Below, piece after piece: positions 1-34,058 of a stretch of 34,058 nt of DNA. The notes under the pieces were generated by a model that saw only the letters and a program-made list of their open reading frames with translations, searched no databases and was not told where the DNA came from. Each line of letters begins with the position of its first letter. Within the stretch, counting starts at the first letter, position 1. Source of the stretch: Candidatus Altiarchaeota archaeon (GTDB lineage Archaea; Altiarchaeota; Altiarchaeia; IMC4; QMZM01); assembly GCA_030633595.1 (NCBI GenBank), contig DAOVSE010000002.1, positions 1-34,058 of the forward strand. The letters run 5' to 3'. The position numbers were made by a program, and so were the translations under genes.

Positions 1-12
1 CCCTTATGACAT

Positions 13-1023
13 TCATTCTATAACCCCCGTAGATTTTGCGAGTTCAATGGCCTTTTCTCTGGATAGACCACCTCTAAGAATTGTATATCTATCTCTTACC
101 TTATTTGCCATCATCAGGGCTTTAATTATATATTCATCGTCAATTTTTAACTCCTTTGAATTTGTTGGTGCTCCTGCAGTCTTCAGGGCCTTTTTTACCT
201 TTTCCCAGTCTGCATCATGGAGGTATGCTATCATTATGGAGCCTACACCGCACTGCTCACCGTGTAGGGCAGGTTTTGGACAGATCATATCCAATGCGTG
301 ACTGAATTGGTGTTCTGCCCCCGAGCAGGGTCTACTAGAGCCAGCTATCCCCATTGCAACCCCTGAGCTTATTAGGGCCTCAACGAGAATCTCAACCTGA
401 TTCCTGATCTTCTCGGCGTTGTACATAACTATCTGGGCACTCATCATCGACAAAGAAGCCGCATAATCCCCATAATACTCACCCGTTTCCTCGTGAGCTA
501 TCTTCCAATCCAATACTGCGGTATAATTTGAAATTGCATCCGCACAGCCAGCTGCCGTCAACCTTGGGGGTGCTCTCCTGATTATTTTGGTATCCGCAAT
601 GATCCCCAGAGCAGAATGGACCCTGATGGAGATTGGTTCTTTGCCCTTTAGAGAGACCTGTGGGGATGTTATGCCATCGTGTGAAGCTGCAGTTGGAACG
701 CTGAGAAAGGGAATTCCTGATTTATACGCACATATCTTTGTAAGATCTATAACTGTGCCGCCGCCAACGCCAACGACGTACCTGATGTTTTTCCCTTTTA
801 TTAGTTCAGTGGCTCTTTGTATATTCTGATCTATTGAATTCTCGGAGATATAAATTTCAGAATCTAGATCCGATTTAACCCTGTTGCCAGCGATTTCAGC
901 GGTATTTGAATCCGCGATTACCAGAGGATTTCCAGTAAGGCCCAATTCACGTATGACATCTCTGACACTATCTATTGCATTATCCCCCACGAGTACCTTT
1001 CGGGGGAGTTCGATATCTTTCAT
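13..1023 (-). CDS. egsA: sn-glycerol-1-phosphate dehydrogenase
   Basis: GVGGGTVIDLTK, PTAASHDGITS, SSRPCSGAEHQFSHALD and LHGEQCG motifs typical of archaeal G1PDH. Confidence 0.95.
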   Translation of the reverse strand: MKDIELPRKVLVGDNAIDSVRDVIRELGLTGNPLVIADSNTAEIAGNRVKSDLDSEIYISENSIDQNIQRATELIKGKNIRYVVGVGGGTVIDLTKICAYKSGIPFLSVPTAASHDGITSPQVSLKGKEPISIRVHSALGIIADTKIIRRAPPRLTAAGCADAISNYTAVLDWKIAHEETGEYYGDYAASLSMMSAQIVMYNAEKIRNQVEILVEALISSGVAMGIAGSSRPCSGAEHQFSHALDMICPKPALHGEQCGVGSIMIAYLHDADWEKVKKALKTAGAPTNSKELKIDDEYIIKALMMANKVRDRYTILRGGLSREKAIELAKSTGVIE

Positions 1024-1062
1024 TCTTAGATATTATACAACAGACAAATAAAAGAGAAACAG

Positions 1063-1356
1063 TTATAGAACAATGATTTGGGCATGCTTAACACCAGAAA
1101 CCACCAGAACGTGCTCTTTTTCTACAAATCCAAGATTTATCGCTTCTTCCACTACTTTATTGCCAGATAGATTTGCAATCGTAGCCTTAGATAGCAGATC
1201 AGGTAACTCTTTGATAGAAACGAGGTCACCTTCGTAAAAGCCTTTAGATACCTCGAGATGAACATCACCCTCCGAGAAGCTCTTCCCCAGAATTTCCTTA
1301 TCACAAACTGAAACTAAAATTTCGTTTTGACTCCTGCGAGTATTCACGTACATCAT
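1063..1356 (-). CDS. DUF424 family protein
   Basis: VSVCDKEILGK...FYEG...ATIANLSG pattern; the family commonly lies next to aIF-2beta. Confidence 0.85.
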   Translation of the reverse strand: MMYVNTRRSQNEILVSVCDKEILGKSFSEGDVHLEVSKGFYEGDLVSIKELPDLLSKATIANLSGNKVVEEAINLGFVEKEHVLVVSGVKHAQIIVL

Positions 1357-1363
1357 TTGTTCC

Positions 1364-1780
1364 CTACTTAATCTTCCTCAAAGGCCGCCATCCACCACAT
1401 GCCTCACACTTTATGATCTTTTCACCCGCGAGTTCCGTAAACTTCGTATCGGGACGTCCGCACTCGTGACAGAGAACATATTCTCTTGCATATTCATCTA
1501 CGCGCTTATTGATCATCTCCCTCCTCAGAACCCTGTTTATAATGACCCTCTTACCGTCAGATGTTATAAACGCCGCCAGCTCCTTCGATAAGTATGTCAT
1601 CAGATGCCTCGGTTCCCTCCCAAAGGTGTTGGCGATCTCATTGAAATTTCTTACTATCGTCTGATTGCCCTCAACAAAGGAATCAACCTTAGGTATTTCG
1701 AACCTTGAATGGTTCTTCAGTTTCTCGGGAAGTTTTTCCCATGCCCGGTCCAATAAGGTTTCATATTCGTAGGAAGTCAT
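1364..1780 (-). CDS. eif2b: translation initiation factor aIF-2 beta subunit
   Basis: YETLLDRA, RFEIP, GNQTIVRNF and C-terminal Zn finger CHECGRPDT...CEACG. Confidence 0.95.
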   Translation of the reverse strand: MTSYEYETLLDRAWEKLPEKLKNHSRFEIPKVDSFVEGNQTIVRNFNEIANTFGREPRHLMTYLSKELAAFITSDGKRVIINRVLRREMINKRVDEYAREYVLCHECGRPDTKFTELAGEKIIKCEACGGWRPLRKIK

Positions 1781-1782
1781 TA

Positions 1783-2250
1783 TTACTCTGTTTCGGATTC
1801 TGGTTCCCCCTCAGTCGTAGGTATTTCATACGTGATGAATTTACGGTTAACATCCCTGATTAATGAATCGCAATCCTGCTTTATCTTCTCTAATGTTGCG
1901 ACGATCCTATGTCTTTCCTGCTCAACATCGTCGATCATCTCATAGGGTTCTATGGCTGTTTTAAAGTCGTCCAGCTCAACTACAGTATATTCGGATTCAT
2001 TTATCTTGCTGGTAACCTTCCTGCAGACCTTCTCCAGCCACAGATTCATCCCTGTCTTTACCCTGCGCCTTATCAATTTGTCACTATCCAGTTCATCCCT
2101 CATCAGCCTTACTATGGGAGCCATGGCGAAGGCGAATTCCCTTCCCTCGACTTCTTCCTCAGTTCCTTCTATTTCTTCTGTTTCTTCGGGTTCTTCGGAT
2201 TCTTCAATTTCTTCGGGTTCTTCTAGTTCAGTATCCTTTTTCTTAGCCAT
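1783..2250 (-). CDS. histone-fold protein with C-terminal coiled coil (coiled-coil histone-like) and acidic N-terminal tail
   Basis: FAMAPIVRLMR resembles histone alpha1 (LPIAPIGRII), followed by a long helix and YTVVELDDFKTAI (L2-alpha3), then heptad helix ERHRIVATLEKIKQDCDSLIRDV; Glu-rich N-terminal ~35 aa. Confidence 0.7.
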   Translation of the reverse strand: MAKKKDTELEEPEEIEESEEPEETEEIEGTEEEVEGREFAFAMAPIVRLMRDELDSDKLIRRRVKTGMNLWLEKVCRKVTSKINESEYTVVELDDFKTAIEPYEMIDDVEQERHRIVATLEKIKQDCDSLIRDVNRKFITYEIPTTEGEPESETE

Positions 2251-2372
2251 TTTAATCCTTCTGTCTTTTGTTTTTGAGATTATACCAAGACTGTTAGGTA
2301 TTGGATTCCAGTCTAAAAAGCTGATTTTTCGAATCTTTTAAGCATGAAAAATAATAATTGTTATGCCACAGA

Positions 2373-2445
2373 GCTGGGGTGGCCAAGCTCGGTTAGGCAG
2401 TCGGCTGCAGACCGACCAACGGGAGTTCAAATCTCCCCCCCAGCT
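2373..2445 (+). tRNA. tRNA-Cys (GCA)
   Basis: Acceptor GCTGGGG/CCCCAGC, D-arm GCC..GGC, anticodon stem GTCGG/CCGAC with loop CTGCAGA, T-arm GGGAG-TTCAAAT-CTCCC, discriminator U; CCA not encoded. Confidence 0.96.
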
Positions 2446-2554
2446 AAACAACTAAGTTCAAATCCCCCATTTAAGGGCTAAGAACTAAATAATAAACGCT
2501 GTCGTATTTCCCTCTGGGAGGAATTAGCTGCTGTCTATTTCCCTGGAGGGGAAA

Positions 2555-2713
2555 ATGCCGAAAGACAATCAGAATAGAAAACAACTCGCTGTAACAATCA
2601 AGAACTTGATTGAGAGTGGATGGAAACAAAGCGAGATAGCTGAGAGTATGGGGTACAGGCATAAATCCTCGATTACGCATCTCAAAAGTGATTTCCCAGA
2701 ATTGTTTAGTTGA
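2555..2713 (+). CDS. small helix-turn-helix protein (52 aa, not in ORF track)
   Basis: Manual translation MPKDNQNRKQLAVTIKNLIESGWKQSEIAESMGYRHKSSITHLKSDFPELFS; GGAGG RBS at ~2545; HTH-like QSEIAESMGY..SSIT. Confidence 0.65.
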   Translation: MPKDNQNRKQLAVTIKNLIESGWKQSEIAESMGYRHKSSITHLKSDFPELFS

Positions 2714-2956
2714 AAGTTGAAAACATAGGGAATATATCTAAATAGTAGAGAAAGTTTTTTGATTGATTAATGCCGTAATTTGTTTATTAATACTGGGTTG
2801 GATTTTCAGAGAGTTTATAGGGTGTTCCGGTGCGAAACTAAGGCATAGGATATAGAATACCCAACATATAAACCCCTATGGAGATGGGGTTTTCGGTGTG
2901 GTAACTCTCTCTGTGCGACTTATATACTTTTTATAGATTAAATCCTATATTATAAC

Positions 2957-3104
2957 TACAAAATGCCCCCTAGTATTCCCTATTTAAAGGGGATGCTAGA
3001 TGCTTTTTTCTATTTTTCATTAACTAAAACCATATACCATTTTTATACTATAAATGTAATAATAATACAAAATGAGCCCCAGCATTCCTACGGGGATGCT
3101 GGAC
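2957..3104 (+). ncRNA. two direct repeats (109-bp period) each with a stable hairpin; candidate structured ncRNA upstream of the NYN gene
   Basis: TACAAAATG leader at 2957 and 3066; stems CTAGTATTCCCT/AGGGGATGCTAG (2970-2999) and CCAGCATTCC-TACG-GGGATGCTGG (3079-3102) with a compensatory change. Confidence 0.55.
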
Positions 3105-3123
3105 GTCCTTCTTATCTTATACT

Positions 3124-3696
3124 ATGATGGAAAATACTTCTGTTTTTATTGATGGTGCTTATTTATCCAAGATTGTGGATCACTTCTTTGAAAAGCGACC
3201 ATCGTTTAGAATTGATAAATTAGCCAGTGAGTTGGCTAAACGAGAGAATTTATGGTGTGATAGCATCCACTATTATACCGCCCCCCCGTACCAAAGCCCT
3301 ACTCCGACTCCTGAGGAAATAAAAAAGAAAGGAGGTTACGACAAATTTGTTTATTGTCTAAGACAGATACCACATTTTTATGTGCATGAAGGCAGGTGCC
3401 AGAAATTAGATGATGGGTTTCATCAAAAAGGAGTAGATACTCTACTTACTATGGGTTTAATGAGTGCTACAACAGACGGTGATTATAGGAAAATTATTCT
3501 GCTTGCATGCGATACTGATTTTGTCCCTATCTTGAACAAAATAAGAAGAGACTATAAAATCAAAGTCATATTGTATTATTACTCAGATTTTGTGAGAAAA
3601 TCTAGGTTTTCCATGTCAAACTATCTTCTCACCGCTTGCGATAAAAAAGTCCTCTTAACGAAAGAGTATTTTCATGATGGTATTCTAGTTAAGTGA
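3124..3696 (+). CDS. NYN domain (LabA/DUF88, PIN-like) putative ribonuclease
   Basis: VFIDGAYL, HYYTAPP, QKGVD and LLACDTDFVP motifs retain the core catalytic aspartates. Confidence 0.9.
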   Translation: MMENTSVFIDGAYLSKIVDHFFEKRPSFRIDKLASELAKRENLWCDSIHYYTAPPYQSPTPTPEEIKKKGGYDKFVYCLRQIPHFYVHEGRCQKLDDGFHQKGVDTLLTMGLMSATTDGDYRKIILLACDTDFVPILNKIRRDYKIKVILYYYSDFVRKSRFSMSNYLLTACDKKVLLTKEYFHDGILVK

Positions 3697-3846
3697 TTAT
3701 TTCTCTTTAGCCTCTTCCAGCTCCAGATTCCCCCGCTCATTAAACATGACCTTCAACACTTGGCCTTTACTCCATTTCTTAGCTTCCACGATCTTTTTTG
3801 GCACGGTCAGATAGTATTGTCCTTTGTTGGTTTGCTGCAATTTCAT
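3697..3846 (-). CDS. AbrB/MazE/SpoVT-like DNA-binding protein (49 aa, not in ORF track)
   Basis: Manual translation MKLQQTNKGQYYLTVPKKIVEAKKWSKGQVLKVMFNERGNLELEEAKEK has the swapped-hairpin signature; ATGA overlap with the stop of the upstream gene. Confidence 0.8.
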   Translation of the reverse strand: MKLQQTNKGQYYLTVPKKIVEAKKWSKGQVLKVMFNERGNLELEEAKEK

Positions 3847-4343
3847 TTTATTTTTGTAAGGTTATCCTTTGATTCGAGGCGCATGTCTGGTTTGCTCTGT
3901 ATGAGGTGTGTGATGTGTCTTATTCCAACATCATCAATGAGTTTAAATGCTAAAAGAGCTGCAAGAACCATTATAACAACCCCCCACCCATCTATGAATA
4001 CACCAATGCAACTGAGTACCATAGTCGCAACAACAGGTAGACCCACAGACAGAGAAATTTGAAGAAGGGACATTAGTACATCTCCTTTTCCATCCTTATT
4101 GAAACCCTCAGAGAGAGCATTTTCCGCTTCTGAATTCACATCAGCTATGACAAGAAGCACCTTTCGTGTATAATGCTCACTCTCCTCAAGGAGGTTCATC
4201 AGTATCGTTCTTTCACCTGCAAGTAGCTCAGAAGCAACCTGTACATCCATCTTGGTTAAATGACGTCCTCTGAAATTTTCTGCTCTTTTGTACCAGCGAT
4301 CTCTGTAATCTAAAACTTCTTTGGGGATTTCAGGCGTTTCCAT
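3843..4343 (-). CDS. hypothetical membrane protein with two C-terminal TM helices
   Basis: 166-aa ORF with hydrophobic hairpin ISLSVGLPVVATMVLSCIGVF / WGVVIMVLAALLAF; translationally coupled to the AbrB-like gene. Confidence 0.65.
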   Translation of the reverse strand: METPEIPKEVLDYRDRWYKRAENFRGRHLTKMDVQVASELLAGERTILMNLLEESEHYTRKVLLVIADVNSEAENALSEGFNKDGKGDVLMSLLQISLSVGLPVVATMVLSCIGVFIDGWGVVIMVLAALLAFKLIDDVGIRHITHLIQSKPDMRLESKDNLTKIK

Positions 4344-4422
4344 CTTAATATTCCTATGAATTTATATAGTATTTAAAGGATAAAAACCAATAATTACCTA
4401 TAGGGATTTAGACATTTCAGTT

Positions 4423-4653
4423 AATCTCCCCCCCAGCTAAACTGCCACTGTCAGTTTACACTATGGTGCCATCTTCGCAAGCTCGATGGTACTGTTCTTT
4501 GTTTTTCTTTCGTGCACGTTTCTTTGTTAAAGAAAGGTGCGTTCAGATAACTCCCCCCAGCTAAGCCTTTAGAAAAGGCTTAGGATTCCAAATTGAATTT
4601 GCATAGCAAATTCAAAGGGAAGGTAGAATTGATTGTTCAAATTCCCCCAGCTA
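4423..4653 (+). repeat. three copies of the tRNA-Cys 3' end interleaved with palindromic elements
   Basis: CCCCCAGCTA-containing copies at 4423-4442, 4541-4564 and 4635-4653; hairpins at 4466-4492, 4514-4540, 4561-4583 and 4593-4615. Confidence 0.8.
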
Positions 4654-4687
4654 CATGATTTTATTCCTGAATATGTAATATCCTATT

Positions 4688-6142
4688 ATGACATCCCAGA
4701 TAATGAAGATAGTGATCTTCCTGGGGGTTATTTTCATTCTAGCATTTGCACTATTTTCCCTGATATTTGATTTGTTTGTTTATCCTGAAACAGCAACTAC
4801 AATAACAATTCCAACCAGCACAAGCACAACTACAAGTATTGTAAGTACAACAACTACATCTACTACAACAACGCAGACCACAACTACAACAGCCACAACA
4901 ACTGCCACAAGCACGTCTACAACAATTACAGAGCTGATACTAAAGGGCGTGGAAACTGTTGAGTACTCTGGATATGGATTAAATTTGAACAATATTGTGT
5001 CTACCAGTGGAGGGGATAAGTATTTAATTAGCATAAAAACGCCCGATGGAGCTACTGACGAAGTAGAGTTTTACGATAAGTTCGTTATAGATAATCTTGA
5101 GTTTGGAATATTAGAAAGGTATGGTGGGCTTAGCGTGAAGATCTATGTAAGGGACTATGATATTGCTACTTCTAGGGCGCCAAAACATTCAAAGATAATC
5201 ACATTGGGTGGGAAAAACTTTTTCTTGTTTGAAAGAACATTTATAGACTATAAATTCAAGTTGCACGGTAGGAAATTACACATCCAGAAACCTAATGGAG
5301 ATACAGACTCTTATGACATGCCTGACAACGGGAGTATAGTAGTGGATGATCTTGAGATTGGCGCTCTTCAATACAGTTATCCTAGTGGTTATACAGCGAT
5401 CTATATAAAATCATCATATGATTTCGAATTTTCCAATTACCTGAAAAGTGGGACATACAATAATATTCATAAAACTTTCGGAATATCATCGGAGGGGATA
5501 GACCTACTTGAAAATCCAGCACATTATATGCAGGAGAGAGATGGACCATTTGTATATTCCGTCGATGTCGGTTATATCCCGATGCAGGATATTTATGAAA
5601 ATGAAACGCTTGTCGATCTTGAGTGGAGGGGAAAGATACTGTTTGCTGGAGAGGAATTCTATGTTATGGATATTGAGGATGATACCATATATCTGGTAAA
5701 AGGCACGATAAGAGGGATAAACAATCTAAGATTTTCTAGTTCGTACTCAGGATATGAATTCAAGGCAAAGGGGTTATCATATAACCCTGAAGGTGACATA
5801 TCCAATATGTCCCTACTGATTCAAGATCCCGATGATCAAGAATCTTGCATTGTTTTGTATCCTAATCAGATCTCAATAATAGATGAGTATATCAGAATAC
5901 AGCCAATAACTGCATATAAGGAGAGAGGGGTTATAAGAGCGGATATATTCATATACGATCTATTCCCATTGGCCGTGTTGCAGAACGGTCAATCCATTCC
6001 ACATAAACCACAGTGGATAATTAAATTTGGGACAGTAGAACAACCATTCGGTGAAGATATGAATGTTGAAGAATACGAAAATATCACTAAAGGTCAAAGG
6101 CTCTTGGCAAATATTACCATCATACGACGTGAAAGGGTATAG
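4688..6142 (+). CDS. membrane-anchored surface protein with Thr-rich linker and S-layer-like C-terminal region
   Basis: N-terminal hydrophobic anchor, poly-Thr/Ser stalk; KILFAGEEFYVMDIEDDTIYLVKG resembles euryarchaeal S-layer protein segments. Confidence 0.6.
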   Translation: MTSQIMKIVIFLGVIFILAFALFSLIFDLFVYPETATTITIPTSTSTTTSIVSTTTTSTTTTQTTTTTATTTATSTSTTITELILKGVETVEYSGYGLNLNNIVSTSGGDKYLISIKTPDGATDEVEFYDKFVIDNLEFGILERYGGLSVKIYVRDYDIATSRAPKHSKIITLGGKNFFLFERTFIDYKFKLHGRKLHIQKPNGDTDSYDMPDNGSIVVDDLEIGALQYSYPSGYTAIYIKSSYDFEFSNYLKSGTYNNIHKTFGISSEGIDLLENPAHYMQERDGPFVYSVDVGYIPMQDIYENETLVDLEWRGKILFAGEEFYVMDIEDDTIYLVKGTIRGINNLRFSSSYSGYEFKAKGLSYNPEGDISNMSLLIQDPDDQESCIVLYPNQISIIDEYIRIQPITAYKERGVIRADIFIYDLFPLAVLQNGQSIPHKPQWIIKFGTVEQPFGEDMNVEEYENITKGQRLLANITIIRRERV

Positions 6143-6333
6143 GTCTTCTTTGCATTAGCTTAAATCCAGCAAATCCGAGAACTCTGATCTATTTTACCAC
6201 TTAAATTTAGTGCCCCCAGAGGGGTGCAGCGATTCTACCTGTGGTTTATATACCCGTTTTGCACATAATCTAACAGATTAAAAGTGGACACTACAAAAAA
6301 AACTACGGTTTATGCTTGTTTTTTTTAAGGAAA

Positions 6334-6912
6334 ATGAGGAGATTTAGACTTATTGTTGATGGAAATATAACTGGTGTCAGATATAGAGATTATGTACAAA
6401 AAACAGCATTAAAACACAAGCTTAAAGGATCTGTTGAAAACATGAAGGACAGGACAGTAGAAATACTATGTGAGGGGAGAGATAAGGACATTCACAACTT
6501 TATCAAAAAACTAAAAAATGCTGAGGGAAAGGAGAAGTGGCATATTGAGGGCTACCCTAATGCTGAAGTAGATAAAGTTCAGGTCATAGAGGAGAAGCCA
6601 ACAGATAAATTCACAACATTTGAAATAAAACACGGTAGTATGGAGGAGGAACTAGGTGATCAGATGGGTGCATCATATAATATTTTGCTCGATTACGCTT
6701 CGTCTATAAGAAAAATAGATGAAAAATATGGTGTCATATCTGTAAATATGGATATGTCAGCCAAGGCTATAAACCCACTTAGTAAGACATTAGAAAAACT
6801 TACTGCCACTCTTGAGGAGGATAGGAAAGCTATGAAATCCGATCGGGAGATGATGAAAAAACTAGCCACTAAGATGGAAAAAAGCATAGTGGTTCTTTCT
6901 AGTAGACGGTAA
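6334..6912 (+). CDS. acylphosphatase-domain protein with C-terminal coiled-coil extension
   Basis: LIVDGNITGVRYR...KGSVENMKDRTVEILCEG is the AcyP fold with catalytic R and N; ATG at 6334 preferred over TTG at 6316. Confidence 0.75.
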   Translation: MRRFRLIVDGNITGVRYRDYVQKTALKHKLKGSVENMKDRTVEILCEGRDKDIHNFIKKLKNAEGKEKWHIEGYPNAEVDKVQVIEEKPTDKFTTFEIKHGSMEEELGDQMGASYNILLDYASSIRKIDEKYGVISVNMDMSAKAINPLSKTLEKLTATLEEDRKAMKSDREMMKKLATKMEKSIVVLSSRR

Positions 6913-7001
6913 TATCCTACTTCGTTTCTTCCATCCCCTACCCTTAATATTTAACCCCCCAATCCATATTCTCTTATCAGCCAAATTTGGAAGGTGTCAG
7001 A

Positions 7002-7565
7002 ATGCTTGCGGTAGTAACTGGAATTCCTGGGACCGGGAAGACGACCGTTGCCACGAGGGCGATGGACATTCTTCAAGATGAGGGAATTAAGTATGAGATG
7101 GTGACATATGGTGATGTTATGATCGATATTGCAAAATCAAGGAAGATAGTTGAGAGCAGGGATGACATGCGAAAATTGGATTCAAAAACTCAGAGAGAGA
7201 TTCAGGAGTCAGCAGCCAAGAGGATTTCGGAGATGGAAGGCAATATCCTGGTTGATACCCACTGTACAATAAGTACGCCAAATGGATATCTTCCCGGGCT
7301 TCCGGAATGGGTTCTGAGAAAATTGAAGCCGGATTGTATTATTCTTGTGGAAGCTAAGTCGGAAGAGATTGCAAAGAGGAGAATGGGTGACAAAAGGAGG
7401 AGCAGGGATGAGGAAATGAAAGAAGGCATTGAATTACATCAGATGATGAACAGAAGTTTTGCTGCCGCTTATTCTGTATTAACGGGGGCAACGGTAAGGG
7501 TTATAAATAATCCACAGGGAAAGATTGACAAAGCTACAAGGGAGATGATAGAGGTTTTGAGGTAG
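7002..7565 (+). CDS. adkA: archaeal adenylate kinase
   Basis: VTGIPGTGKTT P-loop, RDDMRKL, VDTHCTISTPNGYLPGLP; ATG at 7002. Confidence 0.95.
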   Translation: MLAVVTGIPGTGKTTVATRAMDILQDEGIKYEMVTYGDVMIDIAKSRKIVESRDDMRKLDSKTQREIQESAAKRISEMEGNILVDTHCTISTPNGYLPGLPEWVLRKLKPDCIILVEAKSEEIAKRRMGDKRRSRDEEMKEGIELHQMMNRSFAAAYSVLTGATVRVINNPQGKIDKATREMIEVLR

Positions 7566-7566
7566 A

Positions 7567-7986
7567 ATGATCGAAATTACTGAAGCGGGATATACGATAG
7601 CGCTAATATCCACGGGGCTTGCAATCATGAGCGCACTGGTAAGGAAAGCCGTATTAGATCAGGAGAAGATGAGGGAGACAAAAGAGAAAATAAAGAAACA
7701 TCAGGAGGAGATGAAGAAAGCGACAAAATCAGGGGATACAAAAAAGCTTCAAAAATCACAAGGAGATATGATGAAGCTTACAATGGAAAATTTAAAGCAT
7801 TCATTTAAACCCATGCTCATTACATTTATCCCATTCATACTGGTTTTCTCGTGGCTGAGAGATCAATACAGTTCAGCGGGTACCGTAGCTTCATTAGCCG
7901 GATTTGATTTGGGATGGTTCTGGTGGTATCTCATATGTGCCATGGCCGTTTCATTAGTTATAAATAAAGTCTTAAAGGTGAGTTAA
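7567..7986 (+). CDS. DUF106 / EMC3-TMCO1 family membrane insertase (Oxa1 superfamily)
   Basis: TM, coiled coil, FKPMLITFIP, then WFWWYLIC; canonical position between adkA and rpl34e. Confidence 0.88.
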   Translation: MIEITEAGYTIALISTGLAIMSALVRKAVLDQEKMRETKEKIKKHQEEMKKATKSGDTKKLQKSQGDMMKLTMENLKHSFKPMLITFIPFILVFSWLRDQYSSAGTVASLAGFDLGWFWWYLICAMAVSLVINKVLKVS

Positions 7987-8358
7987 ATGGTCGCGCCAAG
8001 ATATAGATCGAGATCTAAGAAAAGAAGGCAGGTGAGAATCCCTGGAGGGAAGACGGTAATCCGTTATAAAAGAAAAAAACCTAGCAGAAACCATTGCGGG
8101 AGGTGTGGAAAGCCCCTCTCAGGAGTGCCGAACTATATCCCTTCAGAGATGGGGAAACTCGGTAAGAGCAAGAAGATTCCAGAGAGACCTTATGCGGGTG
8201 TTCTGTGTAATGAATGTGTTGAAAGACTATTCAGGTATAAGACGAGATTTGAGGTAAGGTTCAAGTATCCGGAATTTAAGGATATGGAACTGAAGAGGGA
8301 CCTGACCATAGAGAGATTTTTACCTGCAACGTGGTGGAATGGTCTGCAGAAGAAGTAA
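7987..8358 (+). CDS. rpl34e: 50S ribosomal protein L34e with C-terminal extension
   Basis: PRYRSRS, RIPGGK, CGRCGKPLSGV and PERPYAGVLCNEC motifs. Confidence 0.93.
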   Translation: MVAPRYRSRSKKRRQVRIPGGKTVIRYKRKKPSRNHCGRCGKPLSGVPNYIPSEMGKLGKSKKIPERPYAGVLCNECVERLFRYKTRFEVRFKYPEFKDMELKRDLTIERFLPATWWNGLQKK

Positions 8359-8598
8359 TTATTTCTTCTTTTTACGTTCGCTTTTATCGACTGGTTCTTT
8401 AACTAGAAGATAGGCAACTGCAGCAATGACTACGATTATTGCCAGAGTGACTGCTGTTTTTCCTTCCAGGTTAAGCTCTATTCCATAATCTTCCAAGAAG
8501 CTCCAGATCGCTGATGTTATGCTAATGAGAAGAAGTCCGCCGAAGAACAGGATACCAAGAAGGATGAGAAAGAGGTTGAGTAGATCTCCTAATTTCAT
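8359..8598 (-). CDS. small two-TM membrane protein
   Basis: 79 aa, two hydrophobic helices and a basic tail; downstream of nurA on the same strand. Confidence 0.6.
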   Translation of the reverse strand: MKLGDLLNLFLILLGILFFGGLLLISITSAIWSFLEDYGIELNLEGKTAVTLAIIVVIAAVAYLLVKEPVDKSERKKKK

Positions 8599-8627
8599 GT
8601 ATATCTATTGGAAGGGGGTATAATAAT

Positions 8628-9653
8628 TCAGCCCTTGGGTCTTAAACCCCGTCTGGTTTCATGCAGGATGGTATCGTATAAATCAATATCTTTTTTTGAG
8701 ATATGATGGATCAGTTGCTTGGCACACCAATCTGCCAGTTTCTTTTTTATTCTTGCATCCAAGTGGGCCAGATACAGCGGCAGGGGATAGCCGTATTGCT
8801 TTGATCCCTTTGAGAGTTGTACGATCAGGGATATGATTTTGTCGAAATCATGCTCCCAATCAGGAACATCTACGCGTAGAGGATTAGAAAGATGTGTTGG
8901 TTGGACATAGACGGTCGGGAATGAAGCGATCAGGGTCGATGTTAATTTATCATCAGATTCAAAGCGAGACTGGGGGGTGAATTCGACAGTGCGATACATC
9001 TCGTTTTTTTTCAATATACGCAAAATGCAGGAATCCGTCATGAACCTTGGGAATTTTATGTCGTACTTGATTGCAAGATAGTTTGCAAAGAGCCTGGATT
9101 TACTGTCTTCGGAAACCCCCAGAACATGGACTGAGTTCTTCTTGCAAAGCTTCAAGAGTCGGACAAATTTTTTCCGGTATATCGGATATTCATCGCATTC
9201 TATGGGTTTTTTCCTTGAGTTGACGTACAATGAGCCGTCCAGAAATAGATACTCTGGAGAGTGATCTTCCACGCATTTTAGAGCAACGTCAAACTCCATT
9301 GCCCCCCGCAGAAGCTCAACCCTCTCTTTCGTATATTCATCATAATCGAGGATGTTCATATCTAAATCCCTGACGAATTTCTCACCGTTTCCTGAATCCT
9401 TGTCTAAAATCAGACCGGATGCCCTGATGAAATAAATTGCCGCCCCCAGAAGCTCTCTTATGCCCTCCCCGCCATCAACGAAACACATCCTGGCTTTTAT
9501 CCCTTTTTTGGGCGATTTCAACGGCAGGATCAAACCCTTGTCGGAGATCTTATCCCGGACTTTATCAATCTGCAGCTTGTAGCTTCTGAGATCATCGGAT
9601 ATCCTGTCCCTGCAATTTTCATAGCGTTCTAACCAGAGTGAGTAGTGACCCAT
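8628..9653 (-). CDS. nurA: NurA-family nuclease
   Basis: FVDGG, FLDGSL and GYPLPLYLAHLDARI motifs; start placed at ATG 9653 because the longer ORF runs into the divergent promoter. Confidence 0.85.
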   Translation of the reverse strand: MGHYSLWLERYENCRDRISDDLRSYKLQIDKVRDKISDKGLILPLKSPKKGIKARMCFVDGGEGIRELLGAAIYFIRASGLILDKDSGNGEKFVRDLDMNILDYDEYTKERVELLRGAMEFDVALKCVEDHSPEYLFLDGSLYVNSRKKPIECDEYPIYRKKFVRLLKLCKKNSVHVLGVSEDSKSRLFANYLAIKYDIKFPRFMTDSCILRILKKNEMYRTVEFTPQSRFESDDKLTSTLIASFPTVYVQPTHLSNPLRVDVPDWEHDFDKIISLIVQLSKGSKQYGYPLPLYLAHLDARIKKKLADWCAKQLIHHISKKDIDLYDTILHETRRGLRPKG

Positions 9654-9682
9654 GTTTCCTAATAGATATATTAACCTGCGGC

Positions 9683-9793
9683 TTTTTATACCTTGAATAT
9701 CTAAATATTTACAATATTTCATATATTCGAAAAATAGTAAATATCAAGAAATTTCCTTCAGAAATTTCTACTGTCCTGTAATTAAAATTACAG
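9683..9793 (+). promoter_or_regulatory. TATA box plus inverted repeats, candidate operator of the GbsR/MarR regulator
   Basis: TTTTTATA at 9683-9690; 16-bp imperfect IR 9705-9720/9729-9744 (14/16); perfect IR CTGTAATT-AA-AATTACAG at 9776-9793. Confidence 0.45.
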
Positions 9794-9803
9794 TACATCC
9801 AGA

Positions 9804-10328
9804 ATGTCTAAGATAACAGACGATGTTAAGGCCGAAATTACTAACGGTTATATGAGCCTCTGTGAGAGCTTCGGGATCAATCCAACGGTCGGAAGGATTT
9901 ATACCGTTATTTTTTTCTCAGACAAAGCGCTTGGATTGGATGAAATAGCTGCCGAGACAGGTTATAGCGTCTCTACGATCTCTAAGTCTATGAATATCTC
10001 GGAGAATATATTCGATATCAGGAGATTCAGAAACCCCGGGAGCAAGAAGGTGTATTTCGAATGTGAGCATTCTGCAATAGCAGCTATAAGAAAGGCATTT
10101 TTCGAGGTTTTGGGGAAGAATATAGAGGATATGGCAAGGATTATAGATGGGTGCGAGATAAAATTAAGAGAGGATGAGAGCGAGAAATCAAGGGCTTATC
10201 TGAGAAACGTCCAGAAGCTGAAGAAGGATTATGAGGCTATAAACAGATTGCTTGAGCTCATGTCAGGGCCCTATAAATTCGATGAATCCAAGATTGTTAA
10301 AGATCAAGAGAATGGAACCCAAAATTGA
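9804..10328 (+). CDS. GbsR/MarR family transcriptional regulator
   Basis: FGINPTVGRIY...LGLDEIAAETGYSVSTISKSM...PGSKKVYF winged-HTH pattern. Confidence 0.88.
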   Translation: MSKITDDVKAEITNGYMSLCESFGINPTVGRIYTVIFFSDKALGLDEIAAETGYSVSTISKSMNISENIFDIRRFRNPGSKKVYFECEHSAIAAIRKAFFEVLGKNIEDMARIIDGCEIKLREDESEKSRAYLRNVQKLKKDYEAINRLLELMSGPYKFDESKIVKDQENGTQN

Positions 10329-11001
10329 AACTGAACCGATCATAGAACTCAGAGATGTCTGGAAGATCTACAAGATGGGCGACGTGGAGGTTCCGGCATT
10401 GAGAGGACTTACTATGAAGGTGTACCCATATGAGTTTGTAGCCATAATGGGATCCTCAGGATCTGGGAAAAGCACAGCAATGAACATGGTAGGCTGCCTT
10501 GACGTACCTACCCGAGGAGAAATCTACCTAGACGGAGAGGACATCTCCAAGCTCGATGAATCAGACCTCGCCCAGATTCGTGGAAGGAAAATCGGTTTCA
10601 TATTCCAGACATTCAACCTCATGCCCGGCCTAACAGCGATAGAGAACGTGATGCTGCCGATGACCTTCCAGGACATTCCAAGGTATCAGAGAGAGAAAAG
10701 GGCAAAGAAACTGCTGGAGGAGGTTGGTTTGGGAGAGCGGATGTATCATAAGCCAACCGAGCTTTCAGGGGGAGAGCAGCAGAGGGTCGCTATAGCAAGA
10801 TCCCTGGCAAATAATCCCGAGGTTATTTTGGCTGATGAGCCCACTGGAAACCTTGATTCAAAAATGGGGAAAGAGATAATGGAGATGCTATCAAAACTAC
10901 ACAGCGGTAATGGGAAGACCATTGTCATGGTAACACACGATGAGAGCCTTTCAAGGTACGCTGATAGAATAATCCATCTCAGAGATGGTAAAACAATATG
11001 A
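10312..11001 (+). CDS. ABC transporter ATP-binding protein (LolD/MacB type)
   Basis: [37 protein letters not shown]; ATG at 10312 preferred. Confidence 0.95.
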
Positions 11002-11014
11002 GGAGGTATTTAAA

Positions 11015-12322
11015 ATGAATATGAAAAAAATTTTTGTTATGGGAATTTTGATTTTTTGTTTTTTTGGAACCGTTAACGGAGACATAAGGTCAGAGATAAG
11101 GATTGATTCCATGATGTGGGATCCATCATATATAGAGGCGGGTGACGACGTTACAGTGTATATGAAATTCGTCAACCGTCCTATTGAGAGGACATGGGCC
11201 GTTCAAAACCCGGATAATATAGCGAGGGAAGAGAATCACGAAGTCTTTTATAAGGCAAAGCTTGAGCCGGCGGACGATCTCGCTGAGAAATACGTGATTA
11301 TCAAGAAAGACACAAAGAATGTCGGGCATCTCTTCATTGGAGAGAGCTGGACAACACCATTTGATATAAAAATAAGAGATAATGCGATAGCAACCTCTTA
11401 TAAGATGAAGTTCTCTGTCATGGAGACGGACATAGATGGAACAGATGAGGAAGTTGTAAAGTTCCATGAATTCGATCTCCCGGTCAGGGGGATGGTCAAG
11501 TTCGATGTTGACTCAGACAATACCGTGAGGTTAGGTAGTATAAGTGATGTAACAGTCAATGTCAAAAACGAGGGAGGGGGTAATGCGAAACATGTGATGG
11601 TTAAACTGGATCTTACAAGCCCCTTCACACCGGTAAGAACCTCTGAGTTGTATGTCGGGGATTTCATGGCTGGAGAAGATAAGGATATAACCTTCAAGGT
11701 TTCAGTGGACAGTGAAACAGAAGCTATGGTATACAAGATTCCGTTGACGATAAAGTATATCAATGCGAATGGATCAGAAAAACAGGTAAGTAAGGATATC
11801 GGAGTGAGGATAGATGCAACCCCCGATCTGACAATAGGCTTAGAAAGCGCGGATACCTTTACACAGGGAAGCAAAGGGGAGGTATCGATAGAAGTGGTAA
11901 ACGAGGGCTTCGTTGATGCAAAATTTGTAAAATTGACTCTTGAACCAACCGATGACTACACGGTGACCTCTATAAATGAATTTTACATCGGAAATCTTGA
12001 TTCAGACGATATCGAAACAGATGAGTTCACCATAGAGGTAAGTGATTCAGTGGACAAAGAAACAATACCCCTGAAGGTTAAATTGCAGTACAAAGGGGAT
12101 GGAAGTGACGCAAAGTATACACACGAGGGCACAGTCAACCTTAAGGTTCTTTCAAAAGAAGAGTATGCTGCGAAGTTTCAGGCAGACGGAGCCTCTTCGA
12201 TGATCTTCGGGCTATTGATGGCGGTACCAGTGCTCTTCATCGTAATATTGGTTGTGTGGTTCATCATTAAACTCCTTGGATTAGTTACCGGCTTCCTGAA
12301 CAGGAAACTCTTCTCCAAGTAA
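11015..12322 (+). CDS. COG1361-type S-layer/Ig-like domain membrane protein
   Basis: Signal peptide, repeated beta-rich modules (NEGGGNAKHV, YVGDF, YIGNLDSDD), C-terminal TM; GAGGAGG RBS before ATG 11015; typical partner of these ABC operons. Confidence 0.8.
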   Translation: MNMKKIFVMGILIFCFFGTVNGDIRSEIRIDSMMWDPSYIEAGDDVTVYMKFVNRPIERTWAVQNPDNIAREENHEVFYKAKLEPADDLAEKYVIIKKDTKNVGHLFIGESWTTPFDIKIRDNAIATSYKMKFSVMETDIDGTDEEVVKFHEFDLPVRGMVKFDVDSDNTVRLGSISDVTVNVKNEGGGNAKHVMVKLDLTSPFTPVRTSELYVGDFMAGEDKDITFKVSVDSETEAMVYKIPLTIKYINANGSEKQVSKDIGVRIDATPDLTIGLESADTFTQGSKGEVSIEVVNEGFVDAKFVKLTLEPTDDYTVTSINEFYIGNLDSDDIETDEFTIEVSDSVDKETIPLKVKLQYKGDGSDAKYTHEGTVNLKVLSKEEYAAKFQADGASSMIFGLLMAVPVLFIVILVVWFIIKLLGLVTGFLNRKLFSK

Positions 12323-12358
12323 TTTCCTGTTGTCTTTAATTTTTTAACTGAGAGGAGA

Positions 12359-13576
12359 ATGATTGCGGATTATCTTAAGCTAGCAATAGATGGGATCATG
12401 CATAGAAAGCTCAGAAGCTGGCTGACCATGGTGGGAATATTTATAGGTATTATTGCCGTCGTTGCACTTATTTCTCTTGGTCAGGGATTACAGAAGGTCA
12501 TTGATGAACAGTTCGAGATGGTTGGCGGTGATAGAATCATTGTAACTCCCGGAGGGGGAACATTTGGAGCTATTGGAGGAAGCTTTGTCTCGGCCAAACT
12601 ACACAAAAGCGACCTCGACGTTATAGAGAAGGTGAGGGGTGTTGATTCCGCAGTAGGTGTTATAATTGCAACCGGAAACGTAAAGGCAGATGACAAACGG
12701 ATAGTTGTTTCCATCTTTGGAGCACCAACCGATCCGAAATATCAAAAGCTGTTAAGACAGATTGATTTCTTTGCTGTGGATGAGGGCAGGTACCTTAAGG
12801 AGGGGGACAAATACAAGGCACAGGTGGGGGTTAGAACACGTGACTTCTTTGATACCGATATTGGCGTAGGGGATAAAATAAAGTTAGAGGGGATAATGTT
12901 CGATGTTGTAGGAAAAAACAAGAAGACAGGAAATCCTTTTCATGATAGTAAGATAACAATACCAATTGAGACGGCACAGGAGTTGTTCAACAAAAGCGAT
13001 GAATATTCATCAATCATGATCAAGGTTGAAAAGGGCTCTGATATAGATGAGGTTGCTGAAAACATTAAAGAGAAGCTACGGAGGCATAGAGGTGTGAAAG
13101 AGGATGAGGAGGATTTTACTGTTGAAACCGCTGAAAATGTTGTAGGGGTATTTAAAGACGTCTTTAGTCTGGTGACTGGCTTTCTGGCAGGTATTGCCGC
13201 AATTTCGCTTTTTGTGGGTGGAATCGGGATTATGACCACAATGTATACCTCGATTCTTGAGAGAACACATCAGATAGGCATAATGAAAGCGGTGGGGGCG
13301 AGAAATTCAGACATACAGCTTATGTTCCTTATAGAGTCAGGAATGCTCGGTCTTGTTGGAGGGATAATAGGTGTAATTCTTGGTTTACTTCTGAGCAAAT
13401 TCGCGGAATATCTTGTTGTGAATTACGGTGGCATAGATATCTTCAGAGTGTATGCCTCCCCCGAACTTATCATAGGCGCTTTGTTATTTTCATTCCTTGT
13501 TGGTTGTTTTTCAGGTTATCTGCCGGCCAGGAGGGCATCGAAAATGCATCCCGTGGAGGCTTTAAGACATGGATGA
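12359..13576 (+). CDS. ABC transporter permease (MacB/FtsX family)
   Basis: RSWLTMVGIFIG, ERTHQIGIMKAVGA, PARRASKMHPVEALR. Confidence 0.93.
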   Translation: MIADYLKLAIDGIMHRKLRSWLTMVGIFIGIIAVVALISLGQGLQKVIDEQFEMVGGDRIIVTPGGGTFGAIGGSFVSAKLHKSDLDVIEKVRGVDSAVGVIIATGNVKADDKRIVVSIFGAPTDPKYQKLLRQIDFFAVDEGRYLKEGDKYKAQVGVRTRDFFDTDIGVGDKIKLEGIMFDVVGKNKKTGNPFHDSKITIPIETAQELFNKSDEYSSIMIKVEKGSDIDEVAENIKEKLRRHRGVKEDEEDFTVETAENVVGVFKDVFSLVTGFLAGIAAISLFVGGIGIMTTMYTSILERTHQIGIMKAVGARNSDIQLMFLIESGMLGLVGGIIGVILGLLLSKFAEYLVVNYGGIDIFRVYASPELIIGALLFSFLVGCFSGYLPARRASKMHPVEALRHG

Positions 13577-13645
13577 ACCCTTTACTTTACAAAGTCAATA
13601 GATTAAAATGAATAAGTGGGAGGTAATAAAGGAGTAATCAATTCA

Positions 13646-13701
13646 GACCTATCTTCGCTAACGCTCGATAGGTCCTTTGATGAAACTTTAATAAAGTTTC
13701 A
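13646..13701. repeat. composite palindromic element (two hairpins)
   Basis: GACCTATC-TTCGCTAACGCTC-GATAGGTC followed by TGAAACTTTA-A-TAAAGTTTCA; related to elements at 4466 and 25316. Confidence 0.7.
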
Positions 13702-14913
13702 ATGATTGAGGATTTTTTCACACTCTCGATTAGGAGTATAAGAGGCAGGGGAATCAGGAGCTGGCTGACTATGCTGGGGATCTTTGTGGGGATAGCGGCT
13801 ATTGTATCATTAATTTCCTTAGGAGAGGGCCTGGAGGATGCCCTAACTGAACAGTTTGAGTTGTTGGGTAAGGATATAGTCTATGTGATCCCGGGAGGGA
13901 TGGTTGAAATGCTTTCCGGTGGAACGGCATCACTAAACGACCACGATCTTGATGTGATAATGGATGTTCGTGGCGTTGATCAAGCAGGTGGTATGATGGC
14001 CAAGTACGCTAAGGTAAAATTCAAGGATGAAGTGATATATGCCTTTGTTGCAGGCCTAGACCCAGGGACTCAGGAGATCATGCTGGAAAGTAGTGGAATG
14101 AAAGTCCTGAGGGGACAGAAGAAATTCAGGGAAAACGACAGGTACAAAGCTCTCATAGGCTACGAGTACTGGGCAGGTAACGTCTTCGACAGGCCAGTGG
14201 GGGTAGGTGATAGATTCACCTTAAACGACAAAAAATTCGAGGTAGTTGGTGAGGTGAGCAGGGTAGGTAACCCAGAGGATGACAAAAATATATATATTCC
14301 AGCGAAGACGGCACAGGAGCTCTTCGACATCAAGGACGAATACTTGACTGCTATTGTGAAAGTTAAAGCAAACTATGAAACAGACGATGTCGCAGAAGAC
14401 ATAGAGGAAGCACTAAGAAAGGATAGGGGCCTTAAAAAAGGGGAGGAGGACTTCCAGGTTCAGAGCTTGGAGCAGATGATGGATACCACCTCTATTGTTT
14501 TAGATGCTGTGCAGTGGGTTGTTGTTGCAATAGCGTTAATCTCGCTCTTTGTGGGAGGCGTAGGGATAATGAATACCATGTATACTTCAGTTCTTGAAAG
14601 AACTCAGGAGATTGGTGTCATGAAGGCTGTGGGGGCGAGAAATTCTGACATATTGCTTCTGTTTCTCATAGAGTCAGGCACCATTGGGATGGTTGGAGGT
14701 GCTGTAGGTTGTTTGATTGGGGCATCTATAAGTAAAGGTTTTGAGTATATTGCTGTAACGCAATTTGACATAGTCTTGATTAAGGCAAGCATCACCCCGG
14801 AGCTTATTCTTGGGGCTTTAGCATTCTCTTTTCTGGTAGGTAGCATCTCGGGCGTTCTTCCTGCAAGGCAGGCCGCTAAATTAAAGCCTGTGGATGCATT
14901 GAGGTATGAGTGA
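13702..14913 (+). CDS. ABC transporter permease (MacB/FtsX family), second paralog
   Basis: RSWLTMLGIFVG, ERTQEIGVMKAVGA, PARQAAKLKPVDALRYE. Confidence 0.93.
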   Translation: MIEDFFTLSIRSIRGRGIRSWLTMLGIFVGIAAIVSLISLGEGLEDALTEQFELLGKDIVYVIPGGMVEMLSGGTASLNDHDLDVIMDVRGVDQAGGMMAKYAKVKFKDEVIYAFVAGLDPGTQEIMLESSGMKVLRGQKKFRENDRYKALIGYEYWAGNVFDRPVGVGDRFTLNDKKFEVVGEVSRVGNPEDDKNIYIPAKTAQELFDIKDEYLTAIVKVKANYETDDVAEDIEEALRKDRGLKKGEEDFQVQSLEQMMDTTSIVLDAVQWVVVAIALISLFVGGVGIMNTMYTSVLERTQEIGVMKAVGARNSDILLLFLIESGTIGMVGGAVGCLIGASISKGFEYIAVTQFDIVLIKASITPELILGALAFSFLVGSISGVLPARQAAKLKPVDALRYE

Positions 14914-15062
14914 ATTAGATCAGGATTGAGGGAGGGGTCAGGATATACCTAAAACTGGGGGGGAGCCCCCCCCGCGGTTTGGATGCGCTGAGATATGAAT
15001 GGAATTCCATCGTATGAATTAGTAGAGGGTGATATTAATCTGTTTATTTTGAATAGATAAAC

Positions 15063-16202
15063 ATGAAGGATATAATCATAGTCTCCGTGTTTATAGTACT
15101 TAGCGGTGTGGTTGCGATGGAGATAGGTATTATCACCGCTATCGCAGAGTTAATGGCGGGTATACTCGTCCAGCTAATGCTCGAGCAGGGTATGGTATCA
15201 TTTCAAACCCCCGAGATGATAGGGGTCCTCGCCAACATAGGACTATTGACGTTAATGTATATTGCCGGCCTGGAAATAGACTTTGATTTGCTGCGAACAA
15301 AATTTAAGAAGAGTATTATTATGGGGACGTCGTCCTTTATTTTCCCTTTCACAGCAATATTAATCCTGGCAACCTATGTTGTTCCACTATTCCTTCCCAT
15401 AAATAGCAACCAGGCACTTTTATCTGCAATCATAATATCATCGACCTCTGTTGCAATAATATATCCCATATTAAAGAAGAGGAGTGGGGGAGAGTTGGGT
15501 GAGGAAGAGCAGTTGATGCTTGGAGCGGCTATGATAGGGGAATTATTTACCATATCCATCTGGACTGTTTTCTTCTCGACACTGTCATGGGTGCTTATCG
15601 CATTCATTATCTTCCTGCTTATCTTCACTTTCCTGTTCCCTTATCTCGGCAGAAAGATATTCTCTCGATTCAAGGGGAATGTATCAGAGTTTGAATTTAA
15701 ATTAATTCTATTGCTGATACTTGTGATTGCAGTGTTCTCTGAAAAAGCAGGGATAGAGGCAGCAGTTATAGCCTTCTTGGTGGGGGTTGTCACCTCAGAA
15801 CTTGTAATTGAACACGAGAAGCTGTATGACAAACTGAATGGTATAGTATTTGGATTCTTTGCCCCGATATTCTTTTTCAATGTAGGTTTGAACATCGAAA
15901 TTACGTATCTAATTCATGACCTTTGGGCGCTTCTGCTCTTAGTTTTGTTGGTTTTAGTAGGATTTGCTGCCACATATTCAGGTGTTTATCTCGCTGGAAG
16001 ATTTATTGTACCAGACATTTCAGGATATACTGCAAAATTATTTAACTCAAACCTAACCATCGGAGTGGTTATCTCCATCTTCGGATATGAATCAGGCATC
16101 CTTACTCAGGGAATTTTTTGTGTTTTAGTGGGAGCGGTTTTATTAATGACCCTGATCTCATCCTTCATGGTCAGGCAGAGGGTTGTGGATATTGAAGGGT
16201 GA
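15063..16202 (+). CDS. cation:proton antiporter (CPA2/Kef-type membrane domain)
   Basis: Multi-TM protein; LMYIAGLEID, SSTSVAI, GFFAPIFFFNVG. Confidence 0.85.
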   Translation: MKDIIIVSVFIVLSGVVAMEIGIITAIAELMAGILVQLMLEQGMVSFQTPEMIGVLANIGLLTLMYIAGLEIDFDLLRTKFKKSIIMGTSSFIFPFTAILILATYVVPLFLPINSNQALLSAIIISSTSVAIIYPILKKRSGGELGEEEQLMLGAAMIGELFTISIWTVFFSTLSWVLIAFIIFLLIFTFLFPYLGRKIFSRFKGNVSEFEFKLILLLILVIAVFSEKAGIEAAVIAFLVGVVTSELVIEHEKLYDKLNGIVFGFFAPIFFFNVGLNIEITYLIHDLWALLLLVLLVLVGFAATYSGVYLAGRFIVPDISGYTAKLFNSNLTIGVVISIFGYESGILTQGIFCVLVGAVLLMTLISSFMVRQRVVDIEG

Positions 16203-16270
16203 TAATATTTAAGGAAAAAGTCAAGTGATAGCAAGATAATAGATTGAGATAACAGATTTACTTTATATGG

Positions 16271-16342
16271 TGCATCTCCAGTGTACTCCTCACAAGGCAG
16301 GCCACTCAAGTGAAACCGGTGGATGCGCTGAGGTATGAATAA
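16271..16342 (+). pseudogene. 3'-end remnant of an ABC permease gene
   Basis: Translates CISSVLLTRQATQVKPVDALRYE*, versus SISGVLPARQAAKLKPVDALRYE* at 14842-14913. Confidence 0.8.
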
Positions 16343-16391
16343 AATCTGGCACATTTTTTACTACAAGACCATATTATATACCTGATAAACG

Positions 16392-17348
16392 ATGCCGTTT
16401 TCGATCATAATCCTCTTACAGTTTCTGGGTGCATGCATAATCTTGGTAATCAGCGCGGAGCTCTTAGCGAAGGCTCTTCTGAGGATAGCACAATACTACA
16501 GGTTAAGTGAATTTGTTATCGGATTTATGGTTATAGCATTTGCAACCACCATACCAGAGTTATTCATCGGTATTACCTCCGCATTGAATCAGAATTCTGC
16601 CCTTGCATTGGGTAATGTCATCGGTGCAAACATAATAGATCTAACACTGGTTATTGGAATCGTTACGATCCTGAGAGGCGGTATCAAGATAGAGACCAAG
16701 GCGGTAAGGACAGATACCTTATATATGTTTTTCATCGTTATGCTGCCATTAATCCTGATGTTAGACCAGAAGATATGTAGGTTAGATGGCTGTATTCTGT
16801 TGATAGCATTTCTCCTGTATGTTCTAAGGTTAATTACGCAGGAAAAGAGATTTAAAGAAAAGATGGAGAGAGTACCCAAAAAAGAATTCATTCTGGATAT
16901 AATGATCTCATGTATTAGCATCGTATTCCTTTTCTTTAGCTCCGGTTTAGTCGTAGAATATGCCTCTGAACTGGCGATGGAGCTTGTGGTGCCTCCAATT
17001 TTAATCGGATTGTTTTTTATATCATTCGGAACTACTCTGCCGGAATTGATGTTCGAGGCCAAATCCATTTTAACGAGACATAGATATATGGCGCTGGGCG
17101 ATCTGATAGGTAACGTCGTTGCCAAATCCACATTGGTTCTGGGCATAACTGCAATAATCTATCCGATAGAGGCGAATTTCATATTATTCCTGACGAGTTC
17201 CTTCTTTATGTTAATTGTTGCATTTTTATTCACGACATTTATAGATGTTGAAAAACACATACTGGTACAGGAGGGCATAGCATTAATAATCCTGTATATC
17301 CTCTTTATAATTGTCGAATTCAATATAAGATTACTCGGGATTTCATAG
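16392..17348 (+). CDS. Na+/Ca2+ antiporter (CaCA, YrbG-like)
   Basis: Alpha repeats AFATTIPEL...GNVIGANI and SFGTTLPEL...GDLIGN. Confidence 0.9.
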   Translation: MPFSIIILLQFLGACIILVISAELLAKALLRIAQYYRLSEFVIGFMVIAFATTIPELFIGITSALNQNSALALGNVIGANIIDLTLVIGIVTILRGGIKIETKAVRTDTLYMFFIVMLPLILMLDQKICRLDGCILLIAFLLYVLRLITQEKRFKEKMERVPKKEFILDIMISCISIVFLFFSSGLVVEYASELAMELVVPPILIGLFFISFGTTLPELMFEAKSILTRHRYMALGDLIGNVVAKSTLVLGITAIIYPIEANFILFLTSSFFMLIVAFLFTTFIDVEKHILVQEGIALIILYILFIIVEFNIRLLGIS

Positions 17349-17359
17349 GATGTAAGGGG

Positions 17360-17530
17360 ATGATGAAGATCAAAAATTGCTACGGATGCGGTGGCTGTGT
17401 AGCTGTATGCCCTACAGGAGCGATAACTCTTGAGAGTGAAGTAGAGATAATAACCGAGAAATGCATTAAATGCGGAAAGTGTGAACTTGTCTGTCCTGCT
17501 GGTTTAATCACGATAGAAAATGAAAGATGA
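17360..17530 (+). CDS. 2x[4Fe-4S] ferredoxin (56 aa, not in ORF track)
   Basis: Manual translation MMKIKNCYGCGGCVAVCPTGAI...CIKCGKCELVCPAGLI with two CxxCxxCxxxCP motifs; overlaps the GGR start. Confidence 0.92.
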   Translation: MMKIKNCYGCGGCVAVCPTGAITLESEVEIITEKCIKCGKCELVCPAGLITIENER

Positions 17531-18689
17531 ATATGATGTAATTGTTATTGGTGCCGGTCCTGCCGGCTCTACTGCAGCGAAATTTGCGGCAGAAAAGGCA
17601 GATGTTTTGGTTGTGGATAAGCATCGTGAGATAGGTTCCCCCAAGAGATGCGGTGAGGGTCTCGGACTAAAAGCGTTTGAAAAATTTGAAATTCCCTTGG
17701 ATAAGAGATTTGTCAATAAAGAGATGTGTGGTGCAGTAGTCTATGCCCCGAATGGTAGTAAAGTAGAGATAGAATACGATGGAATTTATGGGTATATAAT
17801 CGAGAGAAAGATCTTTGATAAATTTCTCGCCACAGAGGCCTCAAGACAGGGAGCAAAGGTTCTGGCCGATACAGAGGCTTCTCTGCTAAAGGAGAACGGA
17901 AGAATCATTGGTGTCAGAATAACACATCAGAGAAAGGAAAAAGAGATTAAAGCGAAGATCATTGTAGCCGCAGATGGCGTTGACTCCCAGATAGCTAGGC
18001 AGGCTGGTATTGATACAACTATAAACCTCGCGGATATAGGTTCCTGCTTTGAGTACGAGATGTCCGGGATAGAGATCGAAAACCCGGAGATGATCCACAT
18101 GTTTATGGGAAACAAATTAGCACCAAAGGGATATGTATGGATATTCCCGAAGGACGATGACAGAGCAAATATAGGTATCGGAATCTCTGGGACAGAGAAA
18201 AGAACGGCAAAATATTATCTGGATAGATTCATTAAATCAAGACCCGGATTAGAGAAGGGAAGTATCATAGAAGTTAATGTAGGTTGTGTCCCCGTTGGCG
18301 ATTTTTTACGAGAACTGGTCAGGGATAACCTGATGGTGGTTGGCGATGCGGCGAGGCAGGTAAATCCAATTCACGGTGGCGGAATATGTGAGGCTATGTT
18401 GGCTGGAAAACTGGCAGGGATTAAGGCAGGAAAGGCCATAAATTCTGGAAATTTGGAAATGCTTAAGGAATACGAAACTGAATGGTTTTCAACAGAGGGT
18501 AAAAAGCTGGAAAAAATCCTGAAGGTTAGACATTTCGCAGAAAAACTCGGGGATGAGGACATGAATTATCTCGCTAAGGTCTGGAACGGCGATGACCTGG
18601 TTAGAATATCCGGGGGGGAGTACAGTATAGCATTTAAAAAGATAATCAAACACCCGAGACTCCTGGGATTACTTAAGAATTTTGTATAG
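17520..18689 (+). CDS. digeranylgeranylglycerophospholipid reductase (GGR)
   Basis: GAGPAGS, PKRCGEGL, APKGYVWIFPK, VGDAARQVNPIHGGGI. Confidence 0.92.
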   Translation: MKDEYDVIVIGAGPAGSTAAKFAAEKADVLVVDKHREIGSPKRCGEGLGLKAFEKFEIPLDKRFVNKEMCGAVVYAPNGSKVEIEYDGIYGYIIERKIFDKFLATEASRQGAKVLADTEASLLKENGRIIGVRITHQRKEKEIKAKIIVAADGVDSQIARQAGIDTTINLADIGSCFEYEMSGIEIENPEMIHMFMGNKLAPKGYVWIFPKDDDRANIGIGISGTEKRTAKYYLDRFIKSRPGLEKGSIIEVNVGCVPVGDFLRELVRDNLMVVGDAARQVNPIHGGGICEAMLAGKLAGIKAGKAINSGNLEMLKEYETEWFSTEGKKLEKILKVRHFAEKLGDEDMNYLAKVWNGDDLVRISGGEYSIAFKKIIKHPRLLGLLKNFV

Positions 18690-18716
18690 ATTTCTGGATG
18701 AATTTTAAGAGATAAA

Positions 18717-18827
18717 ATGACGAGGTGGAGATGTACTGTATGCGGGCATAGTCATGAAGGAGATGAACCACCAGAGGAATGTCCCGTCTGTGGCGCTCCG
18801 AAAGAAAAGTTTGAGCGGATAGAGTAG
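18717..18827 (+). CDS. rubredoxin-like small protein (36 aa, not in ORF track)
   Basis: Manual translation MTRWRCTVCGHSHEGDEPPEECPVCGAPKEKFERIE, like the rubrerythrin C-terminal rubredoxin domain. Confidence 0.85.
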   Translation: MTRWRCTVCGHSHEGDEPPEECPVCGAPKEKFERIE

Positions 18828-18912
18828 AAATTTTATAGGCTAAAGTAGGCAGTGGGATGGTACATCTACTCCTTCCAATGTTCATTCCGCAGATATAAAG
18901 ATGGAAAAGTGA

Positions 18913-19215
18913 CTACTCCGCCTTTTTCATGGCCTTCTCCAGCTTGCCTATCTTCTTTTCCAGTTTTCGCAGGTCCTCTTTGGATGCCACGTTTATCCCC
19001 TTTAATGTTTTCTTGACCTCTTTGTCAATTCTCTTCGTCAATTCATTTCCCTGTTCTTCCGATCTCTTCAGGAGATCTTTAACCAGGGTTTTCCCCTCAT
19101 CCTGACTGAGTTCACCCTTTTTAACCAAATCGTTTGCTAACTCCTCAGCCTTTTCCTTCGTAAGTGCGGCAATTCCAATTCCCAGCAGACCAATCTTTCG
19201 TATGTATTCTTTCAT
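18913..19215 (-). CDS. phasin-like (PhaF/granule-associated) protein
   Basis: LLGIGIAALTKEKAEELANDLVKKGELSQDEGK...ASKEDLRKLEKKI; customary partner of UbiB kinases; GGTGA RBS before ATG 19215. Confidence 0.8.
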   Translation of the reverse strand: MKEYIRKIGLLGIGIAALTKEKAEELANDLVKKGELSQDEGKTLVKDLLKRSEEQGNELTKRIDKEVKKTLKGINVASKEDLRKLEKKIGKLEKAMKKAE

Positions 19216-19257
19216 AGATATCACCAATTAATTTATATTATTGATTGAAAATAAAAA

Positions 19258-20916
19258 CTAAAACCTCCCACTCCGGAGTATCGATATCACCAAACCCATT
19301 CCCAGGATTCCTGCAATGATAAACCCCAAGATGCCTATTACAGGCAGTTCGAATAACAGAGGACCCTTGCCGGTAAGCATTATTACCGAGGAACCGACGA
19401 TTATTGCGGAGATGATTAGACTTACAGAGAGTCTATTGCTAACTAAATCCAATTCGGCTATAACCTTGTTCAGACCCTTATGCTCCAGATCTATTAACAA
19501 TTTACCCCTCTCCAGCTTGGACAGTATCTGATTCAATCTTCTGGGTAAAAGCATCATTAGTTCATTAAATTCGGATATATTCTCTATGAATCTACCTATT
19601 ATCCTCCTTGGATGTACCCTCTCCGCAACTAATGATTCAACAAAGGGTTCAGATATCTCGGTGAGATTGAAATCGGGATTCAATTCTCTACAGATTCCCT
19701 CCGTGGTTACTAGGGCTTTAATCAATAGGGCGAAATTTGCAGGTATCCTTATCTTATGTTTTAATGCGGTTTTCATTATCTCGTTCATTATTACGGAGAT
19801 GTTAACCTGTTTTAATTCAGTTCCATAGTATTTCTCTATGAGCTCTGCTATGTCATCTTTAAATTCGGGAATGGATGTTTCATCACCCACTATTCCGATA
19901 TCCAGAAATTCGTCTATAATTCTGTTCGTATCTCTCTGTATTATGGCAATGAACAAGCTTGCCAATTTCTCTTTCATGTAATCATCGACTCTGCCCATGA
20001 TCCCGAAGTCCATGAAGGCAATTACTTTGTTATTAATTACAAAGATATTCCCTGGATGTGGATCTGCATGGAAGAATCCATCGATTAGGATCTGCTTCAT
20101 GTAAGATTTGGCTATATTCTCGGATAGATTTTTTCTGGCCTCATCCCCTATTTCTTCGCCTATGTCACTTATTTTAGTCCCTTGAATGGATTCCATGGTC
20201 ATGATTCTCTTACTGGTGAGTTCCCAGTAAACCTTGGGTATATAAACCTCTTCAGAATCGGCAAAATTTCGAGCAAATTTCTCCGCATTTCTTCCCTCAA
20301 CCGTAAAATCTAATTCCTTTCTTATCGTCTTGGCAAATTCCTCCACTATCCCCACTGGATCATACAATCTGCTCTCTGATATGTGTTTTGTAATTAATCG
20401 GGCGAGATTAAACAGAATGTCTAAGTCTGCCTCAATTGTAGCCTCAATTTCAGGGCGCTGAACCTTCACAACCACACCCTTCCCATCCAAAACAGCAGGA
20501 TGTACCTGAGCGATAGATGCCGCAGCTACAGGATCTCTATCAAATGAATCAAATAGTTCTTTTATGGGGGCCCCAAACTCCTTTTTAATCTCTGACTCGA
20601 CATCGTCATATCCAAAACCCGGAACCCTGTCCTGGAGCTTTTTAAATTCCTCAACGAGATCCATTGGAATTAGATCGGGTCTCATCGACAGAATCTGACC
20701 AAATTTGATGAATGTTGTTCCCAATTCCTCCAGAACGAGTCTGGCTCTAACTGGAACAGGTATTTTAACCACTTCCTCCCTTGGCTTTTTCCACGGATGA
20801 AGTTTCAATTCCAGCCGCTCTACCAGATGACCGAAGCCATGTTTAATTAAAACATTGGCTATCTGTCTGCTCCTCTGGATGCGTTTGAATCTTCTATGTA
20901 TTTTTCCGAACAACAT
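19258..20916 (-). CDS. AarF/UbiB/ABC1 family kinase-like protein
   Basis: FIKFGQILS, AAASIAQVH, VKVQRP, FFHADPHPGN, DFG, two C-terminal TMs. Confidence 0.93.
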   Translation of the reverse strand: MLFGKIHRRFKRIQRSRQIANVLIKHGFGHLVERLELKLHPWKKPREEVVKIPVPVRARLVLEELGTTFIKFGQILSMRPDLIPMDLVEEFKKLQDRVPGFGYDDVESEIKKEFGAPIKELFDSFDRDPVAAASIAQVHPAVLDGKGVVVKVQRPEIEATIEADLDILFNLARLITKHISESRLYDPVGIVEEFAKTIRKELDFTVEGRNAEKFARNFADSEEVYIPKVYWELTSKRIMTMESIQGTKISDIGEEIGDEARKNLSENIAKSYMKQILIDGFFHADPHPGNIFVINNKVIAFMDFGIMGRVDDYMKEKLASLFIAIIQRDTNRIIDEFLDIGIVGDETSIPEFKDDIAELIEKYYGTELKQVNISVIMNEIMKTALKHKIRIPANFALLIKALVTTEGICRELNPDFNLTEISEPFVESLVAERVHPRRIIGRFIENISEFNELMMLLPRRLNQILSKLERGKLLIDLEHKGLNKVIAELDLVSNRLSVSLIISAIIVGSSVIMLTGKGPLLFELPVIGILGFIIAGILGMGLVISILRSGRF

Positions 20917-20971
20917 AACCCCCCGCTAATAATTCCAATATATAAATTATTATATATCCGCTCCCTGATAT

Positions 20972-21961
20972 ATGAATAAAATTATAGATCTTAGAATGGA
21001 CATCTCGGTCATAATTCCCACCTGGAATGAGGAAAGATGTATCGAATCGTGCTTAAAAGCGATTAGATTCCAAGAGACCAGAGCGGAATATGAGATTATC
21101 GTCTGCGATGCGAAGAGTGATGATAAAACCGTGGATATAGCCAAAAAATATGCGGATAAGATTGTTGCCATAGACATTCACAGCCCCGGAATTAGCAGGA
21201 ATACAGGAGCAAAGCAAGCTGCTGGGAATTACCTGGTATTTGTGGATGCAGATACGATTCTGTCAAAAAATTACTTAGAGAGGGTCATGGAAAAATTTAA
21301 AGACCCCGAACTTCTGGGTTTCAGTGCGGGTTTTATATTTTCAAGGAGAACCGAAAAGTTAATCTTCACTGAAAAGATAACAAATTCCTATCTCAGTTTT
21401 AGGGACAAGGTTACTTTGACAACGTTAGTTGGATTTAACCTCGCTGTAAGGAAAAAGGCATTTAATACCATAAATGGCTTCAGAGATGTCCCACTTGAGG
21501 ACGGGGAATTCAGCATCCGCCTGAGGAAACTGGGGAAGATTAGATACTTTACGGATTTTTACGTTATCACCTCGTCCAGAAGGCTCGAGGAGATGGGCTT
21601 ACTGGGAACGATAAAATACTATCTCGAGATGGACCTCGCGAGGAGGGATCCGAAGATCGGTAAACTATTGTTGTATAATGGATACGTGAAATGCAAGGTG
21701 GATGACCTTCTATTGCAAGAAGAGTTTGCAAGAATTTTCAGCTCCAAGGTATCTTTTTCGGAAATGGACATCACGATCAGAGATTACATCCAGAGGAAGT
21801 CAGATGATCTGCTTGAAATTATGCACAAAACGACGAGGGAGCAATTTGCAAGAAAAATTACCGAGATTTCAGAATCGATAGCTGAGTTAAAGTTAAGGGC
21901 AAAGATAAGTAAAATGGATGTTGACAGAGCCATTAAATTAGTTAAGGGGAGGATCAAATGA
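20972..21961 (+). CDS. family 2 glycosyltransferase with extra C-terminal helical region
   Basis: ISVIIPTWNEE, FVDAD, GFRDVPLED, SSRRL; start may be ATG 20996. Confidence 0.88.
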   Translation: MNKIIDLRMDISVIIPTWNEERCIESCLKAIRFQETRAEYEIIVCDAKSDDKTVDIAKKYADKIVAIDIHSPGISRNTGAKQAAGNYLVFVDADTILSKNYLERVMEKFKDPELLGFSAGFIFSRRTEKLIFTEKITNSYLSFRDKVTLTTLVGFNLAVRKKAFNTINGFRDVPLEDGEFSIRLRKLGKIRYFTDFYVITSSRRLEEMGLLGTIKYYLEMDLARRDPKIGKLLLYNGYVKCKVDDLLLQEEFARIFSSKVSFSEMDITIRDYIQRKSDDLLEIMHKTTREQFARKITEISESIAELKLRAKISKMDVDRAIKLVKGRIK

Positions 21962-21969
21962 ATCGAAAA

Positions 21970-22007
21970 ACCCGAGACTTCTGGGATTACTTAAGAAGTT
22001 AGTATAG
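21970..22007 (+). repeat. direct-repeat copy of the GGR gene 3' end
   Basis: 35/38 identity to 18652-18689, including the TAG stop. Confidence 0.9.
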
Positions 22008-22107
22008 TGGCGGCTGTCACCCACTTGACTACTTCTGTTTACTATAACCATAGAGACAGAAAAGGTTTAATATCTTTTTAATCTCCCGCACAAAATATAT
22101 ATCCAAG

Positions 22108-23190
22108 ATGACAGGTAGTGTAGCCAAAAGAGATAAGCGTTACTGGTTGGTCTTCGGGATCATATCGGTGGGTCTTTTGTTGTACATGATTTTTCCCTTC
22201 ATTGACGTAATCATTTATGGCATCTTCATTTATTATATCACAAGGCCGGTCTATGAGCGCATTAATAATAGAATATGTAGTAAGAATATCTCCGCTACAC
22301 TCGCCCTTATCATTTTCGTCCTTCCGGTGATACTAATTCTTGTATATGCGATCAGTGTAGCCTCCCATGAATTGATGAGGTTCCTTGAGGGGGTAGATTA
22401 CACGATTCCAAGCGAATATTATCTGGGCAATATATTAGAGGAATTGAGCTACTTGGGTCAAAAAATGACGCCCCAGCAGATCTGGGAATTGATAATAACG
22501 AACAAAGATCTCACAGGCCTTCTAATCCTGCCACTGGAAAGCCTAGCTAAGCCGTTAGAAAGCTTAGTTAATCTGGGTTTGAAGCTATTCTTTATGTTTA
22601 CAATAGGATTCTATCTACTAAAGGATGGTAAAAGGCTCAGGGAATGGCTCCTTGGATCATCCCTTAAAGTGGATAATGAACTTTCTAAAAGATTCCTTGA
22701 CTCCGTAGACAAAGATCTCCACAGAATCTTCTTCAGCAACATCCTTATCGCGATGCTTACCTCAACGATAGGAATCACCCTGTTCTATATACTGAATCTC
22801 CTCGCACCAGAACATCTTGCAATCCCCTACCCATTTCTCATGGGATTACTATGTGGAATAGCAATATTCATCCCGGCGATAGGCATAAAGATTGTCTTGG
22901 TTCCACTGTACATCTACATTATAGCCCAGGCGTTCCTGAGCGGTATATTGCTCAGTTCATTAGGGTTCATTTTGATTTCCATAGTCTTGGTCTTTCTGTT
23001 TGTCGATATTTCCCCGGACATAGTCTTAAGACCGATCATAAGCTCCAGAGTTATTCACCCTGGTGTGATAATCCTTTCTTATCTATTTGGAGTTATGGTA
23101 TTTGGTTTCGTTGGGCTGTTCCTAGGACCCATGATAGTCGTTGTAGTAACAAATTTTATGGCAATTGTTTTCCCCAGGATACATAATTAG
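22108..23190 (+). CDS. AI-2E family transporter
   Basis: YYITRPVY, FYLLKDGK, LRP..SS..IHP, FGFVGLFLGP. Confidence 0.9.
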   Translation: MTGSVAKRDKRYWLVFGIISVGLLLYMIFPFIDVIIYGIFIYYITRPVYERINNRICSKNISATLALIIFVLPVILILVYAISVASHELMRFLEGVDYTIPSEYYLGNILEELSYLGQKMTPQQIWELIITNKDLTGLLILPLESLAKPLESLVNLGLKLFFMFTIGFYLLKDGKRLREWLLGSSLKVDNELSKRFLDSVDKDLHRIFFSNILIAMLTSTIGITLFYILNLLAPEHLAIPYPFLMGLLCGIAIFIPAIGIKIVLVPLYIYIIAQAFLSGILLSSLGFILISIVLVFLFVDISPDIVLRPIISSRVIHPGVIILSYLFGVMVFGFVGLFLGPMIVVVVTNFMAIVFPRIHN

Positions 23191-23229
23191 CTCTGTTTTA
23201 TTTACGCTAATTCAAATTTTTAACCCAGA

Positions 23230-23412
23230 ATGGCTTCGTTCAACTTGGTTAGGAAAACCGAAAGCCTGTGTCCCAAAGGGAATTTTGATGTTGAAAGAGT
23301 AGAGAGGTACGTCATACACTACCCCCTACCTGACGGCAAAATAGTACCCTTTTGCCCCTACAACAATATCCATAGAAGAGAGCTTAAAAGGAAATACTCA
23401 GTACCTATGTAA
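23230..23412 (+). pseudogene. internally deleted Tes/MJ0619-family radical SAM gene remnant
   Basis: N-terminal KTESLCP fused directly to C-terminal NFDVERV..IHY..PDGKIVPFC.YN..HR motif; the radical SAM core is absent. Confidence 0.7.
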
Positions 23413-23461
23413 ATGAATTAAAAACCCTGGTTCTAATAATTAAAACCATAGAATGGTCAAA

Positions 23462-23611
23462 AAGGAAAATCTCTCAGAGTGGTATCACAACAGCCTTTTC
23501 TTTAGAAAAGAAAACGCTGGCGAAAAGAAAGGGAAATCACTTCGTGATTTCTATCAAATGAGGTGAAAAACAAATGCCTGCTAAGGAAAATCTCTCAGAG
23601 TGGTATCACAA
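23462..23611 (+). repeat. 29-bp exact direct repeat of the proS 5' coding end flanking palindromic elements
   Basis: AAGGAAAATCTCTCAGAGTGGTATCACAA at 23462-23490 and 23583-23611. Confidence 0.92.
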
Positions 23612-24968
23612 GATTCTTGATGATGCTGAGATCGTAGATTCCAGATATCCGATAAAGGGTATGCCGGTCTATAGAAAGTGGGGCCTGTTCATCATCAGGG
23701 AGATGCAGAGATATCTTGAAAAGATGTTGGATGAGAGCGGTCACGAACCAACACTTTTTCCGGTTCTAATCTCAGAGGATACATTAGGGAAGGAAACGAA
23801 GCACATAACCGGCTTTGAGGAACAGGTGTTCTGGGTAACTCATGCAGGAACCAATGAACTGGAAAGAAGACTTGCGTTGAGGCCCACATCAGAAACCCCC
23901 ATCTACGAGATGTTCAAGCTCTGGATCAGATCACACACAGATTTACCTTTAAAGGTTTATCAGAGCTGTACGGTCTACAGATATGAGACAAAACATACCA
24001 GGCCTTTAATTCGTGGTAGAGAATTCCTCTGGAACGAGGGTCACTCCGCCCATGTAGATAAGAAAGATGTCAAAAGAAATATAAAAGAGATTCAGAAGAT
24101 CTACAGTAAATTGATTAAAGAGCTACTATGCATCTCCTTTGTCATAAATAAAAGACCAGAGTGGGACCGCTTTCCCGGCGCAGTTGACACCTATGCATTC
24201 GATACGCTGATGCCAGACGGAAAAACCCTACAAATAGCAACCATGCACAATCTTGGGCAGAATTTCTCCAGGGTCTTTGAAATCACATATGAAACCGAGA
24301 CAGGGGGGCATGAACATGTCTACCAGACCTCCTACGGCCCCAGCTTCGGTAGACTCCTGGCAGCTGTAATCTGCATCCATGGAGATGATAAAGGCCTTAT
24401 TTTACCCCCGAGGATCGCCCCACTGCAGGTAATAATCATCCCGATAGTCTTCAAGGAGTCGGACACAGGAAAAATTATGAAATATGCAGAAGAGGCCAAA
24501 GAGAGATTAAACTCCCTTGGCATACGGGCGGAGATAGATAGTGGAGAAGAAAGACCAGGCGCAAAGTTCTATCACTGGGAGATGAAGGGCGTTCCCCTAA
24601 GGCTAGAAATAGGCCCAAGGGATCTGAAAGAAAAGAAGATAACCGTAGTGAGACGTGATACTGGGGAGAAATCACAGATAAAATTTGGGGAAATCGACAG
24701 GATTGAAAAGATATTCGATGACATCTCCGAGAGTTTAAGGAAAAGGGCAGAAGGGAAATTTGAAGGGAGATTATTCAAGGTCAATAAACTAAAAGATGTT
24801 GAAAAGTACGTGGGTAGGGGTATTATCAGCCTGGGTTGGTGTAACAAAAAAGAGTGCGCCGAACGGATTGAGGAACATGCCGACATTCTATGCTCCGATG
24901 AAAATCCAATGAAATGCATAATCTGCAACGGCCCCGGAAGGGAGGTAAGAATTGCTAGGACGTATTGA
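23574..24968 (+). CDS. proS: proline--tRNA ligase (archaeal/eukaryotic type)
   Basis: LRPTSET, YRYETKHTRPLIRGREF, HGDDKGLILPP, WEMKGVPLRLEIGPRD. Confidence 0.97.
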   Translation: MPAKENLSEWYHKILDDAEIVDSRYPIKGMPVYRKWGLFIIREMQRYLEKMLDESGHEPTLFPVLISEDTLGKETKHITGFEEQVFWVTHAGTNELERRLALRPTSETPIYEMFKLWIRSHTDLPLKVYQSCTVYRYETKHTRPLIRGREFLWNEGHSAHVDKKDVKRNIKEIQKIYSKLIKELLCISFVINKRPEWDRFPGAVDTYAFDTLMPDGKTLQIATMHNLGQNFSRVFEITYETETGGHEHVYQTSYGPSFGRLLAAVICIHGDDKGLILPPRIAPLQVIIIPIVFKESDTGKIMKYAEEAKERLNSLGIRAEIDSGEERPGAKFYHWEMKGVPLRLEIGPRDLKEKKITVVRRDTGEKSQIKFGEIDRIEKIFDDISESLRKRAEGKFEGRLFKVNKLKDVEKYVGRGIISLGWCNKKECAERIEEHADILCSDENPMKCIICNGPGREVRIARTY

Positions 24969-25048
24969 GGGGGGGGTGTCATATTCACATTTATATTCAC
25001 AGTTATATACATATTTATATACATAATCGAAAATATTAGATTATAAAA

Positions 25049-25216
25049 ATGCCTGTTATGAAGAGGAAACAAATGGAAGGCCCCTCAGGAGGGGCTGGTT
25101 TAATTCGCTATTTCGATGTTGATGAGGGCGGTCCAAAGCTTGACCCGAAGCTCGTGATCAGCATCGTTGTCGCGATAATAATTCTGGAGATAATGTCTGC
25201 AGTTCTGCTCGGTTAG
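25049..25216 (+). CDS. secG: preprotein translocase subunit Sec61beta (55 aa, not in ORF track)
   Basis: Manual translation MPVMKRKQMEGPSGGAGLIRYFDVDEGGPKLDPKLVISIVVAIIILEIM...; AGLIRYF...K.DP plus a TM is the Sec61beta signature. Confidence 0.9.
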   Translation: MPVMKRKQMEGPSGGAGLIRYFDVDEGGPKLDPKLVISIVVAIIILEIMSAVLLG

Positions 25217-25315
25217 ATTCACTTCGTGAATTTTTATGGTTTGTGTTTTAGTCGGTCACAAGTTGTGGCGTGCACCAGCGCTTAGTTACACTTAACAAAA
25301 ATTAGATTCTATGCA

Positions 25316-25383
25316 GTGTCATCGAGTGAGCGTAGCGAACGAAGATGGCACCTGTTTTGATCAAACTTTTCTTAAAAGTTTGA
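25316..25383. repeat. composite palindromic element downstream of the SRP RNA
   Basis: GTGTCATC...GATGGCAC hairpin followed by TCAAACTTTT-CTT-AAAAGTTTGA. Confidence 0.7.
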
Positions 25384-25384
25384 T

Positions 25385-25657
25385 GGTGAACGCGTCCGGA
25401 AGTGGAAATATCTCCAGGATACTGGCTGCCTGAGTTCCTTCTCGTTTCCGCTACCCCACCAGCACCACTCTTTATAGTTAGGGCTGCTCCCGCCAAGGCC
25501 TGACCCGATTCCTACAGAGAGCGATCCGGCGAGACGAAAATTCATAGTTGAAAACCCAGACCAATACCCAGTTGATAGATCGCCTCCCAGACTTCGACCT
25601 CCCCGTAAGGACGATTTGAGATTACAGAGAACGCCCAACCCTCCGGCCTAGTTCACC
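25385..25657 (-). ncRNA. ffs: signal recognition particle (7S) RNA
   Basis: Terminal pairing GGTGAAC/GTTCACC; Alu-like 5' TAGGCCGGAGGGTTGGGCGTTCTCTGTAA; helix 8 GGGT-CAGG-CCT-TGGC-GGG-AGCA-GCCC with GAATC asymmetric loop; TATAAAA upstream. Confidence 0.88.
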
Positions 25658-25786
25658 GTTAGAATATGGAATTTTATAGCTAAATATTGAAAAACCCTTA
25701 AAATTCGTTCAGAATAGCCTCGAAATCTATCATATATTTATATGCGAAAAGACTATATTGTTATCTATAATTGTAATTAATCGAGA

Positions 25787-26875
25787 ATGGATTCTATAGT
25801 CAATGCTGCGGTACAGCACGGACGGTTGGAGAGGAGGATTAATGATGAATTTGAGGGAGTTGATCATCTTAAAATTGTGGTCCTTGGTTCTGGGGGAGCA
25901 GGGAACAATACAGTGAACAGATTACAGCATATTGGTATAGATGGAGCAGAGTTGATGGCAGCAAATACTGATAAGCAGGATTTAAAGAAATTAGATGGAA
26001 ATATTACGAAGATTATGATCGGTGCGAAGCTGATGCGCGGTTTGGGAGCGGGAGGTTTCCCGGAGCTTGGGGAGAAAGCCGCTGAAGCGAGCCGTCACGA
26101 GATTGCAGATTTACTGGCAAACACCCATCTTTTATTTTTAACAGCGGGAATGGGCGGCGGAACCGGAACGGGTTCTGTACCCGTTATTGCAGAAATTGCC
26201 AAGGAGGAGGGAGCAATAGTCGTAGCAATTGTGACATTCCCATTTGAGCTTGAGAGGGCAAGACTGGACAAAGCAAGGAGTGGTATTGAAAAATTAAGAA
26301 AGGTCGCTGATACAGTAATAATAATAGATAACAATAAACTGGTAGAATATGTCCCTAATTTGCCACTGGATAAGGCCTTTTCCGTAGCGGATGAGGTCGT
26401 TGCCAGAGCAGTTAAGGGTATTACTGAAACGATAATGGAACCGAGTTTGGTAAATCTCGATTTTGCCGATATAAAGGCGGTACTCGACAGAGGGGAGGTA
26501 GCGGTTATATCTGTGGGGGATGGAGAGGGTCCCGACAGGGTGGAGAAAGCGGTTGAAAATACCCTGAAACAGCCCTTGCTTGATGTTGACTACAGTGATG
26601 CCTCTGGAGCCCTGATCCATATCACTGGTGGAGAGGATATGACCCTGGGAGAAGCAAACAGAGTCGGACAAATGATAACCAGGGAGCTTCAACCAGAAGC
26701 AACAGTAACGTGGGGCTCAAGAGTAGATCCAGCATTGCATGATAAGATAGAGGTAATTGCCATAATAACGGGTGTGAAGTCCCCAAACATACTCGGTTTA
26801 GGAAAATCAACTGGCGGTGCATTTGTGTATACTGAGGAGTTTCATAACTGGGCAGGCGGCATAAACGAGATCTGA
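25787..26875 (+). CDS. ftsZ: cell division protein FtsZ (FtsZ2-like)
   Basis: [21 protein letters not shown]; ERAR and YVPNLP features match archaeal FtsZ2. Confidence 0.95.
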
Positions 26876-26876
26876 A

Positions 26877-27428
26877 TTACTTTTTCATCTCTTTCGTAAC
26901 ATCAAACACCCTGATGGCGAGGTTTTCAACTGTAGAAATGCCCAGATCGTCTTTCAGAACATCCCCGGGAGTTCTGCCGACTGCAATTCCGCCGAAGTGA
27001 GCGGTTTTTTTATCTGAAACAACAATCATCTCATGCAGTAACATCCAGTTATGTATCTGCGTACAAACATGTTCCTGTCCGCCATTCCTGCTCCCGCCCA
27101 CTGCGATAGCACCACCGACCTTTCCGGATAACCTGTAATTGCCCCTTCTAAGAGGAAAGGTTCTGTCGAAGAGGGATTTCAATTTTCCGGAAACCGAGGC
27201 AAAATATGTCGGAGACCCAATTATGATAGCATCTGCAGACTTCATTGCATCGAGAATTTCATCGACATCATCTTCTGTAGATTCCAGCCAGTAATTAATC
27301 TTTTTCTCAGCTAATGAAACAAAAGCTGTCTCTGCGCCCCTTTTCTTGCATATGTCAAGAGCCCTTCTGATTAGGATCTCCGTATTTCCTCCTTTCCTGG
27401 AAGACCCACTTATACCGAGAATTTTCAC
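26877..27428 (-). CDS. flavodoxin-family / iron-sulfur-flavoprotein-like FMN protein
   Basis: GISGSSRKGGNT, IIGSPTYF, AVGGSRNGGQE, HFGG; the Cys cluster motif is missing. Confidence 0.85.
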   Translation of the reverse strand: MKILGISGSSRKGGNTEILIRRALDICKKRGAETAFVSLAEKKINYWLESTEDDVDEILDAMKSADAIIIGSPTYFASVSGKLKSLFDRTFPLRRGNYRLSGKVGGAIAVGGSRNGGQEHVCTQIHNWMLLHEMIVVSDKKTAHFGGIAVGRTPGDVLKDDLGISTVENLAIRVFDVTKEMKK

Positions 27429-27437
27429 ATATATGAT

Positions 27438-27965
27438 TTAGGAAAGTGAGTTTATAAGATTATTCAGATCCAGTATGCGTTTGACTGCTGGATGCCCTTC
27501 ACCCAATTCTTTTTTGATTCTCTCTATTGTCGTTTCTATCGGAACTACCGATGATTCCTCAATGAGATTATCTGCGTGAGCTACCACCTTTTCCTCCAGT
27601 GTTTCTGGCAGATAGTCCCCCTCTGGAAGTCCAAGGGATTTGGCCTCCTCCCTTGTTAAGCCAGCACCTATATGTGTTTCACAAACCCTCGCGAATTTTT
27701 CAAGTTTCAGCCTTCTCAGGATCCTTGCACCCTCGATGCCGTGTCTAATTCCGTGAGTTTTGCATCTTCCAATATCGTGGAGTAATGCGGCAATTTCTAC
27801 AAAATCTACATCGATCTCGTAACCATTATCCCTTATTTTTTGAGCAATCTCTTTGGCAAATTTAGAAACAGCGAGCATATGGGATATGACCCGTTCATCA
27901 CAGCCCTCTTCCCGTAAAAGTGACAAAGCCTCAGACCGACCTAAGGAAATTGTTGATCTTTGCAA
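27438..27965 (-). CDS. HD-domain (HDIG) phosphohydrolase
   Basis: ALLHDIGR, HGIEGA, HIGAG, EEKVVAHADN; usual neighbour of tfe; start uncertain. Confidence 0.88.
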   Translation of the reverse strand: MQRSTISLGRSEALSLLREEGCDERVISHMLAVSKFAKEIAQKIRDNGYEIDVDFVEIAALLHDIGRCKTHGIRHGIEGARILRRLKLEKFARVCETHIGAGLTREEAKSLGLPEGDYLPETLEEKVVAHADNLIEESSVVPIETTIERIKKELGEGHPAVKRILDLNNLINSLS

Positions 27966-28419
27966 TTTCAGTCTCTATCTCACTGATCTCTTTGGAATTA
28001 TCAAAGGCTAGATAAGGTTCATTGCACTCAGGGCATATAAAATCGGTATTTGTTGCCTTTTCAAAAGAAACCCGCGAACACGAACACTTGAAGATCATAC
28101 CGTTTTTCTCCTCGTTCAGCGTCTGATAAAGACCGTCTAGCCTGTTTTGCAGATAATTATTGATATATTCCATCACCTTATTGTCACGCTTTTTCCAGAG
28201 GTAGGTATACCAGCCAGTCTTCTTATTTTTTGTACGCTCATATTCTACCAGGCTTTTAACATGTAGATCATTTAGAAGGGTTCTAACAATCGTTTCCTTA
28301 ACGTTCAATTCAGCTGCTAGTTCTTCATCGCGTTTTGGTTCAGAAAGTTTTTCTATAACGGTGACGTGATCCTTACTCATAGATTCAGCCAAGATATTAA
28401 CTAGTAATTCATTGTCCAT
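27931..28419 (-). CDS. tfe: transcription factor E (TFE alpha)
   Basis: DEELAAELNVKETIVRTLL, TGWYTYLW, Zn ribbon FKCSC...FICPECN; RBS GAGGGGTGA favours ATG 28419. Confidence 0.92.
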   Translation of the reverse strand: MDNELLVNILAESMSKDHVTVIEKLSEPKRDEELAAELNVKETIVRTLLNDLHVKSLVEYERTKNKKTGWYTYLWKKRDNKVMEYINNYLQNRLDGLYQTLNEEKNGMIFKCSCSRVSFEKATNTDFICPECNEPYLAFDNSKEISEIETEIAKINNFLRSV

Positions 28420-28470
28420 GTTAATCCCGCTCACCCCTCAACTTAATATATATAGATTGAGTGAATAAAT

Positions 28471-28950
28471 ATGCATATGTTCGAATATTTCTCAGAGATC
28501 GCAAATGATGTCATTGAGTCAAATGGGCTTTGGGGCATATTCATCATCGCAACCTTGGAATCCTTTATATTCCCTGTGCCTACTGCAATAATAATAACGG
28601 CCGGGACCGCTCTGAACTTGGATCCCTTCTCAGTTGTGATATTTGCAACAATTGGTTCGGTTATCGGTGCCGTAATTGGCTATTTTTTAGGCATGAAGGG
28701 AGGCAGACCCGCATTGATCTGGTTATTTGATGAGAAAAAGATCAATAAAGTCGATAGATTATTCGAAAAATACGGTGTTTATGCCATAGGAATTGCCGCC
28801 TTTACCCCCTTACCCTTTAAGATATTTACGATATCGGCAGGAGTTGCAAGGATGAACATCGTCGCTTTCATATTAGTTTCCATACCCTGCAGATTCCTGC
28901 AGTTTCTGCTCTTCGCTCTGTTCGGGAACTGGCTGTCTGGGTTTCTGTAG
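28471..28950 (+). CDS. DedA/YqaA (VTT domain) membrane protein
   Basis: ESFIFPVP, GAVIGYFLG..GGRP, FTPLPFKIFTISAG. Confidence 0.9.
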   Translation: MHMFEYFSEIANDVIESNGLWGIFIIATLESFIFPVPTAIIITAGTALNLDPFSVVIFATIGSVIGAVIGYFLGMKGGRPALIWLFDEKKINKVDRLFEKYGVYAIGIAAFTPLPFKIFTISAGVARMNIVAFILVSIPCRFLQFLLFALFGNWLSGFL

Positions 28951-29139
28951 AAACTTTCATTAATTTTTGGTCGAGGTTTTTTAAAGCTCGAACGTTGACG
29001 GAAAACCTGATTAAATTTTTGGTCGAGGTTTTTTAAAGCTCGATGACGGAAAACCTGATTAAATTTTTGGTCGAGGTTTTTTAAAGCTCGATGACGGAAA
29101 ACCTGATTAAATTTTTGGTCGAGGTTTTTTAAAGCTCGA
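28951..29139. repeat. tandem repeat, 4 copies of a 30-bp hairpin core, periods 52/48/48 bp
   Basis: AATTTTTGGTCGAGGTTTTTTAAAGCTCGA at 28962, 29014, 29062 and 29110, between convergent genes. Confidence 0.95.
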
Positions 29140-29152
29140 AATTCTATCAAAA

Positions 29153-31207
29153 CTATTCCTCTAGGTCCTCCCACTCCCCATCAAGGGCTTCCCAGTCTTC
29201 TAGCAGAACTCCCTCTCCTGCCCTCTTGCCCTTCTTCTTTCCCTTTCTCCCCTTGGGTGCCTTGGACCTTACAAAAATCGCAACTATTAAAAAGATTATC
29301 ACTAAGAAACCAACAAGTATTGCAGGGTTAGATAGTAGAGAAATTATGTCAGATTCCTCCGGTAGGGTGGTTGTGGTTGTAACAGTGAGGGTAGTTGTTG
29401 TGGTAGTTGTTGTAGCGTTCTTTTCTAGCAATATCCCCTCGACTATTGCCATTGAATAATCACATCTTAATAAGCCATCTGAATCGTTAATCTCCGCATA
29501 AATATCCCTCGCATTATTTAAATATTTTTTGGTCGATTCGTAATCCCTAACATTGTAATAGAGTAACGCCCTTGCATACTGGGAATCTGCCTCAGCCCTT
29601 CGATTATCGTTTAATCTCTCAGTGATATCCTCAAGTAATGAATCGCACTCTGAGACACCAGAAGAGAAATCTGCTTCAAGATATAATTGCCTCGCCCTTC
29701 CAAGGTAACTCTTTGCCTCTTGATACCTAGTTAATTCATAATTTTCCTTACCCAAGGCATAATATCTATCCGCACTCTGCTTCTTAACGAATGTTCCAAT
29801 TATCTCATACTCATAAACCATTCTATTTGATGTGGCTATTAGATCCTCGTAGCTATTATCGTCTAAATATGTAGAAAATATTCTATTGATGCCCCTAACA
29901 ACCAGTTTGTTGTACTTAAATTGACCGCTCCAATCGAGCTGACCGCTGTCGTCAATCACATACAGAATACCTTCAGATATCAGCAATATTTCATTAACTC
30001 CATGCTCATCAAGGGTTTTCATATACATCGCACTGATAGACGATTTTGGTTTCATTCGATACATCCATAACTCCTTGCCTTCTCTGTTGATGACCCCAAC
30101 GCCTGATATGCCAGAACTTGAATTTCTAAAACCAACGATTATCTCATCATTCCAATCGTTGTTTATATCCAGGACGTATAATTTCTTAACATCACCCCGA
30201 GCTTCATAACTGGCCTGTACATGGCCAGTATAATTAAAGACATATATCTTATTTCCAGAACCAACGATAATTTCTTCATCCCTATCATGATAGAAATTAG
30301 AAATGTCTGCATTCCAGAATGTATCTTCAATCTCTGACATATATGATTTTGACAGTAGATCCCCAGACTTATTGAATATAACAATGCTACCATTTACCAA
30401 GGATGACTCTGAGAAATTCCATCCCTTGTCTGTAGTTTCTTCCCATTCACATTCCATCCACGTCTCATTTCGATTACACTCATTGCTTTCATCATCCCAG
30501 AAACATCCGGGACAGGTACATTCAGCTTCAGTATAATAAGTATGTTTAATCTCCCACTCTGTCCAACAATGTCTATGTCTGTATACAATGTCAGTATATC
30601 TCTTAAAGTAATTGTTTTGATATCCCCCAGATACAACTATAACCTCATCCTTATCATCGCCATTAATATCGCTAATGATTATCGACCTCACCCACAGGTC
30701 AACTTCATCCCATCTGTTAATCTTTCCCCCATCTATAACATAGAAACTACCCTTGCTTTTAAGCACCTTATACAGCAGATCTTCTTCCTCTGGGATTCCG
30801 TCATACATGGAATAAAGTTCACTCTGATTTAGCTCTTTTGTCTCCATCCATCCCAAACCCAAGAGAATTTCATCCTCATCATCCTCGTCTATATCCTCCA
30901 TCTCAATCTCATAGATCTCGCCGGGCGTTTGTATGGTATATCTTTCGGTCAGGTTCCCGTTCCTATCGAGTATATATAAAGTATCGCCGGATGCAACGAG
31001 TACAACAGATCTGTTGTTTATCTTTCCTACGGTTAGAGCAGTGATATCATCGTCTACAGAGTATCTCCATTTAGGTATAATGTCCTCATCACCTAGGAAA
31101 GTCTGGGCGGAGGGAGAATTTATCAACAAAATCGTAAACATAAAAAATACTGCTATTGGTATAAGCCTGTTTTCAGACGTTTTCAGGAGATTGTATAATT
31201 TCACCAT
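29153..31207 (-). CDS. cell-surface protein: FG-GAP/beta-propeller repeats, TPR-like helices, Thr-rich stalk, C-terminal TM
   Basis: Signal peptide; DINGDDKDEVIV and DINNDWNDEIIVG repeats; helical A..YY..G..Y repeats; poly-Thr; TM plus charged tail. Confidence 0.75.
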   Translation of the reverse strand: MVKLYNLLKTSENRLIPIAVFFMFTILLINSPSAQTFLGDEDIIPKWRYSVDDDITALTVGKINNRSVVLVASGDTLYILDRNGNLTERYTIQTPGEIYEIEMEDIDEDDEDEILLGLGWMETKELNQSELYSMYDGIPEEEDLLYKVLKSKGSFYVIDGGKINRWDEVDLWVRSIIISDINGDDKDEVIVVSGGYQNNYFKRYTDIVYRHRHCWTEWEIKHTYYTEAECTCPGCFWDDESNECNRNETWMECEWEETTDKGWNFSESSLVNGSIVIFNKSGDLLSKSYMSEIEDTFWNADISNFYHDRDEEIIVGSGNKIYVFNYTGHVQASYEARGDVKKLYVLDINNDWNDEIIVGFRNSSSGISGVGVINREGKELWMYRMKPKSSISAMYMKTLDEHGVNEILLISEGILYVIDDSGQLDWSGQFKYNKLVVRGINRIFSTYLDDNSYEDLIATSNRMVYEYEIIGTFVKKQSADRYYALGKENYELTRYQEAKSYLGRARQLYLEADFSSGVSECDSLLEDITERLNDNRRAEADSQYARALLYYNVRDYESTKKYLNNARDIYAEINDSDGLLRCDYSMAIVEGILLEKNATTTTTTTTLTVTTTTTLPEESDIISLLSNPAILVGFLVIIFLIVAIFVRSKAPKGRKGKKKGKRAGEGVLLEDWEALDGEWEDLEE

Positions 31208-31249
31208 ATAAGATATTTACATTTACTTATTTAATTCATATAGGTTAAT

Positions 31250-33925
31250 ATGAATGAGAAACCATGGGCAGTTGAAGTCGATGACATTATCAAGCAAGTG
31301 AAGACTTCAAGAGATGGGTTGAATGCTAGTGAGGCTGAAGGAAGGCTTTCAAAATTTGGATCAAATGAGATAACGAAGAAGGGGGGGACAACACCACTGC
31401 AGATATTCCTTGAACAGTTCAAGAGTTTTCTTGTGATTATCCTGATATTTGCTGCAATCATTTCTGCAGGGATAGGTATCTCCCGAGGTTCTGAAGAGGA
31501 TATCTTGGAGGCTCTCGCAATCCTTCTTGTCGTTGTTTTTATTGCAATTACCGGTTTCATTCAGGAATACAGGGCTGAAAAGGAGCTATTGGCATTGAGG
31601 GATATAGTATCTCCTACTGCATTGGTAATTAGAAACGGAAAAAAGGAGGAGATACCGGCGAAAAACCTTGTTCCGGGAGATGTTATCCTGATAGAAGCGG
31701 GAGACAGAATCCCTGCAGATTCCCGGCTCTTGAATGTAATAAATCTAAAGGTTGATGAGGCCTCCCTGACCGGCGAATCCATACCTGTGGAAAAGGAAAT
31801 TTCGATTCTTAAAGCAGACACTACCCTTGGAGATAGAAAGAACATGATATTCATGGGGACTAACGCCACATATGGAAAAGCCACCGCTGTTGTTATAAAT
31901 ACTGGAATGAAAACTGAGCTGGGTAAAATTGCAGAAAAAATTCAGACCATGGAGAAGGAAAAAACACCATTACAGATGCGTTTAGATATGGTCGGGAGGC
32001 AGATAGGTTTAATAGTAATTCTGCTATGTGCGATAATATTTTTTGCAGGTACACTTGGAGGGAGAGATCCAATCTTTATGTTCCTGGTCGCTGTTGCCCT
32101 GGCAGTTGCAGCAGTTCCGGAGGGACTTCCCGCTGTTGTTACAGTTACTCTGGCGAGGGGGATGAGACTCATGGTAAAAAGAAACGCAATTGTGAGGAAA
32201 CTGACAGCAGTTGAAACCCTTGGTTCTACGGATATTATCTGCTCCGACAAGACCGGAACCCTGACAAGAAATGAGATGACGATAAGGAAGCTCTTTATTA
32301 ATAACAGGAATATAGATGTCACCGGGGGAGGATACAAGCCAGAAGGGGAATTTCTTATCGATGGAAAACGAATAGATTCCAAGACAGAGGAACTTCAATT
32401 ATTATTCAGAATAGGTACTCTCTGCAATAATGCGTCCCTGGAGAAAACCGGCAGTGGGTGGAAGATCACGGGTGATCCGACGGAGGCAAGTCTGATTGTT
32501 GCAGCATCCAAAGCAGGAATAGGACAGAGCCAGGTTAGTGAGAAATTTCCAAGGATTGCGGAATTGCCCTTTGACTCTGTAAGGAAGAGGATGACAACCA
32601 TACATAAGACTCCTGAAGGTGGAAGGATTGCCTATGTCAAAGGTGCTCCGGATGTCATTCTAACACTTTGCAGATACATCTATGACAAAGGAACTGAGAG
32701 GGAGCTAACGATAGAAGATAGAGAAAAAATTCTCTCTATGAATGACATATTTGCGGGAAATGCGCTAAGAATTCTTGGTGCTGCCTATAAAAGGCTTGAT
32801 CACATGGAGGATTTTACCGAGGATTCAGAAAGGGACCTCGTTTTTGTTGGTTTGTTGGGAATGATCGACCCTCCAAGGGAGGATGCAAAGAAGGCTATTA
32901 ATATTTGTAGAAAGGCGGGCATAAAATCCGTAATGATTACAGGAGATCACAAGCTTACAGCCATCGCAGTAGCAAAGGAGATGAATATGTTCAGGGAGGG
33001 TGACATGATTTTAACTGGTGTAGAGCTGGAAGAGATTTCAGATGAGGACCTTGAAAAGATAGTAGAAAATGTTATCATTTATGCCAGAGTCTCCCCGGAG
33101 CATAAACTGAAGATAGTAAAGGCTTTGAAGAAAAAGGGTCACATTGTTGCCATGACAGGTGATGGTGTTAACGATGCTCCTGCTCTGAAGAAGGCGGATA
33201 TCGGAGTCTCTATGGGCATTACTGGGACGGATGTCACAAAGGAGGCAAGTGATATGGTCCTTACCGATGATAATTTTGCCTCTATCGTTTCCGCAGTAGA
33301 GGGGGGTAGAGGGATTTACGATAACATAAAATCATTTATAAAATATCTGCTCTCATGCAACATAGGTGAGGTAATGACGATATTCATTGGGGTGATGACC
33401 CTGCCTAGATTACCTTTACTTCCGTTACAGATCCTGTGGATGAACCTATTGACGGACGCCGCACCGGCCCTAGCCCTGGGCTGGAATCCAGCAGATCCCG
33501 ACATCATGAAGAGAAGACCCAGAAATCCGAAGGAACATATAATCACAAAGGATACATTGATGAGATTCATAGGTGTTGGGGTATTGATGTGTGCTGGAAC
33601 CTTGATTATATTCAATCATTATCTAGATATTAATGGGGAAAAGGCGCAGACTATGGCATTTACCACTCTTGTCATGTTCCAGATGTTCTATGTCCTTAGC
33701 TGCAGGTCGGAGAGGTTTCCATTCTTCAAGGTAGGGGTTCTCTCTAACAGGTATTTGATAATCGCAGTAGCATTCTCAGTACTCATGCAGATTGTAGTAG
33801 TAAATTTACCGTTCTTCCAGACAATTTTTGGAACAGTAACTTTAAGCATTGAAGAATGGCTTTTGGCTATTATAGTTTCATCTACTGCATTTTTTATTCC
33901 CGAATTTTTGAAATATAGGAAATGA
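31250..33925 (+). CDS. P-type II cation (Ca2+)-transporting ATPase
   Basis: TGES, VPEGL, DKTGTLT, KGAP, MITGD, TGDGVND, ILWMNLLTD. Confidence 0.96.
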   Translation: MNEKPWAVEVDDIIKQVKTSRDGLNASEAEGRLSKFGSNEITKKGGTTPLQIFLEQFKSFLVIILIFAAIISAGIGISRGSEEDILEALAILLVVVFIAITGFIQEYRAEKELLALRDIVSPTALVIRNGKKEEIPAKNLVPGDVILIEAGDRIPADSRLLNVINLKVDEASLTGESIPVEKEISILKADTTLGDRKNMIFMGTNATYGKATAVVINTGMKTELGKIAEKIQTMEKEKTPLQMRLDMVGRQIGLIVILLCAIIFFAGTLGGRDPIFMFLVAVALAVAAVPEGLPAVVTVTLARGMRLMVKRNAIVRKLTAVETLGSTDIICSDKTGTLTRNEMTIRKLFINNRNIDVTGGGYKPEGEFLIDGKRIDSKTEELQLLFRIGTLCNNASLEKTGSGWKITGDPTEASLIVAASKAGIGQSQVSEKFPRIAELPFDSVRKRMTTIHKTPEGGRIAYVKGAPDVILTLCRYIYDKGTERELTIEDREKILSMNDIFAGNALRILGAAYKRLDHMEDFTEDSERDLVFVGLLGMIDPPREDAKKAINICRKAGIKSVMITGDHKLTAIAVAKEMNMFREGDMILTGVELEEISDEDLEKIVENVIIYARVSPEHKLKIVKALKKKGHIVAMTGDGVNDAPALKKADIGVSMGITGTDVTKEASDMVLTDDNFASIVSAVEGGRGIYDNIKSFIKYLLSCNIGEVMTIFIGVMTLPRLPLLPLQILWMNLLTDAAPALALGWNPADPDIMKRRPRNPKEHIITKDTLMRFIGVGVLMCAGTLIIFNHYLDINGEKAQTMAFTTLVMFQMFYVLSCRSERFPFFKVGVLSNRYLIIAVAFSVLMQIVVVNLPFFQTIFGTVTLSIEEWLLAIIVSSTAFFIPEFLKYRK

Positions 33926-34058
33926 ACGAATTAGGTCTAAGGAAGAACTGGGTCTACGAAACGATTATAACAACCAGTAGAGATGGAAGGGTGAATGCAG
34001 CACCGATGGGGATATGGACGGATGATTTTGAAATAATTAGTCTCGATGTATATAAAAC
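33922..34058 (+). CDS. DUF447 family protein, partial (runs off the window)
   Basis: Manual translation MNELGLRKNWVYETIITTSRDGRVNAAPMGIW; ATGA overlap with the ATPase stop. Confidence 0.8.
   Translation, partial: MNELGLRKNWVYETIITTSRDGRVNAAPMGIWTDDFEIISLDVYK

Follow-up and report, generated by a model that had tools for sequence, protein, structure and literature searches.

A conserved RNA hairpin with a start codon precedes NYN-domain ribonuclease-like genes in archaea

The antitoxin RNA of a type III toxin-antitoxin system is an array of 34–36 nt repeats that form pseudoknots, and it shares a promoter with a ToxN/AbiQ-type endoribonuclease. A terminator between the RNA and the toxin gene sets the ratio of the two; the toxin processes the RNA and the RNA neutralises the toxin. 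In hok/mok/sok, translation of the toxin requires an overlapping leader open reading frame whose start is restricted by RNA structure. Self-regulating hairpins are found in the E. coli rne and rnc leaders, in the MS2 coat-protein operator and in the action of Regnase-1 on its own mRNA. PrrC-type RNases are carried as cassettes embedded in type I restriction-modification loci.

Type III systems include ToxIN, CptIN and TenpIN (Blower et al. 2012, PMC3401426). According to the abstract on AbiF and RCd22 (abiF motif) of a Clostridioides difficile prophage, the RNA acts in cis and in trans by direct RNA-protein contact (bioRxiv 10.1101/2025.04.15.648962). Prokaryotic NYN proteins (PF01936/COG1432) are listed as ‘function unknown’ in a survey of the PIN-like superfamily (PMC5499597). 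HEC-09, an NYN-domain candidate, gave no defence against the phages tested, and the account given of it mentions no RNA element (Payne et al., bioRxiv 10.1101/2024.01.29.577857).

The DNA analyzed here, termed the window, is a 34,058 nt stretch from Candidatus Altiarchaeota archaeon (contig DAOVSE010000002.1, positions 1–34,058). An earlier note on this DNA described two hairpin repeats directly upstream of an NYN ribonuclease gene and proposed a type III-like RNA antitoxin. By sequence comparison the repeats are copies of a conserved unit, i.e. a predicted promoter, a start codon and an RNA hairpin, which is found ahead of this ribonuclease gene across many archaeal phyla. The unit probably holds a potentially harmful NYN enzyme in check.

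The repeats and the nuclease gene in the window

The two direct repeats match at positions 2948–2979 and 3057–3088 (75% identical, spacing 109) and again in a second block at positions 2989–3000 and 3092–3103 (92% identical, spacing 103). A TATA-like tract lies ahead of each copy, and each copy forms a hairpin (Table 1). The pair U2971-A2998 of copy 1 is replaced in copy 2 by C3080-G3101, a compensatory change, and U2974-G2995 is replaced by C3083-G3098; both are exactly the pairs named in the earlier note. The loops differ, that of copy 2 being UACG. The distance from the end of the copy 2 stem to the NYN ATG is 21 nt. The observation of repeats, hairpins, compensatory changes, TATA-like tracts and NYN gene is thus confirmed. 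The copies do not form an array of short units, however, as they lie 109 nt apart and each has its own TATA-like tract.

The sense-strand RNA folds better than shuffled sequences for both copies (z-scores in Table 1), and the antisense strand folds no better than shuffles (z −1.1 for both). A run of T residues is present in the window only after copy 1, and copy 2 is without one. The motif occurs at only these two places in the 1.22-Mb genome, by regular expression and by covariance model.

Table 1. Features of the repeat region and nuclease gene, in window coordinates
Feature	Position	Strand	Details
TATA-like box of copy 1 (TTTATAGA)	2930–2937	+	starts 33 nt 5′ of the ATG at 2963; read from sequence
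Hairpin of copy 1	2970–2999	+	stem 2970–2981/2988–2999, loop 2982–2987; MFE −19.0 kcal/mol, z −4.1; model R1 46.7 bits
T6 and T5 runs 3′ of copy 1, which may be an oligo-T terminator of archaeal type or an attenuator	3004–3017	+	read from sequence
Upstream ORF 1, 54 codons	2963–3127	+	opens at the conserved AUG of copy 1; stop TGA 3125–3127 overlaps both candidate NYN ATGs (3124, 3127)
TATA-like box of copy 2 (TTTATACT)	3042–3049	+	starts 30 nt 5′ of the ATG at 3072; read from sequence
Hairpin of copy 2	3079–3102	+	10 bp, 3079–3088 with 3093–3102, UACG loop; MFE −19.6 kcal/mol, z −2.5; model R1 58.8 bits
Upstream ORF 2, 26 codons	3072–3152	+	opens at the conserved AUG of copy 2; ends 26–29 nt within NYN, in a different frame
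NYN-domain ribonuclease-like gene, 190 aa	3124–3696	+	Pfam PF01936; AlphaFold2 model; Foldseek; invariant Asp

The translated sequence of the nuclease gene matches the Pfam NYN family PF01936 (E-value 6.3e-12, 46.6 bits, curated cut-off 24.2); this is its sole Pfam match, and there is no match of the ToxN/AbiQ type. Sequence searches of the PDB with the single protein gave no match, and a profile gave 2qip alone (E-value 0.012). The AlphaFold2 model has a mean pLDDT of 95.3, and its best Foldseek matches are 2qip (E-value 2.3e-8; TM-scores 0.64 and 0.73) and the MARF1 NYN domains 6fdl and 5yaa. The core Asp residues are kept as the earlier note had it: four of them, D10, D105, D130 and D132, do not vary among 41 aligned homologues and, going by the description of the family in PMC5499597, presumably form the metal site. 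Profile, conserved acidic residues and the modelled NYN/PIN-like fold mark the protein as a member of the NYN domain nuclease family. PADLOC returns weak matches to the NYN (PDLC01154) and HEC-09 (PDLC04163) models (E-values 2.2e-4 to 9.5e-7) which cover only part of the profiles. The enzyme is potentially harmful and a candidate toxin.

The RNA element in other archaea

Model R1 finds the motif in 45 of the 46 NYN loci on genome contigs; the one locus without it (L044) has an NYN match that starts only at residue 30. The same model finds no motif in any of six loci with distant NYN paralogues. In a phylum scan, all 22 strong NYN matches (E-value 1e-56 or better) carry the motif upstream on the same strand. 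Motif-bearing NYN loci come from DPANN, Thermoplasmata, Methanosarcinales and Altiarchaeota records, and the motif itself is present in records labelled archaea from at least six groups, including many DPANN lineages. In five whole genomes each motif match is followed by an NYN gene; one of these genomes has three such paralogues, and genomes with several NYN paralogues have diverged hairpins. One copy is the rule. Two copies are found only in the window and in one other locus, so that the tandem arrangement stressed in the earlier note is not a trait of the family.

The pairing is displayed in 49 sequences. Both sides have changed at 6 of the 10 pairs, 99.0% of cells pair (85.4% in shuffles, at most 51% in slid controls) and 81 cells are doubly changed against 31.6 ± 5.6 expected, a number reached in none of 500 shuffles; these counts are from a model-fitted alignment, which leans towards structure. 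From a plain MAFFT alignment, RNAalifold arrives at these 10 pairs as well. U-G pairs are kept at two positions (28/49 and 44/49), which fits an RNA of the NYN sense strand. Base identity is also kept across phyla: C14-G80 in 49/49, G17-C77 in 48/49 and the U21-G73 wobble in 44/49. AUG triplets are found on both flanks of the stem, in 48/49 sequences on the 5′ side and in 39/49 on the 3′ side. As an RNA element the hairpin is therefore conserved and covarying, and it goes with NYN genes of this subfamily; that the motif is real and linked to NYN seems to us hardly open to doubt.

Rfam 15 at gathering scores matches only tRNA and SRP RNA in the window and no hairpin family. At E-values up to 10, positions 2700–3200 give three matches at chance level (E 1.1–9.3, scores far below gathering). 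A description of the motif was not found in full-text searches of the literature.

Several readings of individual motif bases were considered and rejected. A K-turn or tandem G-A arrangement of the flanks does not fit by eye, as the base after the 5′ AUG is unconserved and the 3-nt bulge would be on the wrong strand. A closing CAU:AUG helix does not fit, as the base before the AUG varies and the 3′ G does not. Mimicry of a Shine-Dalgarno or anti-Shine-Dalgarno sequence by GGUGAUC was rejected because about half of the sequences have this position flipped from A-U to U-A.

Start cassette, upstream open reading frame and setting

A TATA-like box is present within 45 nt upstream in 83 of 129 motif instances, and in 43 of these 83 it starts 31–32 nt before the AUG, which is the modal distance. 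With this spacing the transcript probably starts at the AUG or 1–3 nt before it, i.e. it is predicted to be of the leaderless type. The 10-bp hairpin spans positions +8 to +31 of the conserved AUG. There are exceptions in which the AUG is not at the 5′ end: one subgroup (L048–L055) has an extra hairpin 5′ of the AUG, and TnpB-derived elements have a 5′ stem ahead of it. Of 127 instances, 71 have a run of at least five T residues 3′ of the hairpin; such a run is present in 17 of 123 control windows taken upstream of the promoter, a crude control with a single window per locus. Termination at these runs is a prediction. The cassette is short, about 75 nt, and portable.

The ATG shared by the two copies (2963 and 3072) opens a reading frame which runs through the hairpin, a point absent from the earlier note. 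Since this frame leads through the hairpin to the NYN start, the element is first of all the 5′ end of the NYN mRNA, and its translation is predicted. The geometry of the frame is directly visible. In the AUG frame, 32 of 86 loci have their first stop codon beyond the hairpin within 5 nt of the NYN start; the two other frames give 9 and 4 such loci. For the 59 non-redundant loci the numbers are 21 in the AUG frame and 2 and 4 in the others. Stops were counted after the hairpin because the motif itself holds UGA in both non-AUG frames. In addition, the AUG frame runs without a stop through the variable tail of 35 of 50 non-redundant loci, versus 23.4 ± 2.9 in shuffled tails (maximum of 32 in 1000 shuffles). 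Overlap of stop and start, as in upstream ORF 1 of the window, is a trait of the family. In three loci the AUG is in frame with NYN, and in two others, where a start codon for NYN alone was not detected by script, NYN is read in the AUG frame.

It is thus likely that the upstream open reading frame is translated and coupled to NYN. Coupling is not universal, since the stop lies more than 10 nt before the NYN start in 14 of 59 non-redundant loci and, in many DPANN loci, NYN is preceded by a GGAGG of its own.

The setting is defence- or toxin-antitoxin-like. An HsdM gene is found within 1.5 kb in 13 of 99 loci; in nine loci NYN is directly upstream of hsdM, with hsdS on its other side and all three genes in one orientation. 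Recurrent neighbours of NYN are also HsdS, Bro-N, an NTase and HicB-like genes. The window's own locus is without restriction-modification genes. A conserved protein neighbour was considered as antitoxin and rejected: the three small open reading frames that flank the window's gene have no tblastn match in any other locus, and no neighbour family is found in more than 13 of 99 loci. This agrees with the earlier note, which saw no co-oriented adjacent protein antitoxin. The NYN gene is patchily distributed, being present in 5 of 61 relatives and in 26 of 401 genomes of another phylum, and absent from all 21 other genomes of the family to which the window belongs. A link to tRNA genes or integration sites was also rejected, as ARAGORN finds tRNA genes in 8 of 46 loci, and one in the window, with no apparent enrichment.

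Not all copies of the unit lie ahead of an NYN gene on the same strand. The unit is divergent from NYN in two loci and convergent just past the NYN stop codon in three (one of these identical to a further locus), and all of these units retain a TATA box of their own. This minority of loci makes a role in trans possible. A motif-only pattern scan of metagenomes gave 80 loci out of 103 matching stretches. NYN is beside the motif in 56 of the 80 by tblastn, in one more by Pfam and in one by eye; about 10 loci with room to judge are without NYN. Genome G031, which is 93% complete, has the cassette and no PF01936 gene, and the stop codon of its cassette reading frame overlaps the ATG of a MntA-HepT operon. 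Another genome has an orphan copy of the motif. Thus the hairpin can persist, and perhaps work, without NYN. In one further locus the AUG is fused in frame to another open reading frame.

Possible function and comparison with known systems

We favour, at somewhat better than even probability, a hairpin-gated and probably leaderless upstream open reading frame that is coupled to translation of NYN, in a defence-island setting, with the hairpin also bound by protein. Each repeat would be a portable “start cassette” consisting of a TATA box, a transcript start near the AUG and a 10-bp hairpin. Ribosomes starting at the AUG would have to read a short open reading frame through the hairpin, and this frame stops at the NYN start codon or near it, so that synthesis of NYN would be coupled to ribosomes that melt the hairpin. 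The hairpin, together with the frequent oligo-U run, would limit the output of a potentially harmful ribonuclease. As specific bases are kept and some loci have separate transcription units, the hairpin is probably also bound or cut by a protein. The most likely candidate would be NYN itself, and binding might then let NYN repress itself in cis and be titrated or neutralised in trans. That NYN is the partner is tentatively put forward from the sequence data, at a little under an even chance.

In its leader, the locus resembles hok/mok/sok, as the leader open reading frame stops within 5 nt of the candidate toxin start in 21 of 59 non-redundant loci and overlaps it in the window. Unlike hok/mok/sok, the common arrangement has no antisense RNA unit (a convergent hairpin unit is present only in the three loci noted above), the candidate toxin is a 190 aa NYN RNase and not a small membrane peptide, and the predicted start is of the archaeal leaderless type. 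A hairpin near the start codon is shared with self-regulating leaders and operators; binding or cutting by NYN, i.e. negative feedback, is hypothetical here, and unlike those leaders the element also occurs as a stand-alone unit and before other genes. The position of NYN between hsdS and hsdM in nine loci is similar to that of PrrC-type cassettes, which does not extend to the window's locus. The PADLOC matches to NYN and HEC-09 models are weak and partial.

The first alternative is close to that of the earlier note: the hairpin RNA would be released, perhaps by cuts at the AUG triplets that flank the stem, and would neutralise an NYN toxin, which would be freed when the RNA decays on arrest of transcription, e.g. 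during infection. We consider this unlikely, but several features are of the type III kind. The endoribonuclease gene is directly preceded by a structured RNA with which it shares a promoter, and a terminator-like U run, where termination is predicted, often lies between the two, as with the T6 and T5 runs after copy 1 of the window; the enrichment of such runs could give an excess of short RNA. The conserved AUG triplets, the separate hairpin units with their own promoters, the defence or abortive-infection setting and the diverged hairpins of genomes with several paralogues are also consistent with it. Apart from the N-terminally truncated match, all NYN loci of the subfamily that were examined have the hairpin, and orphan hairpins occur. 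There is precedent in AbiF with RCd22, where a 5′ RNA motif neutralises a toxin in cis and in trans according to the abstract (bioRxiv 10.1101/2025.04.15.648962). That system is similar in its conserved motif in the 5′ region, in having two motif copies in the RCd22 RNA as in this window, and in a toxic RNA-targeting protein, if NYN is indeed toxic. It differs in that AbiF is an Abi_2, HEPN-like protein of a bacterial host, whereas the present protein is an archaeal NYN; no Rfam family, abiF included, matches the window hairpins, and the abstract describes no upstream-ORF coupling.

Against such an antitoxin, loci as a rule have a single hairpin and not an array of 34–36 nt pseudoknot repeats. 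The RNA begins with a conserved AUG, within a frame kept open up to the nuclease start codon, which a pure antitoxin would not need. The hairpin always travels with its promoter, which is by itself enough to account for NYN never being seen without the hairpin. In G031, a genome that has no NYN gene, the cassette stands ahead of the MntA-HepT operon. By Foldseek the fold of the nuclease is NYN (PIN-like) and not ToxN-like. Of the proposal in the earlier note, then, the covarying NYN-linked RNA, the invariant Asp residues and the defence-like setting stand, and the tandem repeats as a family trait do not. The locus is not a ToxIN-type member of type III, and an antitoxin role of the hairpin RNA is possible.

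In the second alternative no dedicated protein partner exists, and the hairpin with its U run is merely an attenuator, 5′ stabiliser or translation brake that travels with mobile and defence genes. The enriched T runs, the cassettes before other genes (MntA-HepT in G031, which has no NYN gene, and the in-frame fusion) and the cassette inside TnpB-derived elements are consistent with this. However, a plain terminator or stabiliser would not need the conserved base identities of the stem or both AUG triplets, there is no T run at copy 2 of the window or at the copy in TnpB-derived elements, and the units on the other strand keep the motif with no downstream gene to regulate. This alternative appears quite improbable.

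A third possibility is that the repeats encode a small functional peptide (MxPS/G-I/V-PTG...), the RNA pairing being incidental. The AUG is conserved, the 37 of 49 sequences whose span is 31 nt resemble one another in their first 11 codons, and in the window five differences between the copies are at third codon positions and the indel is of 6 nt. This reading is nevertheless rejected as very improbable. Synonymous third positions covary so that pairs are kept (columns 15/79 are paired in 49/49), radical amino acid swaps (Ser/Gly together with Leu/Pro; Val/Asp) follow the base pairs, the span is 29 nt in 9 of 49 sequences, which shifts the frame inside the loop, and the peptides vary from 7 to 55 codons with unrelated tails. 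The swaps and frame shifts indicate selection on the RNA rather than on the peptide.

An element acting as DNA, i.e. a recombination site, transposon end or operator palindrome, might be suspected from the motif inside IS605/TnpB-derived elements and from the patchy distribution of NYN, but is likewise very improbable, since G-U pairs are tolerated on one strand only, antisense folds are no better than shuffles, the motif has a fixed place between the TATA box and the NYN start, the motif in TnpB-derived elements is an internal insert and not the end hairpin, and the motif pattern gave no match in viral contigs. Rfam gave no match to the TnpB-derived element of roughly 350 nt.

To return to the hairpin-gated, coupled open reading frame, to our knowledge almost no regulatory RNA has been described for DPANN lineages. 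If NYN binds the hairpin, the locus would encode an RNA-neutralised PIN-like toxin, for which no description was found in the literature searched. In the widest form of this idea, the hairpin would be the dedicated RNA partner of a PIN-like (NYN) toxin in an archaea-wide RNA-controlled RNase module, a single hairpin serving both as translational gate and as free-RNA neutraliser, often in type I restriction-modification operons as an abortive-infection back-up; this extension is speculative and we regard it as unlikely. If the upstream open reading frame is translated, the locus would be a clear archaeal example of leaderless initiation that is gated by a hairpin and coupled through termination-reinitiation. 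The start cassette is easy to test with reporters. One archaeal NYN subfamily thus gains a specific covarying RNA companion and a testable logic of control.

The two repeats of the window

Two direct repeats with spacings of 109 and 103 nt (sequence and repeat finder) lie in the window upstream of an NYN open reading frame. As the earlier note had described, each copy displays a TATA-like tract, the common word ACAAAATG followed by a C-run, and a hairpin followed by a pyrimidine-rich tail. The compensatory pairs of that note are confirmed to the base, with U2971-A2998 replaced by C3080-G3101 and U2974-G2995 by C3083-G3098. Folding of the sense-strand RNA against shuffles gives z = −4.1 for copy 1 and −2.5 for copy 2, and the antisense strand folds no better than shuffles (z = −1.1, both copies). 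A whole-genome search locates no motif copy beyond these two in the window's genome (1.22 Mb, 99 contigs, 41% G+C, 88.75% complete).

Features of the window (positions in window coordinates)
Feature	Position	Strand	Remarks
tRNA-Cys(GCA) gene	2372–2446	+	just upstream of the cassette
52-aa ORF	2555–2713	+	after tRNA-Cys, just upstream of the cassette; helix-turn-helix-like stretch; without Pfam match
TATA-like tract, copy 1	2930–2937		
ATG within ACAAAATG, copy 1	2963		
Upstream ORF, copy 1	2963–3127	+	54 codons, crosses copy 2 (ORF list); stop TGA 3125–3127 overlaps both candidate NYN ATGs
Hairpin, copy 1	2970–2981 with 2988–2999	+	sequence
T6 and T5	3004–3017		after copy 1; copy 2 without T run
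TATA-like tract, copy 2	3042–3049		
ATG within ACAAAATG, copy 2	3072		
Hairpin, copy 2	3079–3088 with 3093–3102	+	UACG loop; sequence
NYN ORF	3124–3696	+	Pfam NYN match
49-aa ORF	3697–3846	−	AbrB/SpoVT-type swapped hairpin look (by eye)
166-aa protein	3843–4343	−	C-terminal half hydrophobic; 4-nt overlap with 49-aa ORF
484-aa protein	4688–6142	+	N-terminal membrane segment; long Thr/Ser-rich low-complexity stretch; sole Pfam match New_glue, weak, below threshold
Archaeal SRP RNA	25384–25658	−	Rfam RF01857, 136.7 bits

An inserted island may begin or end at the tRNA-Cys gene and the 52-aa open reading frame. The two-gene unit at 3697–4343 is convergent with NYN, and its proteins show no Pfam match and no relative in the other loci.

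Conservation of the hairpin with one NYN subfamily

NYN homologues are uncommon: they occur in five of 61 related genomes, and all 21 other members of the window's own family lack them. Scanning species-representative genomes with a protein pattern gave a first sample of 46 NYN loci, whose records bear the labels Woese-, Pace-, Nano-, Iain-, Micr- and Parvarchaeota, Altiarchaeota, Thermoplasmata, Methanomassiliicoccales and Methanosarcinales, with one bin labelled Dehalococcoidales. A covariance model built from 19 hand-picked motif copies detects the motif in every one of these loci but L044 (45 of 46), where the match to NYN begins as late as residue 30. The model finds no motif at six loci with distant NYN paralogues. 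A second, independent sample comprised 401 genomes of another phylum, 26 of them with NYN. Here the hairpin is upstream on the same strand in 22/22 strong-match NYN loci and in only one of six with a weak or broken match. Most loci come from metagenome bins, and those that are related do not count as independent, the sole redundancy filter being 85% leader similarity.

The consensus is AAYAUGnnCCC-YRGYRWUCC-UACG-GGGWYRCYRG-AUG, then a U-rich tail, and no family in Rfam 15 matches it. In a 49-sequence alignment fitted to the covariance model, 99.0% of cells are paired versus 85.4% in shuffles and at most 51% in slid controls. Six of the ten pairs are changed on both sides, with 81 doubly changed cells against 31.6 ± 5.6 in shuffles (0/500 shuffles). 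RNAalifold on a plain MAFFT alignment gives the same ten pairs, six with compensatory changes. Two U-G pairs are kept (28/49 and 44/49 sequences), and thus the RNA strand appears to be the NYN sense strand. Base identity is also retained at alignment positions C14-G80 (49/49), G17-C77 (48) and U21-G73 (44 of 49), and the AUG after the stem in 39/49. Since base identity is kept and not pairing alone, this suggests that the hairpin is recognised by a protein.

A run of at least five T lies within 35 nt after the hairpin in 71/127 instances; the comparable figure for a control segment ahead of the promoter is 17/123. Oligo-T is a terminator in archaea, thus part of the transcripts may end as short hairpin RNA.

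The tandem arrangement in the earlier note is not a feature of the family: a single copy is usual, and two copies are found only in the window and in one other locus (L011). The distance from stem end to NYN start is 15–95 nt in most loci, which leaves no room for a second promoter, and the hairpin must therefore belong to the NYN mRNA. L010 and L068 show the unit and NYN in divergent orientation; L010 has one palindromic TATA box apparently common to both, with the NYN ATG 26 nt beyond. L019 (identical to L075), L023 and L024 have a convergent unit, which begins just past the NYN stop with its own TATA box. These divergent and convergent loci argue that the hairpin RNA also has a role independent of being the NYN leader.

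In five whole genomes each motif match precedes an NYN gene, and one of these has three matches before three NYN paralogues, their hairpins diverged. When metagenome contigs were scanned for the RNA pattern only, 103 stretches matched, 80 of which were obtained as loci. According to tblastn NYN adjoins the motif in 56 of the 80 (downstream and co-oriented in 54, divergent in one, convergent in one); in L077 Pfam detects a more distant NYN, and in L102 an NYN start is visible at the contig end. Flanking DNA is too short to judge in about six, eight have the hairpin within a TnpB-derived element, and about ten have other or no genes nearby. Among relatives of the window's genome, G026 displays the motif, then ATGATGG... 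and a run of N, and in G116, one of 151 genomes sampled, an orphan motif lies about 280 nt before an HTH-nucleotidyltransferase gene. A further relative, G031, 93% complete, has no PF01936 gene; its locus (L168, 847–1546, minus strand) has a variant cassette (40.5 bits) before an MntA-HepT operon (nucleotidyltransferase and HEPN RNase), where the upstream ORF stop overlaps the MntA ATG. The subfamily NYN is always found with the hairpin in the examined loci, save the N-terminally truncated match L044, and the hairpin is occasionally present without NYN.

The TnpB-derived element (L069, L081, L088, L126, L127, L129, L142, L143; e.g. L129:4781–5134) is a gene-free, conserved stretch of about 350 nt with 81–89% identity between contigs and no Rfam match. 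Its order is an end hairpin, TTTATAAAT, a 5′ stem, the hairpin motif, and the 3′ part of the TnpB-associated RNA scaffold, which ends in GCATGTCAC. L126 has a full TnpB gene as well, with the same scaffold. The motif AUG is apparently in frame with the last ~45 TnpB codons; three of four alignment gaps are multiples of three (18, 3 and 3 nt), the other being a 4-nt insert in one copy. In L108 (~637–705) the motif directly follows a sequence resembling a tRNA 5′ half (acceptor, D arm, anticodon stem). Rfam shows no complete tRNA there; a split tRNA, one with an intron, or chance could account for the resemblance.

The motif AUG and the upstream open reading frame

An open reading frame that leads from the motif AUG to the NYN start was overlooked in the earlier note. 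The AUG is kept in 48/49 sequences. A TATA-like box was found in 83 of 129 motif instances, and 43 of these boxes start 31–32 nt ahead of the AUG. With the usual archaeal TATA-to-start spacing, this would place the transcript start 1–3 nt before the AUG, which is probably a leaderless start.

The first stop after the hairpin was counted in each frame, a hit being a stop at most 5 nt from the NYN start. Among all 86 loci there are 32 hits in the AUG frame, 9 in +1 and 4 in +2; among 59 non-redundant loci the numbers are 21, 2 and 4. Exact stop/start overlaps of the UAAUG, UGAUG or AUGA kind occur in 16/86 loci. The AUG frame is open across the variable tail in 35/50 non-redundant loci versus 23.4 ± 2.9 in shuffled tails (maximum 32 in 1000 shuffles). 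In L120 it is open throughout the 215 nt from AUG to NYN start, and the stop overlaps the start. The upstream ORF of window copy 2 has 26 codons and stops 26–29 nt inside NYN. In L047, L053 and L033 the AUG is in the NYN frame, thus the hairpin encodes the NYN N-terminus. L101 and L135 have no separate NYN start codon found by script, the NYN frame being the AUG frame, and L122 shows an in-frame fusion of the AUG with another ORF.

A conserved upstream peptide was considered and rejected: amino acid swaps track the base pairs (Ser/Gly with Leu/Pro; Val/Asp), the loop shifts the frame in 9/49 sequences, and ORF lengths vary from 7 to 55 codons.

In the L048–L055 subgroup the predicted transcript start is followed by one more small hairpin (GCAAUCUUCGGAUUGUGA-like) and only then by the conserved AUG, which is here not at the 5′ end.

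The NYN protein and the proposed start cassette

The NYN structure is predicted with high confidence (pLDDT 95.3) and the model is similar to 2qip and to MARF1 NYN endoribonuclease domains. Four Asp residues are invariant among the homologues, in agreement with the core Asp residues noted before. Prokaryotic NYN (COG1432) is listed as "function unknown" in a PIN-superfamily survey (PMC5499597). No neighbour of the window locus recurs at other NYN loci. Among 99 NYN loci HsdM is nearby in 13, with NYN directly upstream on the same strand in nine; other recurrent neighbours are HsdS (7), a Bro-N protein (7), HTH-nucleotidyltransferase (5) and a HicB-like antitoxin (3). The NYN and HEC-09 models of PADLOC match only weakly; according to bioRxiv 10.1101/2024.01.29.577857, the NYN-domain candidate HEC-09 gave no defence against the phages tested. 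Several NYN copies in the 401-genome sample have internal stops.

In L052, L072, L079, L086, L091, L104, L114, L125 and L141 a type I restriction-modification locus has the hairpin and NYN as an insertion that separates hsdS from hsdM, with the NYN end 0–20 nt from the hsdM start on the same strand. L134 has an NTase pair in this slot.

The earlier note had proposed a candidate type III-like toxin-antitoxin system, with the repeat RNAs as antitoxin, guide or autoregulatory substrate of the nuclease. As a family assignment this does not stand: type III toxins have a fold different from NYN, and those systems have a repeat array whereas a single hairpin is usual here. A type III-like way of working, in which the hairpin RNA would neutralise NYN, may apply but is less probable than the account given below. 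The closest tested analogue found is AbiF with the RCd22 RNA (bioRxiv 10.1101/2025.04.15.648962). Full-text literature searches gave no paper tying NYN to an RNA motif or RNA antitoxin in archaea; supplementary files, outside this scope, could hold such data.

The account with most support treats the unit as a portable start cassette: first a promoter, then an AUG that is probably leaderless, then a hairpin spanning +8 to +31. The short upstream ORF would bring ribosomes to the NYN start, and the hairpin and U run would keep NYN output low. The conserved bases and the separate opposite-strand units suggest that the hairpin has a protein partner, most simply NYN. We infer the transcription, translation, binding and toxicity aspects of the cassette and NYN from sequence. 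With its patchy distribution, multiple paralogues, decay and embedding in restriction-modification loci, NYN fits a defence or toxin-like gene and not a housekeeping gene.
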